From the NCBI GenBank assembly GCA_900299345.1, contig OMJM01000071.1, positions 1,985 to 65,984 on the forward strand: DNA of 64,000 nucleotides, written 5' to 3'. Source of the DNA: a bacterium (GTDB lineage Bacteria; Fibrobacterota; Fibrobacteria; UBA11236). Made by a program: the position numbers and the translations under genes. Below are positions 1 to 64,000 of the stretch, one piece after another. Each line of letters starts with the position of its first letter. The first letter of the stretch is position 1. Below the pieces are notes generated by a model, which searched no databases, was not told the DNA's origin, and was given only the letters and a program-made list of their open reading frames with translations.

Positions 1-792
1 TTGTGGCTCAGCCTGCAAAGCGACGAACTGTTCGGAGACAGCGTCTTTGTGGGGCTCTCTCACTACCGCGATCTGATGCATGACGGACGCTTCTGGCATG
101 CGTTGCGCAACACGTTCGTTTATTGCGGAATGGCCGTGATACTGATACCTCCATTTGCGCTTGCACTCGCTCATCTCTTGAAACACACATATCGCCGTTC
201 ACGCGGCCTCATTCAATTCTGCCTGATGATGCCCGGTCTGACACCGCCGCTCGTACTGGCATTGCTGTATGTCCTGGTATTCAATGGTCCACACGGGTTA
301 CTCAATCGGACGTTTCTTCATCCCTTAGGACTTCCGGACATCGACTGGATTCGCGATCCGCGCTTCATCAAGGCCAGTCTGGTTTTGCTTGCTTTGTGGC
401 GCTGGACAGGATTCATCACACTGCTCTTCCTTTCCGGACTCGAAGGCATCCCCCGCTCCTATTACGATACCACGCGCGCCGAAGGCGCATCGGCATGGCA
501 ATTGTTTCGTCATGTGACACTTCCCTTGTTGCGACCCGTGACGGCTTTCGTGGCCGCGCTTCTTTTTCTCGATGCATTCGCTCTGTTCGAAGGCGCCTAC
601 GTTCTGCTGGGGGGCTCCGGCGGCTCGCTGGATGCCGGTCTGTTGCTCATTTCCTATTCCTATCTGACCGCATTCACACTCGGCAGCTTTGGATCCGCGG
701 CGGCCATCGCCTTTGCGTCGCTTCCCTTGCTCATGACCGCGCTATGGTTCATCTTGTCACAGGGGCGCCACCGCAAACCAGCTGCGGCGTAA
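1..792 (+). CDS. Carbohydrate ABC transporter permease (MalF/UgpA-like), 5'-truncated by the window edge
   Basis: Multiple TM segments; EAA-loop-like 'GLEGIPRSYYDTTRAEGASAWQLFRHVTLPLL'; reading frame is open from base 1. Confidence 0.9.
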   Translation: MWLSLQSDELFGDSVFVGLSHYRDLMHDGRFWHALRNTFVYCGMAVILIPPFALALAHLLKHTYRRSRGLIQFCLMMPGLTPPLVLALLYVLVFNGPHGLLNRTFLHPLGLPDIDWIRDPRFIKASLVLLALWRWTGFITLLFLSGLEGIPRSYYDTTRAEGASAWQLFRHVTLPLLRPVTAFVAALLFLDAFALFEGAYVLLGGSGGSLDAGLLLISYSYLTAFTLGSFGSAAAIAFASLPLLMTALWFILSQGRHRKPAAA

Positions 793-799
793 AACTGTT

Positions 800-1630
800 A
801 TGAACCACTCGCGCAAACACATTTCTTCACTGTCAGCAACCGCCGCCCTGGCATTCCTCTGCGTGATTTTCGCCTATCCCTTTGTGTGGATGTTCTGCTC
901 AGGCTTCAAAACCGACGCGGAAGTTTTCGCGCTTTTTCCGCTCCTCCCTCAACACTTCGACCTTGTTCACTATCGCGGTTTGCTTTCCGGAGCCTGGATT
1001 CCTTATCCTCGTTTGTTCCTGAATTCGCTGTTCATCGCATCCCTTGAAACCATCTTCGCGACCGCCTTTGCCTGTGGTGCGGGATATGTATTCGCAAAAT
1101 TCGATTTCCGTTTTAAAAAAACTCTTTTCATTTTGGCAGTGGCCGCCGTGCTCGTTCCACGGCAAGCGCTCGCGCTGCCTTTATTCGTCTGGATGAACAA
1201 ACTTTCCCTGCTGGACACGCCTTGGTCCGTCATTCTTCCCGGAACCGCGAGCGGCGTGGGTTTTCTCTATTTCATCGCGGTGTTCCGCCGGCTTCCCGAT
1301 CCCCTGCTTGACATGGCGCGCTGTGAAGGCGCCGGAGAATACCGTGTTTTTCTTTCCACTCTTCCACTGATAAAACCCGCATTGATTGCATTTGCCCTCA
1401 TCCAATTTGTGCTTTGCTGGCAGGAGCATTTGATTCCGCTCATCATGCTCTCCACGCAAACGCATTTGACAGTGACCTTGGGCCTGGCCAGCCTCAACGC
1501 CGGTAATCTGCGCGTACCTTACGGACTTCTGCTGGCAGGCTGCACGCTCACCTTAATCCCAACGGCCTTGTTCTTCGTTCTCGCACACCGCCATTTTCGA
1601 TCGGCTCTCGCAAGCCTCACCGAGGCATGA
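800..1630 (+). CDS. Carbohydrate ABC transporter permease (MalG/UgpE-like)
   Basis: 'AGYVFAKFDF' and EAA-like 'LPDPLLDMARCEGAGEYRVF'; 7 nt after the previous stop. Confidence 0.9.
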   Translation: MNHSRKHISSLSATAALAFLCVIFAYPFVWMFCSGFKTDAEVFALFPLLPQHFDLVHYRGLLSGAWIPYPRLFLNSLFIASLETIFATAFACGAGYVFAKFDFRFKKTLFILAVAAVLVPRQALALPLFVWMNKLSLLDTPWSVILPGTASGVGFLYFIAVFRRLPDPLLDMARCEGAGEYRVFLSTLPLIKPALIAFALIQFVLCWQEHLIPLIMLSTQTHLTVTLGLASLNAGNLRVPYGLLLAGCTLTLIPTALFFVLAHRHFRSALASLTEA

Positions 1631-1631
1631 C

Positions 1632-2714
1632 ATGACGCGCCTTACCATTGAAAACGTCTCCAAGCTATATCCCGGTGGTGTCGCCGCACTAAAGGACTTT
1701 TCTCTCGAGATTGAAGAGGGGGAGCTTGTTGCCATTGTAGGACCGTCTGGCTGCGGCAAATCCACATTACTGAGGATCATTGCGGGCCTCGAGGAAGAGA
1801 CCTCCGGCAAAGTCCGGATGGGAGAACGTTTCCTCACAGGATTGCCCCCCAAAGAACGCAACATTGCCGTGGTGTTTCAGAGCTACACACTCATGCCACA
1901 TCTTACAGCAGCTGAGAACATGGCTTTCGGTATGCGACTGCGGGGAACCTTTCGCAATCAACGTGAGGAAAAAATTCGCGCCATCGCAAAAACTCTCGGC
2001 ATTGAAGGCTTGCTCAATCGCTATCCTGCCGAAATCAGCGGTGGTGAACGCCAACGCGTCGCGCTGGGACGCGCCATTCTGCGCGAACCGGACGCGTTCC
2101 TTTTCGACGAGCCTCTTTCCAGCCTCGACGCACAAATGCGTTTGCAGCTTCGCGTGGAGATACAGAAACTTCACCAACGTTTGGGGACGCCGATGCTGTT
2201 CGTGACTCACGATCAAAACGAGGCGCTCGCTCTGGGTGACCGTGTAGTCGTCCTGAATCAGGGAAAGATCCAGCAAATCGCCAAACCTGATGAACTTTAT
2301 CTCAAGCCTGCCAATACGTTCGTTGCTTCTTTCATAGGTGCTCCCGGAATGAACTTGTTTCCGGGCCGTCTTGAGTCCAATGGAAACGTTCACAGGTTCG
2401 TATCCTCAAGCGTGACCTTCCCGTTGACTCCATCCCAGGCATCGACACTGCGGACTTACTCCGAAGTCGTGGCCGGTATTCGACCCGAACATTTGAATTT
2501 GTCCCACCCCCCAGATGCTGAGTTGCGAGGAACAGTTACAGCCATCGAAAAGCAATTCGATCAAACGTGCTTATACCTGGAAAATGAGAATGTCGTTTTC
2601 ACAGCAAAGGCAGCTCGTAACATTTCGTGTCATCTTGGTGATGTTCTGCAGTGGAGCGTAGCGTTAGACAACACCGCGTTTTTCGACGCGATTACAGGGG
2701 AGCTTATTTTATAG
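1632..2714 (+). CDS. Sugar ABC transporter ATP-binding protein (MalK/UgpC family)
   Basis: Walker A GPSGCGKS, signature ISGGERQR, Walker B FLFDEP, H-loop VTHDQ, C-terminal TOBE-like region. Confidence 0.95.
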   Translation: MTRLTIENVSKLYPGGVAALKDFSLEIEEGELVAIVGPSGCGKSTLLRIIAGLEEETSGKVRMGERFLTGLPPKERNIAVVFQSYTLMPHLTAAENMAFGMRLRGTFRNQREEKIRAIAKTLGIEGLLNRYPAEISGGERQRVALGRAILREPDAFLFDEPLSSLDAQMRLQLRVEIQKLHQRLGTPMLFVTHDQNEALALGDRVVVLNQGKIQQIAKPDELYLKPANTFVASFIGAPGMNLFPGRLESNGNVHRFVSSSVTFPLTPSQASTLRTYSEVVAGIRPEHLNLSHPPDAELRGTVTAIEKQFDQTCLYLENENVVFTAKAARNISCHLGDVLQWSVALDNTAFFDAITGELIL

Positions 2715-2847
2715 TCAAAAAAAGGTAAATTTTATGATTTTCAGCTAACTCGATGATTTTTTATTGATTGAAATATGTCCTGCATCACAACACCCCCCTT
2801 AAATTATCAAAAAAACCCCATGATGCCTTAAATCCTTTAAAAACGGC

Positions 2848-2876
2848 TTTACATTTGAGAAGGCGTTGTATAAGTT
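2848..2876 (+). promoter_or_regulatory. Putative sigma70 promoter of paralog 1
   Basis: TTTACA-N17-TAAGTT in an AT-rich intergenic region; the ATAAGTTTyGT motif recurs upstream of paralog 3 (about 6180-6190). Confidence 0.35.
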
Positions 2877-2936
2877 TCGTGAGGGAGTAAACAAATCCCC
2901 ATAGGGAGAGAGCACACCATGAAGGAGAAAAACATC

Positions 2937-4388
2937 ATGAAATCATGGAAATACGCGTTGGCGGCCGCGATTTTGCCCGCTTCGATTTGGTCGGCAACGA
3001 TTAGTGGTATTGTCGGAGCCCCGGCTCCCGGCACCCCGGTTGCGGGAGTGACGGTGTACCTGCGCGATGGCAACAGCACTGGCCCCAAGATCGACTCGAC
3101 CGTCAGCAGTGTCACCGGTGCGTACACGTTCTCGAACGTGGCTACAGGTGCAAAGACCTTGCAGGCTGGAAAAGCCGGCTACAACACGGTTTTTGTCCTG
3201 GTCGGCGTGAATACCGCTGGACAAACCATCACCCAAAATTTGAGCCTCACCATCAATAACAACACCTCGAGTCTCGTCGGTACGGTGCGTAAGGCATCTG
3301 ACTCGACCGTCTTGGCTGGAGTCACGGTGACCTTGTCCGGCAATGCCGAAACGGGTCGCACCAAAGTGACCGACAGCTTGGGCAACTATCGCTTTGACAG
3401 CGTGGGAACGGGAACGGGTTATACCGTCGCCGCCGCGTTGACGGGTTACAACAGCACCAGCGTGGGTGGAATCTCAGCCGCGTGGAATTCTTCCACAACG
3501 GTCGGCACGATGTACCTCACCCGCAATTTGGGCACCTTGTCTGGCACCATCCGCCGCACCGACAGCACCACGGTTCCGATTCAAGGAGCCAAGGTCGTTG
3601 TTTCCATTGCTGGCACCAAGGTGGACAGCACCACGACCGACGTGAATGGCCAGTACACCCTGACCGTGAACGCTGCTGCGTACACTGTTTCGGTGAGCAA
3701 AGCCGGGTACAAGAGCAACATCGGCATGGCAACCAAGGACACCACGGCGACCGTGACGTTTGGCAGCAACACCACGCTGAATGTGAACCTCACTCCGGCA
3801 ATTTCCACGATCACGGGTACGGTTACGCGCGGAACGACGACTCCGGCTAGCGGTGCAAAAGTGGTTTTGGCTCGTCGAATCAACAACCAGGCGGCCACCC
3901 CCTTCACCCGGCTGGATTCCACGACGACAGATGCAAACGGCATCTTCGTGTTCAGCAATTTGATCGCGGCGCAGCCTGCAACGCAAGGCCAGTACCGTTT
4001 GTTCATCACCATGACTCCGCTTGGTAGCACGGTGGATTATCCGAACGGTACGGCACAAACCAACTTAGACACGATTACTGTGGCCGTTGGTGGAACCGCG
4101 ACTCGCAATGTGACTCTGACGAACTGTGCTGTCGGCAGCACCCTTCCCGGCTGCGCTCCTGCTGGCATCCTTCCTTTGTCTTCCAGCAAATCGCAAGACA
4201 TCCGTTTCTCCACGATGGGCGACCGCCTGATTCTGGATATGGGCGTTTCCAACGCCGTCCGCACGGTTTCCATCTTCGGATTGAACGGAACGGTGCAGTA
4301 TCAGGTGAACGTCCCGGCGGGTGAATCCCAGGCTGTTGTGCCTGCGACCCTCTCCCCGGCGAACGGCTACCTGTTCATGGTCAAGTAA
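2937..4388 (+). CDS. Secreted carboxypeptidase-regulatory-like (prealbumin/CnaB-type) repeat protein with a C-terminal sorting-like domain, paralog 1
   Basis: Signal peptide MKSWKYALAAAILPASIWSA (AAGGAG RBS; alternative start 2919); about four 'tisGtV...p.aGa.V.l...TD..G.Y.f' units; ends NGYLFMVK. Confidence 0.8.
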   Translation: MKSWKYALAAAILPASIWSATISGIVGAPAPGTPVAGVTVYLRDGNSTGPKIDSTVSSVTGAYTFSNVATGAKTLQAGKAGYNTVFVLVGVNTAGQTITQNLSLTINNNTSSLVGTVRKASDSTVLAGVTVTLSGNAETGRTKVTDSLGNYRFDSVGTGTGYTVAAALTGYNSTSVGGISAAWNSSTTVGTMYLTRNLGTLSGTIRRTDSTTVPIQGAKVVVSIAGTKVDSTTTDVNGQYTLTVNAAAYTVSVSKAGYKSNIGMATKDTTATVTFGSNTTLNVNLTPAISTITGTVTRGTTTPASGAKVVLARRINNQAATPFTRLDSTTTDANGIFVFSNLIAAQPATQGQYRLFITMTPLGSTVDYPNGTAQTNLDTITVAVGGTATRNVTLTNCAVGSTLPGCAPAGILPLSSSKSQDIRFSTMGDRLILDMGVSNAVRTVSIFGLNGTVQYQVNVPAGESQAVVPATLSPANGYLFMVK

Positions 4389-4409
4389 CCAGCCTTCAAA
4401 GTGCTCTCC

Positions 4410-4443
4410 AAAAAGGCCGGTGGGATTTCCCACCGGCCTTTTT
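4410..4443 (+). terminator. Rho-independent terminator
   Basis: aaaaaGGCCGGTGGGA-tt-TCCCACCGGCCttttt, perfect stem with U-tract. Confidence 0.9.
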
Positions 4444-4544
4444 CATTTTAAAACGAGTTTTCATGCCAGTTTTTCACGGCTAATCCAAGACCGATGAGTT
4501 AGCTTTTGGTAAGCCACAACCCATCCTTAAGGGGAGAATCCATT

Positions 4545-5897
4545 ATGAAAAAGTCTTTGCTCAGTCTCTTGGCTGCTTTGGCATTTTTGCCGCTTGTCGC
4601 TGGTGCGGCAACAATCAGCGGTAACGTCACTACAGGCGGCACCACACCTGTTGTTGGTGCCAAAGTGGTCCTTATTGCGGCTGGAGTTCATGTGGACTCC
4701 GTCATGACGGATAGCGTGGGCCACTACACGTTTGACAGCACCCACGTCGGTGCGACGGGAGCCAAGCAGGTGCAAGCAAGCAAGGCTGGCATGGGAACCG
4801 TCACCAACACGGTCAACATCACCTCTGCCACTCAGGCAGCCACCTCCAACTTCAACCTCGCCGCGGGCGGAAATCTTGCCGGTACGGTGCGTAAAACGTC
4901 CGACAGCACAGTCCTCGCCGGCGCAAAGGTCGTTCTACGGCGCGGCAACACGAGTGTGGACAGTGCCATTACCAACGGCTCAGGCCAATTCACATTCAAT
5001 GATCAAGTTCCCGCGACGAACTACTCGCTTGTGACCAGTGCAGCAACATATTTCACAACGACCACGACCGTATCCATCACCGCCAATGCTTCACTCAGTG
5101 TCACGCTTTATCTGGCATTGACAGTGCCGGCGACCATCACAGGCACTGTGACGAATTCTTCGGGTGGAGCCCCCATTTCAGGCGCACTGGTGCGGCTGCG
5201 CCGTGGTTCCGCCACATCAGCCGTCGTAGACAGTGTGACGACAAACGGTTCGGGTGTTTACAGCTTCAGCGGCGTTGCACCGGGAACCCCCAATGCTTGG
5301 GTCACTGCCAGCGCAAATGGCTTCTTCAGCATCACGAACAACAACCTCACCGTGGGCAACGGAGCCACTGTCACCTCCAACTTCAGTCTTGTCATGCCAG
5401 GCCGTATCACGGGAACCGCACAGGGATACCCCGCGCCTGGCATCTTGGTGAATCTTGCCAATGCGCTGATAGTGCTTCGCCGCGGATCGGACACGGCCGC
5501 CATCAGCGACAGCACGCGTACCAACAGTTCCGGCGTTTATACGTTCAACAACCTCACCCCTGGAACGCCCAACTACTGGGTCACCATCAACAGTAACATT
5601 GGAACAGCCACCAACGCAAATGTGGCTGTGACTGCGGGTGGAACCACGACTTCCAACTTCAGTATTTCTGCCACAGCTATCGCGCGTTTGAGTAAAGAAA
5701 CAGGTGCCTTGAGCTTTTCCAAAGTCGGCAATGAGCTGTACGTCAAAATGAGTGTTTCTTCCTCAGAACGTACGGTCACAGTTTTCGGAATGAGCGGCGG
5801 AATCGCATATCACACCTCGGTTCCAGTGGGAGCATCACAAATCTCAGTTCCGGCGGTGTATGCTCCTGAAAACGGGTATCTCTTCCAAGTGAAATAG
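4545..5897 (+). CDS. Secreted carboxypeptidase-regulatory-like repeat protein, paralog 2
   Basis: GGGGAG RBS; signal peptide MKKSLLSLLAALAFLPLVAGA; four repeat units; ends NGYLFQVK. Confidence 0.8.
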   Translation: MKKSLLSLLAALAFLPLVAGAATISGNVTTGGTTPVVGAKVVLIAAGVHVDSVMTDSVGHYTFDSTHVGATGAKQVQASKAGMGTVTNTVNITSATQAATSNFNLAAGGNLAGTVRKTSDSTVLAGAKVVLRRGNTSVDSAITNGSGQFTFNDQVPATNYSLVTSAATYFTTTTTVSITANASLSVTLYLALTVPATITGTVTNSSGGAPISGALVRLRRGSATSAVVDSVTTNGSGVYSFSGVAPGTPNAWVTASANGFFSITNNNLTVGNGATVTSNFSLVMPGRITGTAQGYPAPGILVNLANALIVLRRGSDTAAISDSTRTNSSGVYTFNNLTPGTPNYWVTINSNIGTATNANVAVTAGGTTTSNFSISATAIARLSKETGALSFSKVGNELYVKMSVSSSERTVTVFGMSGGIAYHTSVPVGASQISVPAVYAPENGYLFQVK

Positions 5898-5914
5898 AAT
5901 CCCTTCGATTTTTC

Positions 5915-5947
5915 AAAAAAGCCGATGGGAATCCCATCGGCTTTTTT
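5915..5947 (+). terminator. Rho-independent terminator
   Basis: aaaaaaGCCGATGGGA-a-TCCCATCGGCtttttt. Confidence 0.9.
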
Positions 5948-5964
5948 GTTTTCATCTCAAAAAA

Positions 5965-6130
5965 CGTTATCTCCTTGCAGACTTCCGGAATTGATTTATT
6001 ACCTGAAAATAAAATCGTTATCCTATTTGAGATATTTTTTTATACAAATTCATTAAAATTTGTTCTTTATTGGAAAATTTATGTTTTTCGTTATCTAGAA
6101 AATAATGGCCGCCTCATTTACCGCGTTATC
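5965..6130. repeat. Four direct copies of CGTTATC in an AT-rich intergenic region
   Basis: Copies at 5965, 6016, 6089 and 6124; a further copy at 7195 and GTTATC at 7120. Confidence 0.6.
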
Positions 6131-6131
6131 C

Positions 6132-6165
6132 AATATGAAGAAATAAAATTGAACATCTTCATATT
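6132..6165. promoter_or_regulatory. Perfect 10-14-10 inverted repeat, candidate operator
   Basis: AATATGAAGA-N14-TCTTCATATT, about 55 nt upstream of the paralog 3 start. Confidence 0.45.
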
Positions 6166-6219
6166 TGTTGAGTCTGATAATAAGTTTTGTATCAAACCAA
6201 CCGGAGAAGGAGAGATCTC

Positions 6220-7035
6220 ATGAAAATTGCCAAATATCTGTTAGCTGCCATCCTCATCCCCGCCTCTTTGTGGGCTGGGACGCTTAGCGGGACTGTAAGC
6301 GCCGCAAGTGGAGGCGCGCCAATTGCCAACGCTTTGGTAGTGCTGAGAACTACTAACTCGGCCACCGGAACTGTGTATGACAGTGTTCGCTCCAATGCTG
6401 CTGGTTTGTATACCTTCTCTGGCCTTTCCGCGGCGACGTACTATGTCACCACCACAGCCACGGGATATGTCACCATTTCATTGAGTTCACATGCGGTCAC
6501 AGCCACCGGCACCACGACCTACAACATCTCGATGACGGCTAGCGTTGGAACAATCACCGGCGTTGCGCGCAGCAATGGCAATCCGATCGTGGGACTTACT
6601 GTGACACTTCGTCGCAGTTCCGCTACCAGTGACCCAGTTGCAACCACAACCACTGATTCCACGGGACGCTACACGTTCAGTAACCAAGCGTCCGGGACCC
6701 CCAACTACTACGTCACCATCTTCAATCCGGCCACGAACCAGACGGTCACGAACGGCAACCTAGCCGTCACAAACGGCGGAACCACTACCTCGAACTTCCT
6801 GCTTAGCGCCACAGCCTTGCAATCGTTTTCCAAAACGTCCTCTTCCATGCGTTGGTCCCGTTCAGGTGATCGCCTGACACTGGATTTGGGCGCATCCAAC
6901 ACAACGCGATTGGTGTCGGTCTACGGCCTGAATGGCACCGTACTCTACAGCGTTTTCGTGAACGCAGGGGAATCCCGCGCAGTGATCCCCGCCGCCTTCG
7001 CTCCGAGCAACGGCTATCTGTTCCAAGTGAAATAA
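6220..7035 (+). CDS. Secreted carboxypeptidase-regulatory-like repeat protein, paralog 3
   Basis: AAGGAG RBS; signal peptide MKIAKYLLAAILIPASLWAG; two repeat units; ends NGYLFQVK. Confidence 0.8.
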   Translation: MKIAKYLLAAILIPASLWAGTLSGTVSAASGGAPIANALVVLRTTNSATGTVYDSVRSNAAGLYTFSGLSAATYYVTTTATGYVTISLSSHAVTATGTTTYNISMTASVGTITGVARSNGNPIVGLTVTLRRSSATSDPVATTTTDSTGRYTFSNQASGTPNYYVTIFNPATNQTVTNGNLAVTNGGTTTSNFLLSATALQSFSKTSSSMRWSRSGDRLTLDLGASNTTRLVSVYGLNGTVLYSVFVNAGESRAVIPAAFAPSNGYLFQVK

Positions 7036-7062
7036 TTGCCAGCTAACAGTGTTTGCTCTTTC

Positions 7063-7092
7063 AGGGTCGGTGGGAAACCATCGACCCTTTTT
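7063..7092 (+). terminator. Rho-independent terminator
   Basis: AGGGTCGGTGG-gaaa-CCATCGACCCT followed by a T-run. Confidence 0.85.
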
Positions 7093-7319
7093 ATTTATGC
7101 TCCGGAAGAGGTAATTATTGTTATCGAATAAATAAGAATAAGCATTTGATAAGTCTATTTTTTTGGATAAATAATGGTTTTTTATTGGTTTTTTCGTTAT
7201 CGGATTAAGAAATAGACGAAAATATTCCTCACGATTTTCCAAATAAGAACGGTAGGTTAACCCCAACGAGTAATCTCGCGGAAACCCTCACCTTTCAAAT
7301 CGCATCAACGGAGGAAATC

Positions 7320-9275
7320 ATGCAACGAATCAGAAAAGCTCCATCTCTCGCAGGCAGTCTCTTCTTTTTGCTGGCGTTATTCCTGCTGACTTCAGCTGGC
7401 GCCACCACGATTTCAGGGACAGTGAGAAACGCCGCCGATAGTACTCCTGTTGTTGGTGCGAAGGTTGTGTTGATCCAGGGACCGACACGCGTTGATTCCG
7501 CCACGACGGACGCGTCGGGGAACTATTCACTGCTTAACGTCACGGGTGGCAACAAGCAACTGCAAACCAGCGCCACAGGTTATCAAACCGCCACGACGAA
7601 TACAACTGTGGATACGACAGTGGCGACGCTTACCGTGAACATCAACCTCACCGTCACGGTGCCTGGAAGCATCAGTGGCCTTGTAAGAAGCGCAGCGGAT
7701 AGCACGACGCCGATCGCCGGGGCGAAGCTCTATCTACGCCGAACCTCCGCCACCAGCGCCATCATCGACAGCGCACTCACGGATTCCACCGGCTTTTACG
7801 CCTTCTCCGATCTCGTGCCTGGAACCCCCAACTACTATCTCGCGGTCACCGCAACCGGATACGTCAATGGCACAAGCAATAATATTGCGGTGGGTAACGG
7901 AGCTTCCGTGACTCGCAACTTCTACTTGAATTCGCCTGGCAGCATCAGCGGCCTTGTAAGAAACGCCGCGGATAGCACGACACCGATTGCGGGAGCGAAG
8001 GTTTATCTGCGCCGAACCTCCGCGACCAGCACCATCATCGACAGTATCACCACAGATTCCACGGGCGCGTACGCTTTCTCCAACCTGGCTCCAGGAACCC
8101 CCAACTACTACATCACTGCCAGTGCATCGGGCTTCTTAAGCATCACCAATGGCAACGTCGCACTTCCCAACGGAGGGGCGATAATTTCCAACTTCTATCT
8201 GCAAACGCTCGTTCCCGGTAGCATCTCAGGCACCGTGAGAAGCGCGGCGGACAGCACAACACCCATCGCCGGAGCGAAAGTCTATCTGCGCCGAACCTCC
8301 GCCACCAGCGCTATCATCGACAGCACCACAACGGATGCACTCGGGGATTACCTGTTCGACAGCCTGACGCCAGGAACGCCAAACTACTGGATCACGGCCA
8401 GCGCTGCAGGATTCCAAAGCGCGACGAACGCCAACGTGGCCATCGCCAATGGCGAGGGCGTGACTTCCAATCTGTATCTGGTGGTGACCGTTCCCGGGAC
8501 TATCAGCGGAACAGTGAGAAGTGCTGTAGACAGCATCACTCCCATTGTCGGCGCCAAGGTCTATCTCCGCCGCACCTCCGCCACCAGTGCCATCATTGAC
8601 AGCGCCACCACTGATTCCACCGGTGCTTATGCGCTCAGCAACCTAGCACCGGGAACCCCCAATTATTATCTGGCGGTCACCGCAGCGGGATACGTCAACG
8701 GTGCAAGCAATAACATCGCGATAGGCAACGGCGCCACCGTCACACGTAATTTCTACCTCGCCGTGGCCGTTCCGGGCAGCATCACTGGAATCGTGAGACG
8801 CGCCACTGACAGCACCGTCATTGCCGGAGCCAAGATTTATCTCCGCCGCTCTTCCGCGACTAGTGCCATCATCGACAGTGCCACTACCGATTCCGCCGGT
8901 GTCTACACCTTCAGCAACGTGGCTTCCGGAACACCGAATTACTGGATTACCATCAGTGTAACCGGCTACCTTGATAGCACAATTACGAATGTCGCCGTCG
9001 GCAACGGCGCCACCGTTACCCGCAACGTGGTGATGACCTTGGTCAGTAGTGCGCTGAAACAGGCCGCTACACATTCAGCAAACAATTTCCGCATCGTCCG
9101 GGCTGGGAACCTGCTGTGGGTGAACATCGAGGCATCGGGAACACCGAGACGCTTGAAGATTTACGACATGACCGGCAGCGTGCGTCACAGCGTATCGATA
9201 TCCGCCGGAGAAAATCGGGTTTCTGTGCCGGCGGCGTTCTCTCCTTCCAATGGTTTTATCCTGCAAGTGAAGTAA
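7320..9275 (+). CDS. Secreted carboxypeptidase-regulatory-like repeat protein, paralog 4 (six units)
   Basis: GGAGG RBS; signal peptide; five near-identical 91-93 aa repeats plus a divergent first unit; ends NGFILQVK. Confidence 0.8.
   Translation: MQRIRKAPSLAGSLFFLLALFLLTSAGATTISGTVRNAADSTPVVGAKVVLIQGPTRVDSATTDASGNYSLLNVTGGNKQLQTSATGYQTATTNTTVDTTVATLTVNINLTVTVPGSISGLVRSAADSTTPIAGAKLYLRRTSATSAIIDSALTDSTGFYAFSDLVPGTPNYYLAVTATGYVNGTSNNIAVGNGASVTRNFYLNSPGSISGLVRNAADSTTPIAGAKVYLRRTSATSTIIDSITTDSTGAYAFSNLAPGTPNYYITASASGFLSITNGNVALPNGGAIISNFYLQTLVPGSISGTVRSAADSTTPIAGAKVYLRRTSATSAIIDSTTTDALGDYLFDSLTPGTPNYWITASAAGFQSATNANVAIANGEGVTSNLYLVVTVPGTISGTVRSAVDSITPIVGAKVYLRRTSATSAIIDSATTDSTGAYALSNLAPGTPNYYLAVTAAGYVNGASNNIAIGNGATVTRNFYLAVAVPGSITGIVRRATDSTVIAGAKIYLRRSSATSAIIDSATTDSAGVYTFSNVASGTPNYWITISVTGYLDSTITNVAVGNGATVTRNVVMTLVSSALKQAATHSANNFRIVRAGNLLWVNIEASGTPRRLKIYDMTGSVRHSVSISAGENRVSVPAAFSPSNGFILQVK
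7662..9041 (+). repeat. Five tandem intragenic repeats of 273-279 bp
   Basis: Units start at 7662, 7935, 8214, 8493 and 8772 (PGsIsG.VR.A.DS...GAK.YLRR.SATS.IIDS). Confidence 0.9.
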
Positions 9276-9296
9276 TCTCGTCCACCTGATACGGAC

Positions 9297-9333
9297 AAAA
9301 CAGCCGGTGGTTAAAATTCACCGGCTGTTTCTT
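9297..9333. terminator. Probable bidirectional terminator
   Basis: aaaCAGCCGGTG-gttaaaatt-CACCGGCTGttt between convergent genes, overlapping the GATase stop. Confidence 0.8.
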
Positions 9334-10039
9334 TGGGATCAGACCTGCGCATCAATTCATGGCAGAGCGAAGCAACGAAACCATTGTTGGCTTTGAAATC
9401 CTCTGAGTGCCCTCTCATCTTTTCCGGCGTTTGCACATAACGCCCCCCCGCCTGAACTTCCTCGTCACCGTTTTCAATCCATGAGGAAATCACTTCAGGA
9501 AGAATCTCGGGATGAAATTGAAGTCCCACGGCCTGCTCGTTCCATACAAATCCCTGATGAGCGCAGCCTTCCGACTGGAATAGGAGCCGTGCACCGGAAG
9601 GGATGGAAAAAGTGTCTCCATGCCAGTGAAAGGTGTTGAACCGTTCCGGAAAAATTTTGGAAACCCATGAGGCTGAACCTTCCGAAACCTTCTCGACGGG
9701 GAACCAACCGATTTCCTTGTGCCCGTTGCGGGTCACTTGCCCACCCAATACTTCAGCCAGAAGTTGCGAGCCCAGACAGATGCCGAGGACCGGCCTTCCG
9801 GCCTCGAGCGCACGCTTGATCGCGTCTTTTTCCTGCTTGAGCCACGGAAATTTTTCTTCGTCATAGGTTCCCATCGGGCCGCCCATGATTACCAGCATGT
9901 CGAACGCGTCCGGAGCAGACGATGTTTCACCTTGAAACCAATGCGTATGGTTTACAGATGCCCCTGCTTCGCGGAACACGGATTCCATGGAACCCAATCC
10001 CTCGAAGGGGACATGTTGAAACACCTGAACGCGGAACAT
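9311..10039 (-). CDS. Type 1 glutamine amidotransferase (GMP-synthase-like, stand-alone)
   Basis: 'GICLGSQ' nucleophile elbow, 'QFHPE' His-Glu, 'HWHGD'. Confidence 0.9.
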   Translation of the reverse strand: MFRVQVFQHVPFEGLGSMESVFREAGASVNHTHWFQGETSSAPDAFDMLVIMGGPMGTYDEEKFPWLKQEKDAIKRALEAGRPVLGICLGSQLLAEVLGGQVTRNGHKEIGWFPVEKVSEGSASWVSKIFPERFNTFHWHGDTFSIPSGARLLFQSEGCAHQGFVWNEQAVGLQFHPEILPEVISSWIENGDEEVQAGGRYVQTPEKMRGHSEDFKANNGFVASLCHELMRRSDPKETAGEF

Positions 10040-10079
10040 TATGCTGTTGCCAATCTACATTGTTGCCTCCGGAATCCAG

Positions 10080-12500
10080 ATGCTGTCAAAAATCGGGAGT
10101 TGCGCAATGCTGGCCATTGGGTGGAGTTCGGCCGCCGGGGTCATTCATTTGAATGCAACGTTGACCGATTCCGCTTTTTCCGTTTCGGGAAAATACCAGA
10201 TCGAAGTATTGGAAACGGGCGACACCTTGCGAATCGAACCCGGTCAAAAATTTTCATTCGCACTTCCTCCCGATTCACTGTGGACCTTGTGCGCCAAAAA
10301 AGGCGACACGGCGGGCGCCTACGAGAAATGTTTTGAAATTCGACGTCCCGGGAAAGATTCGGTGATTGAAGCGAAGCTTGAAGGAACGGGCGCATTTTTG
10401 GCCCAACCTGAAGTCGATCTCGCCACAGCGGCAACCGTGGCCTCCGCAAACGTTACGACCGAGGAAGGTCCCGCAGGAGATACTGAAACAGAATCCGTCC
10501 GCTTGCAGAAGGTAATGTTGCGCGCCCAACGCACACCCAAGCGCGCTCTGGGTCGACAGACCGTTTCCGCCAAGCTGATCAAGCGCATGCCCGGCCTGGC
10601 TGAAGCGGACGTGATCCGTTCGATCCAAGGCCTGCCCGGCGTGGTGTCAAGTTCTGATTTCTCCACCAAGATCTACGTGCGCGGCGGCGGCAGCGATCAG
10701 AACCTCATCCTCTTCGACAATGCACCGGTCTATTCTCCGGTGCATTTCTTTGGATTGTTCTCCACGTTTCTCGTCAACGGCATTCAAGATGTGACCTTTT
10801 ACAAGAGCGGATTCCCCGCAGAATATGGAAACCGGCTTTCCTCGGTGCTCGACGTGCGATCACGGCGTGGCGGGCGGGATAGTTCGAATTCCCTGTTCAA
10901 AGGTTCGTCCGTACAGATCAGCACTGTGGCCACCTCGGCTCACACTGAAGGCCATCAAGGACCGGTGCGCTGGCTGTGGGCGGGGCGCACGACGTACATC
11001 AAACAGGTGGTGGACTTCCTTAGGGAGCGCGGCGCCATTGATTTGGTACTCGACTATTACTTCTACGACCTTCAGGGCAACATGGCCTATGCGTTGGGTC
11101 CCGATGCCGAAGCCTCCTTCTCGGTGTATCAAGGGCGTGACCGCCTGAATTTCGATCCTTTCCTTGTGGAATGGGGGAACACCGTCATTCCCATAAATTT
11201 CAAGTGGAAACACTCGGATGGCTGGACATATCGTACCACTCTTGCCTACAGCCTGATGAGTCAGACTTTCGGCCTCACCAGCATCTTCGAGTTCTATAAC
11301 CGCATTGCCACATGGCAGGCCAAGCAGAGCGCCGAATACTCAGGCCTGGAGGGGCACCGTTTGACCTTTGGCGAAGAGGCCAGCGGGATGCAAACCATTT
11401 TCCGGAACAGCCAGTATGTGGCCCGGCTGACGTTCCGTGATCAGACGGATTTTCTCCTGGTCAGCCTCTTCATGCAGGACAAATGGTCTCCCGGAAAATG
11501 GGAGATCACGCCGGGTCTCCGACTGAACTATGCTTCGACGCTGGAAGCTCCTCAGGCGGAACCACGTCTGTCTGTGAAGTATTCCCTGCCCGCCAAACAG
11601 ACCTTGGACTTCCACGCCGGATACTATCTCCAGTACATCAACTCCATCTTGTTCGGGGATCAGGAAAGCATCAATGAGTTTTACTACCCGGCCAAGAAGG
11701 TGAAGTATCGCACCGTCGAACCCACGGCATCGGTGCTATTGGCTGCGGGATATTCAAAGGAACAGATCTTCAATCAATTCGACTTCTCGCTCGAAGGATA
11801 TTATAAGTCGCTGTATCACCTGCTGATCTTCGCCCCCAACGAAAAACCCGATTCCATCCTGTTCGATACGCAAAGGGATTTGGGCGATCTTTTCGACGAG
11901 GCGGAAGGGTATTCCTTGGGATACGAAGCCTCGTTGCGCCGTCCCGTGGGAACGTTGTTCGGAGGATTGAGCTACTCGCACGGTTATTCGGTGATTCGTG
12001 AAAACGTTTTCCGGGAACCCTATTACCCGAAGTGGCATCAACCACACAGTTTCAAGGCGGATCTGGCTGTCAACTGGAAAGGTGCGGACGGTATCTGGGC
12101 ATCGAAGAAAAAAGGAGGGTATTTCCGATCCTCTACGCAGGTGAAATACGCCACGGGCCTTCCCTACACCGAATATTCCGGATACGCTCCATCCCACCTC
12201 ATCGATCAAAACGATGGCCGCATGGCTGGAGGTCCAAATCCGGAATTCGAGGGTAACCTGAATGTGATGCGCGCGGGCTACAACGAGGCGGTCGTTCCGC
12301 CCTATTTCCGCTGGGACGTAAAACCCGTGGATTGGGGGCGGGAAGGAAAATGGAATTTTTCCTTTACCATTCTCAATGTCACCAATCACAAGAATGTGTT
12401 CTTCTATACGTATGATCGGCAGCAAAATCCTCCGGAACGAATCACCATCACTCAATTTCCCTTCTTCCCTTTTCTGTTGAGCTATGAGTACACGTTCTAG
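10080..12500 (+). CDS. TonB-dependent receptor (plug plus barrel)
   Basis: Plug motifs 'DVIRSIQGLPGV', 'VRGGGSDQNLILFDNAPVYSPVHFFGLFS'; C-terminal F (SYEYTF); start chosen at 10080. Confidence 0.85.
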   Translation: MLSKIGSCAMLAIGWSSAAGVIHLNATLTDSAFSVSGKYQIEVLETGDTLRIEPGQKFSFALPPDSLWTLCAKKGDTAGAYEKCFEIRRPGKDSVIEAKLEGTGAFLAQPEVDLATAATVASANVTTEEGPAGDTETESVRLQKVMLRAQRTPKRALGRQTVSAKLIKRMPGLAEADVIRSIQGLPGVVSSSDFSTKIYVRGGGSDQNLILFDNAPVYSPVHFFGLFSTFLVNGIQDVTFYKSGFPAEYGNRLSSVLDVRSRRGGRDSSNSLFKGSSVQISTVATSAHTEGHQGPVRWLWAGRTTYIKQVVDFLRERGAIDLVLDYYFYDLQGNMAYALGPDAEASFSVYQGRDRLNFDPFLVEWGNTVIPINFKWKHSDGWTYRTTLAYSLMSQTFGLTSIFEFYNRIATWQAKQSAEYSGLEGHRLTFGEEASGMQTIFRNSQYVARLTFRDQTDFLLVSLFMQDKWSPGKWEITPGLRLNYASTLEAPQAEPRLSVKYSLPAKQTLDFHAGYYLQYINSILFGDQESINEFYYPAKKVKYRTVEPTASVLLAAGYSKEQIFNQFDFSLEGYYKSLYHLLIFAPNEKPDSILFDTQRDLGDLFDEAEGYSLGYEASLRRPVGTLFGGLSYSHGYSVIRENVFREPYYPKWHQPHSFKADLAVNWKGADGIWASKKKGGYFRSSTQVKYATGLPYTEYSGYAPSHLIDQNDGRMAGGPNPEFEGNLNVMRAGYNEAVVPPYFRWDVKPVDWGREGKWNFSFTILNVTNHKNVFFYTYDRQQNPPERITITQFPFFPFLLSYEYTF

Positions 12501-14007
12501 CATTCGCTTCGCGGCCATCGCGATTCTAGCGATATTGGCGGGATGCATTCTCCCCGGTCCTTGGGATTACACTCCCAAGAACGAACCCGTCTTCCGCGGC
12601 ATCTGGATGTCGGCCTATGCCGTCGCGGATCGACCTGTGCAGAATGTGTGCTTTGAAAGATTTCTGAATCTCGACGAAGGCCACACCGATGCATTCGCCT
12701 TCTACGACAGTGCCTCCGTGGGAATCGAGGGAACCTTTTCCACCGGTGGAACAACCTTGATACTCCAGCCGCTTTACAACACTCCGAATTGCTTTTCGGG
12801 AAATCCTGGCGTCCGTTTCGTACGCGGTAGCGTCTACACATTAACCGCGCGCATTGTGTGGGACAGCGCCGGGAAAGAGGTGACGACCATCCTTCGATCC
12901 ACGGCGCGCATCCCGCAAAGCTTCCGGGTTTCAGACACCGCACGAGCGCCGAAAATCGCGCAGATCGGCGTGGCGTACGTCAAAAACCTCGACACCAACG
13001 TGGAGCATCTCAAGAATGACCTGTTCACGTATCATAAAAATGATTCCGTGTTCTACATCGGCGGCACCTCCAGCATGAACAATCTGTCCCACTTTTTCGG
13101 CTCAGTGCGCAGCGAAGACGTGAACGGGGTTTTGATCACTCAACGCTACGATACTTTGGCAGGACGCCCCGCCACCTCCTTCGACAGCATTCTCGGCATC
13201 AAGCCCGACACGTCCCAGTTCTATTATCCGGGCGATCACCGCCGTCTCATACTGTACCCGAAAACCATCAGCCAGAACGGCTATCAATCGCTCGATTCCA
13301 TGGGTGTTGTCAATGCATGGTACTGGTCGGGGCGTAATCGCCTGTATTTCTATGGTGTGGAAAAAGCCTACACGGACTACGCCTTCAGCAACATCAATGA
13401 ACCGGGCGGCGGACCTGTGGACGAGAATCCCAAAATCCAGACACTCACCAACGTGACCGGAGGAAGGGGATTCTTCGCCGGGATGATTGTGGACTCTTTC
13501 GATGTATTCGTAAAGACGGATCCATTGACTCAGGTCTATCCCTATGCCGCCACTCGCGCCTACACGTGTCGCGACAACGGCTGGTTCGAAAGTCGTGACT
13601 GCGCGGGATGGTATCATGAATTCTGCTCTGACAACGGATGGAAGCGCGAGGACTGCCAGTTGGATGCCATCTATACATGGGGTCCCGTCTGTGACAATCC
13701 GTCCACACGTTCATCTGCACCCCCCGGCCTTTGTGATTCGGTGAAATCCTATCAGAAGGACACTTTACTGGGAGTCGAGGCCTTGACACGTTATTGCATC
13801 GACCACAACTACCCGGCTGATTTTCCGGGTTGCACGGATATCAAGCAAGAATGCGAACAGGGAAAACCCGGCAATGGATGCCAGCTCATTCTCTGGAAAA
13901 GCTGTGAACTGAACTACTGGAAACCCGCCCCCTGCGTGGAAGGCCGCAAGTCCTATTGCCGCGAGAACGGCGACGTGCAGAAGGAATTATGCCGGGGCGT
14001 TAACTGA
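12484..14007 (+). CDS. Lipoprotein (DUF4249-like) with a Cys-rich C-terminal extension
   Basis: Lipobox LAGC; overlaps the TBDR stop; 'GGRGFFAG' near the end of the core; 14 Cys in the last 146 aa. Confidence 0.6.
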   Translation: MSTRSSIRFAAIAILAILAGCILPGPWDYTPKNEPVFRGIWMSAYAVADRPVQNVCFERFLNLDEGHTDAFAFYDSASVGIEGTFSTGGTTLILQPLYNTPNCFSGNPGVRFVRGSVYTLTARIVWDSAGKEVTTILRSTARIPQSFRVSDTARAPKIAQIGVAYVKNLDTNVEHLKNDLFTYHKNDSVFYIGGTSSMNNLSHFFGSVRSEDVNGVLITQRYDTLAGRPATSFDSILGIKPDTSQFYYPGDHRRLILYPKTISQNGYQSLDSMGVVNAWYWSGRNRLYFYGVEKAYTDYAFSNINEPGGGPVDENPKIQTLTNVTGGRGFFAGMIVDSFDVFVKTDPLTQVYPYAATRAYTCRDNGWFESRDCAGWYHEFCSDNGWKREDCQLDAIYTWGPVCDNPSTRSSAPPGLCDSVKSYQKDTLLGVEALTRYCIDHNYPADFPGCTDIKQECEQGKPGNGCQLILWKSCELNYWKPAPCVEGRKSYCRENGDVQKELCRGVN

Positions 14008-14026
14008 CGGTGTGAAAGGATAGACA

Positions 14027-14875
14027 ATGAACTACTGGAAACCCACCGCGATTGCATTGCTGCTTTTTGGGGCCGCCATCGGCCATTCTCAGGATACAGA
14101 CGCGGAAACCGCGCGCCTGAAGGACGAGATCACGCGCCTCAAGCGCGACATCCGGAGAACCGATGCGGACCTGCAACGCACGGATTCCCTCGCTCACGAA
14201 GAGGCCGACGCTGCCGCCAAAAATCTCGAGCGCTGGAAAGTGGATCGGGCGCGTCGAGAAAAAGAAAACCAGGAGTTGAACTCCCGCGTTCAAGCCACCC
14301 GTTCCAAAATCGCTGCAGAACAGGAACGCGCCCGCGGCTATCTCAACGGCGTGGAAGAATTGAAAGTGCGTGACAAAATCATCCTCGCAAGGCTCTCCGC
14401 GTTCGCGGATTCCCTGCTGGCACGCGTGGAATCGGGTCCGCCGTGGGATTTGGAAGCGCGACGGGATCGCATCCTGTCGTTGAAACGCGACGTCGAGGGT
14501 GGGCAGGCTGCGCCCGAGGAAATCTTCGGCCGACTCGCCGCACTCTTCAAGGAAGAGATCAAGAATGGAGACGAGGTCGCCCTGTTCAGCAGGCCCGTGA
14601 CCCGGCAGAACGGAGAAATCGTCAATGCCCAGTTGCTGAAGATCGGCAACCAGATGATCGCTTACATGGATGACGAAAGTGGAAAATTCGGAACCCTGGA
14701 ACGCCGGTTCGAAAATGGAAAAATCACGTATGTGTGGAACGAGAATCTGGATTTCAGTCAACGCAACGCCATCAAACTTGCGCTATCCGTCAAATCAGGT
14801 CGTGAAGCACCCCAACTGGTGCCACTGGACATTCGGCTAATGCTAGACTCCTCCGTCACGCAGGGAGGCCGCTAA
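14027..14875 (+). CDS. DUF3450/TtpB-like periplasmic coiled-coil protein
   Basis: Signal peptide, long coiled coil, 'PPWDLEARRDRI', 'LKIGNQMIAY'; lies directly before ExbB. Confidence 0.7.
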   Translation: MNYWKPTAIALLLFGAAIGHSQDTDAETARLKDEITRLKRDIRRTDADLQRTDSLAHEEADAAAKNLERWKVDRARREKENQELNSRVQATRSKIAAEQERARGYLNGVEELKVRDKIILARLSAFADSLLARVESGPPWDLEARRDRILSLKRDVEGGQAAPEEIFGRLAALFKEEIKNGDEVALFSRPVTRQNGEIVNAQLLKIGNQMIAYMDDESGKFGTLERRFENGKITYVWNENLDFSQRNAIKLALSVKSGREAPQLVPLDIRLMLDSSVTQGGR

Positions 14876-16356
14876 TGCGTAACTCTCTATTAGTTCTATT
14901 CACCTTCGCCACAATATTGTCGGCCAAGGAAGACAAGGCAGCCGCTGCATTACGGGAACTGGACAATCTGAAACGCGAAGTCGCGGCGCTGGAATCGATC
15001 CGAACCGAAAAGCTGGATTCTCTGGAACAGAAGGAGTCCATCCGCTGGGAGACGCGCTACAAGGCAACCGCCAAAGCCAAGGAAGCCGAAGATCAGGCGC
15101 GAATTATGGAAGAGGCCTTTGGCCGACTCGCCGCGGACGCAAGCCGGCTCGAAGAGGACCTCGTGAAAGCCCGTAACGACGCAGATGAAAAGAAGGAAGT
15201 TTTGTCCGCGGCAAAAGATGCGCACAATGCCTTTGTCGCGCAGGTCAAACGCCGTGTGGATGAGGCCGCCTCGTCCGTTTCATCCGATTTCCCAGTTGGA
15301 ATTGATACGCGAACCTTGGCCTACTCCCAAGCCTCCCAGGCATTGTCCGCAAAAGAACCGGATGTGAATGGTGCCATCGACCTCTTCCTCCACGCACATC
15401 TCGACCGCTTCGATCTCACCTTGACTCAATCGCTTGAAACCCGGCAAACCGTATTCGAAGACGGTCACGCGGCCAGCGCGTGGAGACTCCGGCTCGGCAC
15501 AGTATTCACCGGCGAACTGGAAAAAGAAGGAACCGGAGCTTCACAAATCCTTTTGCGCACAGGCAGTCTGCAAGGCCGCACTTTTACTTGGCGGCAAAAT
15601 CTGGCGCGTGACTACAACACCCGTCTGCGTGATGCGGTTTTGGCCGCGGCTGGAGGCAAAGAGCACGCCGTGCTACCCATGGACGTGCTGCAGTTCAAAA
15701 GCGCGGGTTCGGGATTCGTGCGCGGCGGAGAGCAATCGATTAACAAGAGATTCATTGTTTGGTTCAAGGCGGGCGGCATTGTCCTCTATCCCCTGTTTGC
15801 CGTGGGATTGCTCGCATTGCTCATGATTCTGGAGCGCCTGTACTTCTTCGCCAGACGCGCCACCGATCCGGAAGCGTTCATGAAAAAATTTCTCGTGTTT
15901 GCCGAGCGGAAGGATTGGAAGGGTGCGGAAAACCTCTGCACGGATTCTCACAGCAGTCTGGCAAAAGTCCTGCAGGCCGTGGCCGCCAACGCGAACTCCA
16001 CGCGCGAAACGGCAGAGAAAGCCGTGCGCGAAGCCATGCTCAAGGAAATCCCGGGACATGAGAAACGATTGTCTTTGCTGGCCGCAATGGGTACTGCGGC
16101 ACCCTTGCTGGGCTTGCTTGGCACCGTGTCGGGCTTGGTGACCTTGTTCAAAGTGTTGAACCAACTCGGAACCAACGATCCCAAGGTGCTGGCCGGAGGA
16201 ATTTCCGAAGCGCTGGTCAATACCGAAACCGGTCTCGCCATTGCCATTCCCGTGTTGCTCATCCACGGCTGGCTGCAAGAACGCGTGGATACGCTCAACG
16301 CCACCTTGTCGGCGCGCAGTCTCGAAGTGATGAACAAGAACTGGCCGGAGGCCTGA
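14875..16356 (+). CDS. Long MotA/TolQ/ExbB protein with a periplasmic N-terminal extension (TtpC-like)
   Basis: Signal peptide, coiled coil, then 'APLLGLLGTVSGL' and 'GGISEALVNTETGL'. Confidence 0.85.
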   Translation: MRNSLLVLFTFATILSAKEDKAAAALRELDNLKREVAALESIRTEKLDSLEQKESIRWETRYKATAKAKEAEDQARIMEEAFGRLAADASRLEEDLVKARNDADEKKEVLSAAKDAHNAFVAQVKRRVDEAASSVSSDFPVGIDTRTLAYSQASQALSAKEPDVNGAIDLFLHAHLDRFDLTLTQSLETRQTVFEDGHAASAWRLRLGTVFTGELEKEGTGASQILLRTGSLQGRTFTWRQNLARDYNTRLRDAVLAAAGGKEHAVLPMDVLQFKSAGSGFVRGGEQSINKRFIVWFKAGGIVLYPLFAVGLLALLMILERLYFFARRATDPEAFMKKFLVFAERKDWKGAENLCTDSHSSLAKVLQAVAANANSTRETAEKAVREAMLKEIPGHEKRLSLLAAMGTAAPLLGLLGTVSGLVTLFKVLNQLGTNDPKVLAGGISEALVNTETGLAIAIPVLLIHGWLQERVDTLNATLSARSLEVMNKNWPEA

Positions 16357-16360
16357 GACC

Positions 16361-16993
16361 GTGTTCGCAATCATACTGGAAACCTGGGAACGCGGCGGCA
16401 TCGTCCTCGCCGCGATTTTCCTTGCGGGGTTCTGGGGATTTTTCCTCGTGCTGCAAACCTATACAGGATTGGGTTCCGGACTCTGGAGAACCAGCCTGAT
16501 CTCCCGCTTCGAAGAATTGCGCGACCTCGTGGCACGTGGGAATACCACGGAGGCATTGTCCCGTGCACGACAGCTCCCCGGACTCGCCCGCTATGGCATC
16601 AATCTGGCTCTGGAGCATCAAAATCTTCCGGAACCGGCCGTGCGTCATCTGCTCGAGGAAAAATTATCCCACCGGCTTTTTCACATGGAGCGACATATCC
16701 CATTAATCAAGTCTCTCGCCGCCGCCGCGCCTCTTCTCGGCCTTATGGGAACCGTGAGCGGCCTCATCCACACCTTCAAAACCATGACGGAATACGGAGG
16801 CGGGAACGCGCAACTGTTGGCTCAAGGGATCTCGGAGGCGTTGATCGCCACGCAAACCGGATTACTCGTGGCTGTCGCTTTGATTCTCCTTGGACAGCGG
16901 CTGGAAGGCCGCGTCACCTGGCTTAAACACCAGGTCGAGTATGGAGTCACCTTGATGTTGAATCTTCTTCATGCACCCGAAAGGAAGGCTTGA
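16361..16993 (+). CDS. exbB: MotA/TolQ/ExbB proton channel protein
   Basis: 'APLLGLMGTVSGLI', 'GISEALIATQTGL'. Confidence 0.85.
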   Translation: MFAIILETWERGGIVLAAIFLAGFWGFFLVLQTYTGLGSGLWRTSLISRFEELRDLVARGNTTEALSRARQLPGLARYGINLALEHQNLPEPAVRHLLEEKLSHRLFHMERHIPLIKSLAAAAPLLGLMGTVSGLIHTFKTMTEYGGGNAQLLAQGISEALIATQTGLLVAVALILLGQRLEGRVTWLKHQVEYGVTLMLNLLHAPERKA

Positions 16994-16994
16994 A

Positions 16995-17402
16995 ATGGAT
17001 CCCTTTCTCATCCCGGCGCGGCGCAAGAGCGCCTTTCACATCGACGTGGTGCCACTGATCGACGTCGTATTCGTGATCCTGATCTTCACCATCCTCAGCT
17101 CCACGCTGGCGCAACAGACCGGTGTGGATGTGGACAAGCCACAGGCCCAGTCCGCCGGAGAGTTGAACCGGCAAAGCATCATGGTCGCCATTACCCGCGA
17201 CGGCACGCTACATGTCAATGAACGACAAGTGGACCTCGAAGGCCTGCAGGACGTGCTGAAACGCCTACTACTGCGCAATGTCACGGGAGAGATCATCCTG
17301 ATTGCGGACAAGGAGTCGAACACGGGGCTGCTGATCAACGTGATGGATGCGTGTAATCTCGCGGGTGCCAAAAAAATTTCCGTGGCTGCGCTTTCCAAAT
17401 GA
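16995..17402 (+). CDS. exbD: Biopolymer transport protein ExbD
   Basis: 'VPLIDVVFVILIF' TM Asp motif; 'ADKESNTG..INVMD'. Confidence 0.9.
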   Translation: MDPFLIPARRKSAFHIDVVPLIDVVFVILIFTILSSTLAQQTGVDVDKPQAQSAGELNRQSIMVAITRDGTLHVNERQVDLEGLQDVLKRLLLRNVTGEIILIADKESNTGLLINVMDACNLAGAKKISVAALSK

Positions 17403-17412
17403 GGAAGACCCG

Positions 17413-18048
17413 GTGAAGCGTTTTCTTCGCAATCTGTTTCTCGGCGCCATCGCCGCCATCCTCGCGGGCCTCGCCACCGTGGCGCTGCCTTTGTTGCATT
17501 ACGCAATGAATCCTCCGACGAAGAAAACCGCTCCGCGTATCGCCGCTCAGGTCAGCCTTAAATCCATGGAGCCCCAACGTCCGGAGACGAAACCCCAACG
17601 TGCCTTGCGGCAACCCCAACGCGCCCGACCCGCGCCCACATTATTGAAACCCGGCCCTCGGTTCGCCATGGAATTGGGTGTGCTGGGCGGTGGCTCCGTC
17701 GCACCCGCTGAACTGGCGAACCGGAAAAGCGGTGGCGGTGGAAAAGGCGCACAGGGTGACGAGGGTGTGGATGAACGCCCTGCCCCGTCATTCCCTCCAC
17801 CCTTTCGTATGCCCCCCGAGGTGAAGTCACAGGAAAAGGATGCCTACCTGGCGCTCTCCTTTTGCGTGGATGTTTCAGGTCGGCCTTACGACATCCGCAT
17901 TACCGAGGAACGTCCACCCGGTTTGGGCATGGCTAATGCAGGACGCGAGGCACTGCAACAAACCCGTTTTACCACCGCGAAAAAAGGCGGGGTGCCGGTT
18001 CCCTTCTGCGGTCTGGAACAACCCTTCGAAGTTCGCTTTTCGAATTGA
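17413..18048 (+). CDS. tonB: Energy transducer TonB
   Basis: N-terminal TM, Pro-rich linker, TonB C-terminal domain 'FCVDVSGRPYDIRI...RFTTAKKGG'; GTG start with GAGGA RBS. Confidence 0.8.
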   Translation: MKRFLRNLFLGAIAAILAGLATVALPLLHYAMNPPTKKTAPRIAAQVSLKSMEPQRPETKPQRALRQPQRARPAPTLLKPGPRFAMELGVLGGGSVAPAELANRKSGGGGKGAQGDEGVDERPAPSFPPPFRMPPEVKSQEKDAYLALSFCVDVSGRPYDIRITEERPPGLGMANAGREALQQTRFTTAKKGGVPVPFCGLEQPFEVRFSN

Positions 18049-19166
18049 TGACTATGAAACCCATTATCGTATTATCCGTTGCAATCGTATCGCTGTTTGG
18101 ACGTCCTGAAGAACGCTCCAACGGAGGGATCGATTCTACCGTGACGGATTCGGTGGCTGTGCGTTTTATTTCAGCCAACGCTTTGATGCAACGCGGAAAC
18201 GACCTATATAACCGCAACGAATTCTCCAAGGCTTTGCTGATTTATCAACGCGCGGAAGAACGCGGTGCGGAACCGGCCACGGCGGCCTTCAATCAGGGAA
18301 ATTGCCTGTTCCGCCTGAACCATCTTCCACAAGCGGCAGCGCGATTCCGCAAGGCTGTAAGACTCAGTGAAGGGAAACTGCTGGCAGCCCAACTCAATCT
18401 CGCGGCGGTGCTGTTCCGAATGGAGCAATACGGCGAATCCATCGCCGCCTACCATCGCGCGCTGGAACGCGATCCGGAAAACCTCAGCGCATGGCTGTAT
18501 CTCGCGGATGCCTGCGTCCGTATCAAGGATTATGTCGGTGCGCTCCGCGCCATGGAGACCGCGCGCAAACTCGACTCCGGAGACGTGTCGCTCGTCTACC
18601 AAACAGCTGAAATACACGCGTCGCTCAAGGAATATGGCAAGGCGGTTTCGCTTGTCCGCGAAGCGTTCACACGCAAACCCTCCGAAGTGGATTTCCTCTT
18701 CTATATCGGCGACTTGCAACGTGCGGATGGAAAACTCTCCGAAGCCGCAGCCGCTTACCGCGAGGGACTTGCGCTCAAGGAAACCGATACCGACGCTCTT
18801 TACAAGCTTGCGGATGTACTGGCGCAGGACGGCAAGCCATTCATTGCCATGGATTATCTGCAAAAAGCCTTGGCAATCAAACCTGACTTCTCAGACGCGG
18901 CCGTGTTCCTCGGCAACCTCGCCTTTGACGCAAAATGGTGGGAACGCAGCGAGGAAACATACCGGCAAGCCGCACAACACGGGAACAAGGAAGGCATCGA
19001 AGGATTGCGCAACATTGCCTACGAGTTCCATCGCCAAAATCGCAATGCCGATGCCGCATCATTGTTGGAACGCGCGCTTGCCTTGCGCCCCGATGATCGG
19101 GATTTGAAGGCCGAAGCCGTGCAATATCGCGATCTCGCTTCCGCACCAAAATCCTCGGGGAAATAA
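18045..19166 (+). CDS. Secreted TPR-repeat protein (TtpD-like)
   Basis: Signal-like N-terminus; about eight TPR helical pairs; ATGA overlap with tonB. Confidence 0.8.
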   Translation: MMTMKPIIVLSVAIVSLFGRPEERSNGGIDSTVTDSVAVRFISANALMQRGNDLYNRNEFSKALLIYQRAEERGAEPATAAFNQGNCLFRLNHLPQAAARFRKAVRLSEGKLLAAQLNLAAVLFRMEQYGESIAAYHRALERDPENLSAWLYLADACVRIKDYVGALRAMETARKLDSGDVSLVYQTAEIHASLKEYGKAVSLVREAFTRKPSEVDFLFYIGDLQRADGKLSEAAAAYREGLALKETDTDALYKLADVLAQDGKPFIAMDYLQKALAIKPDFSDAAVFLGNLAFDAKWWERSEETYRQAAQHGNKEGIEGLRNIAYEFHRQNRNADAASLLERALALRPDDRDLKAEAVQYRDLASAPKSSGK

Positions 19167-19196
19167 AAAAGCCACGGGAGAAATCCCGTGGCTTTT
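19165..19196. terminator. Bidirectional terminator
   Basis: aaaaGCCACGGGA-gaaa-TCCCGTGGCtttt between convergent genes. Confidence 0.9.
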
Positions 19197-19216
19197 CAAA
19201 TCAGATGAAATGAGGA

Positions 19217-19906
19217 TTAGAGTGTGAAGTAAAGCGAGGCCAAGATGCCCCAAGACTTAGCTCCGGTGGTCGAAACCACGTAGGGAACATTGGCTTCGAG
19301 CGCCACCATGTCCGAAATCGTGTAGGTGATTCCGGGCTGAACCGTTGTGGAATTTGCGCTGCCCGCTGACCAGTAAACCACTCCGGCATAAACCGCGAGC
19401 TTATCGCTTACCATGTAGCCAGGCTTCAAATACACGGTCAAGGCATTGTCAGATTCCAAATCGTCGGCATCTTTCATGTTCAACTGGTAGGATGCCAAAC
19501 CGACGGCCTGAATCTTGCCGTAGTTCTTGCCATACACGAGACCCGGGGCGATGCCCAATCCCTTGTAACCGTTTGACAAGTCACCCGTGGCGAAAGGCAA
19601 GGCCACGTTCACGAACACCGCAATGCCATTATCACCGATCTCATACTTGGCCGCCACTTGGGGCTGCGACAAGCCGCTCGCACCGCTCGCGGTCGCGTAT
19701 GTCGTGCCAAGTTCCAGGTCCAGACCGGCCATCAGACCGTATTTCACCTGCAGAGGAACGCTCGTCGCCGCATCACCCACTTCGGGCGTTACGTAAAGAG
19801 CACCCACATCCACTTCGGTCTTGCCCTTCACCATCGGCATGTACTCATCCAAACAGAACGCCGTGCTTACCAAGCCCAGCGACAAGAGTGCAATCGTAGT
19901 CTTCAT
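19217..19906 (-). CDS. Small outer-membrane beta-barrel / putative porin
   Basis: Signal peptide MKTTIALLSLGLVSTAFC, alternating amphipathic strands, ends LYFTL; AAGGAG RBS. Confidence 0.65.
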   Translation of the reverse strand: MKTTIALLSLGLVSTAFCLDEYMPMVKGKTEVDVGALYVTPEVGDAATSVPLQVKYGLMAGLDLELGTTYATASGASGLSQPQVAAKYEIGDNGIAVFVNVALPFATGDLSNGYKGLGIAPGLVYGKNYGKIQAVGLASYQLNMKDADDLESDNALTVYLKPGYMVSDKLAVYAGVVYWSAGSANSTTVQPGITYTISDMVALEANVPYVVSTTGAKSWGILASLYFTL

Positions 19907-20141
19907 CCTCGCTCCTTCTTTTATGGCGAAATGCTCGCCATTTGTTAAAAAATATAGTTGCAAAACCAATACCATCTGCCAACTCTTCGAATTAAAGACA
20001 TTTTCGCCAATGATTATTTTATGCTGCAATCATGCGGATTACACTTCTTTTCACTTGGAACAAAATGGCATTTTGTGTCCAATTCTTGTTCGCGACAAAT
20101 CGGATAATCATTCGCTAATTTTTTTATTGGTAATAACTTAA

Positions 20142-21071
20142 ATGTCTACCGCCCACGCTTCTCTGCCACATCGTACGACGCGAATCACCACGACCATATC
20201 GCTGGTATTGGCGGTGTTGAAGCTCATTACCGGGCTATACACCGGTTCTGTGGCGGTGTTCGCTTCGGCAATGGATTCCTTCTTCGACTTCCTCGTCTCC
20301 GGCTTCAACTCCTTCGCCGCACACAGTGCGGAAAAACCACATGACGACGCTTACAACTACGGTCGCGGGAAAATGGAAGGACTGGCCGCGACAACACAGG
20401 GCCTTCTCGTTTTGGTTACCGCGATTTTCATTGGCAGACAGGCAGTGCTGCGCCTTTTTCATCCGCATCCACTGTCTGTCTCTCGGGTCGATCTGGCGAT
20501 GATCGCCATGATCCTCTCCGCACTGGCGGCGCTGGGAATCACCCTCTACCTCGAAAATGTCCGCCGACGCACACGCAGCCTGGTGGTCGCGGCAGACGCG
20601 CTCCATTACCGTACCGACGTGTATTCTAACGGCGCGGTCTTTCTGGCGATGATTCTGGTGCGCTCCACAGGTTGGACGTGGATCGATCCCATGCTGGGAA
20701 TCGGCATCGCGCTCTACATCGCCAAGGAGTGCCTGCCTCTGCTGCGACAGGGATTCGACATGCTCATGGATCGCTCGTTGCCCGATCCTCTCGTGGAACA
20801 GATCCGCTCCATCGCCGTGAACCATTCCCCGCTCATCAACGGAGCCCATGAACTGAAGACCCGTCGATCCGGAGACATCAACTTTGTGGAATTGCATCTG
20901 GTTTTCGATGAGGAAATCCCGTTGGGCCAGGCGCATCGCATTGCCGATGAGATTGAAATGCGGATTCGCACACTGGAAGAGGCCAAATGGTCGATAAACA
21001 TTCATCTCGACCCGCTGGATGATTCCCCCCGCGATCGACGCCTGGCGGGATTCGACGAGCCTGCTCCCTGA
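20142..21071 (+). CDS. Cation diffusion facilitator (FieF-like)
   Basis: 'DSFFD', 'DALHYRTD', 'YGRGKME', C-terminal 'HLVFD..HRIA...HLDP'. Confidence 0.9.
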   Translation: MSTAHASLPHRTTRITTTISLVLAVLKLITGLYTGSVAVFASAMDSFFDFLVSGFNSFAAHSAEKPHDDAYNYGRGKMEGLAATTQGLLVLVTAIFIGRQAVLRLFHPHPLSVSRVDLAMIAMILSALAALGITLYLENVRRRTRSLVVAADALHYRTDVYSNGAVFLAMILVRSTGWTWIDPMLGIGIALYIAKECLPLLRQGFDMLMDRSLPDPLVEQIRSIAVNHSPLINGAHELKTRRSGDINFVELHLVFDEEIPLGQAHRIADEIEMRIRTLEEAKWSINIHLDPLDDSPRDRRLAGFDEPAP

Positions 21072-21119
21072 TCCCGTTCCGATTTCGTAGATTCCCTTGA
21101 CCTAGCGTCCGGCAATCTT

Positions 21120-22139
21120 ATGGATACTTCACGCAACGCTTCATCCTGGCTGGGCAATGTTTTGCGCATCGGTTTGGGTGCGCTGGCGATTTATTTGCTC
21201 ATCCACACCGGCGCCCTCAAACCCCATCTGTTAAAGCAGGCCATGCGCACGCATCCGTTGTGGTACGTGGAAGCATTCCTGCTTTATGCCGTAGTTCTGG
21301 AAGGCATCGCTTATATACGCTGGTACTGGCTGCTCCGGGCAGCCAAAGTGGATGTATCTGCGGGTTTCGTGCTCCGCCTTCATCTGATCGGATTGTTCTT
21401 CAGCAGCATTCTTCCGGGGGGCACGGGCGGAGATTTCGTCAAGGGATTTTATCTCTTGCGCGGCCGCGACAAGGCGGAAGGCGCTGCAGCCATCAGCACC
21501 ATGGTGGTGGATCGTGTGGCGGGAACGCTGGGTCTAATCTGGCTGGGAACCCTGACCAACATCTGGAACTACAAGCTCTGGGAGGACTCCCCCATTCTCG
21601 GAGGGCAGGCGTTCGTATTTCTAGGCGCCTCGCTCGCATCCCTGATTCTGATATTGACCTACCTAGCTCCTTGGAAATCACGGAAGTCCATCGAGTCGCT
21701 CACCAGCGAATCGAATCCGGAACACGGCTTCTGGAAGGGTCTGTGGATAGCTCTCGCAGCCTTCCGCAGTTCTCCCTGGATTTTCCTCGGGGTTCTCGTG
21801 CTAGCCATGTGCGTGCATTTTTCCATCGTGGGAGTGTACGCTTTATGCGCCGAAATGCTGGAGGTGGACATCCCCTTCAAGATTCACGCCTATGTGGTTC
21901 CCGCATTGACCATGATCAATGGCATCCCGATCTCACCGGCGGGACTCGGTTTTGGAGAACAAGGCGGTAAGGTGCTCTACCATGTGATTGACAAGGCGCG
22001 GGGGTTGACGACACACGGACACACCGAAATCCCCGCACTGTTCCACAGCATTGTGCTTCTTACATCGCTCCTCTGCGCACCGGCCTATTTTTTTATGAAG
22101 GGAGGAGCGAGAAAAGAAGATTCAGACGCAAGAAATTAA
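21120..22139 (+). CDS. Lysylphosphatidylglycerol-synthase-TM/flippase-like membrane protein (UPF0104)
   Basis: 'RW..LL', 'PGGTGGDFVK', 'DRVAG', 'PISPAGLG'. Confidence 0.8.
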   Translation: MDTSRNASSWLGNVLRIGLGALAIYLLIHTGALKPHLLKQAMRTHPLWYVEAFLLYAVVLEGIAYIRWYWLLRAAKVDVSAGFVLRLHLIGLFFSSILPGGTGGDFVKGFYLLRGRDKAEGAAAISTMVVDRVAGTLGLIWLGTLTNIWNYKLWEDSPILGGQAFVFLGASLASLILILTYLAPWKSRKSIESLTSESNPEHGFWKGLWIALAAFRSSPWIFLGVLVLAMCVHFSIVGVYALCAEMLEVDIPFKIHAYVVPALTMINGIPISPAGLGFGEQGGKVLYHVIDKARGLTTHGHTEIPALFHSIVLLTSLLCAPAYFFMKGGARKEDSDARN

Positions 22140-23575
22140 ACCCTCAGCTTCTCCTCGCCCAAGTCCTTCCAGTCGTTCCACCGCTTCAGAGCGGGCTCCA
22201 CATGTCCACTCAGGAACTCTTCTGTCTGTTTGGCCGAACGACCGGTGTATAACGCTGGATCAAGGGAGCGGCGCAAGGTTTCCAGATCCATCCCGAAGGA
22301 CTTGTCCGCCGCGATACGCTCCAGCAGATCGTTTTCCATCCCCTGCTGCTTCACCTGACGCGCCGCCTCCTGCGAATGGACACGGATGCGCTCATGCAAT
22401 TCCTGTCGGTTGCCTCCACGCTTGACCGCATCCATCATCACGTTCTCGGTGAGCATGAACGGAAGCTCCTCGCGCAGCCGACGTTCGATCACCTTCGGAT
22501 AAACCACGAGATTGGATGACACGTTCTCCGCGATGATGAGCATGGCATCGGCGGCAAGAAAAGCCTGCGCCACGGCAAGTCGCTTGTTGGCCGAATCATC
22601 CAACGTGCGTTCGAACCACTGTGTCGAGGAAGTAAAGGCGACGGAGGCGTGCAGGGATTCCACGAAGCGCGCCAGCGAACCGATGCGTTCGGATCGCATG
22701 GGATTACGCTTGTAGGCCATTGCGGAAGAACCGATCTGTTCCTTCTCGAACGGTTCTTCAACTTCCTTGAGATGCTGCAATAGGCGGAGATCGGTGGAGA
22801 ACTTGGACAGCGATTGCGCGAGACTGGACAGCGCTGCGAGCACACGGGCATCGAGCTTGCGCGTGTAGGTCTGTCCCGACACCGGCAGGCTTCTGGAAAA
22901 TCCAGCGCGACGCGTCACCTCACTATCAAGCTGTTTCACCTTGTCATGATCGCCGGCGAAGAGCTCCAAGAAACTCGCCTGCGTTCCGGTCGTACCTTTG
23001 ACTCCGAGAAACGGCATCCCCTGAATCACGCTCTCGACCTCTTCGAGATCAAGCAACAAATCCTGAATCCACAGACAAGCGCGCTTGCCCACAGTGACCG
23101 GCTGTGCGGGCTGGAAGTGGGTGAACCCCAAGGTGGGTTGCGACTTCCACTGGTCCGCAAAACGGGCGAGCGAATCAATGACACGAAGAATGCGTCTGCG
23201 CACCAGACCCAAACCATCCTTCATCTGAATCAGATCCGTGTTGTCGGCAACATAAGCGGACGTTGCACCAAGGTGGATGATACCCGCAGCTTTGGGGCAT
23301 TGCTCCCCGTAAGCGTGCACATGGGCCATCACGTCATGCCGGACTTCCCGCTCCTTTTTTTCCGCAACGGCGAAATCGATGTCGGTTTCGTGTGCCTTCA
23401 TCTCCGCAATCTGTTCCGGAGTAATGGGCAGGCCCAGTTCACGCTCCGCTTCGGCAAGGTGAATCCACAATTTCCGCCAGGTTTGGTGCTTGAATTGGGG
23501 AGAAAACAGAAAGCTCATGGCCGCTGAGGCATAGCGGCGAATCAACGGGTTGTCGTACTGATCGTAAGGGGTCAT
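22136..23575 (-). CDS. purB: Adenylosuccinate lyase
   Basis: 'GSSAMAYKRNPMRSE', 'RHDVMAHV', 'GFTHFQPAQ'. Confidence 0.97.
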   Translation of the reverse strand: MTPYDQYDNPLIRRYASAAMSFLFSPQFKHQTWRKLWIHLAEAERELGLPITPEQIAEMKAHETDIDFAVAEKKEREVRHDVMAHVHAYGEQCPKAAGIIHLGATSAYVADNTDLIQMKDGLGLVRRRILRVIDSLARFADQWKSQPTLGFTHFQPAQPVTVGKRACLWIQDLLLDLEEVESVIQGMPFLGVKGTTGTQASFLELFAGDHDKVKQLDSEVTRRAGFSRSLPVSGQTYTRKLDARVLAALSSLAQSLSKFSTDLRLLQHLKEVEEPFEKEQIGSSAMAYKRNPMRSERIGSLARFVESLHASVAFTSSTQWFERTLDDSANKRLAVAQAFLAADAMLIIAENVSSNLVVYPKVIERRLREELPFMLTENVMMDAVKRGGNRQELHERIRVHSQEAARQVKQQGMENDLLERIAADKSFGMDLETLRRSLDPALYTGRSAKQTEEFLSGHVEPALKRWNDWKDLGEEKLRV

Positions 23576-23614
23576 AATTCAAAAGTAACTAGGCCTGAGC
23601 CTCCACAACCCGGT

Positions 23615-24187
23615 TTACACAGGCTTGTTTCGCTTGAAATGCAACGCATGCCACAACCCGGGCATTTCCCCGGAATACCCCGGCAAAATCAACGCTATCG
23701 TCATTTCTTCAATCCCGCAGAGAATCTGCAGAATCACAGCGATGTGAAACGGTTGCGCCGCCCCCCCAAACAACAAAGGAATCAGAGTCAATGGAAAAAT
23801 CCACGCCATGGCCTTGGCAAACCACGTGTGGTAACCGGGAACTTTTCTCCAGCGGAACAGCCCATAGACTACGATGATGAAATAGGCGATCAAAGCCGCA
23901 ACGAACCACGGCCATTCCCGTTTCACTTCCAAGGGCCATAACAATGTCACGCCCGTCATTCCCGCCGCAGCAGTGGCATAATCGCCCCAACTGTCCAGTT
24001 TGCGTCCCAGCTCCGATTTGGCATTGAATCGCCGCGCCAGAAACCCATCCAGCCAATCCGTCAGCAAGGCTGCACAGAAGAGAATCAGGAAATCTTCTCG
24101 CGAACCTGTAAGCCATGCACAAAGCGCAGCAATAGGGGCGAGCAAAAAAAGACGCAACAAACTCAGGATATTGGGGAGATTTTTCAC
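23615..24187 (-). CDS. CDP-alcohol phosphatidyltransferase family protein
   Basis: 'DWLDGFLARRFNAKSELGRKLDSWGD' matches DxxDGxxAR..G..LD..xD. Confidence 0.9.
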   Translation of the reverse strand: MKNLPNILSLLRLFLLAPIAALCAWLTGSREDFLILFCAALLTDWLDGFLARRFNAKSELGRKLDSWGDYATAAAGMTGVTLLWPLEVKREWPWFVAALIAYFIIVVYGLFRWRKVPGYHTWFAKAMAWIFPLTLIPLLFGGAAQPFHIAVILQILCGIEEMTIALILPGYSGEMPGLWHALHFKRNKPV

Positions 24188-24194
24188 AGCACCG

Positions 24195-25355
24195 TCATGC
24201 GCGACGCGCCAAGAGAAACGCGGCGGCAGATAAAACCTGTGCCGTCACCGCAAGACCCGATACAGCCCCGATCCATTGATGGTCATACAGCCATCCCATG
24301 GCAATGCTCCCGAAGAACCATGCGACTCCAAACACGGCATGAAAGACGCCGTAGGCCTTGGCCCGGTTGTGCTTGGCAATCATGCGCGCAATCCCCGCCT
24401 TGAGCGAAGAGTCCTGTGCGCCTAACGTGGCCGCCCAGAGGATAATTCCAATCCAGCACGCGACCGGGTATTTCGAAAACGCAAGCGGAATGGCGAAACC
24501 TGCCATGAACGCGGCGAACGGCAACGATTTAAGGCCCACGCGATCGAACAGGAATCCGAATAATAGTGCTGTCACCGCGCTGACGCCCATGGCCACCGAA
24601 TAGCTCAGCGGCGCCTGAACCTGCGTCAGAATCCCCTGCTTGATCAAGTGATAGGCAATGAGCGGAAAGTCCGCAAAGCCAAAAGCCAGCAGGCCCGCCC
24701 CCACTACGTAAATCCAATAGGCTTTTGGAAATTTCCCATCCTCCGACGCTGCCGGTGTTATCTCCTCGATTTCAAACCGGGAGGGATTCAAAAACACATA
24801 GCGGGCGGTGAATAAAAACACCATCGCCAGTGCGGCGGGAATCGCGAGCAACGCAAACGCTCCACGATAACTGCCTCCCACAATCAGGATCGTCGCGCCG
24901 ATCAAAGGGCCCGTGACCGCGCCCAATTGATCCATGGCCTGATGAAAACCGAATCCTTTTCCGTGTCCCACAGCACTGGTGGCATGCGAGATCAACGTGT
25001 CCTTGGAGGGAGCACGAATGGATTTCCCCAGACGTTCACCTATCAACAAACCCGCCGCCACAGGCCAGCTGCGAGCCAATGCGAGGAATGGGACGGCGGC
25101 GAGGTTGAGGGCGAAACCCGCTAAGGTGAATCCCCAATATTTTCCGGAACGCTGGCTCAACGTGCCAAAGAGCCAACGCAGTGCATATCCGACCAATTCT
25201 CCCAACCCGGAGACGAACCCGACGGCCGTGGCGGATGCGCCAAGGGAATACAAAAAAGGTCCGGATAACCCGCGTCCACCTTCGTAGGTGATATCGGCGA
25301 AAAAACTGACGACCCCGATGAGGAAGATGAACCTCCACGCCGGGGCGAACTTCAT
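24195..25355 (-). CDS. MFS transporter
   Basis: About 12 TMs; 'LFDRVG' motif A-like; 'ADITYEG' family N-terminus. Confidence 0.85.
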   Translation of the reverse strand: MKFAPAWRFIFLIGVVSFFADITYEGGRGLSGPFLYSLGASATAVGFVSGLGELVGYALRWLFGTLSQRSGKYWGFTLAGFALNLAAVPFLALARSWPVAAGLLIGERLGKSIRAPSKDTLISHATSAVGHGKGFGFHQAMDQLGAVTGPLIGATILIVGGSYRGAFALLAIPAALAMVFLFTARYVFLNPSRFEIEEITPAASEDGKFPKAYWIYVVGAGLLAFGFADFPLIAYHLIKQGILTQVQAPLSYSVAMGVSAVTALLFGFLFDRVGLKSLPFAAFMAGFAIPLAFSKYPVACWIGIILWAATLGAQDSSLKAGIARMIAKHNRAKAYGVFHAVFGVAWFFGSIAMGWLYDHQWIGAVSGLAVTAQVLSAAAFLLARRA

Positions 25356-26539
25356 TTTCCCATCACCTTGCGGAAAGCCGCGATGACATCATCGACGTCG
25401 CGATCCGAGAGCGCGGGAGACAACGGCAGGGAAATCGTGCCGTCGCCGATGCCTGCCGCCACGGGAACATCCTTGCGCTTCCAGCCCAATGTGGTACGGT
25501 AGTAGGGATGATCGCACAAAGCGCGGTAATGCACTCCAACACCGATGTTTTCAGCGGTAAGTGCGGCCAGCACCTGATCGCGGGAGCGTTTGGAATCTTT
25601 GCGAACCAAAGGTGTATAAAGATGATAGGCGTGTCGCTCATGGGACAGCGGCTCCGCCGGAAGATCCACCGGAAGATCCGCAAAGGCTTCCTGATATTTT
25701 TTCCAGAGGGAGCGGCGACGTTTCCAGTTCTTCTCGAGCCGTCGCAATTGGGGCAGTCCAATGGCTGCCTGTAAATCGGTCATATTGTACTTGTAGCCCA
25801 AGTCCACGACATCATAGTGCAAGTAACCCGAGTCGGAATAGCGCTTCCATGCGTCCTTGCTCATGCCGTGCAAGGCAAGTCGCTTGAGTTTGTCTGCTAG
25901 CGCCTCGTTCTTCGCAAGCACCATTCCGCCTTCCGCCGTGGTCAGGTTCTTGGTGGCATAGAAACTGAAACATCCCAACGCTCCGAAGGTACCCGCCTTG
26001 CGTCCGCGATATTCCGTTTCAATGGCATGGGCGCAATCCTCGATGACATGGAGGCGATGCGCCTTGGCAAGTTTCATCAAGGCGTTCATGTCGCACGGCA
26101 GACCCGCGAAATGAACCGGAAGAATGGCCTTGGTTCGCTTGGTAATCTTGCGCGCCACCTGGTTTGGGTCCAGATTCAAGGTACGCGGATCGCAATCGGC
26201 CAACACAGGAGTTGCCCCGGCATGCAAAATGGCATTCACGGTGGCGCAGAACGTCATGCCCGTGGTGATGACCTCGTCGCCCGGACCGATGCCGAGAGAA
26301 AGAATGGAAAGATGCAAGGCTGCAGTGCAGGAATTCACCGCAACGGCATGAGAGGAGCCCTTGTACCTGGCGAAGGCTTGCTCGAACTCGCTGACCTTGG
26401 GACCTGTTCCGACCCAACGGCGACGCAACGAATCCACCACCCCGGCGATTTCCTCCGATCCGATTTGCGGCGCTCCGAAGACGAGGAAATTTTTCCGGCT
26501 GCGGACGGGCTTACCGCCGTCAATGGCGAGTTTTGACAC
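25352..26539 (-). CDS. DegT/DnrJ/EryC1/StrS PLP-dependent aminotransferase
   Basis: 'NSCTAALHL', 'EDCAHA', 'SFYATKNLTTAEGG'; GTG start 5 nt after the kinase stop. Confidence 0.92.
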   Translation of the reverse strand: MSKLAIDGGKPVRSRKNFLVFGAPQIGSEEIAGVVDSLRRRWVGTGPKVSEFEQAFARYKGSSHAVAVNSCTAALHLSILSLGIGPGDEVITTGMTFCATVNAILHAGATPVLADCDPRTLNLDPNQVARKITKRTKAILPVHFAGLPCDMNALMKLAKAHRLHVIEDCAHAIETEYRGRKAGTFGALGCFSFYATKNLTTAEGGMVLAKNEALADKLKRLALHGMSKDAWKRYSDSGYLHYDVVDLGYKYNMTDLQAAIGLPQLRRLEKNWKRRRSLWKKYQEAFADLPVDLPAEPLSHERHAYHLYTPLVRKDSKRSRDQVLAALTAENIGVGVHYRALCDHPYYRTTLGWKRKDVPVAAGIGDGTISLPLSPALSDRDVDDVIAAFRKVMGK

Positions 26540-26544
26540 GGGCG

Positions 26545-27537
26545 TTAAAATACCTTGTCTTGGGGTGGAGGAAAAATCTCTTTCCAATCTTCGCGCCCGG
26601 TTTCACGCAGCAGCCATGCCAATCGCGTTTCTCCGGCGGGTATGTGCGACGCAAAGGGGGCAATCCCCTTGACCCGCGACAGGAAACAATAGGCTCCCAA
26701 AGCCTGCATCACACGTTGAAGTCCCGCGAGCAGGAATTCAATTCGGAAGGCTTGAAAATCCGGAGCGGCGGGAGATTTGGAATGGAAATACCGCAGCAAC
26801 TCCTCTATTTCTGAATCGGACAGCATCACATAGGGATCAAGCAACAGTGAAGCAAGATCGTAATGGATGGAGCCGAGACGGCTGCCTTGGTAATCGATGA
26901 CATGAACAGAACCATCCTGTTTCACCATCAGGTTCTGTGACTGAAAGTCACGGTGAAGGATCGCCTTGGGTTGGCGATCCACTTTCTCTGCCAATTCATC
27001 AAAAATTTTCTGCAGCTCGGGATTGGATGGCAATCCACGACGGCCTTCCAGATATTGTGTCCGGTAATATGAAGTTTCCCACAACAAATGACCGCGATCA
27101 AAAACCCGCGACAGGATATCGGGACATTCCGAATGCATGGCATTGCAACGTGTCTGTAAATCAACCAACAAGTCGAGAGCTTTGCGGTAACCCTCCATCC
27201 CGGCTACGCGATCCGACAGAAACACATCGTACAGCCTACGGTTGCCGAGATCTTCGAGCAACACCTGATGCATCGCATCGTCGATGCAATAAACCTTGGG
27301 CACCGGAAATTGTGCCATGCGATAAAACTGCGTGATACGCAGAAAGCGGCCGAAGTCTGCATCATCGGACGGGGATACCAATGCGATGAAGGTTTCTCCT
27401 CCAGATTCCAGGCGGTGGTAGGCCCGCTGCGATCCCGCAATGCCCGCAAGGGATATGTCACAACGGTCATCGAATCCATGACGTGCAAGGAAGTCGCGCA
27501 ATACCGGAGAAATGCCTTCGTAACGCAAACCGGGCAT
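26545..27537 (-). CDS. APH-family sugar phosphotransferase (AmgK-like)
   Basis: 'LLEDLG', 'HRDFQSQNLMV', 'IDYQG', 'YDLASLL.DPY'; start in a TGATG overlap with the IMPase stop. Confidence 0.8.
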   Translation of the reverse strand: MPGLRYEGISPVLRDFLARHGFDDRCDISLAGIAGSQRAYHRLESGGETFIALVSPSDDADFGRFLRITQFYRMAQFPVPKVYCIDDAMHQVLLEDLGNRRLYDVFLSDRVAGMEGYRKALDLLVDLQTRCNAMHSECPDILSRVFDRGHLLWETSYYRTQYLEGRRGLPSNPELQKIFDELAEKVDRQPKAILHRDFQSQNLMVKQDGSVHVIDYQGSRLGSIHYDLASLLLDPYVMLSDSEIEELLRYFHSKSPAAPDFQAFRIEFLLAGLQRVMQALGAYCFLSRVKGIAPFASHIPAGETRLAWLLRETGREDWKEIFPPPQDKVF

Positions 27538-28367
27538 CAGGGACTTTCGGGCGACACTCGCCGGCGATCCCAATCCAGCGATGCGAGAAGGGACGGATGC
27601 AGAATGCTGTTGGAGAATAAAGCGGTATTGGTTTCCAAGGTCCACGGTTTGCCGCTCAAATCCGTGACGGTGCCGCCCGCTTCGCGCACCAACAAGGTGG
27701 TCACGGCAACGTCCCAAGGCTTGAGATAAACCATCCAATAACCATCAAGACGACCCGATGCGATGAACGCACCCTCCACGGCGGCGGAACCGAGGCATTT
27801 TACCCGCTGCACCGAAGCGACCGTGCGCATGCGTGCCCAGAAATTTTCGCTATTGAGACGCTGGCGTTCCACATCGTCGGCGCTGACGTTGAAATCCCCG
27901 TGCGATATGACGGCGTGGGAAAGATCCGTCACGGAACTGACGCGGATTGGCTCACCGTTCAGGAAGGCGCCGCCTCCGGAAACGACGGTGTAAAGTTCAT
28001 CCAACGCAGGAAGGAAAATCGCGCCGCACAACATCTCTCCACCGCGTGCCAAGCCGATGGACACTCCCCACAAAGGGATTTGATGCGCATAGTTGATCGT
28101 CCCGTCGATAGGATCGACATACCAACGGTATTCGCTGCCCTTGTCTGAAGAGCCTTCCTCTTCGGTCAGCAGGTTGTGGTCCGGAAATGCCTTTTCGAGA
28201 CGTTCACGGATGAGGCGATCACATTCCAGATCCGCCTCAGTGACCACATCCTTCGCACCCTTGAAACGGATGGATCCGAGGGAACGCTGGCGCTCCAACG
28301 CCACCTTGCCTGCGGCATACGCCGCATCCACGGCGGCCTGCAAAAACATCTGGGAATCCTGAAGCAT
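27537..28367 (-). CDS. suhB: Inositol monophosphatase family protein
   Basis: 'VTEAD', 'EE', 'DPIDGT', 'GSAA', 'WD.A'. Confidence 0.88.
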   Translation of the reverse strand: MLQDSQMFLQAAVDAAYAAGKVALERQRSLGSIRFKGAKDVVTEADLECDRLIRERLEKAFPDHNLLTEEEGSSDKGSEYRWYVDPIDGTINYAHQIPLWGVSIGLARGGEMLCGAIFLPALDELYTVVSGGGAFLNGEPIRVSSVTDLSHAVISHGDFNVSADDVERQRLNSENFWARMRTVASVQRVKCLGSAAVEGAFIASGRLDGYWMVYLKPWDVAVTTLLVREAGGTVTDLSGKPWTLETNTALFSNSILHPSLLASLDWDRRRVSPESP

Positions 28368-28407
28368 TAGTCAAATATACTTGGGCCCGGATTGTACTTT
28401 TCGTCTG

Positions 28408-29403
28408 ATGCGCGAAACTTCGAGCGATGTGCTGCTGCGTGTTGAAAATCTTTCGCTGGGTTTCCGCAGCAATGGCCGCGTCACAGCAGTCACCGAGGGT
28501 GTGAATTTCGAGATCCGGCGCGGTGAAGTGTTCGGACTGGTCGGTGAATCAGGGTGTGGAAAAACGGTCACATGCCTTGGCCTGCTCCGCCTCTTACCCG
28601 TTGCTGGAAGCACGGTTTTGTCAGGCCACGCGTGGTATCAGGGGCGCGATTTGTTGAAACTCTCAACCGAAGAAATGCGGGGTATTCGGGGTTCCGAAAT
28701 TGCCATGATCTTTCAGGAGCCTTCCGCGGCACTCAACCCCCTGCTGACCATCCGAAATCAACTGCTTCTCCCCTTCAAACATCATCCGTATGACGGTTCT
28801 CCCGAAAAACGGATCGACGATCTCCTGCGCCGCGTAGGTTTCTCTGATCCCGAACGTGTGTTACGCTCCTATCCCCATGAACTTTCGGGTGGCATGTTGC
28901 AACGCGTGATGATTGCCCATGCCCTGTTGTTGGGCCCCAAGCTGTTGCTGGCCGACGAACCGACCACTGCGCTCGACGTGACCGTGCAGGCGCAAATCCT
29001 CGAGTTACTGGCGGAACTGCAACGGGAAATGGGAATGAGCGTGGTGATGATTACCCACAACCTCAACCTTGTCGCACAATATGCGAATCGAGCCGCGGTG
29101 ATGTACGCGGGACGGATCATCGAGGAAGGCAATGCGACGAGATTACTGGAAGACCCCAAGCATCCCTATTCGCGCGGCTTGCTGGACGCGCTCCCCAAAC
29201 TGGATGGCGCAACGCACGCGCCCAAACCCATTCCCGGCTCCGTACCTCCAGCGGGACATTATCCTTCCGGCTGTCGCTTTCGCGATCGCTGTCCTCAAGC
29301 CTTTGACGCGTGCAAAACCGATCCGACTTGGACGGAACCCCAAGCTGGCCGACATGTGGCCTGCCATCTTTATCCTCACCCATCTCTGATGGAGGTCAGG
29401 TGA
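28408..29403 (+). CDS. Oligopeptide/dipeptide ABC ATP-binding protein (OppD/DppD)
   Basis: GESGCGKT, LSGGMLQR, DEPTTALD, C-terminal 'GCRFRDRC' oligo-HPY domain. Confidence 0.92.
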   Translation: MRETSSDVLLRVENLSLGFRSNGRVTAVTEGVNFEIRRGEVFGLVGESGCGKTVTCLGLLRLLPVAGSTVLSGHAWYQGRDLLKLSTEEMRGIRGSEIAMIFQEPSAALNPLLTIRNQLLLPFKHHPYDGSPEKRIDDLLRRVGFSDPERVLRSYPHELSGGMLQRVMIAHALLLGPKLLLADEPTTALDVTVQAQILELLAELQREMGMSVVMITHNLNLVAQYANRAAVMYAGRIIEEGNATRLLEDPKHPYSRGLLDALPKLDGATHAPKPIPGSVPPAGHYPSGCRFRDRCPQAFDACKTDPTWTEPQAGRHVACHLYPHPSLMEVR

Positions 29404-30359
29404 GTTTACTTGCCGCGCGGAAACTCTCCACGCATTTTCCCATCCGCGGTGGCGTATTCAAAAAAGCCGTGGGCTCCGTGCGTGCGGTGCATGAAGTTTC
29501 ACTAGAAATCCAAACCGGAGAAATTGTCGGCCTGGTCGGTGAATCGGGATGCGGCAAAAGCACCTTGGGTTTCTCCCTGTTGGGATTGACACCCCCGACA
29601 TCCGGTGAAATCCTGCTAATGGGCTCTTCTATTGACATCCACAAATCTTCCTCGTGGAAACCTTTTCGCAGGGATTTTCAGATCGTCTTTCAGGATCCCT
29701 ACACCTCGTTGAACCCCCGGCTCACCGTTTTTGAATTGCTCGCTGAACCGTTGGCCACGCACGGCTTGGTCAAGCGCAGTGAATTGCGCGAGGCGGCTTC
29801 CGATCTTCTGCGTCGGGTCGGATTATCGACGGACGCGCTCGATCGTTTCCCTCATGCCTTTTCTGGTGGGCAACGTCAGCGGCTGTGCATCGCACGCGCA
29901 CTGGGCCTCAAGCCCAAGCTCATCGTCTGCGACGAAATCGTCTCCGCGCTCGATGTATCCGTGCAGGCCCAAATCGTGAATCTGCTGCTCGATCTGAAAC
30001 GCGAACACGGCTTGTCGCTGCTATTCATCACGCACGATCTGTCTTTGGTTCGTTCCATCGCGGATCGAGTGCTGGTGATGTATCTCGGCAGTATCGTGGA
30101 AACCGCCGCTGCAGCCGATCTTTTCCGCGCCCCGCGGCATCCCTACACGAAAGCGTTGATGGATTCGATCCCCACGTTGGATCGGAACAAGCGGCCAAAG
30201 CCTTTGGAAGGCGAAATTCCCTCTCCCGCCGCCCCACCTCCCGGTTGTGCTTTTGCACGCCGCTGTTCGCGGGTCATGGCCCGTTGTCGCGTCGAACGTC
30301 CGGAATTAGTAGCTGAAGGAAATCGCAGCGTGGCGTGTTTTGATCCGCTACCGCTATAA
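29400..30359 (+). CDS. Oligopeptide/dipeptide ABC ATP-binding protein (OppF/DppF)
   Basis: GESGCGKS, FSGGQRQR, 'HPYT', 'GCAFARRC'; GTGA overlap. Confidence 0.92.
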   Translation: MSLLAARKLSTHFPIRGGVFKKAVGSVRAVHEVSLEIQTGEIVGLVGESGCGKSTLGFSLLGLTPPTSGEILLMGSSIDIHKSSSWKPFRRDFQIVFQDPYTSLNPRLTVFELLAEPLATHGLVKRSELREAASDLLRRVGLSTDALDRFPHAFSGGQRQRLCIARALGLKPKLIVCDEIVSALDVSVQAQIVNLLLDLKREHGLSLLFITHDLSLVRSIADRVLVMYLGSIVETAAAADLFRAPRHPYTKALMDSIPTLDRNKRPKPLEGEIPSPAAPPPGCAFARRCSRVMARCRVERPELVAEGNRSVACFDPLPL

Positions 30360-30362
30360 AGC

Positions 30363-31214
30363 TTACTCCCCAAACACGATTGTCCGATTCCCTGTAATCA
30401 ACACCCGTCGCTCAAGGTGAAGCCGGACGGCCTGCGTCAGGACGCGACGTTCCAAATCACGACCCTTGCGCGCCATATCTTCCGCCGTATCGCGATGCGT
30501 GACACGTGAGGTGTCCTGCGCGATGATGGGCCCGTCATCCAGAACCGGCGTCACGTAATGGGCCGTGGCCCCGATAATCTTCACCCCGCGTTCCTTGGCC
30601 TGATGGTAAGGTTTCGCCCCCGCAAATGCGGGCAGAAAGGAATGATGAATGTTGATCGCCCGACCTGCGTAATCCCGGCAAAATCCCGGCGATAGCACTT
30701 GCATATACCGTGCCAATACCAACAGATCGATTTTTTCACGAAGGAGCAATTCCCGTTGCAAGCGTTCGGCCTCAGCTTTTCCCAGCCCTTCCATTGGAAC
30801 ATGGTGAAAAGGCACATCGAAATGCCGTGCCACCTCGGCAATAGCTGCGTGATTGGAAATGACTGCCGCAATCTCGCCCGGGAATTCGCCGAGGTTCTGA
30901 TTGAGCAGAAGATCGTATAGGCAATGCGGCGTCTTGCCGGCGAATACGGCCACGCGCGGTTTGACTTCCGCATCGTGAAGTTCGAAGGACATGGAAAATT
31001 TGGATCCCAGTTCCTGCAGTGCGGCATATGTGTCAGTCGTATCCAGACGAAACCCAGAACGATCGAATGTCACTCGCATGAAGAAGGTCCCGGTATCCGC
31101 GTCGGTATGCTGATCCGCATCCAGAATGTTCCCGCCCTGATCGCGGAGGAACGTGGAAAGAGCCGCCACAATGCCGGAACGATCCGGACATTTGACCAGC
31201 AGGATGGAAGTCAC
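30363..31214 (-). CDS. purU: Formyltetrahydrofolate deformylase
   Basis: ACT domain 'CPDRSGIVA'; 'NIHHSFLPAFAGAKPY'; 'GVKIIGATAHYVT'. Confidence 0.96.
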   Translation of the reverse strand: MTSILLVKCPDRSGIVAALSTFLRDQGGNILDADQHTDADTGTFFMRVTFDRSGFRLDTTDTYAALQELGSKFSMSFELHDAEVKPRVAVFAGKTPHCLYDLLLNQNLGEFPGEIAAVISNHAAIAEVARHFDVPFHHVPMEGLGKAEAERLQRELLLREKIDLLVLARYMQVLSPGFCRDYAGRAINIHHSFLPAFAGAKPYHQAKERGVKIIGATAHYVTPVLDDGPIIAQDTSRVTHRDTAEDMARKGRDLERRVLTQAVRLHLERRVLITGNRTIVFGE

Positions 31215-32698
31215 AGGTATTTCCCTTCCAGATACTTCAGGAAATATTCGGGTTTCAAATCTCCTCCCGTGGCGCGCCGCAAGAGTTCCGGGCCGGGGAT
31301 TTCACGACCGTGGCGGTGGATTCGATCGCGCAGCCATTCGCGGATCGGCGCAAATTCACCCTTGCGGATCTTCGCGTCCAAGGAACCGGTTTCCCTTTCA
31401 ATGGTCGCGGCGATCTGAGCTGCATAAAGATTCCCCATTGCGTACGTCGGGAAATAACCGTAAAGCCCACAGCTCCAGTGCACGTCCTGCAAAAAGCCCT
31501 CCGCGTCGGAACCAGGTCGGATGCCGAGCAATTTTTCCATTCCCGCATTCCACGCCTCCGCAATGCCGCCAACTTCCAGCGCACCGGAGAAGATCGCTTC
31601 CTCAAGCTCGAAACGCAATACGATATGCAGATTATAGGTGACCTCATCCGATTCCACCCGGATGAATGAAGGCTTCACCGCGGTGACCTGAGTCAGCACA
31701 TCCTCCACAGTCACGCCTTCCAGCGCCACGCCGAAATGCTCCTTCGCCACGAGCAGGTAGCGTTCCCAATAGGGCCGCGAACGTCCCACGCGGTTTTCCC
31801 AGAACCGTGACTGCGACTCGTGCACGGACAACGACACCGCCTCGGCCAGCGGCGTACCCCAATCCTCTTCCGGCAAACCTTGTTCGTACAATCCGTGCCC
31901 ACCCTCGTGCAAGGTACTGAACACCGCTGTCAGCCAGTCATGCTCCGAGTAACGCGTGGTCAACCGCACGTCACCGGAAAACAAACCCTGTGTGAACGGA
32001 TGCGCGCTTTCGTCCAATCGTCCGGCTTCGAGATCGAAACCCATGTCATGCAACAACGCCTTGTTGAAGCGGCGCTGAATCCGCATGGGGAATTCACGAT
32101 CGAGCCAAACCGGTGGTGTCGAACGTCGTCCGCGCTTCTCGAGAATGCGACGCGCCAAGGGCGTCAATCCATCGCGCAACCCTTCCAATACAGGCTTGAC
32201 TGCGGAAACTTTTGAGCCGGGCTCGAATTGATCCAGCAACGCGTCGTAGGGCTTTTCCTCATACCCGAGTCATTCCGCCTCTCGGCGTTTCAGCACGATC
32301 ATCTTTTCCAGCCACGGCAAAAATTCGGAGGCTGCATTGCGCGATCGCGCCTTCGACCAGGCCTGTTGGGACAGCGATCCGGTGCGCGCCAAATCGGCAG
32401 CGAGATCGGAGGGGATCTTTCGTGCCTTCTCCGCATCGCTCCGGAACTCTCGCACCATTGCTTTGTCACGATCCGAGAGTTTCGGTTGTGCAGCGGCATC
32501 CTGAATCAACCCCCAGAAAGCATCCGATGTGAGCTTTTCATGCAGCACTGTGCTGAGCGCAGCCTGGGATTCCGCACGCGCGGTCCCGCCACGACGCGGC
32601 ATATAGGTTTCCTGATCCCAACCGAGCAGTCCTTCGACGGCCCGCAGAGCTTGGAGTTCCTTGCCGGTTTGACGCAATAATGCAACAGAATCACGCAT
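31211..32698 (-). pseudogene. M32 family thermostable carboxypeptidase interrupted by one in-frame TGA (32270-32272)
   Basis: ORFs 32270..32737 and 31211..32239 are in the same frame and read through as REAE*LGYEEKPYDALLD; HEGGH and HESQS zinc motifs intact; full length 495 aa. Confidence 0.8.
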
Positions 32699-32777
32699 AT
32701 CGATTGAAAATAGAATTGCAGGAACCCCGAAAACCATCGTTCCTGAATAGGCCTTTTCCTAATTTTATCCCCCTCAT

Positions 32778-33479
32778 ATGTACAAGTACATCATCATGGG
32801 TATTCAGGGATGCGGCAAGGGCACACAAGCCCGCTTGCTGTGCGAGGCCTACGACTTCGTCCACATTTCCATCGGCGATCAGTTCCGCTGGCACATCGCC
32901 AACCACACCAAAATCGCGGCCAAGGTCAACCGCATCATCTCGACGGGCCGGATGGTGGACGATGATCTTGTCGCCAAAGTGGTGTCTGAGCGTCTTTCGT
33001 GGCACGACTGGAACTACGGTTTTGTGCTCGACGGATTTCCGCGCACCTTTAATCAGGCCGAATTCCTATTCGAGAATTTCAACATCAACGGCGTGATCCA
33101 CATGGAGGCACCGGATACAATCGTGTTGGAACGCATGATGGCGCGTCGCGTCTGTTCGCGCTGTGGACTGGACTATAATCTGATTGGACATCGCCCCAAG
33201 AACGAAGGCGTCTGCGATGTATGCGGTGGTTCTTTGGTCACGCGCAGTGACGATCATGAGGAAGCCATTAACAAACGCATCGCGGACTATCACGCCAAAA
33301 CCGAACCCATGCTGCAATTCTTCCGCCGCCTCGGAATCCTCGTGGACATCAACGCCTCGCAAACCATTCCCAAGGTGCATGACGACATTAAAGCGGCACT
33401 GGGACTTCCCGAACCACGCTTTCTCAACTCGCTGACGTTGCATTCAGAACGCGAACTCGCCAAAGGTCTGCCGTCGTGA
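32778..33479 (+). CDS. adk: Adenylate kinase with a four-Cys zinc LID
   Basis: P-loop [11 protein letters not shown], 'LDGFPR', LID CSRC...CDVC, 'RSDD'. Confidence 0.88.
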
Positions 33480-34342
33480 AGGGCATCATACTGGCCGGTG
33501 GCGCGGGAACGCGCCTGTATCCCCTGTCGAAAGTGGCGAGCAAGCAGCTTCAGCCCGTTTACGACAAGCCGATGATCTATTACCCGCTATCCACACTCAT
33601 GCTGGGCGGCATTCGCGATATCCTGTTGATCTCGACCCCCGAAGACGTACCCCGCTTTCAAGAATTGCTGGGCGATGGTTCGCAATGGGGATTGAAGCTG
33701 TCCTACAAGGTCCAGCCCAAGCCTGAAGGATTGGCCCAAGCCTTCATCCTCGGCGAGGAGTTTCTTGCGGGATCGCCTGCCACGCTGATTTTGGGCGACA
33801 ACATTTTCTACGGCAAGATGAAGCTGGACGAGATCATCGCCTCCTTCCAAAGCGGGGCGGTGGTATTCGGCTATCCCGTGACTGATCCGGAGCGCTACGG
33901 TGTCGTCGAATTCGACGCCTCGGGCAACGTGGTCGGCATCGAGGAGAAGCCTGCCAAACCCAAATCAAATTATGCTGTGCCCGGCCTTTATATCTATGAC
34001 GGCCATGTGGCGGAATACGCGAGGACACAAAAACCTTCGGCCCGCGGCGAATTGGAAATTACCGATCTCAACAACCGGTATTTGAAGCAAGGTGAACTCC
34101 GCGTCTCATTGCTGGGTCGTGGCATTGCCTGGCTGGACACCGGCACGCACGCTTCGTTGCTGGAGGCCAGCTCCTTCATTCACACCATCGAGGCGCGGCA
34201 GGGTCTGAAAATCGCCTGCCTCGAAGAAATCGCCTACACGCGCAAGTTCATCGACGCGGCAAGACTGAAGCAAACTTTGGCAGCGATGCCGAAGTCACCT
34301 TACCGGGAATATCTGCTGCAGCGGTTTCCTGAAGCAGGCTAA
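33476..34342 (+). CDS. rfbA: Glucose-1-phosphate thymidylyltransferase
   Basis: '[12 protein letters not shown]', '[17 protein letters not shown]', 'RGELEITD', 'WLDTGT'. Confidence 0.97.
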
Positions 34343-34349
34343 GTAATCC

Positions 34350-35222
34350 TCAAAACACAATCTTGAATCCTGCAGCAGCGAGTCCGTTCTCGTTGTCAAT
34401 GTTGTTGTTGTCGAAGAGAACGTAATTGCAATAAAGAGCGGCAATATTGGCCCGCCCTCTCAGCAACAGATTGGTGTTAATGCTCCACTTCTGTTCAATG
34501 CTTCCGTTGGCACGGTACCACATGTTGTTGTTTAAATCCGCGTAACTGCCCCACCGTCCCCACCTGCCAATATAATACCGAAGCAGCGAGAATTCCTCGT
34601 AGCGGTAATCGTTGTTCTGTGCCAGCCAGATCGAACCGGGATCGTCCGCGGATTGTCCGAACTTGTGCAGAAAAACTCCCGCGTTGATTTGATAATCCCA
34701 GTGGCCCAGAAAACTTGAAAACGGTTTACGATAGCGCTCCACGAGGAATTGCTGGTACGCGGCCTTGCTTCCAAACCCAAACCGGAAGCTGTTCCACCAA
34801 ATGGAACCGCCCGTAGGTCCGTGATCGATTTCATGGATACACTCGTGGAGCAGCAATCCGCTGATCAGCCACGTGTCGAACTCGTATCGATAACCCGGCG
34901 TGAGAGTGTACCGGATACGATGCAACTTGAAATTGCTGGAATCCGAACTTTCGATGATCGTACTGTTGGCGATCAGCCAATTCGAAACCAAACCCTTCCA
35001 CTTGAAAAAATCCACATAGGCGTAGAAATCCGAACGGTAACCAGGCGCAAAATCATTGCGGGGCTGACGGCCGTTCAGGTACGGGGCAAAGGTGATTTGC
35101 CCGTTGGTGTTCATCAGGACTTCAAAGTCGTCGGAAAGCCAGTGCCAAGCGTCTGAAATGCCGGCCGAGACATGCATTTCCAATGCGAGCAGGAACAGAA
35201 AAAACCAACGGCCAGTGCGCAT
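34350..35222 (-). CDS. Putative outer-membrane beta-barrel protein with an HxCxHxxD motif
   Basis: Signal peptide, aromatic-rich amphipathic strands, terminal F (AGFKIVF). Confidence 0.55.
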   Translation of the reverse strand: MRTGRWFFLFLLALEMHVSAGISDAWHWLSDDFEVLMNTNGQITFAPYLNGRQPRNDFAPGYRSDFYAYVDFFKWKGLVSNWLIANSTIIESSDSSNFKLHRIRYTLTPGYRYEFDTWLISGLLLHECIHEIDHGPTGGSIWWNSFRFGFGSKAAYQQFLVERYRKPFSSFLGHWDYQINAGVFLHKFGQSADDPGSIWLAQNNDYRYEEFSLLRYYIGRWGRWGSYADLNNNMWYRANGSIEQKWSINTNLLLRGRANIAALYCNYVLFDNNNIDNENGLAAAGFKIVF

Positions 35223-35232
35223 ATCCTAAAAC

Positions 35233-35820
35233 CTAGTCCCTGAAGAAGTAAAAATCCTCCTCACAACGCATGAAGCCTAGCGACCGCATCTTACTTCTCC
35301 ACCACGTCTTCGATTCGAACGTCCGGACCCCGGTATGAGGGCCGCTGCGGTTCCCGTCGTAGTTCTTTGCGTCCACCAGCAAGCACACCACCCCGGAACA
35401 GACGCGGCGCACGTTCTTCAAATAGCGATCGCGTCGGCGGGGAGGCAGGTATTGCGCCACGCACTCCACCACCACATCGTACGAGCCCGCCTTGATATTC
35501 CGGATTTCCCGGGTTGCGTCTGCGTTCCTGATGCGGGCCCTTAACTTCGGATCCCGGATTCGGGCAAGGATGTAGGGCGAGTTCTCAACCCCGCACGCGT
35601 TGAGGCCGCGGCGCAACGCCTTTTGCAGCAAACGACCGTCGGCCGCGCCAAGGTCCAGAAAAGTTTCAGGGACTTTCCCGAAACGCTTCTGATAGATCCG
35701 GAAGATGTCGGGAAGTGAAAAGGTATGGTATTGCCAGGTCTTGGAATAATCCGTTTTCCGGTATCCCGGGGCATTAGCGCCGTAGCGGGCAAAGTACTCT
35801 TCGCCCAGTGGGCGGCTCAT
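35233..35820 (-). CDS. Class I SAM-dependent methyltransferase
   Basis: Motif I 'FLDLGAADG', 'GVE', 'YDVVV'. Confidence 0.8.
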   Translation of the reverse strand: MSRPLGEEYFARYGANAPGYRKTDYSKTWQYHTFSLPDIFRIYQKRFGKVPETFLDLGAADGRLLQKALRRGLNACGVENSPYILARIRDPKLRARIRNADATREIRNIKAGSYDVVVECVAQYLPPRRRDRYLKNVRRVCSGVVCLLVDAKNYDGNRSGPHTGVRTFESKTWWRSKMRSLGFMRCEEDFYFFRD

Positions 35821-36392
35821 CAGCCCAACTTCTTCAACGCCTCGGTCACGGTCACGGGCGCTTTCGCCTTCACGTGCACGATGAAGCGCTGCTTGACATC
35901 CGGTTCACGGGTGAGCGTATAACCACCCGTGCCATAGACCTTGTTCAGCAGTGCTTCGAGTTCGGGCTTTAGCGCGGCCAGGGTCGCATCGTTATTCGGC
36001 GCGATGGCACGGTTGTTGACAATGAACTTGAGATCCCCTGCAACAAACTTCGGCTTGTTCTTGAATGTGGCATCGGATTCCAACATAGCCGCGTGCTTCA
36101 GCAGTGAAGACAGCGATTCGTTCAGTTTTTCCGGGTTCGAACCTTCCGCAGCGGGCTGACGTCGCTCGTAGAGCAAGCCCAGCCGCTTGCCCACGGCATC
36201 CAACGAATAGCACACCGCGTGGCCTGACAGGAAAATCACCGGGCCATCCTGCACGTGGCTGTAATCCGCCACGTCCACGAAGACCTCGGGGCTGTCCGGA
36301 ATCCACGTTCCAAAAACCTTGAACCATTCATGTGCATCGGCTGAGTAGCCGTCCGCAAGATGAATTTTCCACTGAATGTTCTGCAAGTCCAT
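35820..36392 (-). CDS. Hypothetical protein translationally coupled to the nitrite/sulfite reductase
   Basis: 190-aa ORF with typical codon usage; TGATG overlaps on both sides; 'VDVADYSHVQDGP' core. Confidence 0.75.
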   Translation of the reverse strand: MDLQNIQWKIHLADGYSADAHEWFKVFGTWIPDSPEVFVDVADYSHVQDGPVIFLSGHAVCYSLDAVGKRLGLLYERRQPAAEGSNPEKLNESLSSLLKHAAMLESDATFKNKPKFVAGDLKFIVNNRAIAPNNDATLAALKPELEALLNKVYGTGGYTLTREPDVKQRFIVHVKAKAPVTVTEALKKLG

Positions 36393-38665
36393 CAGGCCAC
36401 CGCTTCCTTGGTTTCAGTCAGGCTCATGCGGGCATAGCAACTGTGACAGGCCTCGACAAAAAGCTGCGCCTCGTGCAACAACAGCGAGGTCTTGTCCTTG
36501 TCCAATCCCTGCCCGCGATGTCCGTGAGCTTGGAAGTAATACTGCGCGAACTTCGGACCCGCATAAGGATCGTTGAACACGCCCGTGTCATGAAATTCCT
36601 TGGTAAAGCGTTCCATCACCACATCGGCATTCTCCGGTACGTCCGGATCCTTGCCTTTGAGCAGACCTTGCGCAGCCAGCACCATGGCGCGATACGCGCG
36701 GGATCCGGCGGAAGTCGCATCGCCACCTTCGAACCGCAATTGCGCATCGAAGAGTTCGCGATCCGCAGCCTTGAGGCCGAAATCCGTGAGGGTCACGATT
36801 TCGCCCGCGCACTCGCCAATGCCCTTGTCCTTCACGGAATACTCGCGCACGTCGCCCCAATCCACGTAAAAGGACTTGTCCTTCTCATAAGCCGGAACCT
36901 CGAGCAGGTCTTGCAGGCTTTGCATGATGGTGGCTTTGCCGGTGCGTTCCACCCATGTGCGGAAGTTCTCGTCCTTGTTGCGACTTTCGAGATACAGCCC
37001 GGTGAGACGCTCCACCACCGCAGGCACAGCCTTGGAAGCGATGCCGCCCACGCCGATGCCATACGCGCCGCCGTTGTTCTGGAACTGGCCGCCGAGCACC
37101 ATCTGGAAATGAGGGACCACATAACCTCCCACGTTGCGGGAGATGCCGTAGAAACCAATGTCCGCGATATGGTGGTGCGAACAGGAATTGAAGCAGCCGG
37201 AGATCTTGATGCGCAGATCGCGAATCGCCGGATCGATGGCTGCTCCTTTGGCATACAGCCGACTGCGCATCTCGCCCGCCAACCCACGCGAGGAGGAAAC
37301 CCCCAATTTGCAGGTATCGGTGCCAGGGCAGGCCGTGACGTCGAGGATGGATTCCGCTCCGGGCAGATGAAGACCGACCGCCTTGAGCTCGGCGTAAAGC
37401 GCCGCCACGTCGTTCTCGCTCACCCAGCGCAGCAACAGATTCTGCTCCGCGACGGTGCGCACCGTGTCGTTGATGTACTTGCGGCAGATGTCCGCGAGAT
37501 TGCGCATCTGATTGGAAGTGATGTCGCCGAGCGGCAGGGTGACCAGCACCGCGACATAACCCTTTTGTTTCTGCGGCTTGACATTGGTCTTGACCCAGAA
37601 ATCAAAAGCCGCGTCACCAGTGCATTTCAAGCCGGATCCGGCCGGGCGCGAAGGTTTCTCATCCAGTTTGTTCAGATCCTTCAGATACGCCGTCCAGCGA
37701 GGATCGTGTGGCAGCTTGGCGCGTTCCTCGATCACCATGTCTCGAAATTTCTCAAACCCGAGATCCGCAATCAGGAACTTGATGCGCGCACGATGCCGCT
37801 TCTTTTTCTCGCCGTGGCGCGCATAGATGCGGCACACCGCCTGCGACAACGGCAGGATTTCTTCCTCGGAAACAAAATCGCTGAACAGCTTGGCCGCGTA
37901 CGGAACCGCACCAAGACCGCCGCCCACGTAGAATTCGAAACCGCGCTTGCCATCCTTGATGCGGGCGATGAGTCCCAGGTCGTGAATGTTGACGAGACCG
38001 GAGGAACCCTCCTTGTCGCCAGATAGTGCGATCTTGAACTTGCGGCCGAAATCCTGCGCGTCGGGATGACCCAGCAGGAATTCAAAGATGGCCTGCGCAT
38101 AGGGAGTGACGTCGAAGGCTTCGGTCGGTGAAACGCCTGTCATCGGATCGGCGGACACATTGCGCACCGCGTTGCCACAGGCTTCACGCGTGGTGATACC
38201 CAGAGCGCCGAGGCGGCGATACATGGAAGGGCAATTCTCGATGTGGATGTAATGAAGTTGAATCGCCTGACGCGTGGTGATGTGACAAATGCCGTCGCTG
38301 TACTCTTCGGCGAGATCCGCGAACAAATCCATCTGGTCGGGAGTCAGACCGCCCCACGGCAGCTTGATGCGCTGCATGCCCGGAGCATCCCAGTAAGTTT
38401 CCGGTCCTTTGAACTCCTCCGGGAACGGAATGTCGCGGACGGTCTTGCCGTCGTAGCGATGGCCATTGTCGTAACGTTGCCCATAGGCGCCCATACGCAA
38501 CCGCGTTTCGGCGAACAACTTGTGATCGACCTTGCCCATTTTTTTCAGCGTAATGTCAGCTTCGAATTCGTCGACGTTCTTGCGCCATTCGGAAGGAAGA
38601 CGATCGCTGAGCGTGTCCCTCCAGTATTTGGCAGCGGCGCTGGTATAAAGTTCCTGTTTGCTCAT
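36392..38665 (-). CDS. Ferredoxin-dependent nitrite/sulfite reductase (siroheme-[4Fe-4S]) with a C-terminal HEPN-like extension
   Basis: 'HITTRQ', 'REACGNAVRN', 'CPGTDTC' and 'SGCFNSC' ligands, 'DWG...GECAGE' then a helical tail. Confidence 0.88.
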   Translation of the reverse strand: MSKQELYTSAAAKYWRDTLSDRLPSEWRKNVDEFEADITLKKMGKVDHKLFAETRLRMGAYGQRYDNGHRYDGKTVRDIPFPEEFKGPETYWDAPGMQRIKLPWGGLTPDQMDLFADLAEEYSDGICHITTRQAIQLHYIHIENCPSMYRRLGALGITTREACGNAVRNVSADPMTGVSPTEAFDVTPYAQAIFEFLLGHPDAQDFGRKFKIALSGDKEGSSGLVNIHDLGLIARIKDGKRGFEFYVGGGLGAVPYAAKLFSDFVSEEEILPLSQAVCRIYARHGEKKKRHRARIKFLIADLGFEKFRDMVIEERAKLPHDPRWTAYLKDLNKLDEKPSRPAGSGLKCTGDAAFDFWVKTNVKPQKQKGYVAVLVTLPLGDITSNQMRNLADICRKYINDTVRTVAEQNLLLRWVSENDVAALYAELKAVGLHLPGAESILDVTACPGTDTCKLGVSSSRGLAGEMRSRLYAKGAAIDPAIRDLRIKISGCFNSCSHHHIADIGFYGISRNVGGYVVPHFQMVLGGQFQNNGGAYGIGVGGIASKAVPAVVERLTGLYLESRNKDENFRTWVERTGKATIMQSLQDLLEVPAYEKDKSFYVDWGDVREYSVKDKGIGECAGEIVTLTDFGLKAADRELFDAQLRFEGGDATSAGSRAYRAMVLAAQGLLKGKDPDVPENADVVMERFTKEFHDTGVFNDPYAGPKFAQYYFQAHGHRGQGLDKDKTSLLLHEAQLFVEACHSCYARMSLTETKEAVA

Positions 38666-38741
38666 GGTTCCCCCTGCGGGATTTCTTATTCCTAGTAGTT
38701 TATAAGGTTAATAGCTTGAAACCAATTCGACAACCCATTAT

Positions 38742-38755
38742 TTGATAAAAATTAA
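38742..38755. promoter_or_regulatory. Fnr/Crp-like box upstream of the reductase
   Basis: TTGAT-AAAA-ATTAA, 9/10 to TTGAT-N4-ATCAA, in an AT-rich region. Confidence 0.35.
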
Positions 38756-38774
38756 AGGACTTTTCACAATAAAA

Positions 38775-38799
38775 AAATCATACTTAAAAAGTATGATTT
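38775..38799. other. Perfect 10-5-10 inverted repeat (nadE terminator or an operator)
   Basis: AAATCATACT-taaaa-AGTATGATTT; followed by a T-run on the minus strand. Confidence 0.45.
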
Positions 38800-38823
38800 A
38801 AGGGATTTAACAAAAAGCGAGCA

Positions 38824-40713
38824 TTAAAGAGTTAGAGCTTTTTGTTTCAGATCCTGATAGTTGCGCGTATAAACCGAGCGCCCCAAAAATTCACGGTGGT
38901 CATAACCGAAGGCGCGGGAGCTCACCGCCAAAATGGGTGGCGCTTGCACCCTTTTGGCCACCGCAATGCCATTGTAGAGGCTCCACCATTTTTCCAGATC
39001 AGTAATAAAACTCTTAGCGTCCGGGAAATGCGTCTTGAGCTTAAAACCCTCCGGCAACCCCAAGTCCTTTTCCAAGGAACCATCAAGGTACGCTTCCAGA
39101 ATCTCCTCCGGAGTGGCACGATTCCAGCGTTGCACCCAGGAGAAAAACAAGCGATCGTGGTAGGGATAGATCAATGGATCTCCTTTGCCTTCATCCACCG
39201 CCTGATGCTCGCTGAGTTCTGCAGAAGGCGTAACCGCAAAAATTCCTTCCGGAATCACCTCGCGACGATAAACTTCGCCGTTGAGGTGGCGGCCCAACGC
39301 ATACACATCCTCTTTCCACAAATCGCCGAGTGGCGCGAGGAATCCTGCAATGTCGCCGTACAACGTGCCATAACCCACAGTCAGCTCAGCCTTGTTGGTA
39401 TTGCATGAGAACACACCGCCGAACGATGCGGCCACCGCTGCCAGCAAGCGTGCCCCACGATCCCGGGCCTGCATATTCTCAAACACAAAATTTTCCACGG
39501 AAAGTCGGGTCTTGAATTTCCCATCCAACGAGACAGCTTCATAGGCATGCAACTGTTTCCGGCTGACACCCAAACTTTCTTCGATCGGAAGCTCTGCGTA
39601 GAGACAACCGAGATTTTGCGCCAGGGTTTTCGCCAGATTGCGTGTGGTGGAACTGTTGAAACGACTGGGCATATTGACCAGCAACAACTCGTCGGGTTTT
39701 AAAAACTCCGCAAACACCGCGGCAGATACTGCACTGTCAATGCCGCCTGAAACGCCGACGACCACCTTGCGGGTGCCGATCGATTCCAGAAATTTTTCAG
39801 CGCCATAGCGCACGGCATCATGAATTTCGTTGATGACCCGGTCCGTGGAAACTTCGTGCTTATCGTGACCAGACGTCCCTACGTCGACAATGGTTACACC
39901 TTCTTCGTACGCCGCCATCTCCTGCAACACCTTGCCATCGCGGCTATACACTGTGCTGCGACCATCGAAGGTGTACAGGGTCTTGCCGTTGTTCTGAATG
40001 CCGGCACAATTCACGTACACCAGGGGCGATCCGATCAAGTTGGCCTTGGCGCCGAAAACACGATGGCGTTTGCCGTTCTTTCCACGGGTAAACGGCGAAG
40101 AACTCAGATTGAGCGTGAGATCCGGCTTCTTCCTCGCAAGAACTTCCATCGGCTTTTGTGCGTAGTCATCCTCCCACGCGTCTTCGCACAACACAATCCC
40201 GAGACGTAAAGGTTTTCCACCGACATCCAGCGTCACCGGCTCGACAAAATTCTCCCAAGGCCGACCGATTTCCTGGGCCAATTTGCGTGTGTCGTAAAAA
40301 TGCCGCGCATCCTCGAACTCGCGGTAATTCGGCAGCAAGGTTTTGACCCCGTAAGGACGATGTAATGTTGGGTGTTCGGAAACTTTGCCATTCCTCGCCA
40401 AAATCCATGCGTTGAACTTGCGAGGACGCCCGTCCTCGTTCTTCGCATTCCAATCCACGGCCACATTGCCGAACACAACTGCAGGCCCTCTTGCCGTGGC
40501 CTCCACGATCCGTTGGCTCCAAAATTCGCACTCGCGAAGAAACGCCGAACGCTCCCACGCGTCACCGAGAAAATATCCGGGAACACACATCTCTGGAAAC
40601 ACCAGTAAATCGCAACGGCCCCGATGCTCTGCAATCCACCGGAGCATGATTTCCGCATTGCGTGCGGGTTCACCGGGATGCACGCGCATCTGGCAGAGGC
40701 CTACCCTCAGCAT
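38824..40713 (-). CDS. nadE: Glutamine-dependent NAD+ synthetase
   Basis: Nitrilase domain (FPE, K, CED) plus 'SGGIDS', 'ENMQARDRG', 'NKAE..VGYGTLYGD'. Confidence 0.95.
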   Translation of the reverse strand: MLRVGLCQMRVHPGEPARNAEIMLRWIAEHRGRCDLLVFPEMCVPGYFLGDAWERSAFLRECEFWSQRIVEATARGPAVVFGNVAVDWNAKNEDGRPRKFNAWILARNGKVSEHPTLHRPYGVKTLLPNYREFEDARHFYDTRKLAQEIGRPWENFVEPVTLDVGGKPLRLGIVLCEDAWEDDYAQKPMEVLARKKPDLTLNLSSSPFTRGKNGKRHRVFGAKANLIGSPLVYVNCAGIQNNGKTLYTFDGRSTVYSRDGKVLQEMAAYEEGVTIVDVGTSGHDKHEVSTDRVINEIHDAVRYGAEKFLESIGTRKVVVGVSGGIDSAVSAAVFAEFLKPDELLLVNMPSRFNSSTTRNLAKTLAQNLGCLYAELPIEESLGVSRKQLHAYEAVSLDGKFKTRLSVENFVFENMQARDRGARLLAAVAASFGGVFSCNTNKAELTVGYGTLYGDIAGFLAPLGDLWKEDVYALGRHLNGEVYRREVIPEGIFAVTPSAELSEHQAVDEGKGDPLIYPYHDRLFFSWVQRWNRATPEEILEAYLDGSLEKDLGLPEGFKLKTHFPDAKSFITDLEKWWSLYNGIAVAKRVQAPPILAVSSRAFGYDHREFLGRSVYTRNYQDLKQKALTL

Positions 40714-40716
40714 CGA

Positions 40717-41205
40717 TTAATGCTTTCCCAGTTGAGCCTGCAGAGCAAGGCGGTGGTCGCGCCGGATTCCCGCCTGTTCGAAGCGGCGTTTTTCATCCGC
40801 AGTCTCAGGCGCCACCGGAGCCACTTCCACTGTCTTCCCATTCATGTCCAGCGCGACAAAGGTGAGATACGCCGAACAAACGTGCTCCTCTTCTTTGTTT
40901 CCGTACGACAACGACGTCACAATCACGCCGACTTCCAGCGAATGCTTGAAGACGCGGTTCACCGAGGCCTTGATGGTCAGGATGGAGGAAATCCGCACCG
41001 GCTTGCGAAACACGAGGTTATCAATGGACAAGGTGACCACCGGCCCGCGCACATGTTTCATGGCGCTAATGGCGGCAATCTTATCAATGATGCTGACGAG
41101 CCGGCCTCCGAACAAATGCCCCATGGAATTGAGATCCGCCTGTTGGATAATCTCGGAGGATTCGACGCGGGATTGTGCGACCGTGGTCACAGAAGCTGTA
41201 TTCAT
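40717..41205 (-). CDS. Acyl-CoA thioesterase (hotdog, YciA-like)
   Basis: 'DLNSMGHLFGGRLVSIID', 'SAYLTFVALD'. Confidence 0.9.
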   Translation of the reverse strand: MNTASVTTVAQSRVESSEIIQQADLNSMGHLFGGRLVSIIDKIAAISAMKHVRGPVVTLSIDNLVFRKPVRISSILTIKASVNRVFKHSLEVGVIVTSLSYGNKEEEHVCSAYLTFVALDMNGKTVEVAPVAPETADEKRRFEQAGIRRDHRLALQAQLGKH

Positions 41206-41243
41206 GCCTGAAAAGGTAGAACTGCGTGTTGTAGATTTCGCGC

Positions 41244-42647
41244 ATGCGTTTTTCCCGCGTTGGGCTGGTAGTCATGGGTTTCTGCGCCGGAATTCAGGCC
41301 AAATCCGACTCGGCCTTGATGAGTCCGCCTCCACATTCCCAATGGGGATTTGCGGTAGCCGACGCACAGACCGGGACTGTGTTGGCGGAAGCGGGTGGCG
41401 ACCGCTTTCTGACACCGGCTTCCACCGTCAAATTGCTCACCACAGCGTTCGCCATTGAGCAACTCGGTACGACCCATGTTTTCCCTACCGTACTGTATCG
41501 TACGGGTAGGATCAAGCGCGGAGTTCTGAACGGTGATCTCTGGATCAAGGGAAATGGAAATCCCGCACTAGGGAGTGATCTTGCGGACACTTCCCAAAGA
41601 ATTGCGGCTGTATTCGGAATATTCCTGCATGCTTTGGAACAAAACGGCATCCGTCAGGTGAATGGAACCATTTACGGCGATGGAAGCCGGATCAAATCCC
41701 GTGGGCCTGCCATGGGCGCCCTGTGGGAAGATGTGGGCAACTACTACGGTGCCTGGCCGTCAGGTCTGTGCTTTCACGACAACGCCTACACGCTTTCACT
41801 AGGCCTGCGCGGAACCCGTCTTACTGCTTTGGAAACCAACCCCAGAAACACAGGAATCCCCCACTTTCAAATCGATGCGCACAATTCGGGACCTTGGAAC
41901 GGCGACTCCTGCTACATCCTCGGGGCTTTCTGGAATTCTCCGCGCGTTGTCGCCGGGGGCTGCCCTATTTTGGGAAAACCTCTGAAAATCAGGGGCAGCC
42001 TCCCTGATCCCGCATGGACTTGCGCCAGGGAATTCGAGGATTACCTGCGTGACCATGGCACGCCGGTGAAAGGGTATGATTCGCGGCGTACAGAAGAGCC
42101 ACTTCCCTACTCGCAAACTCTTCCAGCAGGTGCAGTGAAATTGGTGGAGCATCTTTCGCCGCAGGTGCTAGACTTGGTGGCCACTCTCCACAAAAAGAGC
42201 GACAATCTTTATGCGGCCCAACTATTGAATCTTTCCGGTGGTGCAGGGGCCTTGCAGAAATGGCTTCAGGCCCAACATCGGAAGGCCGGAGATGCTGTGG
42301 ACCTCGAAGACGGTAACGGCTTGTCGCTACGCAATCGGATCACGCCCGTGGCCATGACGCAATTTCTTTCCAACTTCTCGCACAAAAGATGGTTTGCCGC
42401 CTGGCGCACCACCTTGCCCGACGGCGCGACGCAGTTGTCCAGGTCACGCGGCAATTCCCTGCCCAAGGGAAAATCCTGGATCAAAACCGGCAGCATGAGC
42501 GGCATCGCGGCCATGGCGGGATACGCACAGACTCAGTCCGGACGCCTCATCACTTTTTCTGTGATTGTGAACCACTTCGACGAAAGCCCCTCTGCCGTCC
42601 GCAGTCGGTGGGAATCCCTTCTACACTCGTGGCTGCAGAAGTACTGA
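41244..42647 (+). CDS. dacB: D-Ala-D-Ala carboxypeptidase/endopeptidase PBP4 (peptidase S13)
   Basis: SxxK 'PASTVK', SxN 'SDN', KTG 'KTGSM', 'DGNGLS..N'. Confidence 0.92.
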   Translation: MRFSRVGLVVMGFCAGIQAKSDSALMSPPPHSQWGFAVADAQTGTVLAEAGGDRFLTPASTVKLLTTAFAIEQLGTTHVFPTVLYRTGRIKRGVLNGDLWIKGNGNPALGSDLADTSQRIAAVFGIFLHALEQNGIRQVNGTIYGDGSRIKSRGPAMGALWEDVGNYYGAWPSGLCFHDNAYTLSLGLRGTRLTALETNPRNTGIPHFQIDAHNSGPWNGDSCYILGAFWNSPRVVAGGCPILGKPLKIRGSLPDPAWTCAREFEDYLRDHGTPVKGYDSRRTEEPLPYSQTLPAGAVKLVEHLSPQVLDLVATLHKKSDNLYAAQLLNLSGGAGALQKWLQAQHRKAGDAVDLEDGNGLSLRNRITPVAMTQFLSNFSHKRWFAAWRTTLPDGATQLSRSRGNSLPKGKSWIKTGSMSGIAAMAGYAQTQSGRLITFSVIVNHFDESPSAVRSRWESLLHSWLQKY

Positions 42648-42691
42648 AATTCATCAAGAATCCTTCTTGAGCGTCATTTCAATGACGAAGG

Positions 42692-42724
42692 TTGACAGTT
42701 CTCAGATTGAGACTTAATCTTAAT
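42692..42724 (+). promoter_or_regulatory. Sigma70 promoter overlapped by a Fur-like 19-bp palindrome
   Basis: TTGACA(42692)-N17-TAATCT(42715); ATTGAGACT-T-AATCTTAAT at 42706-42724. Confidence 0.55.
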
Positions 42725-42749
42725 CTTGAATCAACGAAGGAATCCCTCC

Positions 42750-43556
42750 ATGTCAAGATCTTTCACCAGGCTAAAACTGACCGTGATCGGAACGCTACTG
42801 ACTTCACTCGCGTGGTCCGATGTGCATCACTTCGGATACATCACAGAAACCGGAACTTTGCCCGCCGGAGCCACGGAAGTGGAAATTTGGAACACGGCGC
42901 GCATCGGAAAGGATGCGTACTACTACGGTTTGGATCAGCGGCTGGAATTCGAAACCGGCCTCACGGATCACCTGCAAGCTTCGCTCTATCTCAACTGGAT
43001 GCGGACCACGGAAGCAGCGGGCACCTCAGATACGCTGCGAAGTACCTCCGCGTTCAAAGGGCTGTCCGCAGAGTTGAAGTACAAGATTTCCGATCCCTCG
43101 GCGGACGCCTTGGGTTTCGGTTTGTATGGCGAGCTGGGCTTCAACACGGACGCGACAGAACTCGAAGGCAAGGCGCTGCTTGACAAAAATGTCGGCTCGT
43201 GGATCCTCGCGGCCAACCTGATCGTCGAAGCGGAGATCGAAAATCGTTCCCTGGAAACCGAAGAAATCGAAATCTCCCCGGTTATCGGAGCGGCCTATGA
43301 AATCAGCCCGCGCATCTCTGCGGGACTTGAACTCCGCAACCACAATGAATTCGAAAAAGAAGGCGGCGAAAGTTTTGAATGGATGAACTCGGCGGTGTAT
43401 CTCGGCCCTTCGCTGGCCTACACGACCAAGGCCATGACCGTTACCTTTACCCTGTTGCCGCAACTCCCGGCGCTGAAAACAGAAGACGGTACAACGTTCG
43501 AATTGCATGATCATGAAAAAGTGGAAGCCCGCCTTCATCTCTCGCTTCATTTCTAA
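42750..43556 (+). CDS. Putative outer-membrane porin (DUF6662-like)
   Basis: Signal peptide; 'FGYITETGTLPAGATEVE', 'EFETGLTD', acidic beta-strands; terminal F; GAAGGA RBS. Confidence 0.65.
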   Translation: MSRSFTRLKLTVIGTLLTSLAWSDVHHFGYITETGTLPAGATEVEIWNTARIGKDAYYYGLDQRLEFETGLTDHLQASLYLNWMRTTEAAGTSDTLRSTSAFKGLSAELKYKISDPSADALGFGLYGELGFNTDATELEGKALLDKNVGSWILAANLIVEAEIENRSLETEEIEISPVIGAAYEISPRISAGLELRNHNEFEKEGGESFEWMNSAVYLGPSLAYTTKAMTVTFTLLPQLPALKTEDGTTFELHDHEKVEARLHLSLHF

Positions 43557-43920
43557 CCTGCGGCGCGGCGCGGCCGGATTCGGCTTCGCCGCCATTCTGT
43601 TCGCCTGCGCGGGAACCATTCCTGAACCCGGCGACAATCACCTCCATTACGCCGCAGCGCATGGCTATTCCACGTCTTTGGAAAACCTGCGCGAAGGGCG
43701 CGCCTTGATGTTGCGCAAGTGCGACGGCTGCCATTCCTTTCCCCGCATCAAACGGTATGCCCCGGAAAAATGGCCCGCAATCATGGATTCCATGCGCATC
43801 GAAGCCAAGCTTTCTTCCCATCAGGACACCCTGATTCGAAATTATCTGATGATCGCCTCGGGAAATTTGAGGGACTCGCTGGCGGCGGTTACAGCGGCTA
43901 AGCACAGCACACCTCAATAG
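43513..43920 (+). CDS. Monoheme cytochrome c lipoprotein
   Basis: Lipobox LFAC, CDGCH at 43720-43734, downstream W..IM..M axial ligand candidate; start uncertain (43507/43513). Confidence 0.75.
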   Translation: MKKWKPAFISRFISNLRRGAAGFGFAAILFACAGTIPEPGDNHLHYAAAHGYSTSLENLREGRALMLRKCDGCHSFPRIKRYAPEKWPAIMDSMRIEAKLSSHQDTLIRNYLMIASGNLRDSLAAVTAAKHSTPQ

Positions 43921-44016
43921 CTTTTCCCCTCCCCCCTTTTTCTAAACTATTCTCCGCCCCATCCCGGGGCGCAAGACTCGGTCTGACACCTACTACCCCG
44001 TTCTCAGGAGCCCCGC

Positions 44017-47000
44017 ATGGCCATCATGGATTTTCTCCGCCCCCAATGGAAACACAGCAACCCGGAACTCCGCGCCGCAGCCTTGCGCGCGCTGCAGGAC
44101 GACCGGCAGGAAGTGTTTCTCTCGGTGACCCTGGAGGATCCGGATCCGGCTCTGCGATTGGCCGCTTCCAAGCGGTTGAATCAGGAGACCGCCTTGCGTC
44201 AGGCTTTGGACAAAAGTTCTGACAAAAGCGTCCAGGATATTTCCCGCAAAACCCTGAATCAAATCCTTACGGAACAGGTCAAGGCTGCGAGCTCTCAAGA
44301 ACTCGATGCCGCGCGCGGATGGATGAAGGAATTGCAATCCATCGACAAGGCCGTGGAAGACATCGCCCGCAATGCCCGATCTCCAGAAATCCGTCGCGAA
44401 GCCTCCGCGGCATTAACCCATGCCAGCGCCATTCTCAACGTCACACTGGAAGAGGACGTCACAGACATCGCGCTCTCCGCACTGGCCCGACTCTCCCGCG
44501 AACCGCATCTGCAATCCGTGGCCAAGAGTGCGAAAGCTAGGGAGGCGCGCGCAAAAGCTAAGGAACGCCTCAAGGTCATTGAGGACAGCAAGAAACCCGA
44601 CGCCTTGGCTGTTTACCGCGCCAAACTGCAACTCATTCTCGCCGTGGCGGAAAAGGCCGAAGCAGGCACCGCCGAATTGAATCCCAATTTCCCATGGGAA
44701 GCCACACTCGAACAGGTGGATGAAGCCGAACGCGCATTGCGCGAACTCATGGAATCCGGCGCGACGCTGGACAACGGACAGGTGGTGTTGTTCCGCAATC
44801 GAGTGACCGCGTTCCGAAACCGCCTCACGCGCCACCGCGCTTCGGAAGTTTCACGCGCTGAACGCGAACGCGATGAAAAGCACAACCGCGAGATCAAGGA
44901 AAGCCTCTGCGCCCGCATGGAGGAAATCTTCGCCAGCTCGCAGGCCGTGGACTCCGCGGAAATCGACACGTTGACGCGGCGTTTCGAATCGACCGGCCCC
45001 TGTCCGGAAGATGATGCCCTGCGTGACAAATTCCGTCTGGCCAAAAGCCGCGTGGTGCGCGAACGCCTCCAGAAGCAACGCGAGATCGAAGAAACTGCGC
45101 GGCGCAAGAATGAAGCCGAGAACGAGGAAGCGCGCAAGGAAGACGCGCGGCGCAGGGCCGAGGCGTGGGCCAAGCATGGACCCAAGCTTGTGGAATGGAT
45201 CGTCGAACTCGAAGAATTGTCCGGTTCCTCTGATGTGAAGCATTCGGAAAAGCGGCTCCGGGATATTCAGAGCCAATGGAAAAATCTGATCGTCAACGCT
45301 CCGGAGGATGAAGCCGCCAGACTGAACTCGCGCTACCATGCCGTTGCGGATCGCCTGCGCGAGGCCATGGACTGGCTGCGCTGGTCCAACCTGCAGCGCA
45401 AGCAGGATATTTGCGCGCAGCTCGAAGCCTTGATCCCGCAGGAGGATCTCAAATCGCTGGTGACCCGCTTCAAGGGCTTGCTCTCGGAGTGGAAAACCGT
45501 CGGGCCGGTTCCGTGGGAAAACACCGAGGCGACATGGGACCGTTACCATCAAGCCTGCGACGCGTTATACGAGAAATGCCGCGAGTATTTCGCCGAGATC
45601 GAGGAAGAGCTCGAAAGCAACGCGCGCGCGAAAGAGGAAATCTGCGTCAAGCTTGAGGCTTTGTTGGCGCAAGAAGGCGGCGACTGGCGCGAATCCAATG
45701 AAACATTCCGGGAAGCGCAGTCCGCATGGAAGGCCATCGGTTCCGCACCCCGCGACAAAAACGACGCCTTGTGGGCGCGTTACCGCAACATCTGCCAGTC
45801 GTTCTACGGACGCAAGGATCAGCAGCAGCAGGACAATCTGAAGCAGAAGCTGGAACTCGTCGCGCTGGCCGAAGGCCTGAAGGATTCGACGGACTGGAAA
45901 AACACGGCCGCACAAATCAAGGAAGCGCAGGAAAAATGGAAGTCCATTGGACCCGTGCCCAAGGATGAGGCGGAAGGATTATGGCAGCGTTTCCACGCCG
46001 CCTGCGAAACCTTCTTCCAGGCGCGCAAGGCGCACTTCGAGAAGATGGAGCAGGATCGTCCTGCAAATCTCGAGAAGAAGCTCGCGCTTTGTGAACTCGT
46101 GGAAAAGCTGAACGAACTCCCCAGCGACAAGGAGCGATACGAACGCATCCTCGATGCGCAGGCGCAGTGGAAGGAAATCGGACCTGTGCCGCGCGAACAG
46201 GAGGATGCCGTCTGGGAACGCTTCCGCAAGCCCATGGACGATTATTTCCAGGAACGCCGCGAACGGATGAAAAACGAACGGGCCCAGCGCGAGGAGAACG
46301 CCAAAATCAAGGAAGATCTGTGCATCGAGGCTGAAGCCTTGCGCGATTCCACGGACTGGAAAGCCACGATCGAGAAGATCAAGGCGTTGCAAGCCCGCTG
46401 GAAAACATCGGGTCCAACCTTCCGCGACCTCGACCAGGAGTTGTGGAAACGCTTCCGTGGCGCGTGCGACGCCTTCTTCGATCGCCTCAAGGAGAATTCC
46501 GCAAAGCGTGACCAGGAGCGCGAAGGCAACCTTCTCAAAAAGATCGACATCTGCTTCACCATCGAAATCCTCAGCGGCACACCGCCGGCAGACGATGAAT
46601 CGAAACACGCGCGAGAAGCGTGGATCGAAACACAACGCGCCAAAGGGGCTTCCGTACCGCAACCGATGGACGACTGGAAAAAGGCCACGGATCGTGTGAA
46701 ATACTTTCAGGGCGAATGGAAGAAAGTCGGCCCCGCGCCGCGCGAACAAAACGAACTCATCTGGGATCGCTTCCAGCGCGCCAACGATCTGTTCTTCGAG
46801 GAGCGCCGCCGCGCCATGGGACTGCCCGCCGACGATCCACAGGCCAATCTCGAAGGCAAGCTGGCGTTGATTGCGGACGCCGAGGAACTCGCGCATGATC
46901 CGGGTTCGCACAATACGGACACCGTCCGCAAGCTGTTCCAGCAATGGAAGCGCATCGGACCCGTACCGCGCGCCCAGTCGGATTACGTGTGGGAGCGTTT

Positions 47001-47055
47001 CAGCACGGCCTGCGACACGGCCGTCGGCAAGACGACCGAACCCGCCGGAGCCTGA
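44017..47055 (+). CDS. DUF349 repeat protein with an N-terminal HEAT-like region
   Basis: Seven 'WK.iGpvPr....lW.RF' repeats; N-terminal 'FLRPQWKHSNPELR'; AGGAG RBS. Confidence 0.85.
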   Translation: MAIMDFLRPQWKHSNPELRAAALRALQDDRQEVFLSVTLEDPDPALRLAASKRLNQETALRQALDKSSDKSVQDISRKTLNQILTEQVKAASSQELDAARGWMKELQSIDKAVEDIARNARSPEIRREASAALTHASAILNVTLEEDVTDIALSALARLSREPHLQSVAKSAKAREARAKAKERLKVIEDSKKPDALAVYRAKLQLILAVAEKAEAGTAELNPNFPWEATLEQVDEAERALRELMESGATLDNGQVVLFRNRVTAFRNRLTRHRASEVSRAERERDEKHNREIKESLCARMEEIFASSQAVDSAEIDTLTRRFESTGPCPEDDALRDKFRLAKSRVVRERLQKQREIEETARRKNEAENEEARKEDARRRAEAWAKHGPKLVEWIVELEELSGSSDVKHSEKRLRDIQSQWKNLIVNAPEDEAARLNSRYHAVADRLREAMDWLRWSNLQRKQDICAQLEALIPQEDLKSLVTRFKGLLSEWKTVGPVPWENTEATWDRYHQACDALYEKCREYFAEIEEELESNARAKEEICVKLEALLAQEGGDWRESNETFREAQSAWKAIGSAPRDKNDALWARYRNICQSFYGRKDQQQQDNLKQKLELVALAEGLKDSTDWKNTAAQIKEAQEKWKSIGPVPKDEAEGLWQRFHAACETFFQARKAHFEKMEQDRPANLEKKLALCELVEKLNELPSDKERYERILDAQAQWKEIGPVPREQEDAVWERFRKPMDDYFQERRERMKNERAQREENAKIKEDLCIEAEALRDSTDWKATIEKIKALQARWKTSGPTFRDLDQELWKRFRGACDAFFDRLKENSAKRDQEREGNLLKKIDICFTIEILSGTPPADDESKHAREAWIETQRAKGASVPQPMDDWKKATDRVKYFQGEWKKVGPAPREQNELIWDRFQRANDLFFEERRRAMGLPADDPQANLEGKLALIADAEELAHDPGSHNTDTVRKLFQQWKRIGPVPRAQSDYVWERFSTACDTAVGKTTEPAGA

Positions 47056-47056
47056 C

Positions 47057-49855
47057 GTGACCCCGTCGCTGTATCTCATCGACGTGTCGGCACTGGCGTA
47101 CCGATCGTTCTTCGCCTTCATCAAGGCGCCGCTGAGAAATTCGAAGGGCGAGGAAACCTCCGCCATCTTCGGATTTTCGAATCACATCCTGCGCCTCATC
47201 GCGGAACGTAAACCCACGCATATCGCCTTTGTCAAGGATTTGAAGGGGCCGACCAAGCGCCACGAGAAATACGAGGAGTACAAAGCGCACCGCAAACCCA
47301 TGCCCGACGGATTGGTGTCGCAGCTTCCCATGATCGACGAGTTCGTCGAAAAGTCCGGACTGCGCACTGTGTCGCTCAAGGGTTACGAGGCCGATGATGT
47401 CATGGCCACGCTGGCGTTGCAGGCGCGCGCAAAGGGATTCAAGACCTACATCGTAACCCGCGACAAGGACATGATGCAACTGGTCGATGACTCCATTTTT
47501 CTGTTCGATCTCGGCAAGCAGAACGAAGATTCACTCGTGGTCGGCGCTGCCGAAGTCAAGGAGAAAATGGGTGTGGGGCCTGAGCATATCGTGGATCTGC
47601 TCTCGCTGATGGGAGACAGCTCAGATAATGTGCCGGGCGTTTCGTCCGTGGGCCCCAAGAGCGCGGTTGATCTGTTGCAAACCTACGGCTCGCTGGAAAA
47701 CATTTACAAGAACGTTGGAAGCATTTCGAAAAAAGGGTTGCGCGAAAATCTGATCAAGGACAGGGACAACGCCTTCCTGTCCAAGGAACTGGTCACGCTG
47801 CATACTGATCTCGAATTGCCGGTGACACTGGAAGATTTGAAATACACCGGTGTCAATGTGGAGGGTGTCCGCACTTTTCTGGAACGGTACGAGCTGAAGA
47901 GCGTGATCAAGTTGATTCCAGGTGCCTCAATGGATTCGATGCATTCGACAAGCACAGCAACCAAGGCTGTTGAACCGAAAGCTCTTTTACAGCAAGTGCC
48001 CGTCACAGATGAAGCTGCAAAACCAAAATCCGCAGGCACCTACACGCTCGTCAATGATGTCCATGGCTTGCGCATCCTGATCGACAAGCTGAAACATGCC
48101 AAGGTGTTGGCTGTGGACACCGAAACCACCGGACTGGATACCCGAACGGCCAGCTTGGTCGGCATCTGTCTTTCTTTCGAACCCGAGACAGGCTACTACC
48201 TCGCCCTCGGTCATACCGAAGGGCCCAATCTTGATCTGAACGATGTCGTCAAGGCGTTAAAGCCGATCTTCGACGATGCACATCGCACCATGGTATTTCA
48301 CAATGCCAAGTACGATCTGCCAATATTGGAAAGGCACGGATTCGAGTTGTTGCCCAGCCCTGACCGAAGTCGAACGGCGATGATTATTGACACCATGATC
48401 GCGGCCCATCTCTGCAGCGCTGGAGACCGCGCCGTATCACTTGATGATCTGGCCCTCAAGCATTTCCAGCACACCATGATTCCCATCGAAGCGCTGATCG
48501 GCAAGGGAAAGAACCAGAAGAGTTTCGCCGACACCCCGCAAGCCGAGGCCGCTGAGTACGGTGCCGAGGATGCCGATTTCACCTTGCGATTGTGGAACCT
48601 CTACGAAAAGGAACTGCGCGAAAAGGAACTCGAAAACCTGTTCCTTGAGATCGAAATGGCATTGCTGCCAGTCTTGATCGAAATGGAAACCTTGGGCGTG
48701 GCCGTGGACATCAAAGCCTTGCGCGGCCTGTCACGGGATTTGACCCAGGAATCTTTCCGGTTGGAACGAGAGATCCACGAGATCGCCGGGCATCCGTTCA
48801 ATGTCAGCTCCCCGACGCAGTTGCAGCAGGTCCTGTTTGAAGAGATGGGTCTCAAGACCGGGAAGAAAACCAAATCGGGTTATTCCACGGATGTCAGCGT
48901 GCTACAGAAGCTGGAAGATGAGCATCCCATCATCGGAAAGATCCTCGACTACCGTGAAATGAGCAAGCTGCGCGGGACCTATGCGGAAACGCTCCCGGAA
49001 CAGGCGGATGAGCATCACCGCATCCACACCAGCTATTCACAAGTGATCGCGGCCACGGGCCGGCTTTCCAGCATCAACCCCAACCTGCAGAATATCCCCA
49101 TCCGCACCGAACTGGGCCGCAAGATTCGAGGCTGCTTCGTCGCTCCACAGGGACGCGTCCTGCTCTGCGCCGATTACTCGCAGATAGAATTGCGTCTTCT
49201 GGCCCACCTCAGCGGCGATCCTGCGTTAAAGGAAGCCTATCAGAAAGGCCTCGACATTCACGCACGTACGGCCGCCGCTTTGTATGGCGTGGCGGAGGAT
49301 GACGTCACCTCGGACATGCGGCGTTCGGCGAAGGTGGTTAATTTCGGTGTGCTATATGGCATGGGCGCGCATCGCTTGGCGGGCCAGCTCAAGATTCCTT
49401 ATGCAGAAGCCAAACGGTTCATCGAGAATTACTTCGCCAGCTATGCCCGTGTGGATTTGTTCATCAAGGAGACCGTGGAAAAAGCACAGCGCTCCGGCTA
49501 CGTGGAAACACTCGCCGGTCGCAAACGTTATCTGCCGGATCTCCATTCCGACAATCGCATGATGCGGGAGAACGCCGAGCGCATCGCCGTGAACACACCC
49601 ATCCAGGGCAGCGCGGCGGATCTCATCAAAATTGCCATGATCCAGATTCACCATCGCTTGCAACGTGAAAAACTTTCGTGTGACATGCTCCTGCAAGTGC
49701 ACGATGAATTGGTCTTTGAGATCGAACCCGATTGCCTGAAAGAAGCCTCCGAAATCATCCGGCACGAAATGGAGCATGCCATGCAACTTTCCGTTCCGTT
49801 GATCGTGGACATGGGACATGGAAAAAACTGGTTGGAAGCGAAAGGTGGCGACTGA
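47057..49855 (+). CDS. polA: DNA polymerase I (5'-3' exo, 3'-5' exo, polymerase)
   Basis: 'EADD', 'DKD', 'GDSSDNVPGV', ExoI 'DTETT', 'DYSQIELR', 'VNFGVLYG', 'QVHDE'; GTG start. Confidence 0.98.
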   Translation: MTPSLYLIDVSALAYRSFFAFIKAPLRNSKGEETSAIFGFSNHILRLIAERKPTHIAFVKDLKGPTKRHEKYEEYKAHRKPMPDGLVSQLPMIDEFVEKSGLRTVSLKGYEADDVMATLALQARAKGFKTYIVTRDKDMMQLVDDSIFLFDLGKQNEDSLVVGAAEVKEKMGVGPEHIVDLLSLMGDSSDNVPGVSSVGPKSAVDLLQTYGSLENIYKNVGSISKKGLRENLIKDRDNAFLSKELVTLHTDLELPVTLEDLKYTGVNVEGVRTFLERYELKSVIKLIPGASMDSMHSTSTATKAVEPKALLQQVPVTDEAAKPKSAGTYTLVNDVHGLRILIDKLKHAKVLAVDTETTGLDTRTASLVGICLSFEPETGYYLALGHTEGPNLDLNDVVKALKPIFDDAHRTMVFHNAKYDLPILERHGFELLPSPDRSRTAMIIDTMIAAHLCSAGDRAVSLDDLALKHFQHTMIPIEALIGKGKNQKSFADTPQAEAAEYGAEDADFTLRLWNLYEKELREKELENLFLEIEMALLPVLIEMETLGVAVDIKALRGLSRDLTQESFRLEREIHEIAGHPFNVSSPTQLQQVLFEEMGLKTGKKTKSGYSTDVSVLQKLEDEHPIIGKILDYREMSKLRGTYAETLPEQADEHHRIHTSYSQVIAATGRLSSINPNLQNIPIRTELGRKIRGCFVAPQGRVLLCADYSQIELRLLAHLSGDPALKEAYQKGLDIHARTAAALYGVAEDDVTSDMRRSAKVVNFGVLYGMGAHRLAGQLKIPYAEAKRFIENYFASYARVDLFIKETVEKAQRSGYVETLAGRKRYLPDLHSDNRMMRENAERIAVNTPIQGSAADLIKIAMIQIHHRLQREKLSCDMLLQVHDELVFEIEPDCLKEASEIIRHEMEHAMQLSVPLIVDMGHGKNWLEAKGGD

Positions 49856-50463
49856 TGTCGCGCATCCTGATCGGAGTCACGGGCAATGTTGCCTCCGGCA
49901 AGAGCGTGGTGGCCCGCCATTTTCAGGAAAAGGGCTGTGCCCTCGTGGATGCGGACAAGGTCGCCCACGAGCTGTATGCAACGAACACCGGGCTGCTGCG
50001 TCAGCTCGCGTCCGAATTCGGCTCGGAGATCATGAACCCCGACGGGACCTTGAATCGCAAGCGTCTTGGCCATGAAGTCTTCGGAGACGCCGAGGCGCTG
50101 ATGGCGCTGGATCGCATCGTGCACCCGCATCTGCTGGTGGCCTTGCGCGAACGCATTTTCACGGCACGACGGGTAATGAACCGGGCCGTGCTCGACGCCG
50201 CACTGATCGTGGAATGGGGCGCGCGCCGGGAAATGGACTGCCTGGTATTGGTGACGGCGCCGGAAGAAGTACGGTTGCGGCGGTTGATGGAACGCGACGG
50301 GTTGAGCATGGACGAGGCGTCGCGACGGATTCGCAGCCAGATCCCCGAGGACGACAAGCGACCCTTCGCGGATTTCGAGATCACGAACACGGGAACACCG
50401 GAACAATTGCTGGAAAAGGCGGACGCGGTGTGGCAGGCCATCGAGGCGAAGTTCGCGGAATGA
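49855..50463 (+). CDS. coaE: Dephospho-CoA kinase
   Basis: 'IGVTGNVASGKS', 'DAD', 'LNRKRL', 'HP', 'RIRSQ'; TGATG overlap with polA. Confidence 0.93.
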   Translation: MSRILIGVTGNVASGKSVVARHFQEKGCALVDADKVAHELYATNTGLLRQLASEFGSEIMNPDGTLNRKRLGHEVFGDAEALMALDRIVHPHLLVALRERIFTARRVMNRAVLDAALIVEWGARREMDCLVLVTAPEEVRLRRLMERDGLSMDEASRRIRSQIPEDDKRPFADFEITNTGTPEQLLEKADAVWQAIEAKFAE

Positions 50464-51185
50464 ACCGGAGGCTCTTGTGGATGGGTTTGGCGGGAATTCT
50501 CCTCGGCATCTCCATCGGCTTCTGGCAAAAACACTCACCGCGAGATCCGCTGGCAAAGCTTTTTCCCGAAGAGAAACTTCGCGGCCGGGTGGAAGGCGCT
50601 CGGGTTTCCATCGTCTCCGATCTTTCCTCGAAATCCATCGGTGGCGGAGACGTGTTGTTGGCGCGCGTGATTCTTCCTTTTCACGTGGATGCAAACCGAC
50701 TCGACCCCACCAGTCTCGGCATCCTGCAGGGTGTTTTACGTCAACAACCGAATACAGACTGGATCTGCATCTTCATCGCCGAAGATAGCGCCCTGGCCGC
50801 CACGTCGAATTGGGTTTCAATTGCGGAATATCATCGCGGAGAAATCACCTTGCGCGGCGGTCATCCCTCCCCTGTTCAGATCGATTCTTTGCAATCGCTC
50901 GGCATTCCGGCACATCGCCCCGACTCCGCGGAAGCCGCGTTGGTGAACGAAACCTTCGTCGCGCATCCAGGCCTGCGGGCCGCGCGCTGGAAACTTTCAC
51001 AAACTTTGCGCGGCGCCACTTCCGCAAGTTTGAATCAGGAAGAATTCTTCAAGTTGGAACTCGACACCCGTACACTCTTCGACGTCGAAAAAAAACATGG
51101 GATGACGGGAGAACAACTCCGCCAGAAAATTTTGGGCGTTGTTCGGTATTATTGGTTGAGGATGGGCGAAGCGCGGGAACCGTGA
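50460..51185 (+). CDS. Hypothetical membrane-anchored protein
   Basis: ATGA overlap with coaE; single N-terminal hydrophobic segment. Confidence 0.65.
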   Translation: MNRRLLWMGLAGILLGISIGFWQKHSPRDPLAKLFPEEKLRGRVEGARVSIVSDLSSKSIGGGDVLLARVILPFHVDANRLDPTSLGILQGVLRQQPNTDWICIFIAEDSALAATSNWVSIAEYHRGEITLRGGHPSPVQIDSLQSLGIPAHRPDSAEAALVNETFVAHPGLRAARWKLSQTLRGATSASLNQEEFFKLELDTRTLFDVEKKHGMTGEQLRQKILGVVRYYWLRMGEAREP

Positions 51186-51614
51186 CTAAAACTTCGCCTT
51201 GACCGAGTCGAAGTAAGCCTGATCCTCAGGCTCCAGCAAACCGTGGAGCGTCGCCGAGGAAATTTCGACACGAACTCCGGCCGTGTCCCCTGTCGCCATC
51301 TTGGAACGAAGCCGATTGACGATCTCCTTTTCCCGCTCTCCCATGGATTCCATCGAATCAAGACGGGCATAAATGAGACTGTCATGCGCCGTGGTCAGGT
51401 ACTGCGCGTTCTTCAGTTCCTCATACACCTTGGACGCCTCGCGGAAGTCACCCTTTTGAAACAGGGAATCAGCCTCATTGAACCGTTTCATGGAAGAACT
51501 TTTCTGATACTGGTAATAGAAGGTGAACCCGCCGACCAGCAGCAGCACACAGATGCCGACGACCCAATCCCAGAACGTCGAGGGCTTCTTCTCTTCTTTT
51601 TCCAGAAAACTCAT
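51186..51614 (-). CDS. Hypothetical single-TM protein with a TPR-like helical domain
   Basis: TM at about residues 15-33; 'ADSLFQKGDFREASKVYE'. Confidence 0.6.
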   Translation of the reverse strand: MSFLEKEEKKPSTFWDWVVGICVLLLVGGFTFYYQYQKSSSMKRFNEADSLFQKGDFREASKVYEELKNAQYLTTAHDSLIYARLDSMESMGEREKEIVNRLRSKMATGDTAGVRVEISSATLHGLLEPEDQAYFDSVKAKF

Positions 51615-52234
51615 GCCATGCCTTCCATACGCACGCGGCGAACGGGGAAAAGTTTAGCTATTGCGCGCCGGGCCAGCAGCGACCATGGAAGCGCGGCCAC
51701 ACCCATGCAACCATAGGCCAAAACCCGGGCCGCAGAAAACCCGCCTGCGAGCCGCACATGCAAGGAGGGTGTCTGATCCTGAAAGCGGAAATGAACTTGC
51801 ATTCGTCGCGTCAGAAAAGGCTGAGCGGCATACCAGTAACCGGCAGCACGGCCCAGCCGCGCCGGGTCCGGATATCCCACGGAACAATCGATCCGCATGT
51901 TGAGCATTCCAATCGCCAGGCGGAGAAGGCGGAAACCGGAAGCCAGTAAAGATTTCATTAGTTGCCGATCCGAAAGCATTCGAATCATACCGCGCAACTT
52001 CTTGGGACTTAAACGACGCTTCTCGGTGGTTTTATGTGATTCAGCGGAAATGGATTCTTCCCGCTCTTTCCCCGAAAAATCCCACGGGCGCATGAATCCC
52101 GGAAGCCCATATTCCAGCGAGGCCGAAAAATCGGAACCCGCCTGCCAGTTCAGCTCATAACGGACACGAAACAGGAAAAGAAGGAGGATCGAACATCCGG
52201 CGATGGAAAGGAGAATCCAAGCCCATAGAGGCAT
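51611..52234 (-). CDS. Hypothetical membrane protein (DUF2953-like)
   Basis: N-terminal TM; 'GYPDPARLGRAAG' resembles the DUF2953 G..DpA.tG motif; ATGA overlap. Confidence 0.5.
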   Translation of the reverse strand: MPLWAWILLSIAGCSILLLFLFRVRYELNWQAGSDFSASLEYGLPGFMRPWDFSGKEREESISAESHKTTEKRRLSPKKLRGMIRMLSDRQLMKSLLASGFRLLRLAIGMLNMRIDCSVGYPDPARLGRAAGYWYAAQPFLTRRMQVHFRFQDQTPSLHVRLAGGFSAARVLAYGCMGVAALPWSLLARRAIAKLFPVRRVRMEGMA

Positions 52235-52242
52235 GAGACAAC

Positions 52243-52896
52243 CTACGCGCCAGAAGAGCTTTTTTTTGCCGCCGTCTGACCGCCGGACCTGGATTTCACA
52301 TTGTCAGCCGTTTTGGAGGACGCATCGCCTTTGGCTTTTTGTTCCACCTTGGTGATTAGAGCGTCCACAGTATTCTTCGCCAGAATTTTCTTGAACTGAT
52401 CCCCGTAATTGCCAGCTGTGCTGAGATCATCGATTACCAAATCCCAAGCTTTCCAGGCGCCCTGCTTCATCAGCAGCTTGTATACCACCACCGACTGGCT
52501 GCCCTTGGAAAACACATGCGCGGTGACGGAGGATTTTTCACCTTCTGTTTCAGGAGCTTCGTAACGCGTCGAGTCGTTCAGATAGGCGTCAAGCCGCTTG
52601 ACGGAGGAATTCTCTATCATGGAACGGAAAGCCTGTACGAAACGGGTCTGCTGCTTCGGGGTCATCTTGCCCCATGTCGCTGGACCCAGAGCGCGCTTAC
52701 CCAGTTCCTCGAAGTCGAAGATACCGTTGATGAGGATCTTCAGCCGGTCGATTTTTCCGGGGGCATCCTTGGTTCGCAACAGCTTTTGCAGTTCCACGTC
52801 CTTGGTCCGGATGGCTTCCACCGGGTCCGTAGCTGCTGCGGTCATCGATACGGTCGCCGCCAGTAATCCCGTGATCCAGAACATTCCCTTGCGCAT
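52243..52896 (-). CDS. MlaC/Ttg2D-like periplasmic phospholipid-binding protein
   Basis: Signal peptide; 'FDFEELGKRALG', 'WKAWDLVIDDLST..NYGDQF'; alternative start 52911. Confidence 0.85.
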   Translation of the reverse strand: MRKGMFWITGLLAATVSMTAAATDPVEAIRTKDVELQKLLRTKDAPGKIDRLKILINGIFDFEELGKRALGPATWGKMTPKQQTRFVQAFRSMIENSSVKRLDAYLNDSTRYEAPETEGEKSSVTAHVFSKGSQSVVVYKLLMKQGAWKAWDLVIDDLSTAGNYGDQFKKILAKNTVDALITKVEQKAKGDASSKTADNVKSRSGGQTAAKKSSSGA

Positions 52897-52900
52897 CGAA

Positions 52901-54358
52901 CTATCCCCCATTTTTGCCGTTCAAGCTATGAAAATAGTCCGGCAGGGTCCATCCCACCGCCTTGAAAAGCTGAGCCACGGTAATGTTGTATTCCAGCACG
53001 GACTTGTAGTAATCGCGTTGCGCGGTGAGGGATTGTTTGAAGGGTGAAATCAACTCCCTGCTGCCGCCTGAGGCATCCAGATCGTACTTCATGGCCTCGC
53101 CCTTGAGCCACGCCTTGGCGGCCCGCATGGATTTCTCCGCTGCCTCCACGTCTGCACGCGATTTGAGCAACCGGACATAGGCGTCTTCCACCTTGAGTAA
53201 CAACCCGCGCGCCGCATACACTTCGGTCCGTTCCAGTTGACGAAGCTCCAGTCGTTCCTTGCGGTATTTCTGATATCGCGACCAAAAATTGAGTTGAAGT
53301 TTGACACCGAGTCCGCCCACGGCGGTGATCTCATTCAAGGGATCGCGTGCAAAAGGATTGCTTCCGCCGGACAGACGATCCGAGGACCACGCCTTGGTGT
53401 ACTTGAAGCTGCCGAAGAGAAAAATGTCCGGACCGATTTCACCCTGCGCCACCTTGAGCAATTCCTGCCGCGCGGCGAGACCATTCTTCAAACGCTTGAG
53501 ATCGGGATGATCGCGCAGCAGCGACAGCTTGAGCGAATCAAGCGAAGGAATCACCTCGGGCCGCACGGAAAGCACCGAATCCGACAGCGGCATCTCCAAG
53601 CTGTCCGGCCAGGCCAGCACAAAACGCATTCCCAACGCGGTGCGCGACACCCCCAATTGGGCCTCGTTCACGCTTTGATCCAAGCTGAAGCGGCCCGCCT
53701 TGAGTTGGAGCAGATCCGTCTGCGAAACGCCGTCCTCCCCCCTGTCCAGTTGTTCAGTCATTTTTTTCTGTGCCCTGTCGAGATCATGTCGGGCCGAATC
53801 CAGAATATCATGCATCGTCAATGCCAGTAGGCGCTGATAATAAAGCGTCTGCGCTTCTTCTGAGACGTCCAATTGCTCCTTCTTGAATTCCGCCGAGGTG
53901 ACATCGATTTGCCGTTCCGAAGCCCGACGCCCGGCGCGGTAGCGAGCCACGTTCAACGGCTGTGCAATGTCTGCTTCGAAACCGAAGAACGGCCCCCACT
54001 CTCCAAAGTTGAATTCTTTCTGGGTCTGCTTGACCGTATCTCCACCCGTTGTAACCAACGAGTAATCCGGGACTAGATGAAGACCTGGAGCCGGGCCCAT
54101 GCCCATGGAGACTTCGAACTTGGGAAGAATCGCACCGAGGTTTACGTCTCTGAGTTTTTCTTTGGCTTTATCGACTTCCAGTTCTTTTTCGAACAAAATC
54201 GGGTCGCGGGCTAGGGCCAAGCTCTCGGCGATGGCGCAGGTCAAGGGAGCCGTGACGGGTGGAACAGGGGTTTCAGCGGTTGCAAGGGAAAACGGCAGGG
54301 CGACACCCAGACCCAAGACCCCCGCCCGAAAGCCGGTGAACAAAGCGCGGAATTGCAT
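52901..54358 (-). CDS. TolC family outer-membrane protein
   Basis: Signal peptide; two OEP-like halves with long helices and short beta-hairpins. Confidence 0.8.
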   Translation of the reverse strand: MQFRALFTGFRAGVLGLGVALPFSLATAETPVPPVTAPLTCAIAESLALARDPILFEKELEVDKAKEKLRDVNLGAILPKFEVSMGMGPAPGLHLVPDYSLVTTGGDTVKQTQKEFNFGEWGPFFGFEADIAQPLNVARYRAGRRASERQIDVTSAEFKKEQLDVSEEAQTLYYQRLLALTMHDILDSARHDLDRAQKKMTEQLDRGEDGVSQTDLLQLKAGRFSLDQSVNEAQLGVSRTALGMRFVLAWPDSLEMPLSDSVLSVRPEVIPSLDSLKLSLLRDHPDLKRLKNGLAARQELLKVAQGEIGPDIFLFGSFKYTKAWSSDRLSGGSNPFARDPLNEITAVGGLGVKLQLNFWSRYQKYRKERLELRQLERTEVYAARGLLLKVEDAYVRLLKSRADVEAAEKSMRAAKAWLKGEAMKYDLDASGGSRELISPFKQSLTAQRDYYKSVLEYNITVAQLFKAVGWTLPDYFHSLNGKNGG

Positions 54359-54416
54359 GCGAACAGCAAGAATTTAGTTATCCCGTCACGCCGGGTTTTA
54401 AGCATTTTATCCCACA

Positions 54417-55226
54417 ATGCAGTCTGCTCCGAAACGGGAACCCTCTTTCGCGGAACAGGTGGGTGGCTGGACCCAGGACGGGCTGCGCGAAATCCGCACC
54501 CTTGCTTTGCTGCTCTCGGAGTCCCTGTACCACTCTACCCTCGGGCTGCGAAAACCCAAGACCTTGCTTCCCGGCGCCACCGCACTGCAAATGATGCGCC
54601 TCGGGAGCGGCGCGCTTCCCATCGTCCTGATGCTCTCGGCCTTGATCGGATTCACTTTGGCCATGCAATCCGGATTTCAACTGCAGAAATACGGGGCCTT
54701 GATCTTTCTCGCCGACGGCGTGGGCATGAGCATGGTGATGGAAATCGGCCCGGTGATGACGGCGGTGATCCTCGCCGGACGATCCGGAAGCGCCATCACC
54801 GCGGAAATTGCCACGATGGTGGTGCAGGAAGAAGTGGCAGCTTTACGCTCCATGGCAATCAATCCTGTTCACTATCTGGTGCTGCCCCGTTTCTGGGCGT
54901 TGAGCGTCACCCAACCTTTGCTCACAGTGGCCTCCTGTCTGGCCGGAATCCTGAGCGGGTTGGCCGTGGGCGTTCTGTTTTTCCAACTGTCCCCGAGCAA
55001 TTTCATGGACGAGCTCCAGCAGGCCATACCCATGCGCTACGTGTGGCAGGGAGTGATCAAGTCGGTCACCTTCGCTTGGCTGATCGTATTCATCTCCGTA
55101 TCGAAGGGGCTGAACGTACGTGGCGGAGCGGATGCTGTGGGTCGCGCGACGACGGCCTGTGTGGTGAACTGCATCTTCGCCATCATCCTTGCGGACGCAG
55201 TGTATTCCTTCATCTTCTACATGTAA
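54417..55226 (+). CDS. mlaE: MlaE family ABC permease
   Basis: 'EIGPVMTAVILAGRSGSAITAEIATM..QEEVAALRSM', 'VG.ATT'. Confidence 0.92.
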   Translation: MQSAPKREPSFAEQVGGWTQDGLREIRTLALLLSESLYHSTLGLRKPKTLLPGATALQMMRLGSGALPIVLMLSALIGFTLAMQSGFQLQKYGALIFLADGVGMSMVMEIGPVMTAVILAGRSGSAITAEIATMVVQEEVAALRSMAINPVHYLVLPRFWALSVTQPLLTVASCLAGILSGLAVGVLFFQLSPSNFMDELQQAIPMRYVWQGVIKSVTFAWLIVFISVSKGLNVRGGADAVGRATTACVVNCIFAIILADAVYSFIFYM

Positions 55227-55230
55227 ACAC

Positions 55231-55992
55231 ATGACTTCCTCCACACCCCTTCGCGTCCAAGGCCTGCGCGCCGGATATGGCGAGCAGCAAGTCTTGAACG
55301 GCGTGGATCTTGAAGTTGCCAAAGGCGAGATCCGCATTGTGCTGGGATCTTCGGGTTGCGGCAAATCCACCTTATTGAAAAACGTTGCGGGACTGGAACA
55401 GCCTTGGGCCGGCGACGTGGTACTGTTGGAAAAAAAACTGGATTGGTCGGAAGGCGTTCCACCCGGTGAGTTCTTCGAGAATATTGGCATACTGTTTCAA
55501 GGAGGCGCCTTGATCTCCTCACTCACGGTGGGTGAAAACGTGGGTTTGCCGTTGCGCATCCGACAGCGAAACATGCCGTCTGCGGCCTTACGCGAAAAAG
55601 TGCGTTTCAAGCTGCGCCAAGTCGGCCTCGAAGGCGCGGAGGACAAACTTCCGGGAGAACTGTCCGGTGGTATGCGCAAACGCGCCGGATTGGCTCGCGC
55701 ACTGGCAGCGGATCCTGAACTGCTTTTCTGCGATGAACCCTCGGCGGGATTGGACCCCGTCACCTCGCGGGAACTCGACGATCTGCTGCTGGAATTGCGG
55801 GATTCACTCCGAATCACCATGGTCGTAGTCACCCACGAGCTTGAATCCATCCGCGCCATCGCGGATCGCATTACCTTTCTCTCCAAGGGACACGTAATCT
55901 TCGACGGTATTCTGAACGACGCCGCAAGAAACAGCCCGCAGGAAGTTCAGGACTTTCTGGCCCGACGAGCCACTTTCCACAAGGAAAGCTGA
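55231..55992 (+). CDS. mlaF: MlaF family ABC ATP-binding protein
   Basis: GSSGCGKS, LSGGMRKRAGLARA, DEPSAGLDP, VVTHE. Confidence 0.92.
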   Translation: MTSSTPLRVQGLRAGYGEQQVLNGVDLEVAKGEIRIVLGSSGCGKSTLLKNVAGLEQPWAGDVVLLEKKLDWSEGVPPGEFFENIGILFQGGALISSLTVGENVGLPLRIRQRNMPSAALREKVRFKLRQVGLEGAEDKLPGELSGGMRKRAGLARALAADPELLFCDEPSAGLDPVTSRELDDLLLELRDSLRITMVVVTHELESIRAIADRITFLSKGHVIFDGILNDAARNSPQEVQDFLARRATFHKES

Positions 55993-56876
55993 TGGAAGCC
56001 ACACGCGCGGAAAAAGCCAGGTTGGGGATTTTCATCATCGCCCTGTGTGCTGCCTTTTTTGTGTCCATCGCGTTTCTCGTCGGCATGCGACTGGCTGTAA
56101 AAACAGATCTCTACTTCACGCGACTGGAAGAATCCGTCACAGGCCTGGAATCCGGCTCGACGGTGAAGCAGAACGGCGTGGACATCGGCAAGGTCGTATC
56201 GATCACCACCGACAGCGGCGACGTTCAGAAGTCCATCGTGAAATTCCGGGTCACGCATGGAACACCCATGAAAAGCGACATGACGGCTTCGCTCGGCAGT
56301 TACGGCATCACCGGACTCAAGTATCTGGAAATCACGGGCGGATCCTATGGTGCTTCCAATGTTGCACCCGGGGGCGAAGTGCGATCCAGCCTTTCCATGA
56401 TCGGACGCTTCACCTTGCGCGCTGATTCCATCGCCATCAAGGTGGATCGACTTCTGGGCAATGCCATTGCCATCACGGAGACACAAAACCGCGAACATCT
56501 CAACCATCTCATGGAATCTTCCGCCTCGCTCGCGGCCTCGCTCGACTCGCTGACCCGCGACATTCAGGGCGTGCGGCCCGGGCGCCACGTGGCAAAAATC
56601 CTCGACGCGACGGAAAGCGCCGTGGAAGAATTGCGCGGCAAAATTCACCGTGCCGACATCGACGGAACACTCAAGGAATACCGCCAGACCGCGCAGGCCG
56701 CGCAGAAGGCGGTGCAAACTTTGGACGCCACGGCGCGACGTACGCAGGAGGATTTGGGAACTGCGCTCATCAGCCTCAAGGAAGCCTTAAAAAACATGGA
56801 AGTATTCACTCGCCAGATTCGCGACAACCCCTCATTGTTACTGCGCGGCGAGGATAAGCAGGAGCGCAGACGGTGA
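55992..56876 (+). CDS. MlaD/MCE domain protein with a helical extension
   Basis: N-terminal TM; 'GLESGSTVKQNGVDIGKV'; 'GITGLKYLEI'; C-terminal 'NPSLLLRG'. Confidence 0.9.
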   Translation: MEATRAEKARLGIFIIALCAAFFVSIAFLVGMRLAVKTDLYFTRLEESVTGLESGSTVKQNGVDIGKVVSITTDSGDVQKSIVKFRVTHGTPMKSDMTASLGSYGITGLKYLEITGGSYGASNVAPGGEVRSSLSMIGRFTLRADSIAIKVDRLLGNAIAITETQNREHLNHLMESSASLAASLDSLTRDIQGVRPGRHVAKILDATESAVEELRGKIHRADIDGTLKEYRQTAQAAQKAVQTLDATARRTQEDLGTALISLKEALKNMEVFTRQIRDNPSLLLRGEDKQERRR

Positions 56877-57529
56877 AATTTTTTACCCCTCCTTTCGCCA
56901 TTGTGATCGGAGCCCTGTTGCTTTCAGGCTGTTTCTTCGGCCGTGTTCCCGACAGCAAGTATTACATGCTGGATTACGTCCCCGCCCCTCCGACGGAACG
57001 GCTCAAGCAGGGACCCTACCATTTGGTGTTGAAAGTACGCGACCCGACCATCGCGGAGGCCTACCGGCGGACTCAAATCGTCTACCGCCAGAGTGCCTAC
57101 CAGATGCAGTTCTATTCCTTCCACCTCTGGGCCGTGGACCCGGACCGTATGATCGGCGATTTGCTGATCAAACATTTGCGCGCGGCCCGGTTGTTCGACA
57201 ATGTGACTCGTTCAGTGGAATCCTATTCACCGGATTACCAGCTCACCTGCGACGTGCAGGCCATCGAGGAATACGACGGTCAGGACGCATGGTATGCGCA
57301 CCTCGCCATCGAATACCAGTTGATCGAAGAGGAAAGCGGGAAGGTGGTCTGGAAAAAGCTTTTCGATCTGCGCAAAGCCGTGGGGCAACAGCAGCCGGTT
57401 TATGTGGTACGCGAATTGTCCGCGTTGCTGGAAACCATGCACGATCGCCTGACACAGGAACTCGAAGTCGCCATCGAGGAATCGGAAGAAGACACGACGG
57501 ATACCGGGAGTTCCCCGGCCGCGCATTAA
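56873..57529 (+). CDS. ABC-type transport auxiliary lipoprotein (PqiC-like)
   Basis: Lipobox LSGC; 'YYML', 'IVYR', 'W...P'; GTGA overlap with the MCE gene. Confidence 0.8.
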   Translation: MKFFTPPFAIVIGALLLSGCFFGRVPDSKYYMLDYVPAPPTERLKQGPYHLVLKVRDPTIAEAYRRTQIVYRQSAYQMQFYSFHLWAVDPDRMIGDLLIKHLRAARLFDNVTRSVESYSPDYQLTCDVQAIEEYDGQDAWYAHLAIEYQLIEEESGKVVWKKLFDLRKAVGQQQPVYVVRELSALLETMHDRLTQELEVAIEESEEDTTDTGSSPAAH

Positions 57530-57532
57530 CCC

Positions 57533-59134
57533 ATGCGTCTTCCCCTTCTTCTCTTTCTCTGCGCCGCCGCGCCGGTTCCCGCCATTCTGCTGGAGGGATT
57601 GCCCGGGGAGGAGATCACCACTTCGCCTCAAGTCCTGCACACAGCCGCACGTGCAGCACCGGATTCCGGACACGGAGCCAACTGGCTTGCACCCGGCGTT
57701 GAAGATCAACTTTCCCGCGACCGCACCTTGATCACCTTGGGCAAAGGCGCGCTATTCGTACCAGCCTTCAGCGAACCGCGTCGCGAACCGGAGATCGCGG
57801 TGTATCACAAGGATTCTCTCGTGACCACAGGGCAGACCGGGCAACGCATCCTGCTGGACTCCGGGTTATACGAAGTGCGGTTGGGTTCGGGAATTTCGGG
57901 GCGCCGCATCCGGATTCCAGCGCACATCGAAGAGGGGCACACATTCGTGCTGCCACCTTCATGGGGTGGATTGCTAGTGGAGACATTGACGGATTCCGGC
58001 GAATACTTCGATGGGCAATACGATTTGATCCGCATGGAGAATTGGACCAGCTATGGCCGCGGGAACGGGTTCAAGGAAGAACGATTGCAGGATATCAAGA
58101 CGTGGATTCTGCCTCCGGGTCTTTATCGAATTTCCAAAACCGGCGAAGGGTACAACTCGCTGAGGAACTACATCACGCTACAGATCAATCCCGGTGAATT
58201 GCATTCTGTAGAGCTGATCTTCGACAAAACCTCGGGAGGGAACCTCATCGCAGGCGGCATCAAGTCACTGACCACCCACACACGCGCAGGCCGTCACTGG
58301 ACCTACGGGTTGCGGGCCGGCGGCAACGTGGATCTCACGCGTAACGTGGATGAGACCGACGTGCGCAAGCAAAGCGCCTTGTTTTCAACGGACCTGCGGA
58401 CACGGTTGCGCTACGATCATCCGCTCTATTTCGGAGTCAACGAGTTGTTCCTGCAGAACAGTTTTCTCAAAGAGGAGAGCAAACCGCTCAGCATTTCCTC
58501 CGATTATCTCCAGCTGCGCTCCACTTGGGTGCGCAGACTCAACGCGTGGCTGGGGCCTTATGTACGGGGACAGGTTTCAACACACGTGTTTCCCAGTGAA
58601 GTGAACGTTGACACTGCCTTTCGCATCCGTTCCTACGATTCTTCCGGCATTGCGAAACGGGACACTTTGGATACCTTGCTGGGTTCCTTCCGTACCCAGC
58701 CTTCCGGTTTCCCTCTCTTTCTTGCCGAAGGTGTGGGCGTGAACCTCGAATGGTTCTCGCGATACGAACTGACACTTTCCACACAGGTAGGCCTTGCGGC
58801 ACGACAGCAAATCTCTTCCGGGGATTATCTGGCGCGCACCTCCAATTCCTTCGAACGTGCCACCTCGAGTTCCACGTTGGGGGCGGAAGGCATCCTGATC
58901 GGCACCTTGCGACTCTCGACCCAGTTTACTTTGGATCTGCGGGCCGAAATCTTCGCCGAAAACGGTCGCCCCCGTGACCTATTGTTGGAAAATCTGGAGG
59001 CGGATTTCCGGTTTTTCCTCACCAGAAACGTGGAACTGGGTTATCTCTTTCAAATGCGCGAAAGCCAGGATCAGGTGGCGAACCGTTTTCCGCGACAGCA
59101 CAATATTTCCCTGCGTTTGAGCTTCAATTACTGA
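57533..59134 (+). CDS. Hypothetical outer-membrane beta-barrel with N-terminal beta-sandwich (PEGA-like) domains
   Basis: Signal peptide; C-terminal half has amphipathic strands ending SLRLSFNY; 3 nt after the PqiC-like stop. Confidence 0.6.
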   Translation: MRLPLLLFLCAAAPVPAILLEGLPGEEITTSPQVLHTAARAAPDSGHGANWLAPGVEDQLSRDRTLITLGKGALFVPAFSEPRREPEIAVYHKDSLVTTGQTGQRILLDSGLYEVRLGSGISGRRIRIPAHIEEGHTFVLPPSWGGLLVETLTDSGEYFDGQYDLIRMENWTSYGRGNGFKEERLQDIKTWILPPGLYRISKTGEGYNSLRNYITLQINPGELHSVELIFDKTSGGNLIAGGIKSLTTHTRAGRHWTYGLRAGGNVDLTRNVDETDVRKQSALFSTDLRTRLRYDHPLYFGVNELFLQNSFLKEESKPLSISSDYLQLRSTWVRRLNAWLGPYVRGQVSTHVFPSEVNVDTAFRIRSYDSSGIAKRDTLDTLLGSFRTQPSGFPLFLAEGVGVNLEWFSRYELTLSTQVGLAARQQISSGDYLARTSNSFERATSSSTLGAEGILIGTLRLSTQFTLDLRAEIFAENGRPRDLLLENLEADFRFFLTRNVELGYLFQMRESQDQVANRFPRQHNISLRLSFNY

Positions 59135-59235
59135 CCCGGATTTTGGGCCGTTTGCACAAGGCGCCCCTGTCAAATCGGGGGTATATTTTAGTGCCGGGTC
59201 ATTTAGGAATTGTCTTCTGCGAAAGGTTTGTTTTC

Positions 59236-61128
59236 ATGTCCATGCGTTCCTTTTTTTCGAAAATATCCGCGGGTCTTGCGCTCTGCGCTCCACTGCTCCT
59301 TCAAGCCGCCACCCCGCTAACGACTGTTCATCCCAGCTGGACGCTTTATAACCTTCGCCCCTCCCAGACTTCGAGCTTCCGTCCAATGGTCGGTGGCATG
59401 GATTTTCTTTCAGATGGCCGTCTGGTCATCGGTCATTGGGGGGGGACGCGTACGGCATGCTGCCCTTCCAACACCAACTTCGGCGGACGGCAGTACACCG
59501 GCAAGATTTACATCCTGAGCGGAGTCACTGGCACCACACCCAGTGTGGTGATCGACAGTTCCTTCGCCACCGGACTCGAAGACGTCATGGGCCTCACGGT
59601 GATACGGGATACGATTTACGTCTCGGGCGGCAACAACATCATCCGCCTGATCGACTCCGACCACAATGGCGTCGCCGATCGCAAGGACACTTTGTTCGAA
59701 CTCCCTGGAACCCCGCAGATTAGTTCCACCAGCACCACCGCGCCAGGCCCCGGCCCTTACAACGACTCCCTGCATCCGACCAAGGGACGCAGCGAATGGC
59801 TGTACGGATTACTCGCGCGCAATGACACTTTCTTCGTCAATCCATCTTCGATGTACAACGCCAACAACATCCAGCAGGTGAACCCCTATCGGGGAACCTT
59901 TCTCGCCGTCACGCGCGGGAATGGAGTGCGGGGGAATTATCAAATTCGTTCCATGGGATTGCGCCACCCCACAGGTCTGACCTTCGGACCCGAAGGCACG
60001 ATCTGGACCTGCGAGACACAAGGCCATTGGGTCCCGACCGACAAATTGATCCAGTTGAAGACCGGTGCGTTCTATGGCTTCCATCACACCCCCGCAGAAT
60101 CGTGGGACAACATGACAGAAACACCTGCCGCGGTATTTTTGCCGCAGGAAGGTAGTGGTGGCAGCGGTGCCAAGGACGCCACCGGCATTTTCGCCGATTC
60201 TCCGGGCCAGCCGTTCTATCTCACCGATGGGCCTTATGCCGGCCAATTCCTGATGGGCGACGTAAGCTGGGGTGGCATACAACGCTTCTTCGTGGAAAAA
60301 GTCGGCAATGATTATCAAGGCGCAGGTTTTGTATTCACCGGTGGACTGGAATCCGGCGTATATCGCATGGCGCAAGGCCCTGATGGCATGCTGTATCTGG
60401 GCATGATCGGCACGTCCAATGACTGGAGCTGGAACGGTCAGTACTACGGATTGCAAAAGATCAAGTACAATGGCACACCCACCTTTGAAATGCTGGCGGT
60501 GCGATCACGCGCTGCGGGCATGGAAATCGAATTCACAAAACCCGTGGACACGCTTACCGCCAGGATCGCCAGCAATTACACCGTGCAGACCTACTACTAC
60601 ACACCGACATCGTCATATGGCGGCACCAAGGCGGGCACCACTCCGCTCACAGTCACCCAGGGTACGATTCAATTTTCTCCCGATCTCAAGAGCGTGTATC
60701 TCCCACTTTCCGGTCTGGTGGCGCGCACCGGCATTCTGCATCGCATCGTGGAGATTACTCTCGCCAATGGGTTGAAATCCTCCACGGGGGATACTTCGTG
60801 GACCAAAAAAGCCTACTACTCCCTGAACGCCATCTCCCCTAGTGCGCCGTTCTCCACAACCACGGCCATCGATCCGAAGATCGTGCGGGCGGACATGCTG
60901 AAACAATTGCGCTGCAAATTGGCGTCGGACAACCTCGTAGTGAAGCTTCCGTTCGCGGGCGCCTACGATCTCCGCCTGCTCGACGCGCGTGGCGCAGTTC
61001 TCACATCCACTCAGGGCCGCGGCGCCGAAGAAAAAAGCCTGCCCCTGCGCAACGCGCACGGAAAATTCGTTGTGGTTGAAGCTTATGGAGATGGCATGAA
61101 TCTGCGCCGTACGGTGGCACTGCCTTAG
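59236..61128 (+). CDS. Secreted beta-propeller protein (glucose/sorbosone-dehydrogenase-like) with an Ig-like domain and a T9SS-like CTD
   Basis: Signal peptide; 'GLRHPTGL', 'TQGHW', 'GPDGMLY' blade motifs; C-terminal 'LLDARG'. Confidence 0.6.
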   Translation: MSMRSFFSKISAGLALCAPLLLQAATPLTTVHPSWTLYNLRPSQTSSFRPMVGGMDFLSDGRLVIGHWGGTRTACCPSNTNFGGRQYTGKIYILSGVTGTTPSVVIDSSFATGLEDVMGLTVIRDTIYVSGGNNIIRLIDSDHNGVADRKDTLFELPGTPQISSTSTTAPGPGPYNDSLHPTKGRSEWLYGLLARNDTFFVNPSSMYNANNIQQVNPYRGTFLAVTRGNGVRGNYQIRSMGLRHPTGLTFGPEGTIWTCETQGHWVPTDKLIQLKTGAFYGFHHTPAESWDNMTETPAAVFLPQEGSGGSGAKDATGIFADSPGQPFYLTDGPYAGQFLMGDVSWGGIQRFFVEKVGNDYQGAGFVFTGGLESGVYRMAQGPDGMLYLGMIGTSNDWSWNGQYYGLQKIKYNGTPTFEMLAVRSRAAGMEIEFTKPVDTLTARIASNYTVQTYYYTPTSSYGGTKAGTTPLTVTQGTIQFSPDLKSVYLPLSGLVARTGILHRIVEITLANGLKSSTGDTSWTKKAYYSLNAISPSAPFSTTTAIDPKIVRADMLKQLRCKLASDNLVVKLPFAGAYDLRLLDARGAVLTSTQGRGAEEKSLPLRNAHGKFVVVEAYGDGMNLRRTVALP

Positions 61129-61176
61129 AACGCTGAAATCGTCAACGCAGCTTGTGGAAATACGGAGACAACTGAC

Positions 61177-62982
61177 ATGAAACTTTCTTCACGAATCCTG
61201 CTTCTGATTCCTTGTCTGGCAGTGTCGTCTTTCGCGGACTTCACCTATCCCGGCTGTTCCGACATGACGGGCAACGATTTCACCATCTCCACCCTTGTCA
61301 GTAATTCCACCGACACCACGATCAAGGAGCCATCCAAGATGGCTTTGTTCACCAACGCGCAGGGAAACGTGGATGTTTATTTCGTGCAACGCTATGGCAA
61401 GGTGCGCAAGTACGATGGCACGGCCAAAACCCTCTCCCTGGTTGGGAATTTCAACTTCGGCAGTGGCAGCAGCATGACCGACACAACGCAGATCTACAAC
61501 GGGTCCGCCAGCTCCAGCGAAGGGCTGCAGGGTATCGCGCTGGACCCTAACTTCAACACCAACCATTGGATGTACCTGTACTTCGTGATGAAAAGTGTCT
61601 GGCGCATCACCCGCTACACGGTGAACAACAATACGCTCGACATGAACAGTGGAAAAACAATCCTCCGTTTCACGCACACCTCCTTCGGACAACACGCCGG
61701 CTCCGCACTGCGCTTCGATCCGGACGGCAATCTGTGGATCACGGTGGCAGACGACGGTGGCACGAACTGGCCTGCCGATCAAACCGTCCCCTATCAGGCT
61801 GCAAACAGCAACAAGTATTTCGGAAAGATCCTCCGTATCAAACCGCGGCCCATTGCGGATGCAACTCCCGCCCCGGCCCCGGGATTGGGTTCCACCTATG
61901 ATGTTCCCGCCGGAAATCTACGCCAGAGTTTTTTCAGCATTGGCGGGCCCGCAGGTCAGGATACCAACAAAATCCTTCCCGAAATCTATGTGATGGGAAA
62001 CCGCAATCCCTATTCCATCGCCCTCGACACGGTGCGCAAAGGCATGGCATGGGGCGACGTGGGCCCGGACAGTTACGGCGGAACGCAACCCGATTCCCTG
62101 TGGACCGAGGAACTTAACTTCACCACCCAGCCCGGGTTCTTCGGCTGGCCGCTCTGGGCCGGCAAAAAAACACCTATGCCCACCGCCGGCTGGTCGGGCT
62201 ATACGGCACAACCGCCGTCTTCCAACGGTGGCGTCGGCGGCACCATATCCGCGCCAGTGAATAACCGTACCGACAACACAGGTATCACCAATCTTCCACC
62301 CGCGCAACCCGCCATCATCAACTATGTGAAGAACTGCGCCATCACTGGGCCGATCTACTACTACAACGCCGCCAGCACCTCCACGGTCAAATTCCCCCCG
62401 CACTTGAGCGGCAAGTGGTTCGTGGGCGATTTCAACGCCTCGTGGATCAACGCGGTGGAACTCAACCCGGCGGGCACGGCGGTCTTGAGCATCAAGAAGA
62501 TGTTTTCGGTCTCCGCCGGTGGAAGCCCCACTTTGCTGCCGCCCGCCACTGCCGGAAATTCGTTGAAGCAAATCGCCACCACGGCGATGAACTCGTCGAA
62601 CTCCCTGCTCGACATGCAGATGGGGTCCGACGGTTCGTTGTACATCATGAACTATTCGGGATACCGGACCTTCGACACGAAGTCAGGGCTGATGCGGATC
62701 ACCTACAACGGGTCCTGCCTCCCGGCGACGCCGATCCTGCCGCAGGAGCAGGCGATTCGCGATGCACGGAAGTTGCTGGAAGTAAAAGGTCTGGATGTTT
62801 CCATCCTGACTTCGGGGAATCACACTTTGGAAGTCCGGGACATCACCGGTAAACAACTGGCATCCCGCAAAGGCCAGGGTTTCACGCACTATACGTTCAA
62901 CGAACTGCGCAACCCCGGTGTGTATCTGCTGTACTTCTCGTCGCCTGAAGGACGGCGGGTGCAGAAGATTATGCGGCAGTAG
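61177..62982 (+). CDS. Secreted PQQ-dependent sugar dehydrogenase-like (GSDH) protein with a T9SS-like CTD
   Basis: 'EGLQGIALDPNF', 'H.GSALRFDPDGNLWITVAD', 'GKILRI', 'GNRNPY', 'WGDVGPD', 'EELN'; CTD 'RDITGK...PGVY...QKI'. Confidence 0.75.
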   Translation: MKLSSRILLLIPCLAVSSFADFTYPGCSDMTGNDFTISTLVSNSTDTTIKEPSKMALFTNAQGNVDVYFVQRYGKVRKYDGTAKTLSLVGNFNFGSGSSMTDTTQIYNGSASSSEGLQGIALDPNFNTNHWMYLYFVMKSVWRITRYTVNNNTLDMNSGKTILRFTHTSFGQHAGSALRFDPDGNLWITVADDGGTNWPADQTVPYQAANSNKYFGKILRIKPRPIADATPAPAPGLGSTYDVPAGNLRQSFFSIGGPAGQDTNKILPEIYVMGNRNPYSIALDTVRKGMAWGDVGPDSYGGTQPDSLWTEELNFTTQPGFFGWPLWAGKKTPMPTAGWSGYTAQPPSSNGGVGGTISAPVNNRTDNTGITNLPPAQPAIINYVKNCAITGPIYYYNAASTSTVKFPPHLSGKWFVGDFNASWINAVELNPAGTAVLSIKKMFSVSAGGSPTLLPPATAGNSLKQIATTAMNSSNSLLDMQMGSDGSLYIMNYSGYRTFDTKSGLMRITYNGSCLPATPILPQEQAIRDARKLLEVKGLDVSILTSGNHTLEVRDITGKQLASRKGQGFTHYTFNELRNPGVYLLYFSSPEGRRVQKIMRQ

Positions 62983-63000
62983 ATACTCTGAAAGGGAACC

Positions 63001-63645
63001 ATGAGAACCATTTTGTGTGTTCTCGTTTTAGTAACAACGACGCTTTGCGCAGATGAGAACACAGCGGTTTCTCAATTTTTGCTTTCGTTCATCAAATACA
63101 CAAACGCACTAAGCGACTATCCAATAGGAAAACAAAGGAACAATACGGCACTCGATGCATTTTCAATTATGTACGCAAGAAAAACTTGTTGGCAAAACGC
63201 CGCTCTTGCGATCGACGAACATTTGGAAACTTTTAGTCAATCGTCTAAAGAAATACTTGATGACGCACAGGTAATTGCTTTAAGTATGGTCTCGGTACTG
63301 GATTCTGAAATCGTTGGCATCAAAGAAATTGTGGACAAACCTGAAGGGTGGACCGAAGGCGAAGCAGCAAGAAAAAGCGCTGAGCTTAAAGAAAAAGAAA
63401 GCCAGCTACAATCTGCTTACAACAAGCTGGGGCTTCGAGTATACGGAGAGATACTTGAAGCCACGACAGACAAACAAGGCGTTCGACATTTGCGTATTAG
63501 TTTGAACGAAAAACAAATTGCTTTTGCCGCACTTCTGTCAGGTTATGGCGACAGGCTTAAAACTGCAACTGAGAGTTCAATCATGGCATGGGATGCCAAA
63601 CTTTTCTGTAAGGCGTTGTTAACAACAAAAGCAAGCGACGAATGA
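63001..63645 (+). CDS. Hypothetical secreted protein, low GC
   Basis: 214-aa ORF, GGGA RBS, signal-like N-terminus, about 40% GC. Confidence 0.6.
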   Translation: MRTILCVLVLVTTTLCADENTAVSQFLLSFIKYTNALSDYPIGKQRNNTALDAFSIMYARKTCWQNAALAIDEHLETFSQSSKEILDDAQVIALSMVSVLDSEIVGIKEIVDKPEGWTEGEAARKSAELKEKESQLQSAYNKLGLRVYGEILEATTDKQGVRHLRISLNEKQIAFAALLSGYGDRLKTATESSIMAWDAKLFCKALLTTKASDE

Positions 63646-63673
63646 CTTAACGACTGGCGTCGCATCAAAATAT

Positions 63674-64000
63674 TCACATCCCCGCTTTTGCCTTCTCCCG
63701 CTCCGCCTGTTTGATTTCTTTCAACTGTGTAAACTCCGGCGTGGCCTTGTAGTGCTCGTCCAGCGGATAGCAGCCGGACTTCAGGCCGTTGCGCGGCGCG
63801 GTGGTGCAATCGGAGAACGTCCTGCAGATTTTTTTGGTTTCGATCGCGCCGTTCTCCAATGAATCCGAAACGATGCCGGGATAGGACAGCATCATGCGGC
63901 CCACGCCGGCGATGTCGGTATATCCCTTGCGCACCAACGCCTGCGCCACCTGCGGCAAAAATTCCTGCAAGTATGTGAGACCGGAGCTGACCAGCGGCAG
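63674..64000 (-). CDS. NADH:flavin oxidoreductase family protein, C-terminal part (continues past the window)
   Basis: Frame is open to base 64000 ([13 protein letters not shown]...); '[10 protein letters not shown]', '[23 protein letters not shown]'. Confidence 0.75.

Follow-up and report, generated by a model that had tools for sequence, protein, structure and literature searches.

In the type IX secretion systems (T9SSs) studied so far, the last strand of the type-A C-terminal domain (CTD), with its conserved Lys, is regarded as the central element that directs export. The signal of HBP35 resides in the last 22 residues, β6 plus β7, and export is abolished when the last six residues of PorU are replaced or when RgpB lacks its last two residues and PPAD its last four (PMC11285876, PMC11969387). 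CryoEM of the F. johnsoniae translocon indicates that CTDs are recognised chiefly by shape and hydrophobic contacts, the sole near-invariant contact residue being a Lys near the C-terminus (PMC10994853). In Prevotella intermedia, natural CTDs with three or five strands are processed (PMC11969387). A CTD family that occurs in nature without β7, and is nevertheless conserved and highly expressed, would be a test of what the translocon reads: overall shape and a C-terminal Lys, as in the F. johnsoniae cryoEM view, versus β7 itself. Here we examined such a candidate family in the genome of a freshwater Fibrobacterota bacterium.

Four tandem genes with a shared C-terminal domain

The DNA analysed is a stretch of 64,000 nucleotides, referred to as the window. 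Four tandem open reading frames on its plus strand all close with one alignable domain of about 65-70 amino acids (Table 1). The longest frames of paralogs 1, 2, and 3 open at 2919, TTG 4506, and TTG 6187, respectively. The likely starts are ATG 2937 for paralog 1, which has AAGGAG upstream, ATG 4545 for paralog 2, and ATG 6220 for paralog 3, the last because RNA begins at about 6210. A fifth copy in the same genome (C31:17866-19395) ends in NGYLLLLK.

Table 1 Features of the window, in window coordinates.
Feature	Coordinates	Strand	Description
Paralog 1	2937..4388	+	signal peptide, 4 CarboxypepD_reg repeats, truncated CTD-like domain
Paralog 1, linker and truncated CTD-like domain	4173..4388	+	ends SPANGYLFMVK, then TAA
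Terminator 3' of paralog 1	4415..4443	+	intrinsic hairpin and T-run
Paralog 2	4545..5897	+	signal peptide, CarboxypepD_reg repeats, truncated CTD-like domain
Paralog 2, linker and truncated CTD-like domain	5682..5897	+	ends APENGYLFQVK, then TAG
Terminator 3' of paralog 2	5921..5947	+	intrinsic hairpin
Paralog 3	6220..7035	+	signal peptide, 2 CarboxypepD_reg repeats, truncated CTD-like domain
Paralog 3, linker and truncated CTD-like domain	6820..7035	+	ends NGYLFQVK; modelled with AlphaFold2
Terminator 3' of paralog 3	7064..7092	+	intrinsic hairpin
Paralog 4	7320..9275	+	signal peptide, 6 CarboxypepD_reg repeats, truncated CTD-like domain
Paralog 4, linker and truncated CTD-like domain	9060..9275	+	ends SPSNGFILQVK, then TAA
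Terminator 3' of paralog 4	9301..9334	+	intrinsic hairpin
Comparator tail, 661-aa propeller protein (59143-61128)	60900..61128	+	canonical length by alignment, ends ...GKFVVVEAYGDGMNLRRTVALP
Comparator CTD, 601-aa GSDH-like propeller protein (61177-62982)	62797..62982	+	canonical full-length type-A, ends ...PGVYLLYFSSPEGRRVQKIMRQ

RNA contigs from four metatranscriptomes cover paralog 1 over 2906-4431 at a depth of 15-46, with the flanking genes at about zero, and stop near 4431, within the terminator. Those of paralog 2 begin at 4536-4555 and are lower in depth, those of paralog 3 finish at 7078-7112, at its terminator, and a single contig spans paralog 4 from 7278 to 9365. Each of the four genes is a transcription unit of its own with strong expression, as would suit a surface coat or adhesin made in large amounts.

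Relation to canonical type-A CTDs

The curated models miss the domain. The four full proteins have no match to PF18962 or TIGR04183 at E ≤ 1. The domain alone matches nothing in Pfam, PF18962 included, and only one of the five copies matches TIGR04183, at E 0.14. Type-B CTD models (TIGR04131 / PF13585) gave no match in Pfam and NCBIfam scans, and no adjoining PorP/SprF-like gene is a conserved neighbour across nine loci.

We compared the family profile by hhalign with a template of 38 TIGR04183-defined CTDs from the same genome (89 columns). The two align with a probability of 94.9% (E 4.7e-8), while a CarboxypepD_reg repeat used as a control reached 1%. The alignment is colinear, with columns 4-72 of the family against 4-74 of the template, and leaves the last 15 template columns, corresponding to β7 and motif E, unmatched. 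Canonical CTDs are weak matches of the family HMM (18-35 bits). These matches are ordinary CTDs that continue for 11-33 residues beyond the aligned part, e.g. ...GGYVVEVRVGGKTFSRPVALF.

Motif B is present in the β3-β4 loop as [VI][FY][GDNS][LM]xG, in which the Gly never varies. At motif D, the GxY of the canonical profile is aligned with NG[YF]. Motif E, the C-terminal strand β7 with its conserved Lys, is absent, and a conserved terminal Lys or Arg stands at the end of β6. The domain is basic (mean pI 9.8), as are the canonical CTDs of the same genome, and lies at the extreme C-terminus, behind a linker, on proteins with visible N-terminal signal peptides. The preliminary description had called it a truncated CTD subtype. 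Homology, colinearity, and the shortfall of about 15 columns agree with this, and since the curated models pass over the domain, scoring against TIGR04183 and PF18962 did not make it an ordinary full-length CTD.

The same description held that both propeller proteins of the window keep the last strand. For the 61177-62982 protein this is borne out by the long tail and by TIGR04183 (22.8 bits, and 26 bits at C71:64781-64963). The 59143-61128 protein agrees in tail length by alignment, but has no TIGR04183 match at E ≤ 0.01.

Conserved end point across the family

A word-index homologue search with the CTD region returned no matches, and the family surfaced in an exhaustive HMM search of 1.84 billion proteins, with 47 cluster representatives carrying the domain. 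In 42 of the 47, the exact last profile position is the end of the protein. The domain stops five residues past the motif-D aromatic, with Lys as the last residue in the window paralogs and the fifth copy. Among 35 aligned sequences the last residue is Lys in 33 and Arg in two. By comparison, the tail past this aromatic is typically 17-20 residues in canonical CTDs, as measured on the 31 CTDs of the same genome in which motif D could be placed. The initial observation that the four paralogs share an NG[YF] domain stopping about five residues later is therefore confirmed, both by alignment and by the 42 clusters. Large repeat proteins such as P0004 and P0035 were rejected as relatives, as their scores are summed per-repeat noise of 8 bits.

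The truncation is kept across genera, and the β5-β6 loop, PAxFAPxNG, is unusually strongly conserved. Tandem arrays of four to five copies per locus occur here and in one relative, and some genomes carry a single copy. On balance, the truncated CTD appears to be specific to one taxonomic family of Fibrobacterota.

Predicted structure

AlphaFold2, run with the 35-sequence alignment on a 165-aa construct of paralog 3, gave a domain with a pLDDT of 92.6 and six β-strands (residues 105-109, 112-116, 124-129, 135-141, 147-151, and 161-164), preceded by a floppy linker (pLDDT 54). A single-sequence prediction of the whole 282-aa protein was poor (pLDDT 50). The domain is thus predicted to have strands β1-β6 rather than the canonical seven of the 3+4 β-sandwich. 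In a Foldseek search of the PDB with the two-domain model, the transthyretin-like passenger domain dominated the matches, so the structural ranking does not speak for the CTD alone. The cargo matches are β-sandwich domains as found in adhesins, pilins, and S-layers. A profile search of PDB sequences gave only a FlgD Ig-like match, which was not significant (E 0.57).

Cargo and T9SS genes of the genome

The usual cargo is a tandem series of transthyretin-like CarboxypepD_reg repeats, joined to the domain by a linker rich in Ser, Thr, and Ala. The range is narrow and consists mainly of this one repeat type, although in P0032 and L030 the tag directly follows a PF11999 ice-binding-like domain. 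The genome contains a SprA gene (475 bits; 578 with in-frame neighbours), a PorU-like gene (374 bits, under the cut-off of 420), a PorV-like gene (88 bits, under the cut-off of 250), and 39 TIGR04183 matches to canonical CTDs. The GldL and GldM models had no match in the genome, nor could control genomes match them. A weak GldK-like match (74 bits, an FGE-type lipoprotein) stands alone and was rejected as part of a gldKLMN operon.

A candidate export signal without β7

We lean towards reading the domain as a type-A CTD variant that lacks β7 yet still directs export or attachment by the T9SS, its Lys having moved to the new C-terminus. It would keep β1-β6, including the motif-B loop [FY][GDN][LM]xG and the NG[YF] of motif D, and would have lost β7 entirely, as the alignment and the model together suggest. 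Sec would carry the proteins over the inner membrane by their N-terminal signal peptides. The SprA-PorV translocon, whose CTD pocket is plastic and shape-selective, could then take up the folded six-stranded domain on its flexible linker. The terminal Lys would do the work of the Lys that ordinary CTDs conserve near their C-terminus. The cargo would reach the cell surface or the outside, possibly with cleavage of the linker by a PorU-like sortase.

The profile homology, the conserved end point, the six-stranded model, signal peptides, more than one cargo type, T9SS genes, basic charge, a genuine stop, and strong transcription count for this reading, as do the published work on shape recognition and the processing of CTDs with fewer strands. 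We would put it slightly ahead of even. Counting against it, β7 and the C-terminal motif are judged the most important part of the signal in the studied systems. The opposite reduction seen in short Prevotella CTDs, the failure of the curated models, and the narrow cargo were also weighed against it, as were the Gld results, although the GldL and GldM controls could not match either.

It is unlikely, but worth considering, that the domain descends from a CTD and is no longer, or no longer only, a translocon signal. Its β6 edge would be completed in trans by a donor strand from another subunit, PorV, or an outer-membrane anchor, polymerising or anchoring a surface layer or fibre. The missing strand is the edge of the four-stranded sheet β4-β3-β6-β7 (PMC11285876), so its absence leaves the β6 edge free. 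Tandem arrays, strong transcription, cargo folds like those of surface proteins, and the unusual conservation of the β5-β6 loop would all suit such an assembly. However, in nine loci the genes beside family members included no conserved candidate for a partner, a chaperone, or an usher, and the alignments contain no conserved donor-like segment. The linker and the mature N-terminus are variable or simply correspond to strand 1 of a CarboxypepD_reg domain; the six-stranded domain is modelled with confidence by AlphaFold2 as a monomer; and single-copy genomes occur. A bolder version, in which the Ig fold is incomplete by design and receives its missing strand after export from the subunit next to it, from PorV, or from an anchor in the outer membrane, making the tag a self-assembly or anchoring joint of a surface coat, seems very improbable. 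The earlier proposal of different routing or donor-strand-like completion has so far gained no support from the partner genes, the donor segments, or the monomer model.

We also consider it quite unlikely that the proteins are not T9SS cargo at all, but periplasmic or released by another route, with the module a generic small β-sandwich whose CTD likeness has no functional meaning. CarboxypepD_reg domains do also form the periplasm-facing N-terminal extensions of TonB-dependent receptors. The curated CTD models have no match, the missing element is required experimentally in P. gingivalis (PMC11285876), and GldL and GldM were not detected, though here the controls could not match either. However, the profile match is specific to CTDs (94.9% versus 1% for the control sandwich) and colinear over β1-β6. 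In addition, the domain is strictly C-terminal, borne on a flexible linker, and basic, and its passengers belong to two or more types that are not related to each other, the ice-binding-like domain being one. This is the behaviour expected of a sorting tag.

Finally, an artefact has practically no chance of being the explanation, whether the genes were pseudogenes cut short, the stop wrongly called, or β7 restored by an overlooked frameshift or by readthrough. The end point is identical in 42 of 47 clusters, which come from many samples and span several genera. TAA, TAG, and TGA are all in use as stops, terminator hairpins lie 20-30 nt downstream, and no downstream frame encodes a β7-like strand. 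The RNA contigs match the DNA at 100% identity, no letters being changed, missing, or added; the frames and the contigs together also rule out editing.

Implications

As the curated HMMs miss the domain, a kind of probable Fibrobacterota cargo goes unseen when cargo is predicted by TIGR04183 and PF18962. Where transcript data were examined, in a single genome, four genes of this kind have transcript levels well in excess of the adjacent genes. Should the domain not be a T9SS signal, it documents the reuse of a sorting domain for another purpose. If completion in trans were true, it would be a new coupling of T9SS export to surface-layer assembly without PorU-type glycan linkage, and the tag would hold together a surface coat that ranks among the most strongly transcribed in these freshwater Fibrobacterota.

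Comparison with known systems

Among the closest known systems is the T9SS type-A CTD (TIGR04183 Por_Secre_tail / PF18962; structures of RgpB, HBP35, PorZ, PorU, and mirolase). Both sit at the extreme C-terminus of Sec-signal proteins, separated from the rest by a flexible linker, and both appear as a small basic Ig-like β-sandwich with the motif B loop, the motif D aromatic, and a near-invariant Lys near the C-terminus, which in the truncated domain is the last residue, at the end of β6. The canonical CTD has seven strands, whereas six are predicted here, with β7 and motif E (about 13-15 residues) missing. The truncated domain also differs in having NG[YF] in place of GxY at motif D, in the conserved PAxFAPxNG loop, in its invisibility to curated HMMs, and in its narrow cargo.

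Fewer than seven strands are likewise present in the five-stranded CTD of HBP35 and in the Prevotella intermedia CTDs of short and medium length (PMC11969387). These natural type-A CTDs still allow cleavage and glycan attachment, which shows that the signal tolerates strand loss. However, the reduction is the opposite one. In the short Prevotella CTDs, what remains is strands 3, 6, and 7, with motifs B, D, and E, and strands 1, 2, 4, and 5 are gone (PMC11969387); the truncated family has 1-6 and lacks 7. Strand 7 is retained by every known functional CTD.

Within the same phylum, the basic terminal domain of Fibrobacter succinogenes (BTD/Fpm-1; PMC6851124) is also basic and C-terminal on secreted proteins. 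Both domains are proposed T9SS signals. BTD/Fpm-1 overlaps TIGR04183 matches, is full length, and is found on glycoside hydrolases (PMC6851124). It belongs to another sequence family than the truncated domain.

Donor-strand-complemented pilins, of the chaperone-usher type and the Bacteroidia type V pili (FimA/Mfa1), similarly have an Ig-like fold without a terminal edge strand, and this shared feature is the source of the donor-strand idea in the preliminary description. No chaperone, usher, donor segment, or sequence relation of the pilin kind was found for the truncated domain. In the pilins the Ig fold is the body of the subunit, whereas here it is a small tag that closes a multi-domain protein.

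A shared C-terminal domain that stops early

Four paralogous, co-oriented genes occupy 2.9-9.3 kb of the window, each encoding a signal peptide followed by 2-6 transthyretin-like CarboxypepD_reg (PF13620) repeats. A terminal stretch of about 70 residues can be aligned across all four paralogs, and in each the stop codon comes immediately after the ending listed in the table, five residues past NG[YF]. The preliminary description was correct in seeing here a shared, non-canonical terminal domain, which we call the truncated CTD. A fifth copy lies outside the window in the same genome (G000). ATG starts were indicated for all four genes by Shine-Dalgarno-like sequences together with the N-termini of homologues and the 5' ends of the RNA. 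The longest-ORF starts of paralogs 1-3 are probably wrong, because each indicated ATG has a GGAG-type ribosome-binding site, agrees with the N-termini of homologues and falls a short way inside the 5' end of the RNA.

Features of the window, its genome (G000) and other loci; positions without a prefix are window positions
Feature	Location	Indicated ATG start	Detail
ABC-transporter genes	1-2714		flanking gene
Paralog 1	2919-4388 (longest ORF)	2937	ending NGYLFMVK
Paralog 2	4506-5897 (longest ORF)	4545	ending NGYLFQVK
Paralog 3	6187-7035 (longest ORF)	6220	ending NGYLFQVK
Paralog 4	7320-9275 (longest ORF)	7320	ending NGFILQVK
Amidotransferase	9311-10039		flanking gene
TonB-dependent receptor	10041-12500		flanking gene
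RNA contigs (examples)	2906-4431, 6210-7112, 7278-9365		
Fifth copy	G000:C31:17866-19395		ending NGYLLLLK
SprA translocon	G000		475 bits (578 with neighbours in frame)
PorU-like sortase	G000		374 bits, nearly whole model, below 420 cut-off
PorV-like barrel, best match	G000:C44:2295-3113 (-)		88 bits, below cut-off
TIGR04183 (type-A CTD) matches	G000		39, including propeller protein 61177-62982
GldK-like match	G000:C28:25383-26447		FGE-type lipoprotein
Internal TIGR04183-like segment	G000:C22:28774-28908 (-)		...GPGVYFLRVELDGSSYTHRLL
N-terminal CTD-like module	L020:1252-3162		
Ice-binding-like gene trio	L030:5292-9115 (genome G038, contig C4)		
Broken truncated-CTD match	L009 (genome G076, contig C39:15040-15216)		one TGA and two TAA codons

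Four aquatic metatranscriptomes yielded RNA contigs that are 100% identical to the window, with zero substituted, inserted or deleted letters. They span each paralog as a separate unit and end near terminators. Depth reaches 15-46 for gene 1 and 4-26 for genes 3 and 4, with gene 1 highest and gene 2 lowest across 2906-9365, whereas the flanking genes stay at about 0-1; contig depth is a crude measure, and this contrast recurs in all four runs.

An exhaustive HMM search over 1.84 billion representative proteins found 47 clusters carrying the truncated CTD. All but five stop exactly at the last profile position (42/47), and the others add 1-6 residues, none of them β7-like. The last residue is Lys in 33 of 35 aligned sequences and Arg in the other two. 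The domain occurs in 13 of 32 genomes of the taxonomic family, which represent four of its six genera and carry 1-8 copies each, with no strong match in the remaining phylum sample. The genes close with TAA, TAG or TGA, no β7-like strand is encoded in the downstream frames, and a GC-rich hairpin with a T-run lies within about 30 nt 3' of all four window genes. The recurrent end point, the mixed stops, the missing downstream β7, the terminators and the RNA contigs matching DNA together rule out an artefact, a pseudogene or recoding. In a sister genus, a separate truncated-CTD match broken by in-frame stops (L009) is probably a decayed copy.

CarboxypepD_reg repeats are the passenger in most of these proteins. 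In one public protein (P0032) the domain directly follows a PF11999 ice-binding-like domain, at locus L030 it follows an ice-binding-like domain and repeats, and a few proteins have unannotated N-terminal regions. The L030 locus holds three adjoining ice-binding-like (PF11999-type) genes, and it is the middle one that carries the CarboxypepD_reg repeats and truncated CTD. Of the other two, the first terminates in a short and degenerate tail, and the third is lipoprotein-like and tailless.

Relation to canonical T9SS CTDs

The domain does not score as an ordinary full-length T9SS CTD. PF18962 matches neither the full paralogs nor their isolated tails, and TIGR04183 reaches one of five isolated tails, at E 0.14. 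An HMM built from the tails recovers its own five copies at 65-126 bits and then canonical CTDs, at about 17-35 bits according to the search used. These canonical CTDs continue for 11-33 residues beyond the aligned part, as in ...AKGGYVVEV-RVGGKTFSRPVALF on contig C83 of G000. Profile-profile comparison of a truncated-CTD alignment (35-44 sequences) with 38 TIGR04183-defined CTDs of G000 gave a probability of 94.7-94.9% and E of about 5e-8, against 1% for a CarboxypepD_reg repeat used as control. When the threshold was relaxed, columns 4-72 of the truncated CTD aligned colinearly with columns 4-74 of the 89 canonical ones, and the final 15 canonical columns were left unmatched. In the truncated CTD five residues follow the motif-D aromatic, compared with typically 17-20 in the canonical CTDs of G000.

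AlphaFold2 predicted the last repeat plus tail (35 sequences) with a pLDDT of 92.6; some 10 linker residues, modelled at low confidence, precede six strands. Canonical CTDs form a 3+4 sandwich with sheets β5-β2-β1 and β4-β3-β6-β7 (PMC11285876), and by this topology the absent part is therefore the edge strand β7, bearer of "motif C-t."/motif E. The proposed truncated subtype is supported: this domain family is conserved and expressed, sits strictly at the C-terminus, is homologous to type-A CTDs and lacks β7.

Secretion genes of the host genome

The G000 assembly comprises 91 contigs totalling 2.24 Mb, with an estimated completeness of 100%. Uncultured "Fibrobacteres/Fibrobacterota bacterium" MAGs are its nearest named relatives, and the sequence occurs in DNA and RNA runs from aquatic or freshwater metagenomes. 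Searches with the flavobacterial models for GldL (TIGR03513) and GldM (TIGR03517) found nothing in G000, negatives that carry no weight because these models could not match any control genome; the sole GldK-like match stands alone outside any gldKLMN operon. The motor may be either very divergent in this lineage or organised differently. The best PorV-like match sits in an 818-aa open frame, more than twice the 367-position PorV model, which may be a fusion or extended protein. On contig C22, a TIGR04183-like segment is not C-terminal and is followed by about 440 enzyme-domain-like residues; a comparable N-terminal module at locus L020 precedes about 500 residues.

Possible function

We lean towards the truncated CTD still acting as a putative T9SS signal. 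Its position, linker, charge (mean pI 9.8, similar to canonical CTDs of G000) and modular attachment to two types of passenger fit a sorting tag, and G000 has SprA, PorU-like and PorV-like genes. In F. johnsoniae, cryo-EM found that CTDs are recognised by shape, through plastic hydrophobic contacts in the translocon pocket, and that a single contacting residue, a Lys near the C-terminus, is near-invariant (PMC10994853); the truncated CTD ends on a near-invariant Lys. Prevotella CTDs with fewer strands can also function (PMC11969387). Two points argue against a signal role: the strands that these reduced CTDs retain are exactly β3, β6 and β7, and P. gingivalis requires β7 and the C-terminal residues (PMC11285876 and works cited there).

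The domain might instead be completed in trans by a partner's donor strand, as first suggested, or serve in anchoring. The edge position of β7 and the tandem, highly expressed gene arrays make this idea appealing, but neither a donor segment nor a partner gene was found, and no neighbour was constant across nine loci. We consider such a role unlikely. A role outside the T9SS is slightly less likely still.

The truncated CTD is a natural case for testing how little a T9SS signal can consist of, and it reveals a blind spot of HMM-based cargo prediction. We found no description of a β7-less CTD variant in the literature searched. The BTD/Fpm-1 domain of Fibrobacter has its full length (PMC6851124), and reduced Prevotella CTDs keep the β7 that the truncated CTD lacks. 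The closest known system is the type-A CTD, from which it differs in three defining features, namely the score with curated HMMs, the count of seven strands and the presence of motif E; we therefore class it as a β7-less variant rather than a type-A member.
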